Below are positions 1 to 64,000 of a stretch of 64,000 nt of DNA, one piece after another. The stretch is from Nostoc sp. DedSLP01 (GTDB taxonomy: Bacteria; Cyanobacteriota; Cyanobacteriia; Cyanobacteriales; Nostocaceae), in assembly GCA_034530875.2 (NCBI GenBank), contig JAVRCJ020000034.1, positions 1 to 64,000 on the forward strand. Reading direction: 5' to 3'. Each line of letters begins with the position of its first letter. Position 1 is the first letter of the stretch. The position numbers and the translations under genes were made by a program. The notes beneath the pieces were generated by a model. It saw only the letters and a list, made by a program, of their open reading frames with translations. It had not been told where the DNA came from and ran no database searches.

Positions 1-486
1 TTTTACTCCCCACAACTCTTGCTCTTATTACTTTACTTGGACTTGTGTGTACACCGTAGCCTTGGCAAGGGGAGGGGAAGTTTTGCGTCAGCAAAGCTGG
101 GGTGGGGTAACGCGGATCTTAATGGGAGATGAATAAATTCAAAATCAAGTATTCATCAGGGTTTCACGTTAAGTTGACACCAATGACATCTGTGCGCCTC
201 TACCTGCCTAATTTACCTCAAAAACGCTCTCAAGGAGGCGATCGCACCGTATACGCAAATCAATAAGTCTCTAATGTATTAATTGTCTATATATTTATCG
301 CTATAACGAAATATTATTTAATAATTAATTAAGTAATTACACGTAAAATTATTAGTTAATAATATTGCATAATTTGTGGCTGGGTAGTAACAACACAAGT
401 ATGAGAATAACAGGAAATATTAGACCTTAAAAACTTGAACCTAAGTTTTTACTACCTTTTAGTAGTTGAACAGCCAAGAATAGATA

Positions 487-2280
487 ATGAATTACTCTAA
501 AACAACCGCAATCAAAGATTTCACGCCATTCAACGATACCCAGACGAATCAACAAATTTCGCCCAATATAGAAAGCCGTTACCAATGGGAGAAAACTTAT
601 GAGAACTTACCTGGACATGTCAAAGGTGTTCCCAGAGGAGAAGGATTTACTATATTCAAAATCTTCATTTTTCTTTCCACTGCTATTAAAGGCGTAATAG
701 GTTTACTGACTGCACAATTTCTACATTTATTTCCTTACCTTTGGAATAAGTTGAAAAAAGGCGAAATTGTATTTACAGGTACAGCAGATTTGGGATTAAT
801 GGCAATTTTGGCTGATTTTAATAATTGGAATAATGTTGAAGAATTTAATGAATTTTTTAAACCTTGGACATTTTTCCAAAAGCCAGATGTTGCTCAAAAT
901 TGGCAGTCAGATATAGAATTTGGTCGCCAACGACTAAATGGAATGAATCCAATTTTAATACGTAAGTGCAAGGCTGAAGATATTCAAGCTGACGGCAATT
1001 TTGCAGTTACAAATGAAATAATTAATCCAGTTAGGGGCAAAGATATTGACCTAACATCAGCACTGGCGGAAAATCGTCTTTATCTCTTGGAGTATCCCAT
1101 CTTCGAGAACATAATGAATGCTGAATTAGAAGACCAATTAGGAAGATATTTACAATCTCCAATTAGTCTTTTTTATGTAGATGACCAAAAACAGCTTGTT
1201 CCCATTGCCATACAATTACAGGACAAAACTAAAAAAATCTTCACTCCCAATTCGCTACCCGAAGACTGGAAAGCAGGAAAGCTAGCTGTAGCTGGTGCTG
1301 ATGTTGCTTACCAAGGGATGATTTCTCACTTGCTCAATACACATCTAATTATTGAGCCTTTTGCAGTCACTACAAACCGCAAACTCTCAGGGCAACACAT
1401 TTTATATCAACTGTTAAAGCCTCACTTTTTCAACACCTTGCCTATCAATAATATGGCTCGGAATGTATTCCTGGGTAGGGGTGGTTTATTTGATAATATA
1501 GGCTCCCTTGGTTATACCGGTTCTAATGAACTTTTGAATAGAGGATACAACGGTATAAACCACAACGGCGAAAAGACAGAAGGATTGAAGTTTTACCAGC
1601 TAGCTTTGCCTTATGACTTGGAACAACGTGAGGTTGAGCAATTACCAAACTACTACTATCGTGATGATGCATTATTAGTTTGGAATGCTATCAAAAATTA
1701 TGTGAGTGATGTTTTACGATCGCATTACAAAAATGATGCAGAAATAATTTGCGATCGCCAACTTCAAAATTGGAAAGACGAACTGCTCGATAATGGCAAT
1801 ATTAATGGTCTGTTGCCTCCTGATAAATCTGACCAGCTAAATACCTTAGATGATTTAATTGACATTGCTACCATCGTTATTTTTACAGCAACTGCTCAGC
1901 ATTCAGCTGTCAATTTTGGTCAATACGACTATGCTGCATGGATTCCTAATAACCCATTCGCTATTTACAAGCCTTTCTTGGATTTGTTTAAATCTGAAAG
2001 TCAAAACAAAGCAACACTTCCTCAAAGGTTGCCAAATCGCTTGCAATCTATTCAGCAAATTGTGTTAGTTAAAGCTTTAACTATAGCCCCTCCATACTCC
2101 AGCAAATCTCTGCTGACTTTAACCAATCCTTTCTCTAATCCTGTTGCAAGAGAGGCATTCCATAAATTTCAGATCAATCTTGGAGAAATCGAAGCAAAAA
2201 TATCTGTTCGCAACACATCTGTTTCCCAACCTTACACTTATCTTCTCCCTTCCCGAATTGCACAAAGTATTGCAATCTAG
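487..2280 (+). CDS. Lipoxygenase (bacterial non-heme iron LOX)
   Basis: W-x-SD-x-EFGRQRLNGMNP motif; iron-ligand motifs SHLLNTHL and QHSAVNFGQYDY; C-terminal SIAI with terminal Ile ligand. Confidence 0.93.
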   Translation: MNYSKTTAIKDFTPFNDTQTNQQISPNIESRYQWEKTYENLPGHVKGVPRGEGFTIFKIFIFLSTAIKGVIGLLTAQFLHLFPYLWNKLKKGEIVFTGTADLGLMAILADFNNWNNVEEFNEFFKPWTFFQKPDVAQNWQSDIEFGRQRLNGMNPILIRKCKAEDIQADGNFAVTNEIINPVRGKDIDLTSALAENRLYLLEYPIFENIMNAELEDQLGRYLQSPISLFYVDDQKQLVPIAIQLQDKTKKIFTPNSLPEDWKAGKLAVAGADVAYQGMISHLLNTHLIIEPFAVTTNRKLSGQHILYQLLKPHFFNTLPINNMARNVFLGRGGLFDNIGSLGYTGSNELLNRGYNGINHNGEKTEGLKFYQLALPYDLEQREVEQLPNYYYRDDALLVWNAIKNYVSDVLRSHYKNDAEIICDRQLQNWKDELLDNGNINGLLPPDKSDQLNTLDDLIDIATIVIFTATAQHSAVNFGQYDYAAWIPNNPFAIYKPFLDLFKSESQNKATLPQRLPNRLQSIQQIVLVKALTIAPPYSSKSLLTLTNPFSNPVAREAFHKFQINLGEIEAKISVRNTSVSQPYTYLLPSRIAQSIAI

Positions 2281-2316
2281 CAAAGAAATAATGGGAATTT
2301 TCGTTTAAATTTAACG

Positions 2317-2354
2317 CAAATAGGGTAGTACAGCTAGCTGTGCTACCTTATTTG
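2317..2354. terminator. Hairpin between convergent genes, probable terminator
   Basis: CAAATAGGGTAGTACAGC-TA-GCTGTGCTACCTTATTTG inverted repeat 37 nt after the LOX stop. Confidence 0.6.
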
Positions 2355-2401
2355 TTGCATAGTTTATTTGGTTCCTGTCTGCTACAAAGTTTTAGGTTAT
2401 A

Positions 2402-2526
2402 TAGGACTCATATTTGATTTCTGAAAAAAATCAGTACACGCAAACAAGGCTTCTTTCCCACTCCCTACTCCCCATTCCCTACTCCCTGTCTACGCAAATA
2501 ATTTCATGAATCAAGTCAGATTCCTA
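2402..2526. mobile_element. TA-flanked MITE
   Basis: Ends TAGGACTCATATTTGATTTCTGAA ... TTCATGAATCAAGTCAGATTCCTA form imperfect inverted repeats; TATA on both sides; STRR heptamers inside. Confidence 0.6.
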
Positions 2527-3634
2527 TAGCAGAGAAATCATAGTTCGGGTTGTTGTAGCCTGGATTTGATATGGCGGACTTTATCAGGTCAGGACTGCTG
2601 AGTAAACTGCTGACATCACTACCAATAGCTTGGCTGGGCGTAGTACTACCTAGCGATATCAGTTCGCTATTAACAGAGAAATTCCAGCCTTCGTTACCAA
2701 CGAGTGTTTTACCATCGCTGCTGGTTTTAATCCGGTTTCCCAGAAGATTGCTGTTATTTACACTGGCAGTGTTACCACTACCAAGGATGTCATTGTTACC
2801 ACCAGGCAGTGTATTGGCATTACCAAGGATATCGTTGTTATTGCCTAAGTTCCAGTTACCGTTACCCTTAGTTGTGTTCTCGTTACCAAAGCCCCAGTTG
2901 CCATTACCTTCGGTTTTGCTGCCATCACCGTAGTTCCAGTTACCGTTACCGTTGGTTTTGTTGCCACTACCAAAATTCCAGTTACCATTACCATCGCTTG
3001 TATTGTTGCTACCGTAGTTCCAGTTACCATTACCTTGACCGCTGTTGTTGGTAGCATCTGCACCATCTAACTTTTGAAGATCGGATATCCAGTTGTTGCT
3101 GTTATAAGGTACAGGTAGATCGTTATTGCCAGTTTTAGGTAGGTTGCTACTACCACTCGTGTTGGAGGGGGGAGTGTTGCCAAATGGTAAGTTGCCAGGG
3201 AGGTTTCCTCCAGCAAAGGGATTGCTACCATTGGAGGCACTATCACCACCAGCTTTGCTATCACCAGCAAAGGGGTTGCTACCACCACCTAATACGCTGG
3301 GGTCACCGCCAATGACTGAAACCAATTTATTGAACGGGTTATTAGTATCAGTTAAAGCTCGCTCGTCGAGTGGTCGCTCGTAATTGTATGCGTACTTCCC
3401 ATCTTCACTGGTTGTCGATGAGTTGCCACCACCGATGAAGGAAGCGAAAGGATTGCTACCGCTAGTAGTGCCACCGAAGCCACCACTAGCGCTACCACCA
3501 CTGCTAGAAGCTAAAGTTGTGCCATTGCTGGACTGCCATTTGCCATCACTGAAATAAAAGTTACCATTACCAGTTGAATTGTTGCCATTACCTTGTGACC
3601 CAGCAGTTTGATTGCTATTATCAGAGGTTGCCAT
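2516..3634 (-). CDS. Gly/Asn/Ser-rich repeat protein (xxNxxxG beta-roll repeats, NPF motifs)
   Basis: Long ORF with GNGNWNxG repeats at a 14-aa period and SNPFA repeats; first ATG at 3634 (ORF track starts at TTG 3658). Confidence 0.8.
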   Translation of the reverse strand: MATSDNSNQTAGSQGNGNNSTGNGNFYFSDGKWQSSNGTTLASSSGGSASGGFGGTTSGSNPFASFIGGGNSSTTSEDGKYAYNYERPLDERALTDTNNPFNKLVSVIGGDPSVLGGGSNPFAGDSKAGGDSASNGSNPFAGGNLPGNLPFGNTPPSNTSGSSNLPKTGNNDLPVPYNSNNWISDLQKLDGADATNNSGQGNGNWNYGSNNTSDGNGNWNFGSGNKTNGNGNWNYGDGSKTEGNGNWGFGNENTTKGNGNWNLGNNNDILGNANTLPGGNNDILGSGNTASVNNSNLLGNRIKTSSDGKTLVGNEGWNFSVNSELISLGSTTPSQAIGSDVSSLLSSPDLIKSAISNPGYNNPNYDFSAIGI

Positions 3635-4325
3635 CAGAATTAAACTCCTATTATTCAAACTGAAGTTACGCCAATAACAGAAAGAACAACGACACGAATA
3701 AAAGCATTTTTTGAGTTTTATACTAAATCAAAAAATGCTATCTTCCGACTACAGATTTATTGCTGAGGTGAGTTAGAATTTGTTTGAAAATCATTTAAAC
3801 ATCAGCAAAAATATTTAATTAAATCAAGTTTGATTAAGCAAAAGCCTAAATAAAAAGCAGCAGTATTTTTACTTAATAAAAGTCTACAGTATGGGATTTA
3901 TTTTTAAAATGAACAAAATTTAGATTTGGTTGCAAATTCTTTTGATATTGTTTGTGCCAAAATCATTACAGAGGGGAAAAGCTATAAGTGCAGAGAGTGC
4001 TATTTTAGCGAATTATTGTCGAGTGCTGGCATGGCAAAACTCAACCGCATCGTAACAGAAAACTTGCTCTACAGTTTCGATCGCCTTTGAAATGTTTAAC
4101 TCCTACACCTTCGCTGCCAGACGTCCTGCTTCTTCAGCGTCCTGTAGTGTAGGGAAAGGTATTTGATTTACTAATAAAACTAAAATATATTTTTCAAGAA
4201 AATATATAGCCATAAAAATTGATAAATTATTGAACTAAAAAAACAAAAATTTCTCCAAATAAAAATTGACTTATCTTTAGATTAATTAGTACGCGTTCAT
4301 CTATAACAAACTCATTAATTAGATA

Positions 4326-4606
4326 TATAGCAATCCTAAATCATTCGTGAAAAAATCTATTACCTGTTGCCTGCTTCCACAACTAATTTCACAACTCCTG
4401 CACGAAAAGCTATAGCAATCCTAAATAATTTACAAATAAATCTACTCCCCACTGGCTACTCACTCCCTTCATGAGTAGCTTATAAATCAATACAGTTGAG
4501 TTAAGAAGAACAGTAAGTTGGATTTCGCTGTCGCTCAACCCAACCTACGCCAGTTTTAGCCTTAACACTAAGCGTATTCGCTTATAAATCAAATAAAATT
4601 GCTATA
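4326..4606. mobile_element. Two tandem TATAGCAATCCTAAAT-type MITEs, the second carrying a nested MITE/REP
   Basis: TATAGCAATCCTAAAT at 4326 and 4411; GCTATA ends at 4414 and 4606; inner element 4488-4579 flanked by a GCTTATAAAT direct repeat. Confidence 0.65.
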
Positions 4607-4819
4607 TAAAAGTATGTTTGCGATCGCCACGAATGCAGCTGCCCCAAACGCTGCTACGATATAGAACAGGCTACCAACCAGTAAGTAGACCGCACTAGGT
4701 TTAAATCAAAAGAGATTCGCTTATGGACTGTCATCCAGAAACCGACTCAATTAAAAACCAGATGAGTAAATTAACCCTTTCCGTGGGATGCTGGTTGATT
4801 GATTAGGGATTATTTGCAG

Positions 4820-5731
4820 ATGTCTGTTGTTTCTGGTGTCACTGTTACTGTTCCCGCCACAACCGCTAATTTGGGGCCTGGTTTTGATTGCATTGGTGCG
4901 GCTTTAAAGCTGTACAACCAGTTCAAGTTCGCCCGCGTAGAAGAGGGCGGGTTAATTATTGCTGTCACAGGTGAAGAAGCCCAGCGAGTACAAACTGATG
5001 AAAGCAATCTCCTCTACCAAGCGTTTATCAGGTTCTATCAACATATAGAGCAGACACCGCCAGCTGTGAAAATAGAAATTAAACTGGGCGTACCCCTAGC
5101 TAGGGGTTTGGGTAGTTCCGCCACTGCAATTGTTGGCGGGTTAATTGCGGCGAATGAACTTGAGGGTTCGCCGCTGAGTCAGTCGCAGGTGATGGAATTA
5201 GCGATCGCAATGGAAGGACATCCTGATAATGTAGTTCCAGCCTTGTTAGGCGGATGTCGGCTGGCTGCTAGTAGTGGTGCAGGTTGGGAAATTTGTGATA
5301 TTCCCTGGCATCAGGATATCATCCCAGTCGTAGCTATTCCTGATTTTGAACTGTCGACTTCAGATGCACGGCGGGTTGTACCAACGGAGGTAAGTCGTGC
5401 AGATGCGATTTTCAATGCCGCACACTTGGGTTTATTATTGCGTGGCTTGGAAACTGGTAAACCAGAATGGTTAAAGGCAGCTTTGCAAGATAAATTGCAT
5501 CAGCCCTATCGCAAAGCTTTAATTCCTGGTTACGATTCTGTGAATCTAGCAGCTGTTACGGCTGGTGCTTATGGCATGGTAATTAGTGGTGCGGGGCCCA
5601 CACTATTAGCTTTAACAGATGACTTACATTCAGAAGCTGTCGCAGCAGCGATGTCCAATGCTTGGGAACAAGAAGGAATTATAGCCAATGTGCGATCGCT
5701 TTCTCTGGATATCCAAGGCGCGAAAATTTAG
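4820..5731 (+). CDS. thrB: Homoserine kinase
   Basis: [29 protein letters not shown] and ISGAGPT motifs; ATG at 4820. Confidence 0.96.
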
Positions 5732-5744
5732 AAGATTGGATATG

Positions 5745-5868
5745 GGGCATGGGGCATTAAGAAGTGTGGGAGGTGTGGGAGGATAGGGAAGAAATCTTCC
5801 CCCCACACTCCCCACACTCCCCACACCTCCCAATCCCCCACTCCCCACTCCCCACTCCCCACTCCCCC
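5745..5868. repeat. STRR-type short tandem repeats (CCCCACT, CCCCACACT, GGGGCAT)
   Basis: Tandem 7-9-mers seen directly; typical of heterocystous cyanobacteria. Confidence 0.85.
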
Positions 5869-5869
5869 T

Positions 5870-6379
5870 ATGGATCGAATTCAAGCTGAAATAGCAGCAC
5901 TTAAATCTCAAATTCAAGCTCTCCAGCAAGAACGTGCTGCACTCACTCTTAATAATGATGTCATTGCCGAAAATGATTCACCCTTGGCAATGGTTGAGGC
6001 TTTCCGCCGCCAAGCTAGAGAAAATCCCCAATTATCTGCTGAACTCAAGGGCATAGATGATGCAGTTGCAGCGCTGGAATTGCAACTACAACAAAAACAA
6101 GCCGAATTAGCTCGTTGGCAAATTGAATCAAAACAACTTACCCAACAACAGCAGCTAGAGGAAGCGAAAAAAGTAGCTCAGGTTCACGCTCAACGCATTA
6201 ATCAACTCGCAGCAGAACTAGCTACAGAAATCCGCTCGCTCAAAGCTTGCGCCGATGAGCTTAGTCCTATGTATTGGCAAGTCTATTACAAGCCTTTTAT
6301 TACTGGGTTTAAGACCATTTCCGTGCCTCACGTCCGATCCGATGGTGAAGTCTGGACGATTGTCAACCGTATTGTTTGA
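5870..6379 (+). CDS. Hypothetical coiled-coil protein
   Basis: 169-aa Q/E/A/L-rich heptad ORF followed by a terminator. Confidence 0.8.
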   Translation: MDRIQAEIAALKSQIQALQQERAALTLNNDVIAENDSPLAMVEAFRRQARENPQLSAELKGIDDAVAALELQLQQKQAELARWQIESKQLTQQQQLEEAKKVAQVHAQRINQLAAELATEIRSLKACADELSPMYWQVYYKPFITGFKTISVPHVRSDGEVWTIVNRIV

Positions 6380-6430
6380 AATCTGAGCCAATACTTATCA
6401 ATCAAAAATCAGGCTAAATTCTAACTGAGG

Positions 6431-6456
6431 ACGGTGGCATGAGCCGCCGTTTTTTG
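6431..6456 (+). terminator. Rho-independent terminator
   Basis: ACGGTGGC-ATGA-GCCGCCGT stem followed by TTTTT. Confidence 0.75.
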
Positions 6457-6626
6457 TTGACGTTGTAAAACTTTACATTTAGAATGGGCTAGGGTATCTC
6501 AGACTGAGTATTTATTCCTATCAATAATTAAGATTTAGTCTTTAAAAGGAAATCGCGTTTACAAAACTACAAATTGCTTAATATAATGTAATTAAAAGCG
6601 AAAAGTTAAATTGATTGTCAGAAGTG

Positions 6627-8240
6627 ATGAATGCTATAGAATTTCCTTGGCTAACAGCCATAATTGCTTTGCCCTTGGTGGCTGCCTTAGCCATCCCATT
6701 AATCCCAGATAAAGAAGGTAAAACCGTCCGTTGGTACAGTCTGGGAGTTGCTTTTGCAGATTTCGCGTTGATGATTTATGCCTTTTGGTATAAATACGAC
6801 TTCCAAAGTTCAACACTCCAACTAGTAGAAAACTATTCTTGGATACCGCAGTTGGGTTTAAATTGGGCTGTGGGGGTTGATGGTTTATCGATGCCCTTAG
6901 TACTTCTGACAGGCTTAATCAATACCCTCGCAATATTCGCGGCTTGGAAAGTTACCAACAAGCCGCGATTATTTTACGCATTGATGCTAGCGATGTACAG
7001 CGCACAGCTTGGCGTCTTTGTTGCTCAAGATTTGCTTTTGTTCTTCTTAATGTGGGAAATCGAGTTAGTGCCGGTTTACCTGCTGATTTCCATCTGGGGA
7101 GGACAAAACCGCCGCTATGCAGCCACTAAGTTTATTCTTTACACTGCTGCTGCTTCAATATTCATCTTGGTAGCTGGTTTTGCACTTGTCTTCTCAGGAG
7201 ATACCGTCACCTTCGATATGGCGGCTCTGGGAATGAAAGAATATCCCAAAGCTGTTGAATTATTAGCCTACGCAGGTTTTTTAATTGCCTTCGGTGTAAA
7301 ACTACCAATTTTCCCTTTACACACTTGGCTACCTGATGCTCACGGTGAAGCGTCTGCACCCGGTTCAATGATTTTAGCTGGCGTGTTGTTGAAAATGGGT
7401 GGTTACGCTCTCATCCGCATCAACGTTGAGATGCTACCTAATGCCCATGTTTACTTTGCTCCTGTGCTGGCAATTTTAGGTGTAGTGAACATTGTTTACG
7501 GTGCTTGTTGTGCCTTTGCCCAAACCAATCTCAAGCGTCGCTTGGCTTACTCTTCAATTGCCCACATGGGGTTTGTGCTGATTGGAATTGCCTCCTACAC
7601 AGAACTTGGCATCAGCGGCGCCGTATTACAAATGATTTCTCACGGATTGATTGCTGCTAGCTTGTTCTTCTTATCCGGTGTTACTTACGATCGCACCCAC
7701 ACCTTGATGATGGATAAAATGGGTGGAATGGCGAAGGTAATGCCCAGAACTTTTGCTCTGTTTACCGCTGGCTCAATGGCTTCTCTGGCTTTACCAGGGA
7801 TGAGTGGTTTCGTCGGTGAGTTGATGGTATTTCTCGGTATCGCCAGCAGTGATGTTTACAGTTCTAGCTTCAAAGTTGTAGTGGTGCTGCTGTCAGCAGT
7901 TGGCGTAATTTTGACACCGATTTACTTACTCTCTATGCTGCGTCAAGTCTTCTACGGTAACCAAAACAAAGAGTTGCACTTGGATGCTGCAATATCTGAT
8001 GTCCAACCCCGCGAACTGTTCATTACCGCTTGTCTGCTGCTACCAATCATCGGTATCGGTTTCTATCCTAAGTTGGCAACGCAGACTTATGATGTGAAAA
8101 CAGTAGAAGTAGCCGCCCATGCTCGCCAAGTTCTACCAGTTGTTGCTCACCAGCAACCATCAAGTCTCTACTCGCGTATTTTTACAGCACCAACCTTGGC
8201 TAGTTCTCAAGTCGAAACATTAGTTAATATTTCAAAGTAA
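6627..8240 (+). CDS. ndhD: NAD(P)H-quinone oxidoreductase subunit 4 (NdhD, probably D2 type)
   Basis: Multi-TM protein with [30 protein letters not shown] and [10 protein letters not shown] motifs. Confidence 0.95.
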
Positions 8241-8294
8241 AATATACATCCTAACGATGGGTGCTGCAATTAATTTCTAATATGAGGGGAATAA

Positions 8295-8318
8295 AGGGGT
8301 GGTTACACAACCACCCCT
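8295..8318 (+). terminator. Hairpin after ndhD
   Basis: AGGGGTGGTT-ACAC-AACCACCCCT perfect stem. Confidence 0.55.
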
Positions 8319-8437
8319 AAAATTTTGTCAAATAAGTATCCTCAGTCCCAACTTTTGATAAAGGTATAGGATTAGAGTTGATGTGTTCTAAGTTGAGCAT
8401 TCTACTTCTATTGCCACACAAGTATAAATCAAGGATT

Positions 8438-9523
8438 ATGGCACGATCGCAAGAGTTAAACCGCTTTGGACACCATCTGATCCTGGGTATTTCCGGTACT
8501 ACCTTAAGTGATGAAGATAAGCGGGTACTCAGTGAAATAAAGCCAATTGGAGTAATATTCTATACTGCAAATTTTTTGCATGACACTCCTTATGAAGTTT
8601 GGCTAGAAAAATTCAAGGAGCTGAACAATCAGATACGAGAATATACTGAACGTGAATCTATGTTTGCAACTTTAGATCATGAAGGAGGTCGTTTTGTTTG
8701 GACACCGCTACCGATTACTCGATTTCCTCATGCCTTATTGCTCCGATCGCACGCATATCAAGTAGCAAAAGCTACGTCCGTAGAACTGAAATCGTTAGGA
8801 ATTAATTTATCTTGGGCACCTCTAGCAGATATTTTTTCTTATCCTCATAATCCTATAATTGGTTCTCGTGCTTTTGGTAGGACTCCCGAAACTGCTGCTC
8901 AAGGTGCCCTTAACTACTACCTTGGACTTCGGGATTCAGGAATTCTTGGATGTGCCAAACATTTCCCCGGACATGGTGATACTAGCCAAGATTCTCATCT
9001 CGAGCTGCCAATACTCAATTTGACCATAGAAGATCTGCGACTTCGAGAACTGATACCTTTCAAAACTCTCATCGAAGTACAGATTCCTTTAATTATGACT
9101 GCCCATATCTTATTTCCGAAGATAGATCCTGATGTACCAGCAACCTTTTCTCAGACTATTCTTAAAAACATACTCAGGGAGGAACTTGGTTTTGAGGGAG
9201 TCGTTGTCTCTGACGACTTAGATATGAGAGCAGTTTCAGGTATGTTTACTCAAGCTGGTACTGTAGCGCGGTTATTCCATGCAGGCTGCGACCTACTCAT
9301 AATTTCGCGTTATCTTAATTCATCATCTATTGACAGAACTTATAAAATTGCTGAAGATTTTGTTGATTCTCTGACTAACGGTAGCTTAGATGAATCAGTT
9401 GTGGAAGCTGCTAGAGAAAGAATTGAGAAACTACTAGCAATAACACCGCAATATCCCATCGAGGCTTTAGATAAAGATGTATTCTTGCAACACGCTCAAC
9501 TGGCGATCGCAAGTACTTTGTGA
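8438..9523 (+). CDS. nagZ: Beta-N-acetylhexosaminidase, GH3 (NagZ family)
   Basis: DHEGG, KHFPGHG-x4-DSH and SDDL-x-M motifs; ATG at 8438 after AAGGA. Confidence 0.85.
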   Translation: MARSQELNRFGHHLILGISGTTLSDEDKRVLSEIKPIGVIFYTANFLHDTPYEVWLEKFKELNNQIREYTERESMFATLDHEGGRFVWTPLPITRFPHALLLRSHAYQVAKATSVELKSLGINLSWAPLADIFSYPHNPIIGSRAFGRTPETAAQGALNYYLGLRDSGILGCAKHFPGHGDTSQDSHLELPILNLTIEDLRLRELIPFKTLIEVQIPLIMTAHILFPKIDPDVPATFSQTILKNILREELGFEGVVVSDDLDMRAVSGMFTQAGTVARLFHAGCDLLIISRYLNSSSIDRTYKIAEDFVDSLTNGSLDESVVEAARERIEKLLAITPQYPIEALDKDVFLQHAQLAIASTL

Positions 9524-9737
9524 TGTAACTTAAAGGATTAGGTAGCCGCACAACAGAATCTATAACAGAAGTCTAAATTTGCTTCGAGATAAACCTTCAA
9601 CCTCGTTGTCTATCTTGAGACACAGAAAAATTTCATTTAGATTTCATTATTTTAGTAAAAGCTATGGATAGGGTGAACGGCAAAACATTTCAGACTATTG
9701 TATATACCTTCACCGATGACAAGCGATCGCTAAAAAT

Positions 9738-12329
9738 ATGTTAGTCAGGAATAAAATTCTCTGGTTGAGGCTTTGGCGTCAGTTACTTCGACCTAAACGC
9801 TTGGCTTTTTTTGAAGCTTGCCTGATTGGTCTAGTTTCTGGACTAGCGGCAGTTCTTTTAGGACAGGCAGTCGACTGGGCAGGTGCATGGCGAGTACATG
9901 TTTCTTATCTTTGGCCTGCCTACTTGGTGCTACCAGCTATAGGACTTGTAGGAGGAATCTTAGCTGGTTGGTTAGTAGAGCGCTTTGCACCTGAAGCATC
10001 AGGTAGTGGAATGTCTGAAGTCAAAGCAGTATTGGCTCGCGTGCCGATGCCGTTAAATCTGCGGATTGCTTTGGTCAAGCTGGTGAGCGCTACATTAGTG
10101 CTGGGTTCTGGAATGCCTTTAGGACGGGAAGGACCGACCGTGCAAATTGGGGCAGCTTTGGCAAATGGGCTGAGTAATTGGGTGCCAACTTCCCCAGAAC
10201 ATCGTCGCCAACTCATCGCTGCCGGCGCTGGGGCTGGGTTAGCTGCGGCTTTTAATGCACCGATCGCTGGCGTACTCTTTGTAGTAGAAGAACTATTGCA
10301 AGATGTCTCAGGCATCACGCTTGGCACTGCGATTTTGGCTTCCTTCATCGCTTCAGTCATCTCCCGACTCTATGGCAGTCACAGTCTGGAACTGAATCAT
10401 CTGAATTTAGCACTTCCAGATACCACCTTCTTCGCTCAGGAAATTCCTTTTTACTTGATTTTGGGAGTGCTGGCCGGGTTATTAGGCATTATGTTTAATA
10501 AAGGTGTTCTTGCGAGTCTAGCAATTAATCGCCGCGTCCTACACCTGAGTTTACCTTGGCGAATTGGCATTGTTGGGTTAGTCACTGGTGTTGCTATCGC
10601 TCTATTGCCGATAACCTTTCGTAATAATGCCGGGCTAAGAGAGATTTTACTCATAGGTGACACTAACTGGCTATTTGCAGCGATCGCTCTTGTAGTCCAA
10701 TTTACTTTAATCCTTTTAACTTACGGCTCTGGAGCGCCGGGAGGTTTACTAGTTCCTACCTTAGCGTTGGGAGCTGCCCTTGGTTATTTAGTGGGTGGTG
10801 TCGAACACAGTTTGCTGGGAATGAGTGCTGCAACAACTTATGCTCGTGTGGGTATGGCTGCCTTTTTTAGCGCCGTCTGTAAAGTACCAATTACAGCAGT
10901 CATCATTGTGTTTGAGATGACTACAGATTTCAATCTGGTGCTACCGTTAATGATTGTGTCTGTAGTTGCCTATTTAGTAGCAGAAAAAATCGACCCGCGA
11001 TCGCTCTACGACCTGCTACTAGAGTGGAAAGGGATTCACATTACAAAAGAGCCAAATACAGAGGGATTTTTAGCACAATTAACTGCCGCAGATGTGATGC
11101 AGCGGCGTGTTGAAACTCTATCTAGCCAGATGAGCGTTGATGAAGCAGTACAAGCATTTTCCCAATCTCACCATCGCAACTTCCTAATTTTAGAAAATGG
11201 CAAACTTGTTGGCATTGTCACCCAAAAAGATTTAATTAATATTGCCTCGCAACAGTTTGGTGGAGATAGAACTGTTAGCGAAATTATGACACCAGAGCCA
11301 GTAACAGTCAGCCCCACAGCTACACTCGCTCATGTCTTGCATATACTCAATCGCTATCACCTGAGTTGCTTGCCTGTTACGGAAGGTCGCAAGCTAGTAG
11401 GAATTATCACCCGTAGCGATATTATCCGTGTAGAAGCAGAGCGACTCAGCGGCAACACCGAACAGATAGAACCGAAATCAGCACCATCTTATGTAGTTTC
11501 CCAAACCCGCGCCCCGGCTACAGGCAAAGGCAGGCTACTAGTACCACTTTCACATCCACAGACAGCCCAGACTTTACTGGAAATGGCAGCAGCGATCGCT
11601 AAAGATCGCAATTACGAAATAGAATGCTTACAAATAATTATCGTTCCATCCAGCCGCATCCCATCAGAAACGCCAGTAGACACCACTAAAAGCGATCGTC
11701 TTTTGCAAGGGGCAATCCTGTTAGGAGAGAAGTGGCGAATTCCCATTCACACTCAGATTCGAGTTGCCCATAATGTTGCTGGGGCAATTTTGGAAACTGT
11801 CAAAGAACGACATATTGATTTAGTATTGATGGGTTGGAAAGGTACTACATCAACTCCTGGTAGAGTTTTCAGCCGAGTGGTGGATACTGTAATTCGCCAA
11901 GCTCCTTGTGATGTTGTCTTGGCTAAATTGGATGGTAAAAAAGCCTTTGACCGTTGGTTGCTGCCAATGGCAGGCGGCCCTAACTCCAAGCAAGCAATTA
12001 AATTATTACCTGCCCTTGCTTCTCTAAGCACATCACCCTCCATTAATCTATGTCAAGTATTCCAATCTAGTGAATCTCTACCGGATACAACATTACTAGA
12101 TAAATCTGTTCGCTTTCTCCAACGCCGAGTTAAAGGTAAGGTAACGGCTACTCCAGTCCGGGCTAATTCTGTTCCTGAGGCTGTACTTGAGTGTGCCGAA
12201 CAAGAGAATAGTGATGTGATTGTTTTAGGAGCTAGTCGTGAGAGTTTACTGCAACAGGTGATGCAAGGCAATATTCCAGAAAATATTTCTCGCAAGAGTA
12301 ATTGCACAGTGATTATGGTGAAAACCTAG
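9738..12329 (+). CDS. ClC family chloride channel/antiporter with CBS pair and USP domains
   Basis: GSGMSE, GREGPTVQIG and AAAFNAPIAG motifs, then CBS repeats and USP-like domains. Confidence 0.93.
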   Translation: MLVRNKILWLRLWRQLLRPKRLAFFEACLIGLVSGLAAVLLGQAVDWAGAWRVHVSYLWPAYLVLPAIGLVGGILAGWLVERFAPEASGSGMSEVKAVLARVPMPLNLRIALVKLVSATLVLGSGMPLGREGPTVQIGAALANGLSNWVPTSPEHRRQLIAAGAGAGLAAAFNAPIAGVLFVVEELLQDVSGITLGTAILASFIASVISRLYGSHSLELNHLNLALPDTTFFAQEIPFYLILGVLAGLLGIMFNKGVLASLAINRRVLHLSLPWRIGIVGLVTGVAIALLPITFRNNAGLREILLIGDTNWLFAAIALVVQFTLILLTYGSGAPGGLLVPTLALGAALGYLVGGVEHSLLGMSAATTYARVGMAAFFSAVCKVPITAVIIVFEMTTDFNLVLPLMIVSVVAYLVAEKIDPRSLYDLLLEWKGIHITKEPNTEGFLAQLTAADVMQRRVETLSSQMSVDEAVQAFSQSHHRNFLILENGKLVGIVTQKDLINIASQQFGGDRTVSEIMTPEPVTVSPTATLAHVLHILNRYHLSCLPVTEGRKLVGIITRSDIIRVEAERLSGNTEQIEPKSAPSYVVSQTRAPATGKGRLLVPLSHPQTAQTLLEMAAAIAKDRNYEIECLQIIIVPSSRIPSETPVDTTKSDRLLQGAILLGEKWRIPIHTQIRVAHNVAGAILETVKERHIDLVLMGWKGTTSTPGRVFSRVVDTVIRQAPCDVVLAKLDGKKAFDRWLLPMAGGPNSKQAIKLLPALASLSTSPSINLCQVFQSSESLPDTTLLDKSVRFLQRRVKGKVTATPVRANSVPEAVLECAEQENSDVIVLGASRESLLQQVMQGNIPENISRKSNCTVIMVKT

Positions 12330-12510
12330 TTATGGCAGGAGGCAGGAGGCAGGAGGCAGAAGGCAGTCACAACGTCACAACGAAACAAGTTTCACAAGCC
12401 TTGAATGAAAGTGTCTTTCTCCCCTTGTCTCCCCTGCTCCCCCTGCTCTTTCAAGTCAAAAGGTAAAAGTATTACTATTCCTAGCATTTAAAGGCGAGTA
12501 TACAGTAAGG

Positions 12511-12996
12511 CTACTCCATGCTTGGGGTTTTTTCAAATTGCACCATCATCAAAACAGCTGGCGCATCGCCTACTGTTCCAGATAGATGACCCTTACGGCC
12601 TTGTGCGTCCTCTTTTGTGCCTTGGTCTCCTCCAAATGAAATTTCGCCAGGGCCCATTTCTACTCGCTGACCATCCATAGTCTCTACAAACCAACGTCCC
12701 GACAGGGGAACAACCCACTGAGGCTTCGGATTCTCATGCCATTCTCCAACCCATGCAACTGGTAGGACAGTAAACGTAACTGTAGCACCAGACTGTTTCA
12801 ATTGAGCTAGCCATTGAGGAGAGGTATTCGGTGCTATGCCTTTGTCAAAGAAGTCCTGAATTTGACGACGCGATTGGTGGCTTACACCGTTTTCGTCAGT
12901 CCAGACATGCCAATAGTCGATTGTTGGTGGTGTTTTCTTTTCATGAGAATCAGATGATTGAGAAGTTGTAGTTTTGTGTGATGAGTTAGTTTGCAT
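12511..12996 (-). CDS. Cupin domain protein
   Basis: WHENPKPQWVVPLSG ... GHLS cupin motifs. Confidence 0.8.
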   Translation of the reverse strand: MQTNSSHKTTTSQSSDSHEKKTPPTIDYWHVWTDENGVSHQSRRQIQDFFDKGIAPNTSPQWLAQLKQSGATVTFTVLPVAWVGEWHENPKPQWVVPLSGRWFVETMDGQRVEMGPGEISFGGDQGTKEDAQGRKGHLSGTVGDAPAVLMMVQFEKTPSME

Positions 12997-13057
12997 AAAT
13001 ATAGTCCGATTGAAAATGAACTGTTGACTGTTCCTTTATTTGATGAGAATCTGACAG

Positions 13058-15451
13058 CTAATAAACTGTAACTATATAATTACGTTCCTCCCATTTATTG
13101 CTTTTAATCCAGAAAAAGCTAAAAATGATTGGGTGTTGTTGTCGTTCAAAAATAGAAATATCTACATAATTCACTCCTAATTTGGTAGAGGTAGAAGGCG
13201 TATCTTTTACGGTTTGCCAATTATCATCTGACCAATGCAACTGAAAAGATACTAAAGCTTGAATTCGCAATGTATAGCCTTTTTTAACTCTGTTTATTTG
13301 ACGATTAAATTTCCAAATTTCTAACGATTTACATTGATTTCTTTCACCTAAATATCTATTCGCTACTTCTGGAATAAAATCAAATACCTGACCTTCTTTA
13401 GTTGACCGCAGCAGCTTGATATACTCGGCGTGCGCCCACATCAAGGGCATGGCTGAACCTGTTGGTTTTCCTAAATACATATACTCATCAGGTTTATCTG
13501 CTTCATCCCAAATTTGTTCCGGTAACAAACAAGTGTCTGAAGCAAATCCTTCCATTGCCTTGATATATGTTTTGACGTCGCCGCCAATAGCTAATTCATA
13601 ATGTCCGCGTTCTCCTGTCAAGAGAGGCCAAGCACGTCCTTTACCCCAACTTATATAAGGACTACCGTCTTCTTGCTGTCCATAGCCGTCGTGATTGTAA
13701 CGATGCCAACAAGGCCCGACAGGTGTATCGACTTTCAAGACTGCATCAATTACTTTGACAGAATCAACAATAATGGGGTCATCTGGTTTACGAATTCCAT
13801 AACGTACCAGTTGTAAAAACCCGCCATCGACAATTTCTTTTGCTGGAAATTCTGCTGGTTCGCCAGGTGGCTGGCTGGCGATGAAAATAGTTCCTTGGTT
13901 GGGATTTTCGTTTGGTTGAGGATTATTAATATCTGATGGAGTAATCCGAATATAATGCCGTTTGATACCAGGAACTAAGGTTCCTTCGGTAGTAACTGTC
14001 CAGTCTTCAATGTGACATTCCAAAAAATCGGCGTATTCTTCGATGAATTTTGCTGTTGCTTCATCACCACGTTCGCGGGCAAATTGGGCAGCACAAATTA
14101 AGCCAGCAATGTTAGAAGCGAGGGTAGAAGGTGAATAACCGCTGTTTTCTTCCCAGCGTTCTTGTTGGGTAACAGGGCTATGACGAATTAAATAACCTGC
14201 TGCCCGCAAAATCATGGGATAAATATCAAAGTTTAGCGGTACATTTTCTTGGTGTAAAAGCCACGCTAAAAGAATGGGAAATGCGACTTCATCGAGTTGG
14301 ATACCTGTCCAGTAAGGTTCGCCATCAACCCAGAAGTTTTGAGCAAAACCTCCATCTTCCTGTTGGCTGGTGGCGAGATAAATCAGCGATCGCACTGCTG
14401 TATCTGTTTCTCCAGCTGCCACTAAACCTGCTACACTGCTCACCATGTCCCGCGTCCAAACAAGGTGATATCCTCCTTGGTCTTGGTCGTCTTTGGCTTC
14501 ACCCCAAGGGATAGCTAGGGAAGCAATTAAAGCACCGGGATAAGTTTTGTCTTCATGTGCCAACAACAAACTAACGCTGTTGTGATACAACTTCCCATCA
14601 TCAAAGGAAACATTTTCTAATGGTTTGATGTCGCTGCGCGATCGCTTCCATTGTTCGTTATATTGCTGCTTCTGCCGTTCAAAAGGAATATTGAGCGACT
14701 GAAACAATGTGGAAATTGCATTGTGCAGGGTTGTACCAAATGCCAGCCCTAAGGTAAATTCGTTACTCTGCTCTAGATTTAATTTTCCTGTCAGAGCTAA
14801 GTTACCATCCACAGCACTATCGAAGTGCCAGTCCATCTGGAAATCATCAGCTAAATCTGTCCAGCCATCACTCTGACCGACATAGCCACAGGAAAGATGA
14901 GTAAACGGGACTGTTGCGCCTAGTGCTAGCCAAGTTCCTCCTTTTTCTGCTACGAGAACATTTCGTCCAGCTACTTCTACTATGTAGCCGTTATTATCTC
15001 TACCGCCAACTTCCAAGTGTGGCGCACACAAAGCGTATAACTGAAGTTGGTCAATAAACTCGCGCTTTCCTGTGATTTTTGTGTACTGTAAAATACAGGA
15101 TAAATGCGGGTCGGCGATCGCTTCTTTGATAATGGTATAACGCCGTTGTGGATCGGAATTAGTGATGCGGTAGCCTAAACCATAAGTCCACAGATGTTCT
15201 AGTTTTGATTGCAGATGGCGTTTTTCTTCGTGAAAAAAGCTCTTACCATCAGAAATTAGATATTGCAAATCCCGAATTTGGGGTCGGTCTACTGTAGGAT
15301 GATAGACTTCAGTCACAATACCATTCCAAACGGTAAACCAAACATGACTAGAGGTAGAGTAAGCTGTTCCGACTGCATCCTTATTAGCATGAGTCCAGCG
15401 CGGCTCAATACCTGGTGAGCCAAAAGCCTGTGTTTGACTAAGAATTTTCAT
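13058..15451 (-). CDS. Glucoamylase / glucan 1,4-alpha-glucosidase (GH15)
   Basis: AFGSPGIEPRW, GGYHLVWTRD, QERWEE, LPEQIWD and PLMWAHAEY motifs. Confidence 0.92.
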   Translation of the reverse strand: MKILSQTQAFGSPGIEPRWTHANKDAVGTAYSTSSHVWFTVWNGIVTEVYHPTVDRPQIRDLQYLISDGKSFFHEEKRHLQSKLEHLWTYGLGYRITNSDPQRRYTIIKEAIADPHLSCILQYTKITGKREFIDQLQLYALCAPHLEVGGRDNNGYIVEVAGRNVLVAEKGGTWLALGATVPFTHLSCGYVGQSDGWTDLADDFQMDWHFDSAVDGNLALTGKLNLEQSNEFTLGLAFGTTLHNAISTLFQSLNIPFERQKQQYNEQWKRSRSDIKPLENVSFDDGKLYHNSVSLLLAHEDKTYPGALIASLAIPWGEAKDDQDQGGYHLVWTRDMVSSVAGLVAAGETDTAVRSLIYLATSQQEDGGFAQNFWVDGEPYWTGIQLDEVAFPILLAWLLHQENVPLNFDIYPMILRAAGYLIRHSPVTQQERWEENSGYSPSTLASNIAGLICAAQFARERGDEATAKFIEEYADFLECHIEDWTVTTEGTLVPGIKRHYIRITPSDINNPQPNENPNQGTIFIASQPPGEPAEFPAKEIVDGGFLQLVRYGIRKPDDPIIVDSVKVIDAVLKVDTPVGPCWHRYNHDGYGQQEDGSPYISWGKGRAWPLLTGERGHYELAIGGDVKTYIKAMEGFASDTCLLPEQIWDEADKPDEYMYLGKPTGSAMPLMWAHAEYIKLLRSTKEGQVFDFIPEVANRYLGERNQCKSLEIWKFNRQINRVKKGYTLRIQALVSFQLHWSDDNWQTVKDTPSTSTKLGVNYVDISIFERQQHPIIFSFFWIKSNKWEERNYIVTVY

Positions 15452-15468
15452 AATCTAGCTTTGCTTTA

Positions 15469-15640
15469 TACCAATTCACGAAATTACTGATACAAATCAC
15501 TTCCTTTGCTCCACAGCAGTTGCTACAACGGGGAGCCATTGCGTTGGACGGGTTTCCCGGCTTGTACCGCTAACGCGGAACCCGCAGGGTAGCAAGTGGC
15601 GTGGGAACCACCAAGGGCGCACTGCCTCCTCTGCTTGCAC
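15469..15640. repeat. Composite MITE/SDR repeat between the CDF and glucoamylase genes
   Basis: TACCAATTCACGAAATTACTGATACAAATCA end resembles the reverse complement of 58540-58583; GC-rich palindromic units inside. Confidence 0.55.
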
Positions 15641-15670
15641 GCAGACGCAGAGAGTAATATGATAGTTTTT

Positions 15671-16606
15671 TTAGGCAGTTTGAGAAGATTTACGAGTAGC
15701 TGCTAAGGATTTAGCTTCGATAAATATTTGCTTAATTTCGGGATGTTTTTGGCGGATTTTAGCTTCTAAATTCTCGACTGTTGATGCTATTTCTTCACCT
15801 GTAAGTTTTTTGGAAAATTGAATTTCTAAGTTAAGTAATACTTCCTGTGGAGCAAGTTGCATTGTGAGTATACGTATGACTTCTTGAACTCCTGGTTCTG
15901 TTTTAGATAAAGAACGAATATTGGCTATGGTTTGAGGATTAGCACTTTCACCAACTAATAATCCTTTACTTTCTGTTGCTAATAATACTGCTACTATAGC
16001 TAAGATAACACCAATAATAATTGAGGCTACACCATCAAAATAAACATTATTAAATGTATGTCCTAAAAAAACTCCTAATAAAGCTACAATTAAACCTAAA
16101 ATTGCCGCAGAATCTTCAAATAATACTGTGAATACTGTCGGGTCTTTACTGCTTTTAATTGCTTGCCAAAAAGTTTGATTGCCTTTAGTTGGCAGAAACT
16201 CTCTTAAAGCTACAGTCCAAGAAAAACCCTCAAATACTATGGCTACACATAGCACAATATAATTCCACATTGGGTTTTCTAATCGGCTAGGGTTAATTAA
16301 ATGAGTGATTCCTTCATAAATAGACATTCCTCCACCAATGGCAAAGATGAAGATAGCGACAATTAAAGTCCAAAAGTAAAGTTCTTGTCCGTAGCCGAAG
16401 GGATGGCTATCATCCGCTGGCTTTTGACTCATCCGGATTCCCAGCAGCAGTAATAATTGATCGGCGGTATCTACCAGTGAATGAATACCCTCAGATAGCA
16501 TTGCTGAACTATTGGTAATAAAAGCAGCGATAAATTTAGTAATAGCGATCGCCAAGTTAGCACCCATCGCCGCAAAAATTGTTTTTTTAGATGAATCTGA
16601 AGCCAT
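15671..16606 (-). CDS. Cation diffusion facilitator family transporter
   Basis: SSAMLSEGIHSLVDT and HPFGYG motifs; about 6 TM segments plus a cytosolic C-terminal domain. Confidence 0.92.
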   Translation of the reverse strand: MASDSSKKTIFAAMGANLAIAITKFIAAFITNSSAMLSEGIHSLVDTADQLLLLLGIRMSQKPADDSHPFGYGQELYFWTLIVAIFIFAIGGGMSIYEGITHLINPSRLENPMWNYIVLCVAIVFEGFSWTVALREFLPTKGNQTFWQAIKSSKDPTVFTVLFEDSAAILGLIVALLGVFLGHTFNNVYFDGVASIIIGVILAIVAVLLATESKGLLVGESANPQTIANIRSLSKTEPGVQEVIRILTMQLAPQEVLLNLEIQFSKKLTGEEIASTVENLEAKIRQKHPEIKQIFIEAKSLAATRKSSQTA

Positions 16607-16698
16607 GAGGGTAAATAAATAATTTTATTCTGCTTTTTGACGTAGCTTTTTGCCTTGTGCTTGTTCTCTCCACACGTCATAAATTAAAGGGCATAACT

Positions 16699-17511
16699 TC
16701 AACCGTTCCCCGTAAAACCTGGATACAAAGTCATACCACCGTCTACAAACAGAGTTGTACCGTTAACATAATCAGAATCATCAGAAGCTAACCAAACTGC
16801 TGCTTTGGCTATGTCTTCTACATCACCGACTCGTTTTGCCGGAATCAATTGCAGTAACTTTGCTTCGGCTTGTGGGGTATCCCAAGCTGATTTGTTAATG
16901 GGGGTTTTGATTGCACCAGGGGCGATGCTATTAACACGGATTTTATGGGGAGCTAGTTCTTGGGCAATACTTTGCATCATTATATGAATACCGCCTTTAC
17001 TAGCAGCATAATTAACGTGACCTGCCCAAGGAATCACCTCATGGACTGAACTAATGCAGATAATCTTACCTGCGGCAGATGAAATCTGCGGTTGCACTCC
17101 TCGACGTAAGAATTCTTTGGCGGCTTCTCTAGCACATAAAAATTGTCCTGTTAAGTTTACCCCAATTACTGTATTCCATTGGTCAAGGGTCATATCTACA
17201 AAAGGTGAATCTTTTTGCAAACCTGCATTATTTACTAAGATGTCAATAGTTCCAAAGTTCTCGAGTGTTTGTTTAAACATCGCCTTTACTTGGTCTTCCT
17301 GGCTGACATCAGCTTGAATGGCAAAAGCTTCACCATTATTTGCTCTAATATCATCGACTATTTTTTGCGCTTCTTGGGCTTGCGAATGATAGTTAATAGC
17401 AACAGCTGCACCCGAGGAAGCTAAATAACGAGCTATAGCTTCACCAATGCCAGAACTAGCACCAGTTACAAGCGCTTTTTGACCTTTGAGCAGGTAAGGG
17501 GAATAGCTCAT
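16699..17511 (-). CDS. gdh: Glucose 1-dehydrogenase-like SDR oxidoreductase
   Basis: TGASSGIG, NNAG, SSVHE-x-IPW, YAASKGG and DGGMTLYPGF motifs. Confidence 0.85.
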   Translation of the reverse strand: MSYSPYLLKGQKALVTGASSGIGEAIARYLASSGAAVAINYHSQAQEAQKIVDDIRANNGEAFAIQADVSQEDQVKAMFKQTLENFGTIDILVNNAGLQKDSPFVDMTLDQWNTVIGVNLTGQFLCAREAAKEFLRRGVQPQISSAAGKIICISSVHEVIPWAGHVNYAASKGGIHIMMQSIAQELAPHKIRVNSIAPGAIKTPINKSAWDTPQAEAKLLQLIPAKRVGDVEDIAKAAVWLASDDSDYVNGTTLFVDGGMTLYPGFTGNG

Positions 17512-18199
17512 AATGTTTCCTTAAATTCTTAAAATCTAGGGTTTGTTGTCAATGGTGAAACAATACGCTTTCTATTAATTTTGGGATAATTATTTATGCA
17601 ATTCAACATTAATAACTGAGTCGCAAAGATGGATTTAACTTAATTGTTCAATCGGCAATCGAAATCATCAAGTATGTATTAAAGTTTCAATAGTTATTAC
17701 TTCGATCCTGGGATTAGTTTAAAACTTGGCTGTGGCGATCGCCTCCAGCTATTGGAATAATCAAGAATTATTTCAAAAGGATTAGATAAATTTCATTTAA
17801 TTTTCACAATTGTCTGAAATTATTAATTTATATAAGGTAGTAGCACTAAGTTTTTAAGTAAAAACATACATACTATTTATCTTAAAATTTTAAGAGCCTT
17901 AACAAGGTTAACTTGTTGGTTTTTATTTTAAATCACCCTTGAGATAGTATTGTTTATTCGAGTTATTAGATATGAGTTACTAAGAATTACTTTAATGAAA
18001 TAAATTTATATATGAAAACTCAAGGTAATTTTTATTCTCAGAGGTTGTTTTAAAAGTGGTTTGCTGTGACTTTAGGCACTTCTCTACTTTGGCGAGTATA
18101 AAAAATGAGTTAAGGCGATATGATTTATGAATACTTTTAGTTGTACCAATGCAGTACAGGTACAAAAAGTTAGAGCTATTGGCTTAACGGTAACAAATT

Positions 18200-18234
18200 G
18201 CGTAGACGCGAAGCGGCTTGTCGATAGACATCGC
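18200..18234 (-). repeat. SDR5-type small repeat inserted in a HIP1 site (27-nt net insertion)
   Basis: GCGATGTCTATCGACAAGCCGCTTCGCGTCTACGC on the minus strand; removing it restores TGCGATCGC (Cys-Asp-Arg). Confidence 0.75.
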
Positions 18235-18696
18235 TCTTTGAGTTTCTACACCCAAGCACTTCATTTTGAATTTGTTTCTGATATCACAGTTGCAGGAGAA
18301 GAATACAGCAATCTAGAAGATGTACCTGGGGCAAAAATTCGCGTTATTACTTTACGGCTAGGTGATGAACTCATCGAATTAATAGAGTATCTCAATGTAG
18401 AAGGAAAACCCATTCCCAGCGATTCTCAAAGTAATGACATCTGGTTTCAACATTTGGCAATTGTAGTCAGTGATATGGATCGCGCTTATGCTCATTTAGG
18501 TTCATTTCCCATTCAATCTATATCTCCTGCACCACAAACAATACCATCCGATAATGAAACATCTGGTGGTGTCCGTGCTTTCAAATTTAAAGACCCTGAT
18601 GGACACGATTTAGAGTTAATTTGGTTTCCGCCTGATAAGGGACAAGATAAATGGCATCAGAACACGAATCGCTTATTTTTGGGAATCGATCGTAGT

Positions 18697-18725
18697 GCGA
18701 TGTCTACGACGGGCTACGCCTACGC
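18697..18725 (+). repeat. SDR5 small dispersed repeat inserted in a HIP1 site (21-nt net insertion)
   Basis: GCGATGTCTACGACGGGCTACGCCTACGC, read as AMSTTGYAYA; removing it restores GCGATCGC (Ala-Ile-Ala). Confidence 0.85.
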
Positions 18726-18832
18726 AATTTCCAACACCGAACAAAGTCTACACTTTTATCGCAACCTCTTGGGAATGCAAGTTGATAGTCGCAGTCTCAA
18801 CTGGCGTGCTACTCAAGCTCGTATGGATAATT

Positions 18833-18940
18833 TATAGCTGTAGCCACATAGGTTAGGACATTTTCAAAGCTTGAATGCTGGGAATAGTAAGACTTTCCCT
18901 CCTGCCTCCTGCCTCCTGCCTCCTTCGTTAACTGAACCAA
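18833..18940. mobile_element. Partial MITE
   Basis: TATAGCTGTAGCCACATAGGTTAGGACA terminus, CCTCCTG heptamers inside, degenerate right end. Confidence 0.5.
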
Positions 18941-19050
18941 AAAATTATGCAGATATCAGCATTTCTCTCTTAAGTAGAATTAGAATTTCATAGTTGTTTC
19001 ACTTTTTTGTGAAAGCGTATTTAAAGAAGGCTTTTAGTAGTGGGTTGATT

Positions 19051-19806
19051 ATGCGGCTGATATTAGTTGAGGATGAAGCAGATTTAGGTGCAGCAATCAA
19101 ACAAGTCCTGAATCATGAGGCGTATATAGTTGATTGGTTTCTTGATGGGACTCAGGCATGGCAATATTTAGAAATCGGCTGGACTGAGTACACGCTGGGA
19201 ATTTTTGATTGGATGCTACCAGGAGTTTCGGGTGTAGAGTTGTGTAAACGGTTGCGAGCCTCCAAAGGAGGAGCTTCGCTAACGCGCTACTTTACTTTAC
19301 CTGTGTTAATGCTAACTGCTAAAGACCGAATGGAGGAAAAGATTATTGGTCTAGATAGCGGTGCAGATGATTATTTAGTTAAACCTTTTGATATGGCAGA
19401 ACTGCTGGCAAGATTGCGGGCATTACAACGCCGATCCTCCTACACAGGAACGACTGCATCCCAAGTCCAACCCCGACGCTTGCAATTAGGTTGCCTAACG
19501 CTCAATTACAGCACTCACGAACTTACTCGCCAGGATAGCCACGGACACAAACAAGTATTCTCATTAACCGTCAAAGAATTCCAATTGTTAGAATATTTCA
19601 TGCGGCATCCTAACCAAATTCTCAGCCGCGACCAGATTATTAATCAACTTTGGGAAATTGGTGCAGAACCAGTTAGCAATGTGGTAGCCGCACAAATTCG
19701 CTTATTGAGACGTAAATTAGGAGAAGAAGATAGCGAATCTTTAATTGAAACTATCTATGGTGTGGGTTATCGTCTTAATACTCAAGCTGCAAAAGTAAAC
19801 TGTTAG
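19051..19806 (+). CDS. rppA: OmpR-family response regulator (RppA/NrsR-like)
   Basis: MRLILVEDE, FDWMLPG, MLTAKD, GADDYLVKPF and SNVVAAQIRLLRRKL motifs. Confidence 0.88.
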   Translation: MRLILVEDEADLGAAIKQVLNHEAYIVDWFLDGTQAWQYLEIGWTEYTLGIFDWMLPGVSGVELCKRLRASKGGASLTRYFTLPVLMLTAKDRMEEKIIGLDSGADDYLVKPFDMAELLARLRALQRRSSYTGTTASQVQPRRLQLGCLTLNYSTHELTRQDSHGHKQVFSLTVKEFQLLEYFMRHPNQILSRDQIINQLWEIGAEPVSNVVAAQIRLLRRKLGEEDSESLIETIYGVGYRLNTQAAKVNC

Positions 19807-19848
19807 TTTCTGTTAGCTGGACGATACTTTAAGCAAGGTTCTCTAAAT

Positions 19849-21177
19849 ATGGAACGCAATCCTATTTTCCGCGAGACTCGGTTGCGGCTAGCAACTTGGT
19901 ATGCCCTCGTCATGGGCGGTATTTTAGGGCTATCTGGTTTGGGTGTTTATAGTGTGGTTGCTCATGCTTATCATGAAACGATAGACCAAGGATTGCAATC
20001 AGTAACAGAGGCACTCCATAAAACTATTGAACCTGCTTGGCAACAACCAGGACATTTAGAGCAACTTGCTAAAGAACTGTCCTTAGAATTATGTATACCT
20101 AAAACAAACTGTTTGTCTAAAACAACTATTATTAAACATCCAATAGTCGAAGCAGCTAACTCTGTTAATTACTACATACACTTATTAGATCGTTCGGGAA
20201 AACTCTTTGCAAGTGCAGGTATACAATTGAATAATTTATCAGTGAGATCATCATCACAAAATTGGCAAATTTTAACAGATTCTTCTGGGACTCAATACCG
20301 CCAAATCACTTTACCTTTGCATACTCAAAACCAAGTTTCAGGTTATCTGCAAGTAGCACGGAGCCTCACTGATTTAGAGCAACATCTTGCTTATTTAAGA
20401 TTAACTTTATTGCTGGGATTGCCGATTTCGATGATTTTTGTTGCTTTGTCGAGTTGGTGGTTAGCAGGAAGGGCAATGCAGCCGATATATCATTCTTACC
20501 AACAAATGCAGCAATTTACTGCTGATGCTGCTCATGAGTTCCGCACACCTTTAGCAGCAATGCACTCTACCATTGAAGCTGCTATTAGGTTACAGCAAAA
20601 ACCAAAATTAAATGGTGAAATTTTAGATGTACTCAAACGCCAAAATCGTCGCTTATCGCAATTGGTAGGAGATTTGCTACTGTTGACAAGGATGGATCGA
20701 AAACAACTAACACAAGAATATCAATCTTGCTGTTTAAACGATTTAATTAGCGATTTAATTGAAGAATTAGCATTTTTGGCAGTAGAAAATCAGGTCATTC
20801 TCTCGAAACAGGTGAAAGTTGCCAAAAAACTCTATGTTATGGGCAATGAAGAACAGCTTTATCGTTTAATTTCTAACTTAATTATTAATGCAATTCAAGC
20901 AACGCCTAGTGGAGGAAAAGTCACTGTTTTTTTAGAAGATAGCGAACTTTGCGCCATTATCAAAATTCAAGATACAGGAGTTGGGATTGCTGTTGAACAT
21001 CAAAACCGAATATTCGATCGCTTCTATCGAGTCGATCGCAATCGCTCTCGTAGTTCTGGCGGTTCGGGTTTGGGATTGGCCATAGCTTTGGCCATCGTTC
21101 AAGCACACGAAGGCAGTATTCACGTTCAAAGTCAACCAGGGTTGGGCAGTACATTCACAGTTCGCCTGCCTCTTTAA
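19849..21177 (+). CDS. rppB: Sensor histidine kinase (RppB/NrsS-like)
   Basis: Two TM segments, FTADAAHEFRTPL H-box, N/G1/F/G2 boxes; directly follows the regulator. Confidence 0.88.
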   Translation: MERNPIFRETRLRLATWYALVMGGILGLSGLGVYSVVAHAYHETIDQGLQSVTEALHKTIEPAWQQPGHLEQLAKELSLELCIPKTNCLSKTTIIKHPIVEAANSVNYYIHLLDRSGKLFASAGIQLNNLSVRSSSQNWQILTDSSGTQYRQITLPLHTQNQVSGYLQVARSLTDLEQHLAYLRLTLLLGLPISMIFVALSSWWLAGRAMQPIYHSYQQMQQFTADAAHEFRTPLAAMHSTIEAAIRLQQKPKLNGEILDVLKRQNRRLSQLVGDLLLLTRMDRKQLTQEYQSCCLNDLISDLIEELAFLAVENQVILSKQVKVAKKLYVMGNEEQLYRLISNLIINAIQATPSGGKVTVFLEDSELCAIIKIQDTGVGIAVEHQNRIFDRFYRVDRNRSRSSGGSGLGLAIALAIVQAHEGSIHVQSQPGLGSTFTVRLPL

Positions 21178-21260
21178 TTAAGATTTAATAATCAATTTTC
21201 ACTATAAAGTGTTGGTGATTTGGGAATACTAACCCCAGAAATCACAAAAAAGTAGTCAGT

Positions 21261-24200
21261 ATGATCGGTACTCTTGTCAAGATTCCTGAATATAGCCTCA
21301 CAGAAGAACTCTACAATGGTTCAAGAACTTTAGTTTATCGGGGATATCGAGAGACAGACTCATTAGCTGTGGCGATTAAACTGCTGAAAAATCCTTATCC
21401 CAGCTTCAATGAACTGGTACAGTTTCGCAATCAATATACGATTGCTAAAAATCTTAACTCACCCTTAATTATTCAAACCTACAGCCTAGAAGCTTACCAA
21501 AATGGTTATGGGCTGGTAATGGAAGACTTTGGCGGAATTTCTCTGAAACAATGGATTTCTCAAAGAAAAACTGCACTATCTATCGGGGAATTTTTACAAC
21601 TAGCGATCGCTATGTGTAGCACTTTAGAAATACTCTATCATCAACGGATTATTCATAAAGATATTAAACCAAGCAATATATTAATAAATCCAGAAACTCA
21701 ACAAATTAAATTAATAGACTTTAGTATTGCATCTTTGCTACCGCGAGAAACTCAAACTCTCGTTAATCCTAACGTACTAGAAGGAACGCTAGCTTATATT
21801 TCTCCAGAACAAACCGGAAGAATGAACCGAGGAGTTGACTACCGCAGTGACTTTTATTCTTTAGGTGTTACTTTTTACGAATTACTCACTGGTGAATTAC
21901 CCTTCCAATCAAACGACCCGATGGAGTTGGTGCATTGCCATATTGCTAAAATGCCTACTCCTTTGGAAAATAAAAAAGAAATTCCCAAGGTAGTTTCAGA
22001 TATTGTGATGAAGTTGATGGCGAAAAATGTTGAAGACCGCTATCAAAGTGCATTAGGACTGAAGTTAGATTTAGAAAATTGTTTAAATCAACTCCAGTCA
22101 ACAGGCGAAATTAAGAGTTTTCCGATTGCTCAACGAGATGCGTGCGATCGCTTTATTATCTCCGATAAACTCTATGGTCGAGAAGTAGAAATAGAAACCC
22201 TTCTACAAGCCTTTGAAAGAGTTAGCCTTGGTGCAACAGAAATTGTATTAGTTGCAGGGTTTTCTGGAATTGGAAAAACAGCAGTAGTCAACGAAGTGCA
22301 TAAACCCATTGTGCGGCAACGCGGCTATTTTATCAAAGGCAAATACGACCAATTTCAACGTAATATACCCTTGAGTGCTTTTGTTGAAGCATTCCGAGAT
22401 TTAATCGGGCAATTATTAACAGAAAATAATGTCAAACTTCAGGAATGGAAAAATAAGATATTAGAAGCAGTTGGCGAAAACGGACAGGTCATTATTGAAG
22501 TAATTCCAGAATTATCAAAAATTATTGGTCAACAACCGCCCGTACCAGAATTATCAGGAATGGCGGCACAAAATCGCTTTAATTTATTATTCCAAAAATT
22601 TACCCAAGTTTTTACTAGTGCCGAACATCCATTAGTAATATTTTTAGATGATTTGCAATGGGCAGATTCGGCATCATTGATGTTGATGCAGTTATTAATG
22701 GCTGATACCAAACATCTTCTATTAATTGGAGCTTATCGGGATAACGAAGTTTCTCAATCGCATCCCTTAATGTTGACTTTGAATGATATTCAAACAACAA
22801 AAGCCACGATTAATACAATTACTTTAGCACCACTAGGTCAAGGTGAAGTTGAGCAATTAGTTAGCGATACACTCAAATGTCCAGAAAATTTGGCATTACC
22901 TCTGGCTCTACAGGTATATCAAGAAACTGAAGGTAATCCTTTTTTTGCTATACAATTTCTTAAAGCATTACACCAAGATGAATTAATTAAATTTAACTTG
23001 GAGTTAGGATATTGGTCATACAACATTACACAAACAAATCATCAAGCAATTGCAGATGATGTTGTGAAGTTTATGGTAGCTCAATTACAAAGACTGCCTC
23101 AATCAACTCAAAGAGCGTTGCAATTAGCCGCTTGTATTGGCAATCAATTTGACTTATCAACTTTGGCAATTGTCTTGGAAGAAACAGAAATTGAAACGGC
23201 AGCTAGTTTATGGAAAGCTTTGCAAGAAGGTTTAATTTTACCGATTAGTGATGTTTATAAATTTTATCAAGGAGACGCTCCTGATACAGTAGCTCAGTCA
23301 AATGAAAATCTCGGTAAACAACTAGCTAAATATAAATTTCTACACGATCGAGTTCAACAAGCTGCTTATTCTCTAATTCCCGATCGCCAAAAACAAGCAA
23401 CTCATCTCCAAATTGGACAATTGCTGTTGCAAAATTATTCCTTGGCAGAAAAAGAAGAAAAACTGTTTGATATTGTTGGGCATTTAAATCTAGGACAAGA
23501 GTTAATTACTGAATCGCAAGAGCGAGAAACCTTGGCTCAACTTAACTTAGCAGCAGGGAAAAAGGCTAAAAATTCTACTGCATACACCGCGGCCAGAGCC
23601 TATTTTCAGACTGGGATAGAACTGCTTACAACTAAATGCTGGCAAGAACAATATGAATTAACTTTAAATCTTTATGTTGCCGCCGCCGAAGCTAGCTATC
23701 TCAATGCTGACTTTGATGGGATGGAAAAAATAGCGCAACAGGTGTTGCAATCAGCCGAGAGTATTTTAGATAAAGTAAAAATTTACGAAATTCAAATTGC
23801 TGCCCAGACAGCCCAAACCAGACATTTAGAAGCGATCGCAGTGGGTAGAGATGCACTCTTACAATTGGGAGTGGCACTACCTATCGAACCAAATGATGCT
23901 GAGATTGGTAAAGCTCTACAAATTCTCGCCAGTCAACTAGCAGGTAAACGAATTGAAGAATTGATTGACTTACCAGTAATGAGCGATCTGCAAGCGCAAG
24001 CAGCCATGCAACTGTTAGGAATGTTGTTTGCTCCTGTTTTTCAAGGAATGCCGGGTTTATTGCCATTAATTAGCTCTACAATGGTCAGTTTATCTCTACA
24101 GTTTGGTAATGCGCCCGCCTCCACGGTGGGGTACGTGCTTCACGGTATGGTGCTGTGTGCCTTTTTAGGAGAAGTTGAGGCAGGCTATAGCTTTGGACAG

Positions 24201-26690
24201 TTGGCATTGCATTTACTAGAGCGTTTCAATCTGCCGGAATTAAAATCAACAATTTTAATTTTGTTTGGTGGTTTTATTCAGCATCGTCAAGAAAGCTTTT
24301 TGGCGACTATCCCGACGCTAAAAAATGGTTTTGCGTCTGGTATGGAAACTGGCGATTTTTTACACGCTGGTTACAATGTATGCTGTTATAGTTATGCAGG
24401 CTTTTGGAGTGGTACGGAACTCAGCAGTTTAGAACTAGACATCGCCCCTTACAATGCTGCCTTGACTAACGCCAAGCAACATTCTGCCCAAACTTATCTA
24501 AGTTTAATGCGGCAGGCGGCAGAAAACTTTAGGGAACCCCGAATTCAGCCGGATTGTTTGAGTGGCACTATCTATGATGAAACTGCAATGTTGCCCAAGC
24601 ACCGCCAAGCTAACGAACTGACGGTGATTGCCGAGCTTTATACCTACAAACTGTTGCTGGCTTATTCTTTTGGTAATTACAAAGCGGCAATAGATTATAT
24701 TGACGAAGGTAAGCAGTATTTACTGGCAGTATCAGGATTAATTTTTATACCGATTTCCTATTTCTATACAGCTCTGACATACTTGGCAGTATCTCGCACT
24801 CTACCAGAAATTGAAAAAGCCGAAATTCTCGCCCAAGTGGAAATCCATCAAAATTCTCTGCACCAATGGGCGCAATCTGCTCCTATGAATCATCTGCATA
24901 AATGGCATTTAGTTGAGGCAGAAAAACAACGAGTGTTGGGCAATAAAATCGAAGCAATTGAAAATTACGATCGCGCCATCTCCCTAGCTCATACCAACGG
25001 CTACATCCAAGAAGAAGCACTAAGCAATGAACTTTGCGCTCAATTTTACTTCGACTGGGGTAAAGAAAAGGTGGCTCAAGTATATATCCAGCAAGCATAT
25101 TACTGTTATGCTCGTTGGGGAGCAAAAGCTAAAGTTGTTGAAATTGAAAAACGTTATGCCTCATTACTAGCTCCTATTATCCAGCAGGCTTCTCCTGCTT
25201 TCTCAACTAACCAAACACTCTTCACTTTGGGGAATAATACCGCCATCACTTCCTATACTTCCAACAGTAGCAGCGTTTCTTCAGCTTTAGATTTAGGTAC
25301 TATTCTCAAAGCTTCTCAAACTATCTCCAGCGAAATTGAACTTGAAAAACTGCTATCATCATTGCTGCATATCGCGATTGAAAATGCTGGAGCAGATAAG
25401 TGCGTATTAATGTTGGTAGAGTCAGATAATTTATTGATTACGGCATTAGCCGAACTCAATGTTAGTGCTATTGAAGGCAAGGAAAATACAAAAGTCAAAT
25501 TTTCTTCAATGTTGCTTAACTCACAGCTTGTTGAAGAATCGAAGGATGTGCCAATTGGCTTAATTAACGCTGTCAAACGCACTTTAGAAGCAGTAGTAAT
25601 TGTGGATGCTAACGAACATTTGCAATTAATTAATGACCCCTATATTCAGCAACAGCAACCTAAAAGTATTTTATGCAGTCCAATACTAAATCAAGGAAAG
25701 TTGCTAGGCGTATTGTACCTAGAAAACAATGTCGCGGGTGGAGCATTTACTCACGATCGCGTTAAAGTACTTAATTTGCTGTGCGCCCAAGCCGCCATTT
25801 CATTGGAAAATGCCCGACTCTATCAACAAGCCGGGAAAGCACTAATTGATTTACAACAAGCCCAATTACAGATCATCCAAAGTGAAAAGATGTCTGCACT
25901 AGGTAATTTAGTGGCTGGGGTAGCGCACGAAATGAATAATCCCCTTGGTTTTATCGCTGCTAGCCTCAAACAAGCTAAACCTAGTATTAACGATTTGATC
26001 GAACACTTGAAACTATACGAGCAAAGTTTCCCCGCACCAGGAGATGAAATCAACGATCATGCCGAAGATATAGATTTAGAGTATACCTTAGAAGACTTAC
26101 CTAAAATAATTGACTCCATGAATATGGCGTGCGATCGCCTCAAGAATATTAGCACTAGTCTCCGCACTTTCTCTCGTGCCGATAAAGATTATAAAGTCCA
26201 GTTTAATATTCATAACGGTATTGATAGTACAATTCTAATTCTCAAACATCGCCTAAAAGCTAACGAACAACGTCCGGCGATTGAAGTTATCGCTGAGTAT
26301 GGAAATTTATCCCAGATACAATGCTTTCCCGGACAATTAAATCAGGTATTCATGAATATTCTTGCTAATGCGATTGATGCTTTAGAAGAATCAAATACTG
26401 GCAAGAACTTTACAGAAGTTCAAAGTAATCCTGGGTGCATTAAAATTACAACTTCGATTGAAGATACATCTGTAAAAATCTCAATTGCTGATAATGGAAA
26501 GGGAATGAGTGAATCCGTCAAACAGAAAATATTTGACCATCTATTTACTACCAAAGCTGTAGGAAAGGGGACTGGATTAGGACTGGCGATCGCTCGTCAA
26601 ATCGTCGAAGAAACTCATGGTGGAAAACTAAGTTGTAAATCTGTTCTGGGAGCAGGTACAGAATTTACGATTGAAATACCAATTGTCTAA
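21261..26690 (+). CDS. Multi-domain Ser/Thr kinase - AAA ATPase - TPR-like - GAF - histidine kinase (HstK family)
   Basis: HKDIKPSN, YISPEQTGR, Walker A GFSGIGKT, LDDLQWAD, GAF region, VAHEMNNP and GKGTGLGL motifs. Confidence 0.93.
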   Translation: MIGTLVKIPEYSLTEELYNGSRTLVYRGYRETDSLAVAIKLLKNPYPSFNELVQFRNQYTIAKNLNSPLIIQTYSLEAYQNGYGLVMEDFGGISLKQWISQRKTALSIGEFLQLAIAMCSTLEILYHQRIIHKDIKPSNILINPETQQIKLIDFSIASLLPRETQTLVNPNVLEGTLAYISPEQTGRMNRGVDYRSDFYSLGVTFYELLTGELPFQSNDPMELVHCHIAKMPTPLENKKEIPKVVSDIVMKLMAKNVEDRYQSALGLKLDLENCLNQLQSTGEIKSFPIAQRDACDRFIISDKLYGREVEIETLLQAFERVSLGATEIVLVAGFSGIGKTAVVNEVHKPIVRQRGYFIKGKYDQFQRNIPLSAFVEAFRDLIGQLLTENNVKLQEWKNKILEAVGENGQVIIEVIPELSKIIGQQPPVPELSGMAAQNRFNLLFQKFTQVFTSAEHPLVIFLDDLQWADSASLMLMQLLMADTKHLLLIGAYRDNEVSQSHPLMLTLNDIQTTKATINTITLAPLGQGEVEQLVSDTLKCPENLALPLALQVYQETEGNPFFAIQFLKALHQDELIKFNLELGYWSYNITQTNHQAIADDVVKFMVAQLQRLPQSTQRALQLAACIGNQFDLSTLAIVLEETEIETAASLWKALQEGLILPISDVYKFYQGDAPDTVAQSNENLGKQLAKYKFLHDRVQQAAYSLIPDRQKQATHLQIGQLLLQNYSLAEKEEKLFDIVGHLNLGQELITESQERETLAQLNLAAGKKAKNSTAYTAARAYFQTGIELLTTKCWQEQYELTLNLYVAAAEASYLNADFDGMEKIAQQVLQSAESILDKVKIYEIQIAAQTAQTRHLEAIAVGRDALLQLGVALPIEPNDAEIGKALQILASQLAGKRIEELIDLPVMSDLQAQAAMQLLGMLFAPVFQGMPGLLPLISSTMVSLSLQFGNAPASTVGYVLHGMVLCAFLGEVEAGYSFGQLALHLLERFNLPELKSTILILFGGFIQHRQESFLATIPTLKNGFASGMETGDFLHAGYNVCCYSYAGFWSGTELSSLELDIAPYNAALTNAKQHSAQTYLSLMRQAAENFREPRIQPDCLSGTIYDETAMLPKHRQANELTVIAELYTYKLLLAYSFGNYKAAIDYIDEGKQYLLAVSGLIFIPISYFYTALTYLAVSRTLPEIEKAEILAQVEIHQNSLHQWAQSAPMNHLHKWHLVEAEKQRVLGNKIEAIENYDRAISLAHTNGYIQEEALSNELCAQFYFDWGKEKVAQVYIQQAYYCYARWGAKAKVVEIEKRYASLLAPIIQQASPAFSTNQTLFTLGNNTAITSYTSNSSSVSSALDLGTILKASQTISSEIELEKLLSSLLHIAIENAGADKCVLMLVESDNLLITALAELNVSAIEGKENTKVKFSSMLLNSQLVEESKDVPIGLINAVKRTLEAVVIVDANEHLQLINDPYIQQQQPKSILCSPILNQGKLLGVLYLENNVAGGAFTHDRVKVLNLLCAQAAISLENARLYQQAGKALIDLQQAQLQIIQSEKMSALGNLVAGVAHEMNNPLGFIAASLKQAKPSINDLIEHLKLYEQSFPAPGDEINDHAEDIDLEYTLEDLPKIIDSMNMACDRLKNISTSLRTFSRADKDYKVQFNIHNGIDSTILILKHRLKANEQRPAIEVIAEYGNLSQIQCFPGQLNQVFMNILANAIDALEESNTGKNFTEVQSNPGCIKITTSIEDTSVKISIADNGKGMSESVKQKIFDHLFTTKAVGKGTGLGLAIARQIVEETHGGKLSCKSVLGAGTEFTIEIPIV

Positions 26691-26731
26691 TTCCTAAATT
26701 TTAGGGCGAATTCAACTAATTTACTCAACAG

Positions 26732-27706
26732 TTAATTAGTTGAATTCTGTAAAACCTCAGCGATCGCTTGGGAAATTGGTAAGCCAGGACAGCGTTCTAG
26801 CCAAAAGAACTCGCCAACTGGGTTAACTTCAAGGAATACATACCGACCATCAGGCGTCAAAATGATATCAATAGCTCCGTAGTTCAAGCGAAATTCTGCC
26901 ATGAGTTTGAGTAATTTATCTTCGACATCTTCAGGCAGAGTGTATGGTTCCCAAGCATCAAGTAAAGCGATTCCTTGTTTGCGCCAATCGTAACGCGCCT
27001 TATCCAAAGCTTGAGAATCAACCGCAGCCGTCATGACGCGTTTGCCTACAATAGTTGTCCGCAATTCTAATGCCTTGGGAATTTTCTCTTGAAATGTCAT
27101 TGGACAGAAACGTAAGCCATCAAGATTGTCTAAATCCTCCGATGAGATGGGATTTGTAAATACTACTTTTTCTTCTCCTTTTTCGTCATAAATAGCAAAG
27201 GAAGAGAGCATTTTTGTAATTATTCCCTGTTGGCATTCTTGGGCAAATTTTTTCACCGCAACGGGATTATTTGTAGTTAATGTTAGTGGAGTATCTAAAC
27301 CGACCTCTCGTGCTATTTGTAATTGCAATTGCTTATTGTCAGCTCGGCGAATATTTGGCACAGGGTCGAGATGAAAGCCTCTAATACTCGCAATCATTCC
27401 GTCAATGGTAACGCGAGATTCTTTGAGCGAAGCTTGTCTGAGTTGTATATCCATCGAATCGGGAATTCTTGAGCCAATGGCGATCCGGCGATACCAAACT
27501 GCTGATACTTCATTTAAATCTAATATTTGGTCATCGACGCTGATAGTAACTCGTTCGGTTTTCCCATAATAAACATCTAACTCGATTTCTGTAGGAAATC
27601 GGTCTGTGTCAAAACGAAATGCTTTTCCTCCTTGAGCTTCAATTGCCTGAATAACTAAAGGAATACTTTCGTTGTCTTGGCTGTGAGTAATGATTAAGAC
27701 GGTCAT
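26732..27706 (-). CDS. mdnC: Microviridin omega-ester ATP-grasp ligase (MdnC/MvdD family)
   Basis: MTVLIITHSQDNESIPLVI...FRFDTDRFPT N-terminus, DWRK and FLEVNPVGE motifs; ATG at 27706. Confidence 0.9.
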   Translation of the reverse strand: MTVLIITHSQDNESIPLVIQAIEAQGGKAFRFDTDRFPTEIELDVYYGKTERVTISVDDQILDLNEVSAVWYRRIAIGSRIPDSMDIQLRQASLKESRVTIDGMIASIRGFHLDPVPNIRRADNKQLQLQIAREVGLDTPLTLTTNNPVAVKKFAQECQQGIITKMLSSFAIYDEKGEEKVVFTNPISSEDLDNLDGLRFCPMTFQEKIPKALELRTTIVGKRVMTAAVDSQALDKARYDWRKQGIALLDAWEPYTLPEDVEDKLLKLMAEFRLNYGAIDIILTPDGRYVFLEVNPVGEFFWLERCPGLPISQAIAEVLQNSTN

Positions 27707-27783
27707 TTTAAGATGAAATAATTTACTTTTCAATTGGTTAAAAAGCAGTTTTATGAATAGATGATTCTGAATTATGGTTGCTC

Positions 27784-28776
27784 TTAATATTTAGGATTTT
27801 TTGCAAGTAATGCATCAGCGATCGCCTCTGCAATGGGATAATTTAAATCTCTCTCCAACATCCCCCATTCTCCGGTGGGATTAATTTCTAAAAATACATA
27901 TTCTCCTGATGGCGTTTTAATAAAATCAAATGCTCCAAATAACAATCCAAATTTTGCCATAAAAGCATCCAGACAACGGATTAATTTCTCAGGTAACTGA
28001 TATGGTTGCCAGGTCACAACTTCTTGTGTCCCGCGTCGCCAATCTTGGGTAGAATCTTCATATTCAGATGCATCTAGCGCCCCAACAAACAGATTACCAT
28101 TGACATAGACTGCACGTAATTCTAATTGTTTGGGAATTTGCTCTTGAAGCACAATTGGGCAATAACGGAGTGTTTCAGCATCAATTAAATCTTCTTCTTT
28201 CACAGCGCTAGTGTACATGAAAAAAGAAGAGGCTTCCATACTATAAGAAAGAGGTCTGAGCAACTTGGCAACCATTTTTTTGTTCGCTTGTGCAAAAAAC
28301 TCTCGTGCTTCTTGAGGATCGTTTGTGACGAGAGTCCGAGGTATGACAAGACCTACTTCCGATGCAATTCTCAGTTGGCGTAATTTGTTTTCCGCTGCAT
28401 CGATACGCTGCAAATCATCCACCCAGTTAGCTGTTCTGAGGCTATCCCAAAAGCCATCTAAGGCTGCAAGTGACTCATTAGAACAAGCTGCTTCAAATTT
28501 TGGAGCCAATTCTTTACCTAAATCGGGTTGCCAAATACGCCGCATCCATACTGCTTGTACTTGCTCGGTATTGAGGGAAGTTTCGCCGTATTTAAGTGTA
28601 TGATTACTGCCTGAGTTACTTAAATTAGCCTGGAGTTTAACTGCGATGGGAAATTTATCGGTATCAAGGCGAAATGGTCGTGCGCCTCGTTTTGATACAG
28701 CTTCAGCAACTCTATCTATTGTAAAGTAATCACCACTGTGGGTAATTAATAAAACTACATCGCGTTCAAGGTGCAT
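27784..28776 (-). CDS. mdnB: Microviridin omega-amide ATP-grasp ligase (MdnB/MvdC family)
   Basis: VVLLITHSGDYFTIDRV...FRLDTDKFP, DWRR and FLEINPTGEWGML motifs. Confidence 0.9.
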   Translation of the reverse strand: MHLERDVVLLITHSGDYFTIDRVAEAVSKRGARPFRLDTDKFPIAVKLQANLSNSGSNHTLKYGETSLNTEQVQAVWMRRIWQPDLGKELAPKFEAACSNESLAALDGFWDSLRTANWVDDLQRIDAAENKLRQLRIASEVGLVIPRTLVTNDPQEAREFFAQANKKMVAKLLRPLSYSMEASSFFMYTSAVKEEDLIDAETLRYCPIVLQEQIPKQLELRAVYVNGNLFVGALDASEYEDSTQDWRRGTQEVVTWQPYQLPEKLIRCLDAFMAKFGLLFGAFDFIKTPSGEYVFLEINPTGEWGMLERDLNYPIAEAIADALLAKNPKY

Positions 28777-28866
28777 AAATTATCTGAATTGGGTTTTTCG
28801 ATTTTCCTTATTGTCAACTATTGACGAAGCAAAGTATTAAAAAAACAAACTTAGTTTTAATGGGAA

Positions 28867-28889
28867 GCCAACCCCTAAATGGAGTTGGC
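28867..28889 (-). promoter_or_regulatory. Intra-operon RNA hairpin downstream of the precursor gene
   Basis: Minus-strand GCCAACUCC-AUUUA-GGGGUUGGC pairs fully, with one G-U, only on the coding strand. Confidence 0.5.
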
Positions 28890-28959
28890 AAAGCTAAAAG
28901 TATTTTATTATTGTGAGATTTTTTAAAATCGCACCTTTCTATGTACTTAGAAGTTGCAG

Positions 28960-29298
28960 TTAGCTTACAGCAGTTCCGCCGTCCTCATTATCCGAAGGGT
29001 ATTTCAGAGTAACAAATTGCTCATCATTATCGGATGGGTACTTTTTCGTTGCAACGACATCTTCTCGATCGGAAGGATACTTCAAAGTTTGGACAGGTTG
29101 ATCGGCCTTCTTGTGAGTTTGGATAGGTTGATCGGTCTTTTTGTTGGTTACAATGCACTTGATATCGCTAACTGATGTTCCACCGCTAATATCTTCCGAT
29201 TCTTCTTCTGATAGGTCTTCAATACCTTGCCCTTCTAAAAATCGGGCAAAGAATGGTACTGCTTGTGAATTAGCTTCTTCTGGTTTGTTTGCAGACAT
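28960..29298 (-). CDS. mdnA: Microviridin/graspetide precursor peptide, multi-core
   Basis: PFFARFL leader motif, ISGG double-glycine site, three TxKYPSD cores. Confidence 0.95.
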   Translation of the reverse strand: MSANKPEEANSQAVPFFARFLEGQGIEDLSEEESEDISGGTSVSDIKCIVTNKKTDQPIQTHKKADQPVQTLKYPSDREDVVATKKYPSDNDEQFVTLKYPSDNEDGGTAVS

Positions 29299-29920
29299 AA
29301 TTTTTTCTTAGGTAAACTAAAAGATAAATTTACACCGGTGCAAAGCGTACTACATAGTATGTAATATATCAAGTAATAATCTCAGATAAAACTATTTTTT
29401 AATCTTACGTAAAAATACTTTGCATTTATTTGGAAATGCAGCAATTAATTGAGTAATTCTTGTTAATTAATTTTCTACGGCAAAAGAAAAATTCTTTTTT
29501 ACAGTATAGCTTAATATTACGGGACTAATTTGCGATCGCCTGTGTTCGAGAAGCTCTCGTATCGGGGCAAAGCTATAATATTGCAAGTTTAGAACATGGC
29601 ATCTAAAGCTATATATTTAATGCCATTACAGTCAAGTCTACAAACTAATCGATAAACTACCTAAAGCACTTTTCCCCAGCATTATCTACTGAATATAAAG
29701 AATACCAAGGAGTAATTTTTACAAATAAGTTTCCAAATCAAAGCAAATTAGTATAGGGTTTGTATACACAGTTTAACTTAATTAGCAATCATCCATAAGA
29801 ATGAAATTTGAATATAGAATTTTATTGATAATTAAGTTTAAAAAACTGTAAAATTGAAAGTTTGGCAATTTTAAAGTGTTTTAATAAAGTTATTAGCGAA
29901 AATTTTAGAGAAGCAAAAAC

Positions 29921-30373
29921 ATGAAAGGTTTCAGGAAGCTATCCTCGATAGCACTAATTCTATTTGCCTTTGTGTGTCCGCCCTCGTTAGCACAAGCGAA
30001 AGATATTTCTCTAAGTAACGGTCTTAACGAACAAACTGCGGCCTCAGAGCCTAACCTAGTTGAAAATCAAAAGCCAGAGCTTTTAATTGCTCAAAGGTAT
30101 TCAGGACGATATCGTGTAATCCAACGACGCGATCCTTTCGGACGAGTTCAGATAATCCGACAACGGGATGGTTTCAGACGATACGACAATATTCGAGGAC
30201 GCGATCCTTTCGGACGATATTATGAGAATATTCGAGGACGCGATGGTTCTGAACGCTTCCAAAATAGACGACGGGAGCGTTTCGAGCGATTCCAAAATAG
30301 ACGAGAACGCCAGATCAGACGCGAACGCGAGTTGAGAAGACGACAACGAGAGTATAGGCGTCAATGGTATTAG
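29921..30373 (+). CDS. Secreted Arg-rich repeat protein
   Basis: Sec signal ending AQA, LLIAQ motif, RDPFGR/RDG repeats; 33 Arg in the last 92 aa. Confidence 0.75.
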   Translation: MKGFRKLSSIALILFAFVCPPSLAQAKDISLSNGLNEQTAASEPNLVENQKPELLIAQRYSGRYRVIQRRDPFGRVQIIRQRDGFRRYDNIRGRDPFGRYYENIRGRDGSERFQNRRRERFERFQNRRERQIRRERELRRRQREYRRQWY

Positions 30374-30453
30374 TCATTAGTCCTTGGTCATTGGTCATTA
30401 GTATTATTGAACACAAAAAATTGTGTATAAATACTAATGACTAATGAATCGAA

Positions 30454-30478
30454 ATCCCCTGGCTGCAAGCCGGGGGAT
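30454..30478 (-). terminator. Terminator of the gap1-pyk-tal operon
   Basis: ATCCCCCGGCT-TGC-AGCCAGGGGAT stem then TT on the minus strand, just after the tal stop. Confidence 0.6.
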
Positions 30479-30492
30479 GAGCTAGCTAGATT

Positions 30493-31497
30493 TTAATGAC
30501 TTGCTACTACCTCTGTTTCCAGGCGAACGAGTCGGTCTGCCAAAAGTTTTTCCAGTTCTTCTAGTGCTTTGGTAAAACCTTGGATGCCTTCGTCTAGTTT
30601 TTCAAATGCCATACGGTCAGCAGCGTGCATCTTGTCAAAGGTAGCCTTATCGATGGATAGTTTTTCAATTTCTAAGTTGGCTACCTTAGCAGGATCGAGT
30701 TTGCGTGGTAGTTCTCCAATAGTTGCTTGTAATTCTGCTAAAAGCGAAGGCGAAATTGTCAATAAATCGCTACCTGCAAGTTCAGTTATTTCACCAATGT
30801 TACGGAAGCTAGCTCCCATAACTTCGGTTTTATAACCGAATTTCTTGTAGTAGTTGTAGATTGTGGTGACTGACAAAACTCCTGGATCTTCGGCTGGTGG
30901 GTAACTATCCCGACCAGTGTCTTTTTTGTACCAGTCGAGAATCCGACCGACGAAGGGAGAAATTAAGGTAACGCCAGCTTCCGCACAGGCGATCGCTTGG
31001 TGCAAACCAAACAATAAAGTAAGGTTACAATGAATACCTTCTTTCTCAAGAATTTCCGCAGCGCGAATACCTTCCCAGGTGGTGGCAATTTTAATTAAAA
31101 CGCGATCGCGACCAATTCCAGCAGCTTGATACTGAGCAATCAATTCCCGTGCCTTATTAACAGTAGCTTCGGTGTTGTATGACAAACGAGCATCGACTTC
31201 TGTAGACACGCGACCGGGAATAATTTGCAAAATCTTCAATCCAAAAGCCACCGCCAAACGGTCAAAAGCCAGAGAAACTATCTGTGCTTGGGTAGCTCCG
31301 GCTCCAGCATCTTTTTTTGCTTGAAGTAAAGTTAGATCGACAATTTCCTGATATTCTGGCATCTTTGCCGCAGCAGTAATCAGGGAAGGATTTGTGGTCG
31401 CGTCTTGGGGTTTAAACTTTTCGATTGCTTGGATATCCCCTGTATCTGCAACCACAACAGTCATTTCTCGCAATTGTTCTAGTAAGCTTTTAGACAT
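30493..31497 (-). CDS. tal: Transaldolase
   Basis: [26 protein letters not shown] and LISPFVGRI motifs. Confidence 0.97.
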
Positions 31498-31691
31498 AAA
31501 ATACTCCGTGATGTTTGTTTAGGATTTACTTAAATTCCCAAGGGAGTGGGGAGTAGGGAATAGGGAGTAGGGAGTTAGGAGTTAAGAGTTATTCTCTCCC
31601 TGCCTCCCCTGCTCAAGAACTGCCCCCATCTCCCGACTCCCGACTCACCACTCCCCACTCCCCTCCAGAGCCACAGCCTTATTCTAGAAGC

Positions 31692-33122
31692 TTATGCAGA
31701 AATTGGCTGTCCAATGGAATGCACTTTGATTAAGCTAGTTGTTCCTGATTTACCAATTGGGACGCCGGAGGTAATCACCACCTGATCTCCGTTCTTGGCT
31801 AGACCCCTCTCTAAGACTCTGTTCACCACATTTGTAAACATTTCTTCAGCATGGTGGACTGGTGGAATCAGCAAAGGTTCGACGCCCCAAGAAAGTGCTA
31901 GCTGGCGGTAAGCGGTGGCATCGGAAGTTAAGGCAATAATGGGAGAAGTTGGGCGGTATTTTGACACCATTCTCGCTGTACTGCCTGAGGTTGTGTTACA
32001 GAGAATTGCCCGCGAACCGGTTTCGTAGGCGATGCGACACACTGCTTCTGCTACTGATTCGGTAACGCTGAGACTACCTGGTTCGTGACACCAAGAACGT
32101 CTGCTGCCCTCATCTAAAGCCTGTTCTGTTCGCACGGCAATGTTGTGCATCATTTGGACTGCGGCGATGGGATATTCTCCCACGGCAGTTTCACCTGAAA
32201 GCATTACCGCATCTGTGCCATCCAAGATGGAGTTAGCCACATCCGTTGCCTCAGCGCGGGTGGGATCGGGGGCGCTAATCATCGACTCTAGCATTTGCGT
32301 GGCTGTAATCACGGGCTTGCCAGCTTGATTGCAACGGCGGGTGATATCTTTTTGAATCAGAGGGACTTCATGAATAGGTACTTCTACGCCTAAATCGCCA
32401 CGGGCAATCATGATGCCGTCAGCAACTTTGAGGATCGAGTCAAATTGCTCTACTGCTTCAGCTCTTTCGATTTTGGCAATTAAGCGAATTGAAGCGCCAG
32501 CGGCTTCAATCATCCTTTGGGCGGGTTCTAAATCTTGTGGCGATCGCACAAAAGACACCGCCACCCAGTCTACACCCAACTGAATCCCAAAACGCAAATC
32601 TAGCAAGTCTTTTTCGGTGATGGAACTCACAGGTAAAGGAGTTTGTGGCAGGTTCACTCCTTTGTGAGTGGAAATTAACCCGCCAATTTTCACCTGTGCC
32701 CGAATGCGATCGGCGTCGCGATCTGTAACAATCAGCTTGACACGACCATCATTAATTAAAATCGGTTCGCCCGGTCGCACCATTGCAAACAAAGTCGGCA
32801 ATGGTAAAGGCAATTCGTCAACACTCTCACCCTTCTCTTGCAAAACAAAGGTAACTTCACTCCCAGCTTCCACATTTAACCCTTCTGGCGGTAAGACACC
32901 CAAGCGTATCTTTGGCCCGCACAGATCTTGCATAATAGCGATCGGCCTTTGCTGTTCAGCACTAATCTGCCTGAGATACTGAGCAGTTTGGGCGTGGAAT
33001 TCATAAGCCCCGTGGGAAAAATTCAACCGCGCCACATTCATTCCGGCTTCTACTAAGGCTTGCAGCTTTTCAGGTGCAGATGTAGCAGGCCCAACAGTAC
33101 AAATGATTTTGGTTCGACGCAT
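31692..33122 (-). CDS. pyk: Pyruvate kinase
   Basis: RRTKIICTVGP, ARLNFSHG, IMIARGDLGVE and DAVMLSGETA motifs. Confidence 0.97.
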   Translation of the reverse strand: MRRTKIICTVGPATSAPEKLQALVEAGMNVARLNFSHGAYEFHAQTAQYLRQISAEQQRPIAIMQDLCGPKIRLGVLPPEGLNVEAGSEVTFVLQEKGESVDELPLPLPTLFAMVRPGEPILINDGRVKLIVTDRDADRIRAQVKIGGLISTHKGVNLPQTPLPVSSITEKDLLDLRFGIQLGVDWVAVSFVRSPQDLEPAQRMIEAAGASIRLIAKIERAEAVEQFDSILKVADGIMIARGDLGVEVPIHEVPLIQKDITRRCNQAGKPVITATQMLESMISAPDPTRAEATDVANSILDGTDAVMLSGETAVGEYPIAAVQMMHNIAVRTEQALDEGSRRSWCHEPGSLSVTESVAEAVCRIAYETGSRAILCNTTSGSTARMVSKYRPTSPIIALTSDATAYRQLALSWGVEPLLIPPVHHAEEMFTNVVNRVLERGLAKNGDQVVITSGVPIGKSGTTSLIKVHSIGQPISA

Positions 33123-33167
33123 AGGGATTAAGGGTTGAAAGAATAACCTGCGAGATGGATGCTTGAT

Positions 33168-33480
33168 GCCAATTCGTAATTCGTAATTCGTAATTCGTGA
33201 TTCCTAATTAACAGACTTCAGATTTTATTTGGGTTTTCCGGTTCAAATCTTGAGCCTGCTTTTGGAAAATTGGCATTATGCGATGCCCAAGCTAACTTGT
33301 CCTAGACATCGCAACGGTATCCAAATTCACACGTGCTTCATATCACTGGTTTGCTAAGTAAAGATACTAGATTGCGTTTTATTTTCGGGTATTTCCCATT
33401 CGACCCAAATCCCAAAAGTCAAAAGTCAAAAGTCAAAAGTTAATAACTAATGACTAATGACCAATGACTAATGACTAATA
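33168..33480. repeat. STRR arrays (AATTCGT, CAAAAGT, TGACTAA) in the gap1-pyk spacer
   Basis: Tandem heptamers at 33171-33200 and 33413-33480. Confidence 0.8.
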
Positions 33481-33485
33481 ACAAA

Positions 33486-34577
<1,092 letters not shown>

Positions 34578-35007
34578 TCAAAATAGATTGCCTTTTACTC
34601 TTTACTTTACGATCCTGACAGTCTCAGTCGGCTAAGGCATATTTACTTGGCAAATTTTAAGGTTTGGGGAATGGGGCATTGGGTATTGGGCATGGGGCAT
34701 GAGTCTTTTTTGTCACTTTTTACCGATTCTCCATCAACCAAGCGCGATCGCCTGAAGAATGTCCTGTTGGCAAATCCATACATAGCAAGCTTTTTGCCTT
34801 TTTCTAACCGTCGAACTCACGTAATATGGGGTTCAGATATGTTCTTCAATAATCTAAACATCGGTACAGTTCAATAAAGGAAAGCCACAGGAGAAAGAAA
34901 CAATTATTTATCAATCAAAATTCAAGATATTTTGGAAGAATTTAATATCACTCATTCGCAATAATTATTTGTAAAGCAACTCTGCCAAGCTGTAGTGCAG
35001 AGGTACT

Positions 35008-35748
35008 ATGAGTGAGGAAATATTCATGCGTTCAGAATGGCAATTTCTTGATGTTCAAGATCCAGATATTAATCAGTACACTATTAAGCTAGAACTGCAA
35101 AAATTTAGCATCGGACGAAGCAATGGTAATGATATTGTGCTTCCCAATCCAGAAAAGACAATCTCGCGCCAACATTGTTTTTTGGAATATGTAGTAAATT
35201 TGTGGTGGGTGGTAGATGAGTCAAGTGCGAATGGAACTTTTGTGCAACGGTACAATACTAATACTACAATAGATGTGCGTCAGCATAATAGATTACATCT
35301 CAACAATGGAGATACAATTTTAATTCTTGGTAGGTTATTAGAGGTAGAAGAACCTGTCTTTTGGAAATTGACATTCCGAGATAATGATGAAACTGGTAGA
35401 TACTTGCAGTTTCAACCCCCTGCATACTTAGAGTACAGCCTCAGTCAACAAAAACTTTTTTTAGTCAATACTGGAAAACGAGAAGAGATTCTTCTGACTA
35501 AAAAGGAACGCAATCTCATTAATTACATGGCACAGTGCAATCAAGCAAATGACCATAAATCTGTAGTGTGTGAATATCACGAACTGATACAGGCTATTTG
35601 GGGAGAATCTTTTGGTCATACCAGTAATGATGTTACTCGTCTGGTATGGGCTATTCGCAGTAAAGTTGAGTGTGACTCTGGAGAGCCGGAATTTTTAAAA
35701 ACAGAGAAGGGAAGAGGTTACAGCTTGCAAGTTAAGTTGATGACGTGA
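35008..35748 (+). CDS. FHA domain + OmpR-type winged-helix regulator
   Basis: FHA motifs IGRS-x2-ND, ISRQH and SANGTFV; C-terminal LT-x-KE...IWG...IRSKVE...KTEKGRGY winged helix. Confidence 0.85.
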   Translation: MSEEIFMRSEWQFLDVQDPDINQYTIKLELQKFSIGRSNGNDIVLPNPEKTISRQHCFLEYVVNLWWVVDESSANGTFVQRYNTNTTIDVRQHNRLHLNNGDTILILGRLLEVEEPVFWKLTFRDNDETGRYLQFQPPAYLEYSLSQQKLFLVNTGKREEILLTKKERNLINYMAQCNQANDHKSVVCEYHELIQAIWGESFGHTSNDVTRLVWAIRSKVECDSGEPEFLKTEKGRGYSLQVKLMT

Positions 35749-35843
35749 AGCAGAGTGAATAACTTTGCCAGAAGTTACCCTGACAAAGGTAATTTTTTAC
35801 AAGTAGGTATTAGAATCTGTTTTGATGGTTTTGGTATAACTAA

Positions 35844-36017
35844 GAGCATGTTTGAAAAGTTTTGGGCGAATATAATTCGCTACTACACAAACGAAGTTTG
35901 CCTGCGCGGACTAACGGAAAGTTAAGCTTTTTGAACCTATGAACGTGGGTTTCGTCTGTGTAGCTGCGATTTCTAATCGCCGGGTCTGGTATGAATTTAG
36001 GCTTTTCAAACAACCTC
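35844..36017. mobile_element. MITE with 3-bp TAA target duplication
   Basis: TAA-GAGCATGTTTGAAAAG ... CTTTTCAAACAACCTC-TAA. Confidence 0.75.
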
Positions 36018-36211
36018 TAAGACCTAAAAAACTTGCTAATTTGCAAAAAATGTGGCTAGTTCTTGTGATGAAAATTGCTCATCATATTAAATCCAGCTAA
36101 TTGCTTACGGTATTACGCTTGATTGTTGATAATTGGTAATTGGTTTTTCACATTACCTATTACCAGCCTAGCTGGAATATCAAGCGAACACGATATTTAG
36201 TTCATTAAAGC

Positions 36212-36315
36212 TATAGCAATCCTAAATCAGTTATGAGAGATAAAATTGCTGAAAAGCCCATAAATACGTGCTTTTTATTTCCCTATTTTCTAACGTTTCA
36301 AGTCGGATTGCTATA
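36212..36315. mobile_element. TATAGCAATCC-type MITE
   Basis: TATAGCAATCC ... GGATTGCTATA inverted ends; same family as 4326 and 4411. Confidence 0.7.
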
Positions 36316-36733
36316 TCTTGATGGGCTAATAGTTAGGATGAATGCAAAATATTCTGATAATGGTACTAAAATAGCTGTTTATGATAGATTATGAGATAGA
36401 AATGTTACATTAACAACATGAGCATTTAAAAGCAGCAAAATTCAGAATTTTCAATGTATTAATTTACTCTTTACAGGTTCAATTGTTAAAAGTGAATATG
36501 CTTGTAATCAAGCATTAGCTACTAATCAGGTATAACTTTCTATACCAGGATTACTTAACTACAGGATTATTTAACTAATAGCTGGCTTAAGCAAGCTTTT
36601 TAGCTAAAAAATGTTTGAATTATTACAATTTAATATTTTTCCCACAAAGTAAATAGAAACAATCTTAAAAGTCTTAAAGTTTCTATTATGGCTTTGCTAG
36701 CTCAGCATTATTAACAATATTTGAGAGAAAATT

Positions 36734-38155
36734 ATGTTACCAGAGTACTCAGAGACTCAGAACAATGGCAACTCTAGTGAGTCAACACCAAGAGTTTCAG
36801 AAGCTGAAATACAGCAATTACGAGTAAATAAAGCTGCAAATCAACGGCTGAATTGGTTCCATGGTAAGGTTTTGAAAAATGGTCGGTATGAAATTGAACG
36901 ACCATTAAATCAGGGAGGATTTGCTATTGTTTATCTTGCTAAAGATACGCAAACAAAGCAACAAGTAGCTCTCAAAGTTCTTAAAATTGAGTTGCAAGAA
37001 GAGTATGAGCTTGAGAGCCTTGAAGAAAACTTTGTCAAAGAAGCGATTTACTTATCAAAGTGTGAGCATCAGTATATTGTGCAGTTTAAAGATATCTTTA
37101 AGGACTCTGATACTTGGTGCATAGTTATAGAATATATTGAGGGTGAAGACTTAAATAGTTGGGTGAAGAACAATGGTTCTTTATCAGAAAAGGAAGCGAT
37201 ACATTACATTAGGCAAATAGGTGAGGCATTAAAGGAACTTCATGCTCATAATTTATTGCATAGAGATGTTAAACCTAAGAATATTATTAGGAGAGCCAAT
37301 GGCTCAGAAGTAGTTTTAATTGATCTAGGGATATCTCGGAAGTTTTCTCAAAACCAAACTGATAAACATACTCCTTTATTAACACAAAATTTTGCGCCAA
37401 TCGAGCAACATTTAGAAAAATATAAAAGAGGAGCTTTTACCGATGTTTATGCATTAGCAGCAACACTATATTATTTAATAACTGGAATAGAACCGAAATC
37501 TTCTCTCTCTAGAAAAGAAGGTGAAGAACTGGATACTCCTTCAGAAATTCTAGGTAAAAAGAATCTCAGTATTAGTCCACAGGTAAATAATGCTATTATT
37601 TTAGGAATGCAAATCTATCCTAAAGAACGCCCTCAGACAATCCAAGAATGGCTGAATTTACTTCCAGACTCCGAATCAGAATTGAAATCAGATGAAGACA
37701 CAGAATTATCTATACTAACAGATAAAAATCATCCACTACTAAATCCCTTTTACTCACCAATTGAACCAACTAGTAATGATGCAGTTGGCTTAATAAATGC
37801 TCTAAATTGCCAGTTATATAGTTGGATTGCTACGTTCACAAGCCCCATAATTTTTTTAGTCACATTTGCTATTTTAAGTTGGTTAGGAACAACCTTAATT
37901 AGTGCTGGATTCTGGATGTTATTGGCAGTTGTTGCTATCATCAGTTTCTTTTTATTCACTAAAGAGCGGACTCAAAGGCAAAAGATAGGATTAATAATTA
38001 GTTCTTTTATCCCTACTCTAATCATTTTTATTTTTGTTCCTGGTTTGAAAGATTGGAAAATACAAGGATGGGAATTTATAAAAATATTAATGTTAATACT
38101 ATTAAATTGTTTATTAGGATTTGCTGTGATGAGCTTTTTTGAGGATGAAAGGTAA
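36734..38155 (+). CDS. Membrane-anchored Ser/Thr protein kinase
   Basis: GGFAIVY, VALK, HRDVKPKN, DLG and FAPIEQ motifs; about four C-terminal TM helices. Confidence 0.92.
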   Translation: MLPEYSETQNNGNSSESTPRVSEAEIQQLRVNKAANQRLNWFHGKVLKNGRYEIERPLNQGGFAIVYLAKDTQTKQQVALKVLKIELQEEYELESLEENFVKEAIYLSKCEHQYIVQFKDIFKDSDTWCIVIEYIEGEDLNSWVKNNGSLSEKEAIHYIRQIGEALKELHAHNLLHRDVKPKNIIRRANGSEVVLIDLGISRKFSQNQTDKHTPLLTQNFAPIEQHLEKYKRGAFTDVYALAATLYYLITGIEPKSSLSRKEGEELDTPSEILGKKNLSISPQVNNAIILGMQIYPKERPQTIQEWLNLLPDSESELKSDEDTELSILTDKNHPLLNPFYSPIEPTSNDAVGLINALNCQLYSWIATFTSPIIFLVTFAILSWLGTTLISAGFWMLLAVVAIISFFLFTKERTQRQKIGLIISSFIPTLIIFIFVPGLKDWKIQGWEFIKILMLILLNCLLGFAVMSFFEDER

Positions 38156-39233
38156 ATTGTCAACTTTATACCAATTTATGAAAAAAAGAAAAATTATTCC
38201 ATTAATAATACTTTTTGTAATTTGTCCTATTGCTTTACTAATAGTAAATTTCGTGAATCTAGAACAAATTAGAACTCCACAAAATGTAGGAAGTGCTAAT
38301 TATCACAACATACCGCCTCAGACTTATGACAGAAAAACTTTTGCCGAAGTGCAAGTTCCTGAAGGAACATTTAATTATGGTGGGAGTACGACTTGGGCCA
38401 CTATTCGTGGATCTATTGATCAAAAAATTCAAGATGCTACTAAACGAAAATTTAAGTTAAATTATGTAGATCATCCCAGAGGTAAAACACCAGGTTCAAT
38501 TACAGGTATTAGGATGTTATTAAATGATAAACTACACTTTTCTGTGTCTTCTCGTCCACTCGAGCCTCAAGAAAAACAAAATTTAAAAGAAATTCCAGTG
38601 GCAATTGATGGGATCGCGATCGCAGTTAATCGTAATTTACCAATAGAAAGTCTGACAATAGAGCAAATTAAAAACATTTATACAGGTCATATTAAAAATT
38701 GGAATGAAATTGTCTCTAGTCCAAATGTACCAATCAAACCCTATATTCGCGATCCTAGAGATGGAGGTACAGTAGAATACTTTTTAAAGGAAGTCTTAAA
38801 AATAGAAAAAATAGAAGAACTAGGATCTAGTGTTGAATTCGTCCCAGATACAACTCACGGCGTACAAAAAGTTAACCAAAAGAGTGGAGGTATCTATTTT
38901 GCCTCTGCTCCTGAGGTAATTAAAGAATGTACTGTTAAAACAGTACCACTTAAACAGAAGTTAGAGCCATCTTTTGCAATTCCGCCTTACAGACCACCGT
39001 TGTTTTCTCCTGAAGATTGCCTTAAATATAAAGATAAGATAGAAGCTAATACAGCGGCATTTCGTAACGGTACTTATCCAATTACTCGTAAATTATTTGT
39101 GATTGTCAAGCAAAATGATCCTATAAAAAAGGAAGCTGGAGAATCTTATGCAAATTTACTGTTGACACAAGAAGGTCAAGAACTGCTAGAGAAGATTGGA
39201 TTCGCTCCTATTCTAAACTCTTCTAACAATTAA
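38139..39233 (+). CDS. PstS-family periplasmic binding domain protein, membrane-anchored
   Basis: N-terminal TM; FNYGGSTTWA, GSITGI, VAIDGIAIAVN and YPITRKLFV motifs; overlaps the kinase stop. Confidence 0.85.
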   Translation: MRMKGKLSTLYQFMKKRKIIPLIILFVICPIALLIVNFVNLEQIRTPQNVGSANYHNIPPQTYDRKTFAEVQVPEGTFNYGGSTTWATIRGSIDQKIQDATKRKFKLNYVDHPRGKTPGSITGIRMLLNDKLHFSVSSRPLEPQEKQNLKEIPVAIDGIAIAVNRNLPIESLTIEQIKNIYTGHIKNWNEIVSSPNVPIKPYIRDPRDGGTVEYFLKEVLKIEKIEELGSSVEFVPDTTHGVQKVNQKSGGIYFASAPEVIKECTVKTVPLKQKLEPSFAIPPYRPPLFSPEDCLKYKDKIEANTAAFRNGTYPITRKLFVIVKQNDPIKKEAGESYANLLLTQEGQELLEKIGFAPILNSSNN

Positions 39234-39314
39234 TACCAAGTTGCTAATTTGGATTTTACTCAAATTATTGTTAGAGGAAATTTTTGGGTATTCGAGTGAT
39301 ACTCGTGAATGAGT

Positions 39315-39425
39315 CTTTAAACTCCACTTTTGTGCCCCAATGCCCAATGCCTTGTGGGATCTGCTGTTTGGAGGCAAGCAGACAGCGGCTTTAAACTCCA
39401 CTTTTGTGCCCCAATGCCCAATGCC
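39315..39425. repeat. Exact 37-bp direct repeat flanking a unique 37-bp insert
   Basis: CTTTAAACTCCACTTTTGTGCCCCAATGCCCAATGCC at 39315-39351 and 39389-39425. Confidence 0.9.
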
Positions 39426-39427
39426 CT

Positions 39428-40546
39428 TTAATTTTTTTGATACCGCATTCCTGGCAGTTGGGAGAGTAAACCCATAAGTTCTAACTGTAACAAGGCGCTG
39501 GAAACTGAACCGGCAGGCATACCGGTTTGTTGGACTATTAAATCAAAGGGTAAAATATCGAAGGCGATCGCATCCATTACCTGTTGCAGTTCGGGTGATA
39601 AAGTTGGCAAGCTTAACTGCTGTGGTGTTGACAATTGCTCAACTCTATCTATTTGTGGTATTGCTCCCAGCATTGTTAATAATTCGTCTAATTCTTTGAG
39701 AATCAAAGAAGCACCTTGAGTTAGCAACTTTAAACAACCTTGGGATGGATAATCGTCCACTCTTCCCGGTAATGCATAGATATCTCTACCAAATTCATTG
39801 GCGTAGGTGGCTGTAATCAGGGCGCCAGACTTTAATGGGGCTTCCATCACTAAGATAGCGCGGCTCATGCCGGCAATAATCCGGTTGCGGCGGGGAAAAT
39901 GAGTCTTGTCGGGTGGAGTTTTTGCAGGATATTCACTCACGACTAACCCAGCCGTCAAAATTTGCTTGTACAAATCCCGATTTTTCTGGGGATAAATCAC
40001 GTCTGTGCCAGTTCCTAAAACTGCGATGGTTCTTCCACCAGCTTTAATGGTGGCGGCGTGGCTTTCGGTGTCAATTCCCTCGGCCATGCCAGAAACCACC
40101 GTAAAGCCATTTTTCGCTAAAGCTGTGCTAATTTGACGAGTCCAACGAATCCCGTATTCTGAAGGACGGCGCGTTCCCACAATCCCAACTAGCGGTTTTT
40201 CTCCGAGATTTTCCTGGAGTTCAACTTCACCGCGATAGTACAAAATCGGCGGCGGACTGGGGATTTCTAATAGTAAGCGGGGATAATCACTATCTGCTGG
40301 AGTCCAGAAATAAGGGTTTTCCTGTTGGTGTTTGATGAATAGTTGTTCTGGGTATAAGCGCGATCGCTGTTGTACTATTTTTTCAAGTGTTTGAAAACCA
40401 AAACCCTCTACTTCCCCTAACTCTGCCTTAGTAGCGTTCCAAGCAGTTGCCAGCGTGCCAAAATGCTGTTGCAGCCGTCGCAGTAATACCGGGCCAATTC
40501 CCGAAATTTGCGACCAAGCTACCCAATACGCACTTTCTTCTACCAC
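39428..40546 (-). CDS. dprA: DNA processing protein A
   Basis: IVGTR, VVSGMAEGID, FPRRNRIIAG and SGALITA motifs; C-terminal winged helix. Confidence 0.95.
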   Translation of the reverse strand: MVEESAYWVAWSQISGIGPVLLRRLQQHFGTLATAWNATKAELGEVEGFGFQTLEKIVQQRSRLYPEQLFIKHQQENPYFWTPADSDYPRLLLEIPSPPPILYYRGEVELQENLGEKPLVGIVGTRRPSEYGIRWTRQISTALAKNGFTVVSGMAEGIDTESHAATIKAGGRTIAVLGTGTDVIYPQKNRDLYKQILTAGLVVSEYPAKTPPDKTHFPRRNRIIAGMSRAILVMEAPLKSGALITATYANEFGRDIYALPGRVDDYPSQGCLKLLTQGASLILKELDELLTMLGAIPQIDRVEQLSTPQQLSLPTLSPELQQVMDAIAFDILPFDLIVQQTGMPAGSVSSALLQLELMGLLSQLPGMRYQKN

Positions 40547-40914
40547 TTTTGTATCCTCACGCCACTGCTTTGAGTATTCCCAAAATCAAGGGATTTTGCC
40601 CATTTCTATTTATTTATCAAGATAGAATACATGCGTCAGTCGTCAGAATTCAGTATGAATAACTGGGTTTAATACCCCCACACAATCGTAGATTTGGTGG
40701 TGCAACAATTCAGTCGCGGGTCTGAATAAGAGACTTTCTTGTTCTGACACCTGAATTCTGTTAGCGTAGCGGGGCGTAGCCCATTCTGAATTCTTCTTCA
40801 AGGCAATATTAATTTTTAATTTTTAATTCTTAATTTTTAATTTGAAGGGGGTTGACTCTTGACTCTTAAACATTGAACATTAACTATTGACTATTAATTC
40901 TCCCGTTACCTTTT

Positions 40915-42054
40915 GTGATGAAATCTTTTTATCGCCTTTTACTAAGCCTATCTGGTTACTCAATATTTCCAATACTGCATAGTATTTTTGGTGTCTTGCC
41001 TAGTGTGGCAGCCGAGAATGTTGTTGTGAGATACGGTTTGTTCGAGCAATCGATTCCTGTCGCAGATATACGCAACTATAGCGAGACGCAAAAGGTTTCT
41101 GCCGATTTGCGAACTATCTTAGGTCGTCTAAGTCCTCAAGAGAAACAGAAGTTTCAAGATGCGCTGCAAGTAAAGATGTCTCTTGATATTGTGGCTTTAG
41201 ACAAGCTGATAAATACACAAACAGGCAACCAAGTTTTATCTTTTGTTTCCCGAGCGATCGCTCGACGCGATGAAGCCAGTATCCAAGCGCTACGCTCTGC
41301 TATTATCATAGGAGCAAAATCACCAGATGGTTTAGGATTGCTGACGTTTTTAGAAGCTTATCCTAGTAATGAAATAGTCATTGATGTGTCAAAAATTTCT
41401 CAAATCGTGGGCATGGCAGGTTCATCTTCTAGTGCTGCTGATGCACCGCCAAAGGACGATGCAATTTCTTCACCTTTAGGGAGAATTGCACTGCAATATC
41501 AGACACTTGCCGCCCAAAATAAACAATTTTCAGGTTGTTTGTTTGGCGATTCGATTTCGGCTGGACTTGGCAATACCCTCGGTAGCGGTAATATTAATTT
41601 TGGGTTAAATGGGTTAAGTTCAACTTCATTACTAGAACAACTGAAAGCTTTAATTCCTACTAAAGCTAAATGCGAAAAAGCCATTATTGCCATAGGTGCA
41701 AATGATGCTTTGTATGGAATTAGCGATGAGTTGTTTAGCAAAAATCTACAAGAGGCGATCGCACTTGTCCGTACAATGGGAGCGAAAGAAGTTTTTCTGA
41801 TTCCCGCTTTTTATTCAACAACTGAGGCTAGTTCAGATCCAACTGTTGCAGCACCTCTTTCTAAAATCGAACAAATTAATTCTCTAATTAATAAAGTTGC
41901 TGAGACAGAAAAAGTACCAGTCGAGGCAGCAGGAGTCGCACCATTGTATGAAAATAATGTTTTGAAAAAAGATTTTACCAATGATGGCGACCATTTGAAT
42001 GCAGAGGGATTAAAAATTTATCGCCAAGCATTGTCACAAATTCTCACAAAGTAA
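40915..42054 (+). CDS. DUF1400 domain + SGNH/GDSL hydrolase, signal peptide
   Basis: AAE-x-V-x-VRYG N-terminal domain; SGNH blocks LFGDSI, IGAND and DGDHLN. Confidence 0.8.
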   Translation: MMKSFYRLLLSLSGYSIFPILHSIFGVLPSVAAENVVVRYGLFEQSIPVADIRNYSETQKVSADLRTILGRLSPQEKQKFQDALQVKMSLDIVALDKLINTQTGNQVLSFVSRAIARRDEASIQALRSAIIIGAKSPDGLGLLTFLEAYPSNEIVIDVSKISQIVGMAGSSSSAADAPPKDDAISSPLGRIALQYQTLAAQNKQFSGCLFGDSISAGLGNTLGSGNINFGLNGLSSTSLLEQLKALIPTKAKCEKAIIAIGANDALYGISDELFSKNLQEAIALVRTMGAKEVFLIPAFYSTTEASSDPTVAAPLSKIEQINSLINKVAETEKVPVEAAGVAPLYENNVLKKDFTNDGDHLNAEGLKIYRQALSQILTK

Positions 42055-42381
42055 GCATCAGGCAGAAGGTACGAGGAAAAATGCTTATCCTATTTAGTTT
42101 CTGAAAATAAGCATTTTAGATTTAATTCTGTCTACCTACTTAATATCAAAAGCGATCGCTGTTTATTTTTTCCAGAAAATAATAATAGCGATCGCTTTTT
42201 TGTAACCTAAGTAAAGAAATAATTGCTCCATTACGCCTGAGGATAGGAGCGCCCTTCAATTTAGCTGTCTATAATTAGCGGTAGGTTTAAATCTCTTTTT
42301 AATTGATTCTGATTGCTGTTAGTGCAGCAGGGTCTAGCGCATTCTGAATTCTTTTTCAATAAACTTTGAAATTTCTCAATT

Positions 42382-42915
42382 ATGAAACCTAACTTAGAAG
42401 ATATTACCAACAGTCCTCATCGCCGTCAAATTCTCAAAACTGCTCTTATCTTTCTGGCTGGCTTAACTACAACATCAGTCACATATTTTTTCAATCCCAA
42501 ATCTACAAAAAAAGCACAAGCAATTGTTGTGCAACGGCCCAATGAGTTTGAACTCAAAGGCAAAGGTACTCAAATTAAGTATTCTATCCTGAACGAAGTT
42601 CCACAGCTTGATTACAGAACTCAAAATACTTTCGCTCATTTCAGTGGCGATGAAATTCAAAGATTAACTACTGATATTGGAACACTAGTTACGGTCATTC
42701 TCAGCAAACCGAACCCTAATGTAGGAGGAAATACGCTGAAACTCAGCTTTCTATTACCCACTATCAACTTACCTATCGGTAGTGTAGAAACTACTGTCCA
42801 AACTCAAGCAATTCTCACTACCGAAAAAACATCAGGATTAATCCGAAGACCAATATTTGGACAATTTCAATCATACGAAACTTTCATACTTAATGGAACT
42901 GCTAGATACCGTTAG
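42382..42915 (+). CDS. Hypothetical exported beta-rich protein with Tat-like signal
   Basis: RRQILK followed by a hydrophobic stretch and AQA. Confidence 0.7.
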   Translation: MKPNLEDITNSPHRRQILKTALIFLAGLTTTSVTYFFNPKSTKKAQAIVVQRPNEFELKGKGTQIKYSILNEVPQLDYRTQNTFAHFSGDEIQRLTTDIGTLVTVILSKPNPNVGGNTLKLSFLLPTINLPIGSVETTVQTQAILTTEKTSGLIRRPIFGQFQSYETFILNGTARYR

Positions 42916-43371
42916 AGCCATCTGAATCTGAGTTCGGCAATCTTTTCCATTAAGTCACAAGTGACTTTATTTACTCGTAAGCGGCGATCGCTAGTTTCAA
43001 AGAGTCCTTCTAATGATATCCAAATGCGCGATCGCTAATGTTAGTTTTTCCAGATAGGGCAATACTCTGCAAAACTGCTCCGCGCGCTACTTCAGCAAGA
43101 AGGGAACTCTTAACAGGGAGGAACGGCCTGTTAAGAGTTCCCCGTTCCCTCTCTATACCAGAAGTCAGAAATCAAATTGGATTACTATTTATGAGTCGTA
43201 AATATTTTTGATAAATTTCTGCGAAAAATTTGAAATTAAGTTTGATAACTAGGTAGTAGACCCTACTTATTGATGCATGAAACATCAACTTATGAATTCG
43301 ATAATTGGGACTTCAACCAGCCAAGGAAATCTCCAGAATACTTCTGGAAGTATTCACAAAGGAGATTGTTG

Positions 43372-44019
43372 ATGATAAAAATGCACGCTGTACGCGACCT
43401 GAATCAACAACTATCTCAACTTGTTGCCGAAGCCTGTTCCTATCCAGCAAAGAGTTTGATACGGCGGCAAAAGCTGAATGAGATAGTTAGAGTTGTGATG
43501 AAATCAGGCAAATTATGGAGAGAGAACACACCTTACTATAACGATGCTCTGCAACAAACTTGGTTGTTTTTCTGCCGGAATCTAGAGCAATATAATCCAG
43601 AGCGTTGTAGCGTAATCACTTGGCTCGACAATTGCCTTAAGTGGCGATTGCAAGATTTCCGCACTTGGGAAGCGAAGAATCAAGCTAAAAATGTTTCTAG
43701 TTCTACCTTAGAAATTGAGGAAATAACAAACACCATCGAAAATTTACCAGCAGATCCAGAGATTCCGCCAATTTTAGAAGAAACTTCTCAATGGGCAATA
43801 ACAGATCCAGATGGAGATTTAGCCACTACTCACGTCAAAGGACGGCCTGAAGTAACTTGTCAAATTTTAATTCTACGACGCTTACCTCCAGAAACCCCTT
43901 GGAAGGATATTGCTCAGGAGTTTAACTTGCCCCCATCAACCGCACCGAATTTTTATAAACGCGAATGTCTGCCTCGGTTGCGAAATTTTGCACTCAGACA
44001 GGGATATCACGAAATTTGA
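43372..44019 (+). CDS. Sigma-70-like factor (cyanobacterial ECF-like type found with DUF1822)
   Basis: YYNDALQQTWLFFCRN...YNPE...VITWL region-2-like segment; C-terminal HTH WKDIAQEFNLP; AGGAG RBS 7 nt before ATG 43372. Confidence 0.75.
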   Translation: MIKMHAVRDLNQQLSQLVAEACSYPAKSLIRRQKLNEIVRVVMKSGKLWRENTPYYNDALQQTWLFFCRNLEQYNPERCSVITWLDNCLKWRLQDFRTWEAKNQAKNVSSSTLEIEEITNTIENLPADPEIPPILEETSQWAITDPDGDLATTHVKGRPEVTCQILILRRLPPETPWKDIAQEFNLPPSTAPNFYKRECLPRLRNFALRQGYHEI

Positions 44020-44072
44020 CATTCAAGCAGAGATAACTCAAAGAAGGAATATTTGGGAGAAGAAAAACTACT

Positions 44073-44996
44073 ATGATTCATAGTACTGAGAATATAAAAG
44101 AAAAATCTATTCCAGTGGCTATCACTCAAGCAGCACTGAGAATAGCACGACAATTTGCCGAGGAGCAGCCAACTCTAGAAAAGAAAAAGCAGGTTTATCT
44201 TAATACCCTGGCTGTATGTATTGTGAATGACTATATGCAAATGATGGACATTGCTACTGACTTGAAAGGTAGCGACAGTTGGAATCCAGCTATGCGCCTT
44301 TATAGTGATGTTGCAGATTTGAAATTGACTAAATTAGGCTACTTAGAATGTCGGTGTGTTAAGTCTGGTGCAGAGATTTGTTACATTCCACCAGAAGTCC
44401 CAGACGATAGAATAGGTGTAGTTGCAGTTGAGTTAGACACAGAGTTTCAAAAAGCGATTCTGGTGGGGTTTGCTAAAACAGTAAAATCTGGCGAGATGTG
44501 CATAGATCGGTTGCAAAGTATTGACGACTTACTTACACACTTAGATCGCCTTGAAAGTAACCAAAGCGAAGTAAACCTAAGTCGATGGTTGGAGAATACT
44601 TTTGCCGTAGGTTGGCAGCCCATTGAAGAAATTTTAGCTCCAAAAGCACTACAACCAGGTTTTCGTTATGGAACTGGAGTAACGCGAAGTAAACTAATCG
44701 ATTTAGGGTTAGAACTACCAGAACAAATCGTAGCCTTAATTGTCACAGTTACGCCAATAAGTTCAGTGGAAATCCATTTGAAATTCCAGATACATTGTAC
44801 CGATGAGGAAGTCTACTTACCTAACGATCTGATTGTAAAGGTATTAGATGAAAAGGGAGTTACTGTCATGGAAGCTCATGCTAGAAGCGGTAGTACTCAC
44901 ATAACACTAGAATTTCAAGTTCAAATGGGAGAACATTTTAGCGTGACCATAGAATTAGGAAATAATAGTATTATTACGGAAAAATTTTTTGTTTAA
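44073..44996 (+). CDS. DUF1822 family protein
   Basis: A-x2-FA...KKQVYLNTLAV...SDSWNP...VADL...LECR and VNLSRWL-x3-F-x2-GWQ motifs. Confidence 0.85.
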   Translation: MIHSTENIKEKSIPVAITQAALRIARQFAEEQPTLEKKKQVYLNTLAVCIVNDYMQMMDIATDLKGSDSWNPAMRLYSDVADLKLTKLGYLECRCVKSGAEICYIPPEVPDDRIGVVAVELDTEFQKAILVGFAKTVKSGEMCIDRLQSIDDLLTHLDRLESNQSEVNLSRWLENTFAVGWQPIEEILAPKALQPGFRYGTGVTRSKLIDLGLELPEQIVALIVTVTPISSVEIHLKFQIHCTDEEVYLPNDLIVKVLDEKGVTVMEAHARSGSTHITLEFQVQMGEHFSVTIELGNNSIITEKFFV

Positions 44997-45021
44997 TTAC
45001 ATACATTTTCGGTTATTAATT

Positions 45022-47433
45022 ATGCAGAAATTGGTTGTTTTAAAGCTAGATGGTGATTTAGCTCAGGGGGTAAGAGTGATGTTGGAGATTGGGGCAGAAA
45101 GAGATCGCCCCACTATAGAAGTTCGAGGCTACCTTCCCCCCCAACCAGAGATTATCGCAGACTATAACCTTTGGCAGGCAACCTACCGCAGCTTGGAAAA
45201 TTTTCGCATCACACCTATAAGTATTAGTGTTGGAAATTCTCTATTTGAGCATTTGAACAAATGTCGCAAATTAGAGGAGAAGTTGAGCGAGCAAATAAAT
45301 AGTTGGCTCAATTGTGAGTCTTTTCGCCCAGCTAAGGAAAAATTACTCAAACAATTAATGGCTGATGACACAATGCGGATATTAATCAAAACAGATGATA
45401 TTTGGTTGCGTCGTCTTCCTTGGCAACTATGGAATTTCTTTGAAGATTACTCAAAAGCAGAAGTTGCCCTCAGCGGTATAGAGTATGAATATCTGCCAAA
45501 AACAAAAACACTCATTGCTAAATCTCACGTAAAAATTCTCGCTATTTTAGGTAACAGTCAGGGAATTTTTATTGATAAAGATAGAGAAATATTAGAAAAA
45601 TTACCAAATGCAGAAATAACTTTTCTTGTAGAGCCACAACGCGATCGTATCAACGATCGCCTTTGGGAGCAAGACTGGGATATTTTATTTTTTGCAGGTC
45701 ACAGTTTTAGCCAACAAGATGGGAAAAGCGGTAAAATTTATATTAACAAAACTGATTGCTTAACAATTGATGAGCTAAGGTTTGCGCTAAAGAAAGCTGT
45801 CAGTAGAGGATTGCAATTAGCTATTTTCAATTCTTGTGATGGCTTAGGATTAGCCCATCAATTAGAAGATTTGCATATCCCTCAAATTATTGTGATGCGG
45901 GAGCCAGTGCATGATTTGGTAGCGCAGGAATTTTTAAAGAATTTTTTGGACAAATTTGCCAGTGGTGAGTCTCTACACTTAGCAGTACGAGAATCAAGAG
46001 AAAAATTACATGGTATTGCAGATAGATATCCCTGCGCGATGTGGTTACCTGTAGTCTGCCAAAATCCAGCAGCAGTACCGCCAACTTGGAAAGACTTTCT
46101 CAAAAAGCCAGAAACCGTAAATAATAAACTTCAACGAAATAATTACATTACCGAATTCCAGTCTCGATGGTTTAAAGTTCAAAAAGTGCTTTTGTTGAGT
46201 TTAATAATCGCTATTTTAGTAATGGGATTGAGAACATTTGGCTTGTTGGAGTTATCAGAACTAAAAGCTTTTGACCAGTTCATGGGGATGCGGCCAGAGG
46301 AAAAATCAGATTCGCGTTTCTTGATAGTTACTGTTGATGAAGCCGATATTCAGTATCAAAATCAAATGAAAATGAATATGCGATGGTCTTTATCAGATGG
46401 AGCACTAGCTCAACTGTTGAAAAAATTGGATCGCTATCAACCAAGAACTATCGGTTTAGACGTTTACCGCGATTTTCCTGTAGACCCGAACTTTGCAGAT
46501 TTAGGAGCCCGTCTCAAACAAGATAACCGCCTTTTTGCTGTATGTAAAGTTCCTGCACCTCTTGATGGTGCCCCAGAAGGTACTCCTCCACCTCCTGAAG
46601 TCCCAGAAGAACGTTTAAGTTTTAGCGATTTTGTCGCAGATAATTATGAAATTGCTCGCCGTCAGCTTTTGCACTTGACTCCTCCTGTGACATCTCCCTG
46701 TAGTGCCAAATATTCTTTCAGCCTGCAAATCGCACTTCATTACCTAGAGGCAAAAGGTATTAAAGCAGATATTACCCCAAAGGGGCAGTTGCAGATTGGG
46801 AATGTCTTGTTTAAGCAATTAAGAACTTACACTAGTGGCTACCAAGGAGTAGATGCAAAAGGTTACCAACTATTGCTCAATTATCGCTCTCTCCCGTCTT
46901 TAGAAAATATTGCTCAGCAAGTGTCTCTCAGAGATGTCCTTAACGAGCAGATAAACCCTCAATTACAGGAGTTATTGAAGGATCGTATTGTTTTGATTGG
47001 TGTCACTGCTCCCACTACTACTGATTATTGGAAAACTCCTTACAGTGCTAAAGCACCACTCAATCAAAAGCAGATACCGGGTGTTTTTGTACAAGCACAC
47101 GCCATCAGCCAAATTATCAGTGCTGTTCTAGACCGCAGACCTCTACTTTGGTGGTGGCCGAGGTGGGTGGAAGCGCTATGGATATGGGGATGGTCAGCTA
47201 TTGGAGGAACTCTAGCATTGTTGATTCGGCAGCCACTTTACTTAGGAGTGGCTGGAGCTACAGCGCTATTGTCACTATATGTAATTTGCTTTGGTATTTT
47301 TATACAAGCAGGATGGGTGCCACTCGTTCCTGCGGCTTTGGCGTTAGTGGCTACTCAAATAGTAATTGTATATGCGATCGCAGAGCGTTTTGGTTTTCAA
47401 GCTAGCAAAAGAAATCCGGATTACGAATTATGA
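45022..47433 (+). CDS. Transmembrane CHAT (caspase-like) protease - CHASE2 sensor
   Basis: LPW, ILFFAGHS (His), FNSCDG (Cys), one TM, CHASE2 (IGLDVYRD, DRIVLIG, PGVFVQAH), then three TMs. Confidence 0.9.
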   Translation: MQKLVVLKLDGDLAQGVRVMLEIGAERDRPTIEVRGYLPPQPEIIADYNLWQATYRSLENFRITPISISVGNSLFEHLNKCRKLEEKLSEQINSWLNCESFRPAKEKLLKQLMADDTMRILIKTDDIWLRRLPWQLWNFFEDYSKAEVALSGIEYEYLPKTKTLIAKSHVKILAILGNSQGIFIDKDREILEKLPNAEITFLVEPQRDRINDRLWEQDWDILFFAGHSFSQQDGKSGKIYINKTDCLTIDELRFALKKAVSRGLQLAIFNSCDGLGLAHQLEDLHIPQIIVMREPVHDLVAQEFLKNFLDKFASGESLHLAVRESREKLHGIADRYPCAMWLPVVCQNPAAVPPTWKDFLKKPETVNNKLQRNNYITEFQSRWFKVQKVLLLSLIIAILVMGLRTFGLLELSELKAFDQFMGMRPEEKSDSRFLIVTVDEADIQYQNQMKMNMRWSLSDGALAQLLKKLDRYQPRTIGLDVYRDFPVDPNFADLGARLKQDNRLFAVCKVPAPLDGAPEGTPPPPEVPEERLSFSDFVADNYEIARRQLLHLTPPVTSPCSAKYSFSLQIALHYLEAKGIKADITPKGQLQIGNVLFKQLRTYTSGYQGVDAKGYQLLLNYRSLPSLENIAQQVSLRDVLNEQINPQLQELLKDRIVLIGVTAPTTTDYWKTPYSAKAPLNQKQIPGVFVQAHAISQIISAVLDRRPLLWWWPRWVEALWIWGWSAIGGTLALLIRQPLYLGVAGATALLSLYVICFGIFIQAGWVPLVPAALALVATQIVIVYAIAERFGFQASKRNPDYEL

Positions 47434-48275
47434 TCGGCAAAAAATTATTACTTTTCCCAAGGCTAAAACTTGCTTACATTGTCTTTTTAGTACTTCTTAG
47501 CTTGCCAACTTATTCTCCAACGGTATCGGCACAGTTTACTAATTCAGCTAACAAGCCTTTTTTTGGTACACCCATCAACTCTACGCGACCGAACTTTCCA
47601 GATAACGGTATACCTACCGGCCGCCGCAAAGGAGGGACAAGCAGAGATGCTTGTTCTGTCCTCAGTATGCCTGTTACTGCCATAGTCCCTGGTGAAGAAA
47701 CTTTGAGTTCAGCCCAAAAAGGAACGTTACCTCAAACTATCTCCTCAAAATCTTTCCTAGCATTAACAGTTAGTGAATATCCAATCTTTTGGTTTTACAT
47801 TCCCAATTTGCCCCCAAATTTACACTCTGCTGAATTTGTTTTGCTCAATGAAATAGAAGATGATATTTACCGTAGTCGGCTAACCCTACCTGAAAAGCCT
47901 GGAGTTATCAGCATTAGCCTTCCGCAACAACCAAAATATTCTTTAGATGTAGATAAAAAGTATCATTGGTATTTGAAAGTTTATTGTAACGATCTACGAA
48001 AAACATCTGGGTACTTTTATATTGATGGTTTAGTGCAACGGGTTGCGTTGACTCAGAAGCTTGAGAGCCAGTTAAAAGCAGTAAAACCAAGAGAATATAT
48101 AGCTTATATTGATAATGGTATTTGGTACGATGCCATAACAAATTTAGCTAGCCTCCGGAGTAGCAATTTACAAAATGATACCCTACAAAAAGATTGGGCT
48201 AACTTATTAAAATCTGTTGGCTTGCAAGACATTGCTGAAGAACCCATTGTTCGGTACTATAAGGCTGAGGAGTGA
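47430..48275 (+). CDS. DUF928 domain protein, exported
   Basis: Signal peptide; P-x-GRR-x-GG-x-SR, P-x-FWFYIP, GIWYDA and W-x2-LL-x-SVGL motifs; ATGA overlap with the upstream gene. Confidence 0.88.
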   Translation: MIGKKLLLFPRLKLAYIVFLVLLSLPTYSPTVSAQFTNSANKPFFGTPINSTRPNFPDNGIPTGRRKGGTSRDACSVLSMPVTAIVPGEETLSSAQKGTLPQTISSKSFLALTVSEYPIFWFYIPNLPPNLHSAEFVLLNEIEDDIYRSRLTLPEKPGVISISLPQQPKYSLDVDKKYHWYLKVYCNDLRKTSGYFYIDGLVQRVALTQKLESQLKAVKPREYIAYIDNGIWYDAITNLASLRSSNLQNDTLQKDWANLLKSVGLQDIAEEPIVRYYKAEE

Positions 48276-48355
48276 TACCAATTCGCAATTAAAAAACTTA
48301 GATACAGTAAAGCTTACAGGGTTTACATCTGTATCATGTTTTTCGTGAAATGGTA
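48276..48355. mobile_element. MITE with TGA direct repeats, one of which is the DUF928 stop codon
   Basis: TGA-TACCAATTCGC ... GTGAAATGGTA-TGA. Confidence 0.55.
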
Positions 48356-48420
48356 TGATTGTAAGAATTCAGCAGATTTAACTGAGAATCTTCCCAATCA
48401 GATGAAAGCAATTTGGTAGC

Positions 48421-51102
48421 TTATAACCAATTACCTACTAACACATAAGGTGCCCAGAAATAAGGACGTTTTTCATTATTGAGAACAGCTATTTGAGCGT
48501 GTTGGAGTGCTTGGGCTTTAGTCACCCCAGTTTTTAGTTCTCGGTAGAAATAACTCATAAATTTGCTGCTAAACTCATCATCTACTGACCATAAGGTTGC
48601 GACGATACTGCGCGCTCCTGCTCGTACCGCCACCCCTGCTAATCCTAAAGCAGCTCGTTTATCTCCAGTTGCTGTTTGACAAGCGCTGAGGACGAGTAAT
48701 TCAATGGCATTAGACTGACTAGAGCCACTTTGCCGAAATAAATTCACAAAATCTTTTACCTTAACCAGTCGATCCCAAGCCAGAATAAAGGTTTCTTCGG
48801 GGTTGGAACTAAACTTCCCGTGGGTTGCTAAGTGGACAACAGAAAAAGGAACCTTTTTTATTTGATTTTGAAGGTTAGTTTCGGTAAATGTTTGATTAAA
48901 AAGTTGTTTAGTTTTAGAGACTTCAGACTGAATAGCTTCTAATTCACGCGCTACATTTTTGAGAGGAGGAAACTCTAGATTTCCTATTTGGCGTTTCTCG
49001 CTGACTCCGCCACTTAAGACGTTTAACTTTACCTGTTGCAAAGGTTTCGGATTGGTTAGTTGTAGACCTGGAGTGAGAGCGATCGCATATTTCTCCACCA
49101 AATATTTTTGCTGTTCTTTATCGTAGAGAACTGCCATCGGAATATTCCGTAAAGATCCATCTAGTACGAATACTAAAGTTTTAATATCACTTTTGACTAA
49201 CTCTGCTTCGGCTGGTCGGATTAACCAGTCATATAACTTTTGGGACTGCTTTTTCACTTGAAAAGTTCGGGTGATATCCCGTAAATATTCTCCCAAATCT
49301 AATATGGTTTTCTCAACTGTATCTCGGTCTACAATCGTCGTATAGTGGCGAAGTTCTTGTTGGCCGGGCAACTTAATAATAATTTCTAAGCGGTCAGCCA
49401 AAATAATTGCATAAATAGTTGCTGCTGACTTATCTCGATCGACTACTCGATCTATCTCTACCTTGGCATCCAAGCAGGCCGATCCAAAAAAGTTTTCTAG
49501 TTCTGCCAATTGTAGAGATTCCATTGTTTGACGCGCTTGCTTAAGATTTTCTTGAGTAATTTGTTGGTTGCCAGTTTGTTGCAAGCTCAACTCAAGAAAC
49601 TCCCGATAGACGGGTTCTACACTTTCCTTGAAGGAAAACTGCACGTCTGGATGCATGGCAACCAAATCGCTACTCAAAGACTGGAGAATGTTTACAGCTT
49701 GACTGTAATTAGCAAGAGCTTTTGTAACATTTCCCTGAGCTTTATAAAGCCTTCCTAACTGCCATTGCCAACGATAGGCAATATCTGATGCCTCAATGGT
49801 TTCGGCTAGATTTAGGGCTTGTTGGGTGAGGTCTTGAGCATCGCTGTATTGCTGGGTCTGCTCGTAAAGTCCACCCAGATATCCTAAAGCATAAGCTAAT
49901 GCACGAGTATCTTTGATATTTCTAGCTTGTTGAACAGCAGTGGCTAACACCTGACCTATTTGTGTCCGCGAAGGAGCGTTGGAGATGTCCGACTGTCTTA
50001 GCTGCATTAAATTTTGAGCAAAATTAATTTGAGCATAAACTGCTGCTCGACTCGCTGGGAGGTTGATAATTTCAGGCTGAATTTGAGTCCACAATACCTG
50101 AGCGTCTGACCCCGATTTAGTCTCCACCGATAAGTCCAACTGATTGAGTTGTGCTTGAATTCGAGTGATTAATGAGGTGGATGTTGCTTGTGCCTGTTGA
50201 TAAAACTGCAATGCACTCGGAAAGTCGTGCTGGGCTTGGGCTGTTGTGCCTAAACTCACATACGATGCAGCTATTTCCTCGGGAGATTTTAGCTTTTGAG
50301 CGAGGGTTAAAGTTTGTTGCAAAATGCGTTGGGATTTGTCTAAATCGCCAACTACTCGCAACACATTGCCAAGGCTACGCAGTGCCGTAGCTTTGAGTAA
50401 AGAGTCTGGTTGAGTTTGGAGATTTTTTTCTAGCTGGGTTAGTGTTTCGTTAGCCCTATGGTAAAGACCTAAGTATTGCAGGGCTTGGACTTGATTGATT
50501 AGGCTGCCAGTAATTCCAGCATTATTACCTACTTGTTTGTAAGTCGCAGTAGCTTGCTCCCAAGTAGTCAGTGCTTGCTCTGCTTGCCCTAGTGCTAATT
50601 GCAGATGTCCTTGAGTGTTTAAGACTTGTGCGAGAATGAGTTTGGATTCTTTGGTTTGCAGTTGATTGTTTTGCAGAATTTCTAAGCTTTGTGCGATCGC
50701 AAAACTTCCCTGTTGCCATTGTCCAAGTTGCTGGAAAGCCAATGACATTAAGCTCAGCACTTTGGCTTGATTAAACTTATCCCCAAGAGATTGATAAACT
50801 TGGGCTGCTTGTTGCCAAACCTTAGCTGCATCAGCAAACTTTTCTTCTTGATATAAACTTTTACCTTGTTGCGCTAGTTGTGAAGGGTCTGGCAGACTTT
50901 GGACAATAGGAGCATTTTCTGGAACTTTCGCTAAAACAGGCGCTTGCATAGTCCCGATTACCAACAAGTTGAGCAATTGTCCCCATAAAATTACCAGTAC
51001 ACTTGCTCCCACGTATGAGGGTTTCCAAAACCAACGGATACTACGAAAAAAACCGGGATGTTTTCTGGCTATATCAACATAAAAGTAACGTTTACGGGAC
51101 AT
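48421..51102 (-). CDS. TPR-CHAT domain protease
   Basis: TPR repeats, YRWQWQLG, HLATHG (His), VLSACQTA (Cys) and PYFWAPYVLVGNWL; N-terminal hydrophobic segment. Confidence 0.92.
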   Translation of the reverse strand: MSRKRYFYVDIARKHPGFFRSIRWFWKPSYVGASVLVILWGQLLNLLVIGTMQAPVLAKVPENAPIVQSLPDPSQLAQQGKSLYQEEKFADAAKVWQQAAQVYQSLGDKFNQAKVLSLMSLAFQQLGQWQQGSFAIAQSLEILQNNQLQTKESKLILAQVLNTQGHLQLALGQAEQALTTWEQATATYKQVGNNAGITGSLINQVQALQYLGLYHRANETLTQLEKNLQTQPDSLLKATALRSLGNVLRVVGDLDKSQRILQQTLTLAQKLKSPEEIAASYVSLGTTAQAQHDFPSALQFYQQAQATSTSLITRIQAQLNQLDLSVETKSGSDAQVLWTQIQPEIINLPASRAAVYAQINFAQNLMQLRQSDISNAPSRTQIGQVLATAVQQARNIKDTRALAYALGYLGGLYEQTQQYSDAQDLTQQALNLAETIEASDIAYRWQWQLGRLYKAQGNVTKALANYSQAVNILQSLSSDLVAMHPDVQFSFKESVEPVYREFLELSLQQTGNQQITQENLKQARQTMESLQLAELENFFGSACLDAKVEIDRVVDRDKSAATIYAIILADRLEIIIKLPGQQELRHYTTIVDRDTVEKTILDLGEYLRDITRTFQVKKQSQKLYDWLIRPAEAELVKSDIKTLVFVLDGSLRNIPMAVLYDKEQQKYLVEKYAIALTPGLQLTNPKPLQQVKLNVLSGGVSEKRQIGNLEFPPLKNVARELEAIQSEVSKTKQLFNQTFTETNLQNQIKKVPFSVVHLATHGKFSSNPEETFILAWDRLVKVKDFVNLFRQSGSSQSNAIELLVLSACQTATGDKRAALGLAGVAVRAGARSIVATLWSVDDEFSSKFMSYFYRELKTGVTKAQALQHAQIAVLNNEKRPYFWAPYVLVGNWL

Positions 51103-53209
51103 GGCACTTGGCTGATATCAAGGCTGGATTATGGGGTGTAGTAGTTAATGTAGAAGCTGTTAGGACTACCTCACCCTTATCATTAGTTGCCCATTCAGTA
51201 GCTTCCACAATTTGAGTAGGTGGACTAACTTTTATCGGATTTGGAAAAGAGGTAGTAGTAGGAGGGTTATTTTCGCCTGAAATAGGCGTATCTAAATCCA
51301 TCCAAACTGCATCATTGTTTAGGGGAGCGTTGGGGTTGGGTGGCAAACCACCTCGTCCAATGACTACAAACTTGCTTTGAGCAGAACTTGAACTGTTGCA
51401 GGCTTGAGCGATTTCGGGAGCTGGTGATATTGTTGGTAAATTTATTAAACCACTGTTGAGGTCGATATCAGGTGTGTTGATTTCCACAGTTCCATTAAGC
51501 TCAGGACTTCCGCCAGTAGCAGTGATGTCACTAAAATCTGTTCGATTCTGGCGGCGTTGAATACCATAGATACCGGAAGTACGTATGTCAACTCTTCCAC
51601 CTTTTCCTTGAGATGCATTAGCAGTTATATCACTATTCTCTCTTGGTATAGCTACAATCAAGCCCGACCGTGCATTAATTATGATATTACCGCCGTTTCC
51701 GCGTGCGTTGGTAGAAATTTCGCTGTTGCGACGCAGTGACAATAACTTTTGCAAGTTCAATTTTATATTGCCACCATCACCGGAGTTAGCTCGACCACTG
51801 AGCTTGCCTTTGTTATCCAAATTAATAGAACGAGCAGTAATTTCCAAATCACCTGCTTGGTTTGTGCCTAGACTGCTCACAGTTATGTCAGCGCCATTTA
51901 AGACATTTAATTCTTCAGCTTTAATTATGATGCTTCCCCCCTTTGTAGTAGACTCTCTAAAACGGGAAGCCGAAATGCTTGCTCCATCCTGAACAATCAA
52001 CTGCCTAGTTTCAATCCTCAATTCTCCGGCCTTTCCAATGCCTTGTGTGAAAGCAAACAAGCCACTGGGGTTACCTTGTCGTGAGGTTCCAATGAGTTTG
52101 ATCGAGTCTGTTGCGGTTACGGATAACTTTCCTCCATTTCCTTGACTAAGAGCGGAAGCTGAAATATACGCCCCATCTTGAACAATCAACTGTCCAGTTT
52201 CAATCTTCACTTCTCCAGCATTTCCAGATGCTACGGTATCACTTAACAGATAGCTTCCTCCCAGAAGTTTTACTGACTCCGATGCCTTCACCAGTAATGT
52301 TGCTCCCGATTTTGAGCCTACCGTATTAACCGTAATAGCTGAATCATCGGCGAGTGTAACGCGCTTGCCTTGTATTTGAATAGCACCACTGCCTTGACCA
52401 CTAACAGTTACTGTAGTAGTTTGGGTAAGAGATACATTTGCTCGCGCTACATTATCAGGAAAACTTAAGCGGAAATTGTTGTTATCAATGTTCAATCCTA
52501 CCGTTCCTGTTCCTGCTAATCCTCCTAATTCGATTCGACCGTTTGGAGCTTGCAGTGTTGCTCCTTCTAAATTCACATCGCCTCCCAGTAGAACTAAACT
52601 CCGACTTGCAGGAACGGATAGTGCAATTGGTCCTGTATTAACTTGAATCGGGCTAATAGGCTCAGATGCAATTTGATTAAATAGAAATGCAGAAGGATTG
52701 ACACTCAGCAAGGGGTTAAGCGGATTGACGGGTGAAGTCATGGAAAATTCTGCACCGCCCGAAAACTGGATCGCACTGGCTGTTGTTCCGATAAACGAAC
52801 CGCCAAGATTTAATTTGGCATTTTTTCCAAATATGATGCCCTTGGGATTAATTAAAAAGAGATTAGCTTGGGCTTGAAGTGTTCCCTGGATATCAGAGGG
52901 GTTTGCTCCTGTAACTCGCACCAAAATATTGTTGATACCAGAGGCGCTATGAAAATTTACTATCTCTTGATTTTTAACACTAAAGTTGCTGAAACTATGG
53001 AAGAGATTTGTATTCCCAACGGTTGTACCGCCTGTAATTTGATAATTTTTGCCGTCGGTTAACTCCACTTTAGTTCCCAAAGAGGGATCGGCAGTGACCT
53101 CCTGAGCATATGTGCGATCGCCTCCTTCTATGCCAATCTCACCCGCTAAAATCACCAAGCCCGATAACCCTAAATGGTAACTGCAACTCAAGCAACTTCT
53201 TAAACTCAC
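51092..53209 (-). CDS. Filamentous haemagglutinin N-terminal (TPS) domain exoprotein, TpsA-like
   Basis: NLFHSF, NILVRVTG and LINPKGIIFG TPS motifs; G-x-GG/AG beta-helix repeats; C-terminal GRGGLPP-x-P. Confidence 0.92.
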   Translation of the reverse strand: MSLRSCLSCSYHLGLSGLVILAGEIGIEGGDRTYAQEVTADPSLGTKVELTDGKNYQITGGTTVGNTNLFHSFSNFSVKNQEIVNFHSASGINNILVRVTGANPSDIQGTLQAQANLFLINPKGIIFGKNAKLNLGGSFIGTTASAIQFSGGAEFSMTSPVNPLNPLLSVNPSAFLFNQIASEPISPIQVNTGPIALSVPASRSLVLLGGDVNLEGATLQAPNGRIELGGLAGTGTVGLNIDNNNFRLSFPDNVARANVSLTQTTTVTVSGQGSGAIQIQGKRVTLADDSAITVNTVGSKSGATLLVKASESVKLLGGSYLLSDTVASGNAGEVKIETGQLIVQDGAYISASALSQGNGGKLSVTATDSIKLIGTSRQGNPSGLFAFTQGIGKAGELRIETRQLIVQDGASISASRFRESTTKGGSIIIKAEELNVLNGADITVSSLGTNQAGDLEITARSINLDNKGKLSGRANSGDGGNIKLNLQKLLSLRRNSEISTNARGNGGNIIINARSGLIVAIPRENSDITANASQGKGGRVDIRTSGIYGIQRRQNRTDFSDITATGGSPELNGTVEINTPDIDLNSGLINLPTISPAPEIAQACNSSSSAQSKFVVIGRGGLPPNPNAPLNNDAVWMDLDTPISGENNPPTTTSFPNPIKVSPPTQIVEATEWATNDKGEVVLTASTLTTTPHNPALISAKCHVP

Positions 53210-53346
53210 AAAACTTCTCTCCTAACCTTTGAAAGTTACTTAATTGGAAGCTAGAACACGACTTTAGTAATACTTGTGGAAATCTTCTACCCCTGTGTTT
53301 ATAAGAAACTCTGCTAGCGGGGTTAGGTTTTTGATTATTACTTGTT

Positions 53347-54009
53347 TCAAGCCAACACTCGATAAACTTGACTCCAGTCAAGGCCAGGGGCTAGCGAAGC
53401 TATTTGCTGTCCATTGCTAAAAAGATTACCAGTATTTGAATCGTAGCTCAAAGGATCAAAATCGGAATTAAAAGTTTCGTAAGCTGATATATTGTAATTT
53501 TTTACAGTATAATTTTTTCCGATACCAGAGGTAAGTTTGAAATCTTTGCTGGGTTGAGCAACAGCAGGGGTAAGTTTTAAGTCTTTGCTAGATCGACCAA
53601 GAGCAGGAGTAAGTTGGAAATCTCTGCGGGATTGAGTAAGAGCAGGGGTAAGTTTTAAATATTTGCTCGATAGAGCGCGAGCAGCCGATTTCAACTCAGC
53701 GATACTTATATTAAAAATACCTTGCAAAACAACAGTATCAGACGATCCAGGAGGAAGGGTAGTAACTAAAAGTATATCTTCGCTAACTGAGAAGTCTGTA
53801 ATTCGATCGATACCTCCACTTAAGTAATTCAGGACAAAGGTATCTCTACCACCACCACCAGTAAGAATGTCATTATCAGCTCCTCCCACTAAACGGTCTT
53901 CACCCGAACTGCCTATTAAAGTGTCATCACCTCGATAACCGTATATTTGATTACCTCCATCCGAAACTGCTAGCCAGTCGTTTCCAGAGGTGCCGTCAAT
54001 CTTTGCCAC
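53347..54009 (-). CDS. Small RTX/hemolysin-type calcium-binding protein
   Basis: Gly/Asp nonapeptide repeats (GDDTLIG, GEDRLVGG, DNDILTGGGGRDTF) and IDRITDF; GTG start after GGAG. Confidence 0.8.
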   Translation of the reverse strand: MAKIDGTSGNDWLAVSDGGNQIYGYRGDDTLIGSSGEDRLVGGADNDILTGGGGRDTFVLNYLSGGIDRITDFSVSEDILLVTTLPPGSSDTVVLQGIFNISIAELKSAARALSSKYLKLTPALTQSRRDFQLTPALGRSSKDLKLTPAVAQPSKDFKLTSGIGKNYTVKNYNISAYETFNSDFDPLSYDSNTGNLFSNGQQIASLAPGLDWSQVYRVLA

Positions 54010-55482
54010 TTTCTTTACTCCCTAAGAAATTAGTGATTTGACTGTTTACCTTGATTAGCGTCGGAGGTGAGCTAAATTTAGTTCAAGGTATAAAATAAGC
54101 CACTCCTATAACCACAAATTTCCTAACACTAACCTCTAGCATTCATAATGCTAGCATCAGGCTACTTCAAGTATACTACACGTCTCGAAAGTAATAATTG
54201 TCAACTTTTATATTTACCTCATTGGATGAATATTTATAGGAATAGTATTTGAGTTGTGAAGACTATTAGCAGTGGCTATTTACTATAAACAACCAACAGC
54301 TTATATGCAAGATTTCAGGAATTATTTAGAACTGCTCTCGGATTTATCACAAAGGTTTAGACCATAAGCCCAAAATGCTTATAAAGCTTAGGCTTGAGAT
54401 AAAATACTTTGCTAACTTACTGTCACGATTTGCACAGCCTCCTAAGAGCTTAAACTCTAAGCTAGATAAAAATTTTAGCGATAACAACAGCAAAGCTTGC
54501 GATAAACCAGGTACAATATGTAGAAAATATAGCTGAAATTATTTAGTACTTATTTAGTTAAGTACTAAATAGAAAACAACAAGGTTAAATATTTTTAACC
54601 TGATACTGGGTAGCGATCGCTCATCATTTTCGTAATCTTAAATTTGAAAATTTAGGAATTTTTTTGTTATTTTTTTTTAGTTGATTACGCAAGTGAAAAT
54701 CGATCGGTTGAAAAATCGCTTATTTGGTTATTTACCAAATAATTGTCTTTTATCTAACCTAAATAAATATTTATCACTATTCTTAGTCTAGGTGACCTTC
54801 TTTACCCAATCTTAAAAATGTAACTTTATGTAATATATTATATATCATTAAGCCTAATAAACTAAAGTTTTCTTTTTAAGAAAAATAATTTAGTTTATTT
54901 ATTAAATAATTTGTGTACAAATTGATTCGTGGCATCAATTCACGAAAATACATTGTTTTGGGCTTTTATCGCTTGTTCTTTGATGATAGACAAACCTGCG
55001 TCGTAGGTGTGCAGCAATGCTCAGAGGCGCTTGCATGATATTAGTTTGACGTTAAGTTGACACAGGTGAGCAATAATGTCAGCCTATGAAATATGTGGTT
55101 TTCAAGCTCCGCATATTTTGTATTTTGTGTTAATGCGTAAGTCCTAATACTTTGTTAACTTTCGCTCGTTTCTTGATGAAAACGCAATTTCTTATTGTGT
55201 CAGTAAAAATTTTGGGATATTATTTAGTATAAACTATAAGTTATTTTTATAAATTCAGCTAAGGATATCTTCGCTACAAGCAAGCATCAAGTTTATAAAA
55301 TATTCATATAATGTTGTTAGTTGTAGGAAGCAGGAATAACAAACGCTCCGGTCTGCATACAGGTTCCTGTGTAAAAATGTCTATTTGTCATATCTTTTTT
55401 ATTTAGTATATTTTTATACATGTAAGATCAAAAATTTCTAACAAAATCTATTGAGCTAGAAATTAACTATATTTTGGTTCGT

Positions 55483-55851
55483 CTAAGATTCACCGTATTC
55501 CATACCATTGGACTCGGCATAACGCTGCATAAATCGCATGAACCGTTCCCAATGTTCGTCGCGCTCGATTTCAAATTCACAGTCTACCCGCTGTAATTCA
55601 TCCCCTTCTGGCCCGCCAAAAATAAATTTTGTCGAAGAAGGAGTGACACTAATTTCACCTTCTTCATCAGTTAATAGCAAGGAATTTAAAGCTTGTTTGG
55701 TAAAGCTATTGAAACCTTCCAAAGCTTGCAATTTATTAAATCTCATCAACACGGTACGTTTACCAGAAATGCGTCCGCGCCGCAAACTGACATTACTTAA
55801 TTCTTCATAAATTCCAGCAAAAAATTGGATTGATGGGTTGGTAGATGTCAT
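55483..55851 (-). CDS. psb28: Photosystem II assembly factor Psb28 (probably Psb28-2)
   Basis: IQFF-x-G, L-x-DEEGEI and WERFMRFM-x-RYA-x2-NG motifs. Confidence 0.92.
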   Translation of the reverse strand: MTSTNPSIQFFAGIYEELSNVSLRRGRISGKRTVLMRFNKLQALEGFNSFTKQALNSLLLTDEEGEISVTPSSTKFIFGGPEGDELQRVDCEFEIERDEHWERFMRFMQRYAESNGMEYGES

Positions 55852-55886
55852 GATAAATACAAAATTAAAAATTCAAAAATCTCAAA

Positions 55887-57506
55887 TTATCTGGGAGGGT
55901 AATACTGGGGATTTATAATAGGAGTTTGATAATTATTTGCAGGTAAAGTACTTCCCATACCATTGGGTACAGGGCTAATAAAAGGAGTTTGATAGCTAGT
56001 CATAGGTACAGTGTTTGTATTACCGTTGGGTAAAACAGGATTAACAATTTGGGGTTGATAACCGCTGGTAGGCACTGTGGTTGAAGTATTGCTTGGGGTT
56101 ACAGAATTTTGGCTAAACTCTTGGTAGGCAGCACGAGAAATTGAGCTAATCAGTTTTTCGGCGCTCGGGTCATTATTGGGGCGTTGTACCATGACAGCAG
56201 CTATGTAGCGCTTACCAGTGGGAACGATAATTAAACCTGCATCTGCCAGCATTGTGCCAATGTCGCCAGTTTTGTGATATACTCTTGCTCCAGTTCCCAC
56301 GCCTGATGGTAATAGTGAGTCTCGCTGGGTGCGGCGCAAAATATCGAGCATTAAATCGCGTGATGGCATACTGACTAAATTTCCCTGGCTGACAATTGCC
56401 ATCAAATTCCCTAATTCTTTGGGACTAGTAGTGTTTGTCCCTTCCAAGTCTGGTAGCTTATTGCGAATGGCTGTGGTTCTCAATCCCCAACTGCGAAAAC
56501 GCTGGTTTAAAGCATCTATGCCTCCGAGTCGGGCAATCAGCATATTTGTGGCTGTGTTGTCGCTGATGGTAATCATTTTGGTGGCGACTTCCAAAGCTGC
56601 GTACTGGGTGCCGGCTGGTTTGTACTGGAGATTTCCCGAACCGCCTGCGATCGCATCTTGCTGCATAGTCAGCATTTCATCGAGGCGAATTTTCCCGGTA
56701 TCGACATCTTGGAAAAAGGCAATCAAAATCGGTATTTTGATTGTGCTAGCCGCAGGAAAACTGGTTGAGGCACTGATATCTACATAATTACCCGTATCCA
56801 AATCTACTAAAAAAACTCCTGACGTGAGATTTGGGTAGCTAGCGGTCAAATTTTGCACCGCATTTTTTAAGGAGGTCATTTCTTGAGATAACAATAGGCC
56901 GGAAGATGCAGCTGGTGCTGTAGTGGTGGGTTGCGGCTGCGATCGCGTCACATTAGTATTACTAGATTGAGGTGCGGAATTTGTGGTGATGCGATTAGCC
57001 GGGTCTAATATAGACAAGGCTGTACCCACAATTGCACCCATGCCAACACCCACAATCAACAACCGGAGTAAATACAATATGGTTTTGGCCATTGGCTTTA
57101 ACCGCGTTTTCCGCGATGAACGCCTGCCGATTTTTGGCTTTTCCATCCGCACTGTTTTAACTGTTGCAGCACCAGGTTGTAAGGGAGGAGTTTTTCCTTT
57201 GACAGTCGGTATTGGTTTGACTGCTGCTGGCATGACTAACTCCGATTTTACCCTGCGTGTAGCCGCTGGTATGGGCGCAGGAGTAATGCGATTTTTTGGG
57301 CGTGTTAGCGCCGTTTGTTTGCCAGTGGCAACTTGCTGCTGACCGTTAGCTTTTAGTTTCTTGGATACCACTTTTTGAACCTTTTGTGGACGCTGGCGGC
57401 GGTTTAGGGGTTGACGCCGCGAGAAAGCTGTTAGTTCGTCACTCGACTCTGACACTGATACTCCTTGTGACCCACTGGACTGTTTTCTTGCAGACTCCTG
57501 ACCCAA
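55887..57506 (-). CDS. Class A beta-lactamase-like serine hydrolase / PBP-A with TM anchor
   Basis: ASTIK (SxxK), SDN and HKTG motifs; start codon uncertain. Confidence 0.88.
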   Translation of the reverse strand: MGQESARKQSSGSQGVSVSESSDELTAFSRRQPLNRRQRPQKVQKVVSKKLKANGQQQVATGKQTALTRPKNRITPAPIPAATRRVKSELVMPAAVKPIPTVKGKTPPLQPGAATVKTVRMEKPKIGRRSSRKTRLKPMAKTILYLLRLLIVGVGMGAIVGTALSILDPANRITTNSAPQSSNTNVTRSQPQPTTTAPAASSGLLLSQEMTSLKNAVQNLTASYPNLTSGVFLVDLDTGNYVDISASTSFPAASTIKIPILIAFFQDVDTGKIRLDEMLTMQQDAIAGGSGNLQYKPAGTQYAALEVATKMITISDNTATNMLIARLGGIDALNQRFRSWGLRTTAIRNKLPDLEGTNTTSPKELGNLMAIVSQGNLVSMPSRDLMLDILRRTQRDSLLPSGVGTGARVYHKTGDIGTMLADAGLIIVPTGKRYIAAVMVQRPNNDPSAEKLISSISRAAYQEFSQNSVTPSNTSTTVPTSGYQPQIVNPVLPNGNTNTVPMTSYQTPFISPVPNGMGSTLPANNYQTPIINPQYYPPR

Positions 57507-57628
57507 AACTTAACCTTCGAGCGATGCGAACGCTCAAATTCCACTTTGCTACTACTAAGTAGCATTTTTGCGTTTAGTTTAATATTAAATATTTTGGGGG
57601 GATGATTGGGTATATATTAAACGAATTA

Positions 57629-58369
57629 TTACAAGTTTTCACCATCCCTCTGGTTTTTCAGTGCCCATTCTACCTGGCGCAAAATTCCTCGTAGCATTGC
57701 TAATTCTCCAGTTTGCAGCCCAGCGCGATTATATAATTGGCGAAATTTTTCCATGCGACTAGCTGCGGTATGTGGATACAGATAACCAATTTTCAATAGT
57801 AATGATTCTAGTTGCTGGTAGTATGTTTCCACAAGATCTAAAGACGCGAGTTCGGTTTGGGGAAAAGCTTGAGTTTGAGCCTGCTGGGAAGATTGTGACA
57901 ATTCATAACAGCAGATTGCTACTGCCGTAGCTAAATTCAAGGATAGATAATTTTGACTTGTGGGAATGAAAACAAATCTTTGAGCATAATTTAGTTCTTC
58001 ATTGCTTAATCCCCGGTCTTCTCTGCCAAAAATTAAAGCTGTGGGTTTTTCTGGTTCTTCTAGCAGCCAAGGTAGTGCGGTGCGGGGGTTTTCTAAAGGG
58101 ATTTCCCAACTACGAACGCGACCTGTAGTAGCGATCGCTCTCACACATCCATACAATGCTTCTGGTAAGGTTGGCACTATAACCGCAGATTCTAAAATTT
58201 CTTTGGCATGGACAGCCATCATTAAAGCTTCAGCCGATAGCCGATCGCATTGGGGATTTACTAATACTAAATTATCTAGTCCGAAATTTTTCATTACCCT
58301 GGCGATCGCTCCGAGGTTTATAGGCCCGGCTGGCTCTACCAACACAATTCTTAATCCAGCCAAGCTCAT
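57629..58369 (-). CDS. trmJ: RNA methyltransferase, TrmJ/LasT (SPOUT) family
   Basis: IVLVEP, NLGAIARVMKNFG, FGREDRGLSNEEL and SLNLA motifs. Confidence 0.88.
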   Translation of the reverse strand: MSLAGLRIVLVEPAGPINLGAIARVMKNFGLDNLVLVNPQCDRLSAEALMMAVHAKEILESAVIVPTLPEALYGCVRAIATTGRVRSWEIPLENPRTALPWLLEEPEKPTALIFGREDRGLSNEELNYAQRFVFIPTSQNYLSLNLATAVAICCYELSQSSQQAQTQAFPQTELASLDLVETYYQQLESLLLKIGYLYPHTAASRMEKFRQLYNRAGLQTGELAMLRGILRQVEWALKNQRDGENL

Positions 58370-58432
58370 TTTTTCCCTCCAGCGATCGTACTTGCAATTC
58401 CATAATTATGATATGGTGATTGTCACTTCACT

Positions 58433-58810
58433 GAGAGGTTGTTTGAAAAGTAGTTGCTTGTGATTTTACTCACTTCTAGATCCCCCCTAATACCGTTTCA
58501 CTTTAAGATTGATAGATTCAGGCAAGCAGGGGAAGCAGGGGAGCAAGAAGAATGATTTGTATCAATAATTTCGTGAAATAGTATGATCCCTTAGACTTTT
58601 CCCCTTTTTAAGGCTACGGTGTACACACATCTGTGTAGGAAACCAAAATCCTCGTAGATCCGTCATTATCCTCCTTAAAAAGGAAGACTTTGAGAAGTTT
58701 TTGCCCCCTAATTTATCGGGGGGTTGGGGGGATCGAAAGTCTAGGAGGCAACTTTAGAAGACTTGTGTGTACACCGTAGCTCTTTTTAAGGGCGCTAGGG
58801 GGATCGAGGT
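58433..58810. mobile_element. Nested MITE cluster
   Basis: Outer GAGAGGTTGTTTGAAAAG end; inner TACCG...TAGTA element at 58491-58583; inner GCTACGGTGTACACAC ... GTGTGTACACCGTAGC element at 58612-58781 flanked by CTTTTTAA repeats. Confidence 0.65.
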
Positions 58811-58998
58811 TTCAAGCTTCAATGGGTAAGTCCTATCAGCGATGTCTGCGTTTCAAAGCGTTCGCAACAAGTATACGACTTTACCAAGAAAGGCAGAAGT
58901 ACGAAGGCAGAGGGCAGAAGGAAAGAATTATCAATAAAAACTTCAGTTGTGGGTATAAAGCCTACTTAAAAACAATAATTATACCGAGACTGCTTGCA

Positions 58999-59023
58999 GC
59001 GTTAGCGTAGCGGGGCGTAGCCC
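58999..59023 (+). repeat. SDR-type small dispersed repeat
   Basis: GTTAGCGTAGCGGGGCGTAGCCC, with an identical core at 40760-40782. Confidence 0.75.
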
Positions 59024-59210
59024 GGTATAAAGCGTCGTTGTTTCAATCCTACTCTTTTAAGGGTGGGTTGCCTTCTACCGGGAGCAATGCGATTTTGTGG
59101 GATGACCCCACCGGGAGAGCGATCGCTAAATCAATATTAAATATTTTAAAATAAATTGCTACACAATAAGTAGTAATATTACATAAAAAGTATAGGTCAT
59201 ATAAAAAGTC

Positions 59211-59995
59211 GGCGTTGCTGAATCCAAGTATGAATCATGCGATCGCCTCAAGCTTGCGGGCGCGTAGCGCCCGCAGCGCCACGGAACCGTACTTGAGATA
59301 ATGTATGAGCAATCGAATAGATAGTTTAAGCATTTCCTCGGACTTGGAATAACAAAAGGTTTTACGATGAAGCCTAGCTAAATAATGTCTAAAACGGCTA
59401 TTTTCGCCTTCTACTCTTGTCATATAAGTTTTGCTTACAATCCGATCCTCATTGCTAATAAAACAAGGGTAAACTGGATAGCCATCTGTGACGTAAAAAT
59501 AAGAATGCCAACAGTTTATTATCTGCCACAAAAGCTTAAAAGTGTCTTTACTTCTGTCTCCTAAAACCCAGACTATAACTCCTGAGACATGCTATGCTTA
59601 TTTACTGCTGTCCACAACCAAACTTTGTTTTTTTTTACCTACAAAAGTTTCAAGTTCATCAACTTGAGTAATTTCTGGTATTTCATTATATTCAGGCGAA
59701 TTAGGTAGGGTATTTCCCATCTCTCTAACCCAATTAATTACAGTCGTATGATGAACTTTATTTACTCGTTGAATTGCACGAAATCCTGAACCATTCACAT
59801 ACATCTCTAAACACTCTTTTTTTATTTCTTCAGGGTAACCCTGCTTTTCATAAGAATCTATAAACTGACGCTCACAATTAACACATATGTGATTTTGTTT
59901 ACTAAGCTTTTTACCATTCTTGCGGATATGAGTGGATGCACACCTTGGACATTTCATCGCGATCGCTCAAATTCATACTTCAATTATGCAACGCC
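59211..59995 (-). mobile_element. IS1-family insertion sequence, 785 bp
   Basis: 25-bp imperfect inverted repeats GGCGTTGCTGAATCCAAGTATGAAT / GGCGTTGCATAATTGAAGTATGAAT enclosing insA and insB. Confidence 0.9.
59235..59957 (-). pseudogene. IS1 transposase InsAB, frameshifted by a 5-bp duplication
   Basis: Zn-ribbon CPRC...CVNC, A9C slippery site, TDG and RVEGENSR-x-RHYLARL motifs; extra AGCAT at 59589-59598 breaks insB. Confidence 0.85.
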
Positions 59996-60099
59996 CAAAA
60001 TTTTATTTGCCTGTTGCCTGCAAGCTCTGTAATTTCGTTAACTTTTGGTCAACTTATGGTTCATAATTTGGCCATTTTTTGGGGAAAAGCATACTATGA

Positions 60100-60480
60100 T
60101 AGGCGATCGCTACTCATTCCACCTGAGCAGCGTCCCATCCACACACGAGATACCCTAGTGCGGATACTTCGCCACCAGTTTCTCGATCGCAATCCGCACT
60201 CGCTGGATCGTCTGCCTAACATTCCATCAGAAAAACATCCCCAGGATTTTCGCGCAACTGTTCTGCCATCTTGAGCTTCTCCATTCTCCAAGACCGCACT
60301 TTCGATCCAATTTTTAACTTTTTCATCCGCCAGGGTCACGCCTTTGTTTGACTGTGCTGCGATTGCCCCTCACTTGTGGTATTACTCCCGCACCGGATAC
60401 CGCCGCATCATTTCGTGCAATCCTACTGGTTCGCCATCCGGGGTATACACAATTTCCCCCGACATTGCAATCACAATCTG
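60100..60480 (-). pseudogene. Degenerate gene remnants, probably plasmid-derived
   Basis: Start-less frames QIVIAMSGEIVYTPDGEPVGLHEMMRRYPVRE* and ...LMEC*ADDPA/RIAIEKLVAKYPH*GISCVDG with in-frame stops; family identity is from recall only. Confidence 0.4.
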
Positions 60481-60747
60481 TAAGTACTATCACATTTTCG
60501 TGAAATGGTATGAGCGATCGCAGTTCAACTCTTGCCTTTAGTCACGTTATTGCAAGAGCTTAACCCAAGGTTTAATCAAACACAACGAGTCGTTAAATAT
60601 TAATTTTTAAATTAACTCTAAACCAACAATGAAATGATATGAGCCAATTTTTTCTAAGCTTTATTTAAAAGTATAAATATTTTTAATATTAAATATTTTA
60701 AAGAAATTGTAAATTACTTTACTGTCCATTTATTTGCTAAGTAAACC

Positions 60748-61761
60748 ATGACTCGAAAATTCTGTCTCCACAACAAAACAATAGCTTTATACTTAGTAGT
60801 TCCATGCTCTTTGGTTCTAGCAGTAGTTAAACCACTGATTAGTAATGCTAATCAAGAATCAAAGCAAAAGTACGAGTATTATTCGTATTCTCTTCCTTTA
60901 GGAAAAGGTAATCTAAAAGAATCACGGGTATCGAAACAGATAGCACCCGGTGTTACCCATACAGTTATTGTTAGAGGCGAACAATCAAAGAATGAAGTAT
61001 ACACAGTTGATGTCATATTTCAAGCTACTCAACAAGCGGCTCAAAATACTGCTAATCTATTGAAATCCCAAGGATACCAACCTTACATAAAACCAATATT
61101 ACAAAGAGTACCAGATGATCCTGAATCTAGTGTACTTGGTTATTTAGTCCGTGTTGGTGCTTTTAATACTGAAGCTCTTGCTGTGAATTTACGAGATCGA
61201 CTGGCAACTATTGGATATTCAGGACTGCGAGTTGTGAATACGGCAGAAGACGACGACCACACAACTGGCCCTTGGGTCGTGAATGTACTGGAAATAGACC
61301 TCCATCAGCCTCATTTAAAGATTATTCCCGCACTCGCTAGCCCAATTGTCCCTGATAATGAACGTTTGACGCAGCTTTCTACTAGAACATCAGCTTTAGC
61401 AGCAGTGAATGGCGGATATTTTGTTATTGGAGCAAACGATGGTACTCCAGGGGACTTAGCAGGTATTTCGATTATTGACGGTAAACTGGTCAGTGAAGCA
61501 GTTAATGGTAGAACAAGCCTAATTCTTCCTGACAGTCTTGGTCGAGATGCTCGTATAACTGCTCTTAGCTCCAAAATTGTGGCAACTGCAAAAAATGGTG
61601 TAACAAGAGAGATAGATGGATTAAACCGCAAGCCAGGATTAATTCGAGGTTGTGGTGGTGTAGGTGGAGACTTACCAACAGCAAAACCTAAGCATGACTT
61701 TACTTGCACAGATAGTAGCGAAATGATTCAATTTAGTCTGTTACTTCATCGTGATTACTGA
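60748..61761 (+). pseudogene. Phosphodiester glycosidase (NAGPA) family protein with SPOR-like domain, 3'-truncated
   Basis: Signal peptide, YLVRVGAF, GPWVVNVL and AVNGGYF present; the expected C-terminal PRT and LDGGGS motifs are absent. Confidence 0.65.
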
Positions 61762-62150
61762 ATCGGTGTTCTAGGGAAGGGATTTTCTTCAAGTGCGATC
61801 GCAACAGCAGCGTTTAGTTTTTCTGGTTCCTTGAGCAAGCGCAACAGTGAACGGGCTTGACGCTCGTTTTTGATGTGTTCCCCCAATTCATCAGCTGCGT
61901 CCCTAACTTTTTTAGCCCCTAGCAGTTGATTGATTCTGCGGTAGTCACCCCAGGCGGATAATTCAGCTTGGCAGTATTGCTCGAAGGTTTTGTAATCAGC
62001 TTCACGATAAAGTTGTTTTTCCCGCATTTGGAGTATTTCATCAACTGCTTGCCACTCAAAGCGGTCGATGGCAGTGAAGGTTTCTTTGATGCTGTCGTTA
62101 AGAATGCTATAGCTGGGTGCTGATGTTGTTTCGCGGTCTAGTGTCAGCAT
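61755..62150 (-). CDS. Hypothetical plasmid/phage-type protein, probably truncated
   Basis: EILQMREKQLYRE-x2-YKTFE-x-YC and NERQAR motifs; collides with the truncated upstream ORF. Confidence 0.55.
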   Translation of the reverse strand: MLTLDRETTSAPSYSILNDSIKETFTAIDRFEWQAVDEILQMREKQLYREADYKTFEQYCQAELSAWGDYRRINQLLGAKKVRDAADELGEHIKNERQARSLLRLLKEPEKLNAAVAIALEENPFPRTPIQ

Positions 62151-62159
62151 GGCATTACC

Positions 62160-62531
62160 TGTATATGCTGCATTGGGGCAGGATGGCGTTATATTCTCTT
62201 ACCAAACAAGAATACCGAAGAAGAAGAAACTCGACTTGAAGATGAAATCACACTGCTCTCACCACAGGAATTAAAGACAGTTTTAGAAGCAGAAATTAAC
62301 AACCATCTGCGCCAAATTCAATTACTGAAGCACGAATTAAAAGCAGTTGGAGTAGGTTTTGTAGCGGCTAACTCTACTAATGCAGAGACTACAGAACAGC
62401 CTGTAGAGCAGCCTTATCCATCTTTGTATGATTTATACGACTTCCAAAATTCTCTAAAATTAGACGAATCTAAAACTATAAACCAAATAGCTTCATCAAA
62501 AACATCAACCAGGGAACGCAACCTTGTATAG
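62160..62531 (+). pseudogene. 5'-truncated gene fragment, about 123 codons, no start codon
   Basis: Open frame CIGAGWRYILLPNKNTEEEE...TRERNLV* that is not in the ORF track. Confidence 0.5.
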
Positions 62532-62579
62532 CGATCGCTCGTCATGTTCGGAGTGCGAGCGTAAACTTCCAAACTCAAG

Positions 62580-64000
62580 TCAGGCTATGGCATTGTGGTA
62601 GAAAGCTTTCATCTGAGCTAACCAACAAGAGCGCGATTCATCCCAAGTGTAAAACATATGCCCACCTAGAAAATGTTTTACAGTCAGATTCGGGCGGATT
62701 TGAGGATCTAATTTCATCATATCTGCTAGATGCTTTGAGGCAAAATAAGGAGTGACCAAATCGAACAATCCATGAGCAATGTACACTTGCATACAGGGGT
62801 TCAAAGCCATACCTACGCGCAGATCGTCCATTGAACCTAAAAAACCCTGCTTGAATTCGCCTTTGAGATCGAATTTCCAAGCTTTGAATGTTTCCAAATT
62901 CAGCAGATGGTAAGACAAGTCGGTTTCAACACCTAACGTGTCCCGCAAGTGGCTATTGATTGCCCCGGTAAACAAGCGATCTAATCCATCAAGAGTCGGA
63001 TCGCTGCCCTCATAATTTACGCGAGCAGGAAAAGGATCGATAGCGGTAATTGATGCGTCGTAAAGTCCTACAATTCGCTGTCGATCTCGCAGCAGTTCCC
63101 TGGCAAAGACTTCAATGCCAATCCTTCCTGCAAGTCTCTCAACCAGTTCTACGGGCAAGCCGATTAACCCTGCCATCTGCTGATAAGCAATTTGGCGCTC
63201 ATCGGGTGTCATGGTATCTCCCATTGCCAGAAGTGGAATCAAGGTTGTGCGAGCAAATTGTTCTGCTGCTGCTATGTGAGCTTGTAAATTCCCTTGTTCT
63301 GCTGCCCATTGGACGCGGTTGTGATGAGCCGCACTAGCCGCAAAGGAAGGAATCAGGGTTGCCCAAGCGGTAAGGTTGTAATCGCTACCAGCCAGCAGGC
63401 TGAACTCCAAAGCAGGAGAGATTGCAATAGCACCGCAAAGACCGACACCAAACTCCTGTTGCAGCTTGCGGGCTAACCTAGCAACCCGAAAGCCACCATA
63501 ACTTTCTCCAGCAATAAAGATCGGGGACAGCCATCGCTGATGACGAGACAGAAATCGTCCAATGAATTCTCCCAGTGCTTTCAAGTCTCGCTCAACTTCC
63601 CAAAATTCCGTCTCCTTGGGTTTGTCTGCCTCACCAGAATTAGCTTTCTCGCTCTGTTTGGTATCCTTATCATCTTGAGGTAAACTACGACTAAAGCCTG
63701 TGCCAATCGGGTCGATGAACACTAGGTCTGTAAAGCTTAACCAACTTTCAACATTGTCCACTACCCGAACTGGAGGTTTGGGTAGGCTACCATCAGCTCC
63801 GAAATAAACGCGCTTTGGCCCTAATGCTCCCATGTGCAAATAAGCAGAAGCCGCTCCTGGACCGCCATTGAAGACGAAAGTAAGCGGTCGGAGCGTAGCT
63901 TTTTCAACCTCAGTTAAATAAGCCACATGGAAAATTTCTGCAACTGGTTTTTCATGCTCAAACAAGGTCTGCCATTCGGCAAAAGCAGTGTAGGGAATCT
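62580..64000 (-). CDS. Serine carboxypeptidase, S10 family (5' end outside window)
   Basis: FNGGPGAAS, FIDPIGTGFS, GESYGG, D-x2-TPY and GGHMFY motifs; frame stays open to the window edge. Confidence 0.92.
   Translation of the reverse strand, partial: IPYTAFAEWQTLFEHEKPVAEIFHVAYLTEVEKATLRPLTFVFNGGPGAASAYLHMGALGPKRVYFGADGSLPKPPVRVVDNVESWLSFTDLVFIDPIGTGFSRSLPQDDKDTKQSEKANSGEADKPKETEFWEVERDLKALGEFIGRFLSRHQRWLSPIFIAGESYGGFRVARLARKLQQEFGVGLCGAIAISPALEFSLLAGSDYNLTAWATLIPSFAASAAHHNRVQWAAEQGNLQAHIAAAEQFARTTLIPLLAMGDTMTPDERQIAYQQMAGLIGLPVELVERLAGRIGIEVFARELLRDRQRIVGLYDASITAIDPFPARVNYEGSDPTLDGLDRLFTGAINSHLRDTLGVETDLSYHLLNLETFKAWKFDLKGEFKQGFLGSMDDLRVGMALNPCMQVYIAHGLFDLVTPYFASKHLADMMKLDPQIRPNLTVKHFLGGHMFYTWDESRSCWLAQMKAFYHNAIA

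Follow-up and report, generated by a model that had tools for sequence, protein, structure and literature searches.

A Nostoc locus with a sigma-like factor, DUF1822 and a CHAT-CHASE2 receptor: two modules and a predicted protease-gated anti-sigma switch

Background

Proteins that combine an EACC2 domain and a caspase with variable C-termini, including CHASE2, were described by Kaur et al. 2021 (eLife, PMC8195603), mostly beside genes for an ECF sigma and DUF1822. Section 9 of that paper proposes self-cleavage (autopeptidase activation), and its supplement file 3 contains Fischerella loci with an EACC2+CASPASE+CHASE2 gene, a TM+beta_rich gene and a TPRs+CASPASE gene. A CHAT protease with a mapped site is HetF, which cuts its partner PatU3 in trans at T-N-Y-R117/S-P-E-T; R117 mutants are left uncut, Ser is preferred at P1' and S118A slows cutting (PMC9457339). 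PatU3 inhibits HetZ, an ECF-type sigma (PMC13342950). 

We analysed a window of 64,000 bp of the genome of Nostoc sp. DedSLP01 (the whole stretch, positions 1 to 64,000 of contig JAVRCJ020000034.1). In an earlier note, seven of its genes were proposed to form one protease-gated signalling system for which no functional description was known. A literature search that covered mainly open-access papers found no bench study; PMC9679502, PMC5587647 and PMC2853523 contain, in the parts consulted, mentions without mechanism. However, the gene set had already been described computationally: assigned by architecture and neighbours, the sigma-like/DUF1822/EACC2-CHAT-CHASE2 core belongs among the EACC2-caspase systems catalogued by Kaur et al.

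Results and discussion

Organisation of the locus

All seven genes were recovered as open reading frames where they had been placed (Table 1). For the sigma-like gene, the mechanical open reading frame begins upstream, at TTG 43270; its named relatives are from Mojavia (93%) and Nostoc (~80%).

Table 1. Features of the locus, in positions of the window
Feature	Position	Strand	Description
Conserved promoter-like block	43208-43256	+	GCGAAA-N15-TGATAA; ~150 nt before the sigma ATG
Sigma-like gene	43372-44019	+	215 aa; ATG 7 nt behind AGGAG
Sigma-like protein, domains			sigma2 ~1-108; loose linker 109-133; then sigma4-like part
DUF1822 gene	44073-44996	+	307 aa; Pfam DUF1822 4.5e-62
Arg198 codon of DUF1822	44664-44666	+	predicted P1 of CHAT cut, P-G-F-R/Y-G-T
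CHAT-CHASE2 gene	45022-47433	+	803 aa; Pfam CHAT 4.3e-12, CHASE2 4.3e-67
CHAT-CHASE2 receptor, layout			EACC2-type N-domain, CHAT (H227, C272), TM, CHASE2, C-terminal TMs
DUF928 gene	47430-48275	+	281 aa; Pfam DUF928 1.7e-54
TPR-CHAT gene	48421-51102	-	893 aa; Pfam TPR plus CHAT 8.5e-63
TpsA gene	51092-53209	-	705 aa; Pfam TPS 2.8e-51
RTX gene	53347-54009	-	220 aa; Pfam HemolysinCabind 1.9e-11

The overlaps reported earlier are both present (ATGA between CHAT-CHASE2 and DUF928, 11 nt between TpsA and TPR-CHAT), and the genes are tightly packed apart from the 137 nt between RTX and TpsA. Both CHAT domains keep the His/Cys dyad, which in TPR-CHAT is H761/C808. The convergent layout holds in the window but is not a conserved trait. 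Among 24 sigma loci (mostly Nostoc, some ended by the contig), DUF1822 came after the sigma-like gene in all 24, while TPR-CHAT was oriented as in the window in 3 and opposite in 13; its orientation thus flips among close relatives.

Export signals and topology were read from a hydropathy scan only, at a threshold of 1.6. The scan agreed with the export signals claimed for DUF928 (residues 6-24) and TPR-CHAT (31-49), but TpsA had no stretch over 1.6. In CHAT-CHASE2, the threshold was exceeded by a single helix ahead of CHASE2 (389-407) and by two of the three that had been claimed to follow it. This would place the receptor's CHAT part in the cytoplasm and CHASE2 in the periplasm, and the N-terminal hydrophobic stretch of TPR-CHAT makes it likely that this protease is exported or membrane-anchored.

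The genes hetZ, patU and hetF themselves occur elsewhere in the same genome. Orthology of the locus to these genes was rejected (NF045509, 21.6 bits vs 1200); the true orthologs lie on contigs C28 and C6.

An alignment of 22 upstream regions from close relatives shows conservation that starts abruptly at the promoter-like block, and the block's exact pattern occurs four times in the genome. Judged from this alignment, the block is possibly an autoregulated promoter. Across 63 diverse sigma loci, a search for a shared promoter motif gave nothing above shuffles except HIP1. A sigma-70 scan (28 vs 31.6) and a terminator scan (13 vs 10.7) were at chance level. The four RNA runs came from one sample of a relative, as contigs only and with 8-12% of words, and are not this genome's expression.

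Two modules that meet at the CHASE2 protein

PF08852 had 260 matches in 121 genomes, and from the 150 that were listed, 80 loci were chosen by score for the DUF1822 survey; these related loci held 80 DUF1822 genes, in 79 of the 80 (one locus had none, one had two). Matches to DUF1822 were present in 79 of the 121 sampled genomes of the class, and to DUF928 in 39 of 46. In the chosen loci, where a short sigma-like gene lay upstream, a CHAT gene was no more than three genes away from 50 of 51 DUF1822 genes and immediately next to 47; behind the long sigma type this was so for 7 of 23, the other 16 having none. The order sigma-like/DUF1822/CHAT was thus kept across loci of the short sigma type.

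The C-terminus of the receptors was variable, with 45 of 62 of CHASE2 type and 17 of other types. Of the 45 CHASE2-type CHAT receptors, 43 had DUF928 as the next gene; their loci contained a TPR-CHAT-type protease in 27 cases and TpsA in 24. For the 17 receptors without CHASE2, all three counts were 0. A second survey was anchored on DUF928 (45 top-scoring loci that are kin and span at most 20 kb, with output labels from our own small profiles). CHASE2 was present in 29 of these loci and not in view in 16; its outputs were CHAT in 7, cyclase in 12, histidine kinase in 2, Ser/Thr kinase in 2 and other in 6. TPR-CHAT and TpsA each occurred in 6 of the 22 loci with a non-CHAT output, and DUF1822 in only 6 of all 45. 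In this genome, TpsA, TPR-CHAT and DUF928 also flank an AAA-CHASE2 gene (C53) and a CHASE2-kinase gene (C61). These neighbour counts show that the sigma-like gene and DUF1822 go with EACC2-CHAT, and DUF928, TPR-CHAT and TpsA with CHASE2. The locus is therefore not a single seven-gene system but two modules that can occur apart and that meet here in the CHASE2 protein.

The small RTX-repeat protein gene, which carries a 39-nt tandem repeat, had been counted as a component, but the neighbourhood counts do not support this. An RTX gene was 10 kb or less away from 3 of 12 DUF928 genes, where the background was 8%, and near 7 of 45 CHASE2-type, 3 of 18 other-CHAT, 1 of 17 no-CHAT and 0 of 40 DUF928-anchored loci, counts that are low because the pattern missed the window's own RTX.

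A divergent sigma-like factor and its predicted partner

Pfam gave only a sub-threshold Sigma70_r2 match for the sigma-like protein (E 0.09, 13 bits vs a cut-off of 24) and NCBIfam no match. A profile of 58 homologs matched SigK (E 7.9e-4), while comparison with HetZ reached only 7.5%. Among 48,161 chains, the best matches of the structural model (pLDDT 82) were the sigma2 domains of SigW, SigC, SigK and sigmaE (Z 9.4-8.5, rmsd 1.8-3.2 over 79-95 residues), with a weaker match for the sigma4 part (Z 6.4-6.5). Foldseek found none at E<=0.001, but its first 27 rows were nearly all sigma factors. The region 2.2 motif is recognisable in the homologs (D/E58 in 55/58, Q61 in 47/58). Because three methods agree, the protein appears to be a divergent ECF-type sigma-like factor with sigma2 and sigma4 domains only; our confidence is moderate, since Z values under 10 are not decisive for helical domains and no family exceeded its cut-off.

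A complex of this protein with DUF1822, suggested as a check of the anti-sigma idea, was predicted with a score of 0.87, against 0.01 for the best of three controls. In a benchmark, 116 of 157 solved complexes passed the mark for this score, as did 2 of 215 mismatched pairs, a guide that is rough here, with our own alignments. The runs shared at least 86% of contacts, at a partner pLDDT of at least 83. On the sigma side, the predicted interface comprises residues 26-69 (including D58, Q61, W64 and L65) and 131-213; on the DUF1822 side it is confined to residues 10-158, and neither the Ig domain nor Arg198 is in the listed interface. The prediction supports binding of the two proteins, in which DUF1822 would cover region 2.2 and sigma4. 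Region 2.2 of sigma factors binds the polymerase core. Among 22 matches checked, no sigma-DUF1822 fusion was found.

A candidate cut site in the DUF1822 linker

The DUF1822 model (pLDDT 90.6) has an alpha/beta domain, a low-confidence linker (pLDDT 52 in block 191-200) and a beta sandwich. Among homologs, the linker is indel-rich and 22-47 residues long, with one kept residue, Arg198 (57/58), in the consensus (A/S)-F-R/(S/G/T), where the cut would follow R. Of the 58 linkers, 51 contain an aromatic-Arg pair, where 1000 shuffles gave 8.9 (max 17), and 40 contain aromatic-Arg-small, where shuffles gave 3.1. The P1' residue of the window's protein, Tyr, is a minority residue (6/58); a paralog in this genome reads YAFR-SPET, to be compared with the HetF site.

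The corresponding Arg is kept in 146 of 149 PatU relatives, the HetF site having been placed on this genome's PatU by motif, without the Anabaena sequence in the comparison. Outside PF08852, the top two Atlas matches of the DUF1822 C-domain were PatU clusters (0.76, a lead only). HHalign of the C-domains of DUF1822 and PatU gave 52% (E 1.4e-4), with six control profiles at no more than 5.6%; first PatU comparisons, with 17 sequences, had given 2%, which was not significant, and HMM searches in both directions found no significant match (best E 0.23 and 1.3). The two C-domains may thus be weakly related; the N-domains differ. The linker Arg was also present in both TRADD-N proteins with a DUF1822 C-domain (2 of 11 loci). 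Linker conservation and likeness to the HetF site make it likely that Arg198 is the P1 residue of a CHAT cut, although a conserved Arg can also be a structural or docking residue.

The earlier note's anti-sigma idea is thus partly supported, by conserved gene order, the predicted complex, a candidate cut site and the HetF-PatU3-HetZ precedent. We consider it reasonably probable that the CHASE2-CHAT receptor cuts DUF1822, as an anti-sigma factor, after Arg198, leading to its breakdown and to sigma release. The DUF1822 N-domain is predicted to clamp region 2.2 and sigma4 and so to block polymerase binding. Its Ig-like C-domain would dock on the EACC2-CHAT module, and the linker would be cut at F-R198. 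Because Arg198 is not part of the predicted contact with the sigma-like factor, a cut there would not by itself bring release; the N-fragment would first have to be degraded by general proteolysis, as has been proposed for PatU3 and Csx30. With substrate and bond named, the mechanism is directly testable in one in vitro assay.

The receptor and self-cleavage

Residues 1-350 of the receptor form a conserved module in 70 homologs, with H227 and C272 at 100% and R62, in EACC2, at 85%; this genome has six EACC2-CHAT-CHASE2 receptors. The CHAT part matched HetF (HHalign, 99.4%), and the EACC2 region gave no match to the HetF N-terminus. The conserved EACC2 residues would also suit the autopeptidase activation of Kaur et al., in which the receptor CHAT cuts itself and the EACC2-CHAT piece displaces DUF1822, then an adaptor, or acts otherwise; an autoproteolytic route was proposed for DdvA as well (PMC11506125). 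We nevertheless regard self-cleavage as unlikely here, as it leaves unexplained the lone conserved Arg in the indel-rich DUF1822 linker, which resembles the mapped HetF site, and HetF cuts its partner in trans.

The envelope arm: input or output

In DUF928, a Gly-rich stretch that ends in Arg72 (91% of 58) precedes Cys75 (98%). This motif (Gly-rich, Arg before Cys) was found in 75 of 98 distinct DUF928 proteins, and Gly comes next in 56; shuffles gave the motif in 4.5 (max 13). DUF928 is likely an exported CHASE2 partner or pro-ligand. TpsA combines a TPS domain with a conserved C-terminal Cys...GRGG domain. GRGG is kept in 26 of 36 separate TpsA proteins and absent from the TPS-CHAT fusions (0/7), which fits a docking or activating role. 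Presumably slr1753 resembles these fusions, and the slr1753 literature consulted held nothing bearing on mechanism. Judged by Arg preference only, the Arg-Gly motifs of DUF928 and TpsA may be sites for the exported protease. No TpsB/ShlB gene was found on the contig of TpsA (C34); the five ShlB matches were on C62, C1, C61, C14 and C4, and TpsA is possibly exported in trans.

In the preferred reading, CHASE2 receptors would receive envelope input through a distinct module made up of TpsA, TPR-CHAT and DUF928, the last being the partner of CHASE2. This is the weakest step of the scheme; the cue would be, at a guess, envelope or neighbour contact. ECF sigmas often control adjacent genes, and the secreted arm could accordingly be an output, with the sigma-like factor turning on TpsA, TPR-CHAT and other exported proteins. 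This we judge improbable: GCGAAA-N15-TGATAA was found before none of the TPR-CHAT, TpsA or DUF928 genes of this genome, and the same trio stands beside CHASE2 receptors with kinase, cyclase and AAA outputs and without a sigma gene (C61, C1, C53). Input and output roles could also coexist.

The nuclease-like fold of DUF1822

Residues 35-166 of DUF1822 matched I-Ssp6803I (2ost) at Z 9.9, with an rmsd of 2.9 over 115 residues, and also Holliday-junction resolvases (Z 8.4 for 1ob8, and 7.2); residues 203-307 matched Ig-like folds. In the model of DUF1822, a domain with the PD-(D/E)xK nuclease fold is thus connected by a loose linker to an Ig-like domain, an architecture that the label of TPR protein does not fit. 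A PDB sequence search found no relative of DUF1822, and PHROGs gave no family below E 0.02 for 58 DUF1822 sequences. With PADLOC, among six locus proteins only TPR-CHAT was matched, by generic TPR and one weak match. Standalone relatives of 179-192 residues occur in largely viral Atlas clusters (TM 0.73-0.82).

The short type of DUF1822 conserves D82 (55/58), E92 (56/58) and R94 (57/58). They lie outside the predicted sigma interface, so that the proposed model leaves their conservation unexplained. In the long type, the aligned positions are hydrophobic and the sigma partner is still kept, a pattern that hints at a nuclease fold now serving as a scaffold for binding. In the assignment used, the motif reads E-x-R, with Arg94 in place of the Lys of (D/E)-x-K, and Val48 stands at the presumed place of the helix-1 Glu of such nucleases. 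That DUF1822 is a protease-activated nuclease effector of defence or cell death, with the sigma-like protein as partner or antitoxin, would suit the fold matches, the three conserved residues and the viral relatives, but is very unlikely given the altered motif, the Val48, the long type and the lack of a PADLOC match for DUF1822.

A wider cascade and comparison with known systems

A tentative and rather doubtful extension of the preferred reading is a two-compartment, Arg-specific protease cascade like Toll-Spaetzle, running from TpsA through TPR-CHAT, DUF928 and CHASE2 to the anti-sigma cut. TpsA would sense an outside cue and activate exported TPR-CHAT through its C-terminal Cys/GRGG domain. 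TPR-CHAT would clip DUF928 at G-T-S-R72, unmasking a ligand for CHASE2 receptors with interchangeable outputs, here a caspase-like cut of an anti-sigma factor derived from a former nuclease. In this picture, the Arg and the Ig domain behind it would together form a transferable tag that marks a protein for cutting, and the HetF-PatU-HetZ switch of heterocysts would have branched off from the family.

New here are the predicted sigma:DUF1822 complex, the nuclease-fold and Ig model of DUF1822, the candidate site Arg198, the association of DUF928, TPR-CHAT and TpsA with CHASE2 and not sigma, and the Arg-Gly motifs in DUF928 and TpsA. If the scheme is true, cyanobacteria have an overlooked set of sigma factors under the control of caspase-like receptors, the switch of heterocysts is part of a large family, and the CHAT proteases of cyanobacteria, which are usually interpreted as enzymes of cell death, serve in signal transduction.

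The locus shares with the EACC2 systems of Kaur et al. the constant N-domain and caspase, a variable C-terminus that can be CHASE2+TM, and the neighbouring ECF sigma and DUF1822. There, DUF1822 was described as a TPR protein and combined with self-cleavage, whereas we model a nuclease fold plus Ig and predict the cut in DUF1822; in the consulted sections of their paper, DUF1822 is not described as an anti-sigma factor, no cut site is given, and DUF928 and TpsA are not assigned a function. In HetF-PatU3-sigmaHetZ of Anabaena PCC 7120, a membrane CHAT protease makes an Arg-specific cut, of the kind predicted here, in a partner encoded behind a divergent ECF-type sigma; the cut site is similar to the candidate site in DUF1822, and the PatU C-domain may be weakly related to that of DUF1822. 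In contrast, HetF has periplasmic TPRs and not CHASE2, hetF is unlinked to its partners, PatU lacks a nuclease-fold domain match, and HetZ has 400 aa with insertions.

In type III-E Csx29-Csx30-CASP-sigma, a CHAT protease cuts an anti-sigma off its sigma-binding N-domain, as predicted here, the Csx30 C-domain is needed for recognition, and release is thought to require further degradation (PMC10028731). That system differs in being cytoplasmic and RNA-triggered through Cas7-11, with a cut at 427-429 without an essential residue; the likeness to the present locus is one of scheme. DdvA-DdvS of Myxococcus xanthus (PMC11506125) couples a periplasmic TPR-CHAT to an ECF sigma, but through a single transmembrane anti-sigma with a zinc domain and an RseP step, whereas the present locus has a soluble anti-sigma candidate and a receptor that is itself the protease.

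Contigs joining the sigma-like and DUF1822 genes

Contigs from three of four RNA runs, made on one sample of a relative, joined window positions 43704 and 44577 in frame; these contigs may stem from DNA or from RNA. Sigma codons 1–111 are thereby followed by DUF1822 from codon 169 onward, and the predicted product would carry sigma2 directly ahead of the Arg-linker and the Ig domain. The skipped part was covered by other contigs, and no sigma2-linker-Ig fusion protein was present among 22 matches.

Features around and related to the system

The features are listed in the table below. The inverted repeat is probably the transcript end of the 177-aa gene. Searches of Pfam and NCBIfam gave no match for this ORF, and it is not conserved beside the system in related loci.

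Features in the window, in related loci (L) and on other contigs (C) of the Nostoc genome
Feature	Location	Description
ORF, 177 aa	window 42382-42915	twin-Arg-like N-terminus; just upstream of the system
Inverted repeat, 16 bp	window 43102-43142	perfect; upstream of the sigma promoter block
Loci with an additional CHAT gene (811-815 aa) and the protein preceding it	L114:18273-19001; L125:18241-18999	CHAT gene upstream of the sigma gene
TPS-CHAT fusion, 1837 aa	C1:308511-314024	ShlB gene adjoins at C1:315114
Unpaired genes	C19:51539-52378; C31:58974-59642; C15:127612-128580	on C19 and C31 or C15, short sigma-like genes (two) lacking DUF1822 and a DUF1822-receptor operon (one) lacking a sigma gene

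Ahead of the additional CHAT gene in both loci lies a protein weakly matching the DUF1822 C-domain, with R-S motifs N-terminal to the match. The TPS-CHAT fusion unites TpsA and the protease within a single chain. The lone sigma-like genes and the sigma-less operon might pair in trans.

Wider occurrence of the domains

Complete PatU domains were found in four proteins (P0149, P0230, P0255 and P0159), fused C-terminal to partners that, judged by eye, resemble NTPase domains, a protease of the trypsin type or pentapeptide repeats. In the ESM Atlas, the DUF1822 N-domain fold also occurs in standalone proteins of 179–192 residues, from largely viral clusters, and in Melainabacteria TonB_2 fusions (TM 0.73–0.84 for both groups jointly). 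A domain resembling the DUF1822 Ig domain (TM 0.70, ESM Atlas row 4) is carried by acidobacterial zf-HC2 proteins. These are of the zinc anti-sigma type; the DUF1822 Ig tail could represent an anti-sigma module of broader distribution.
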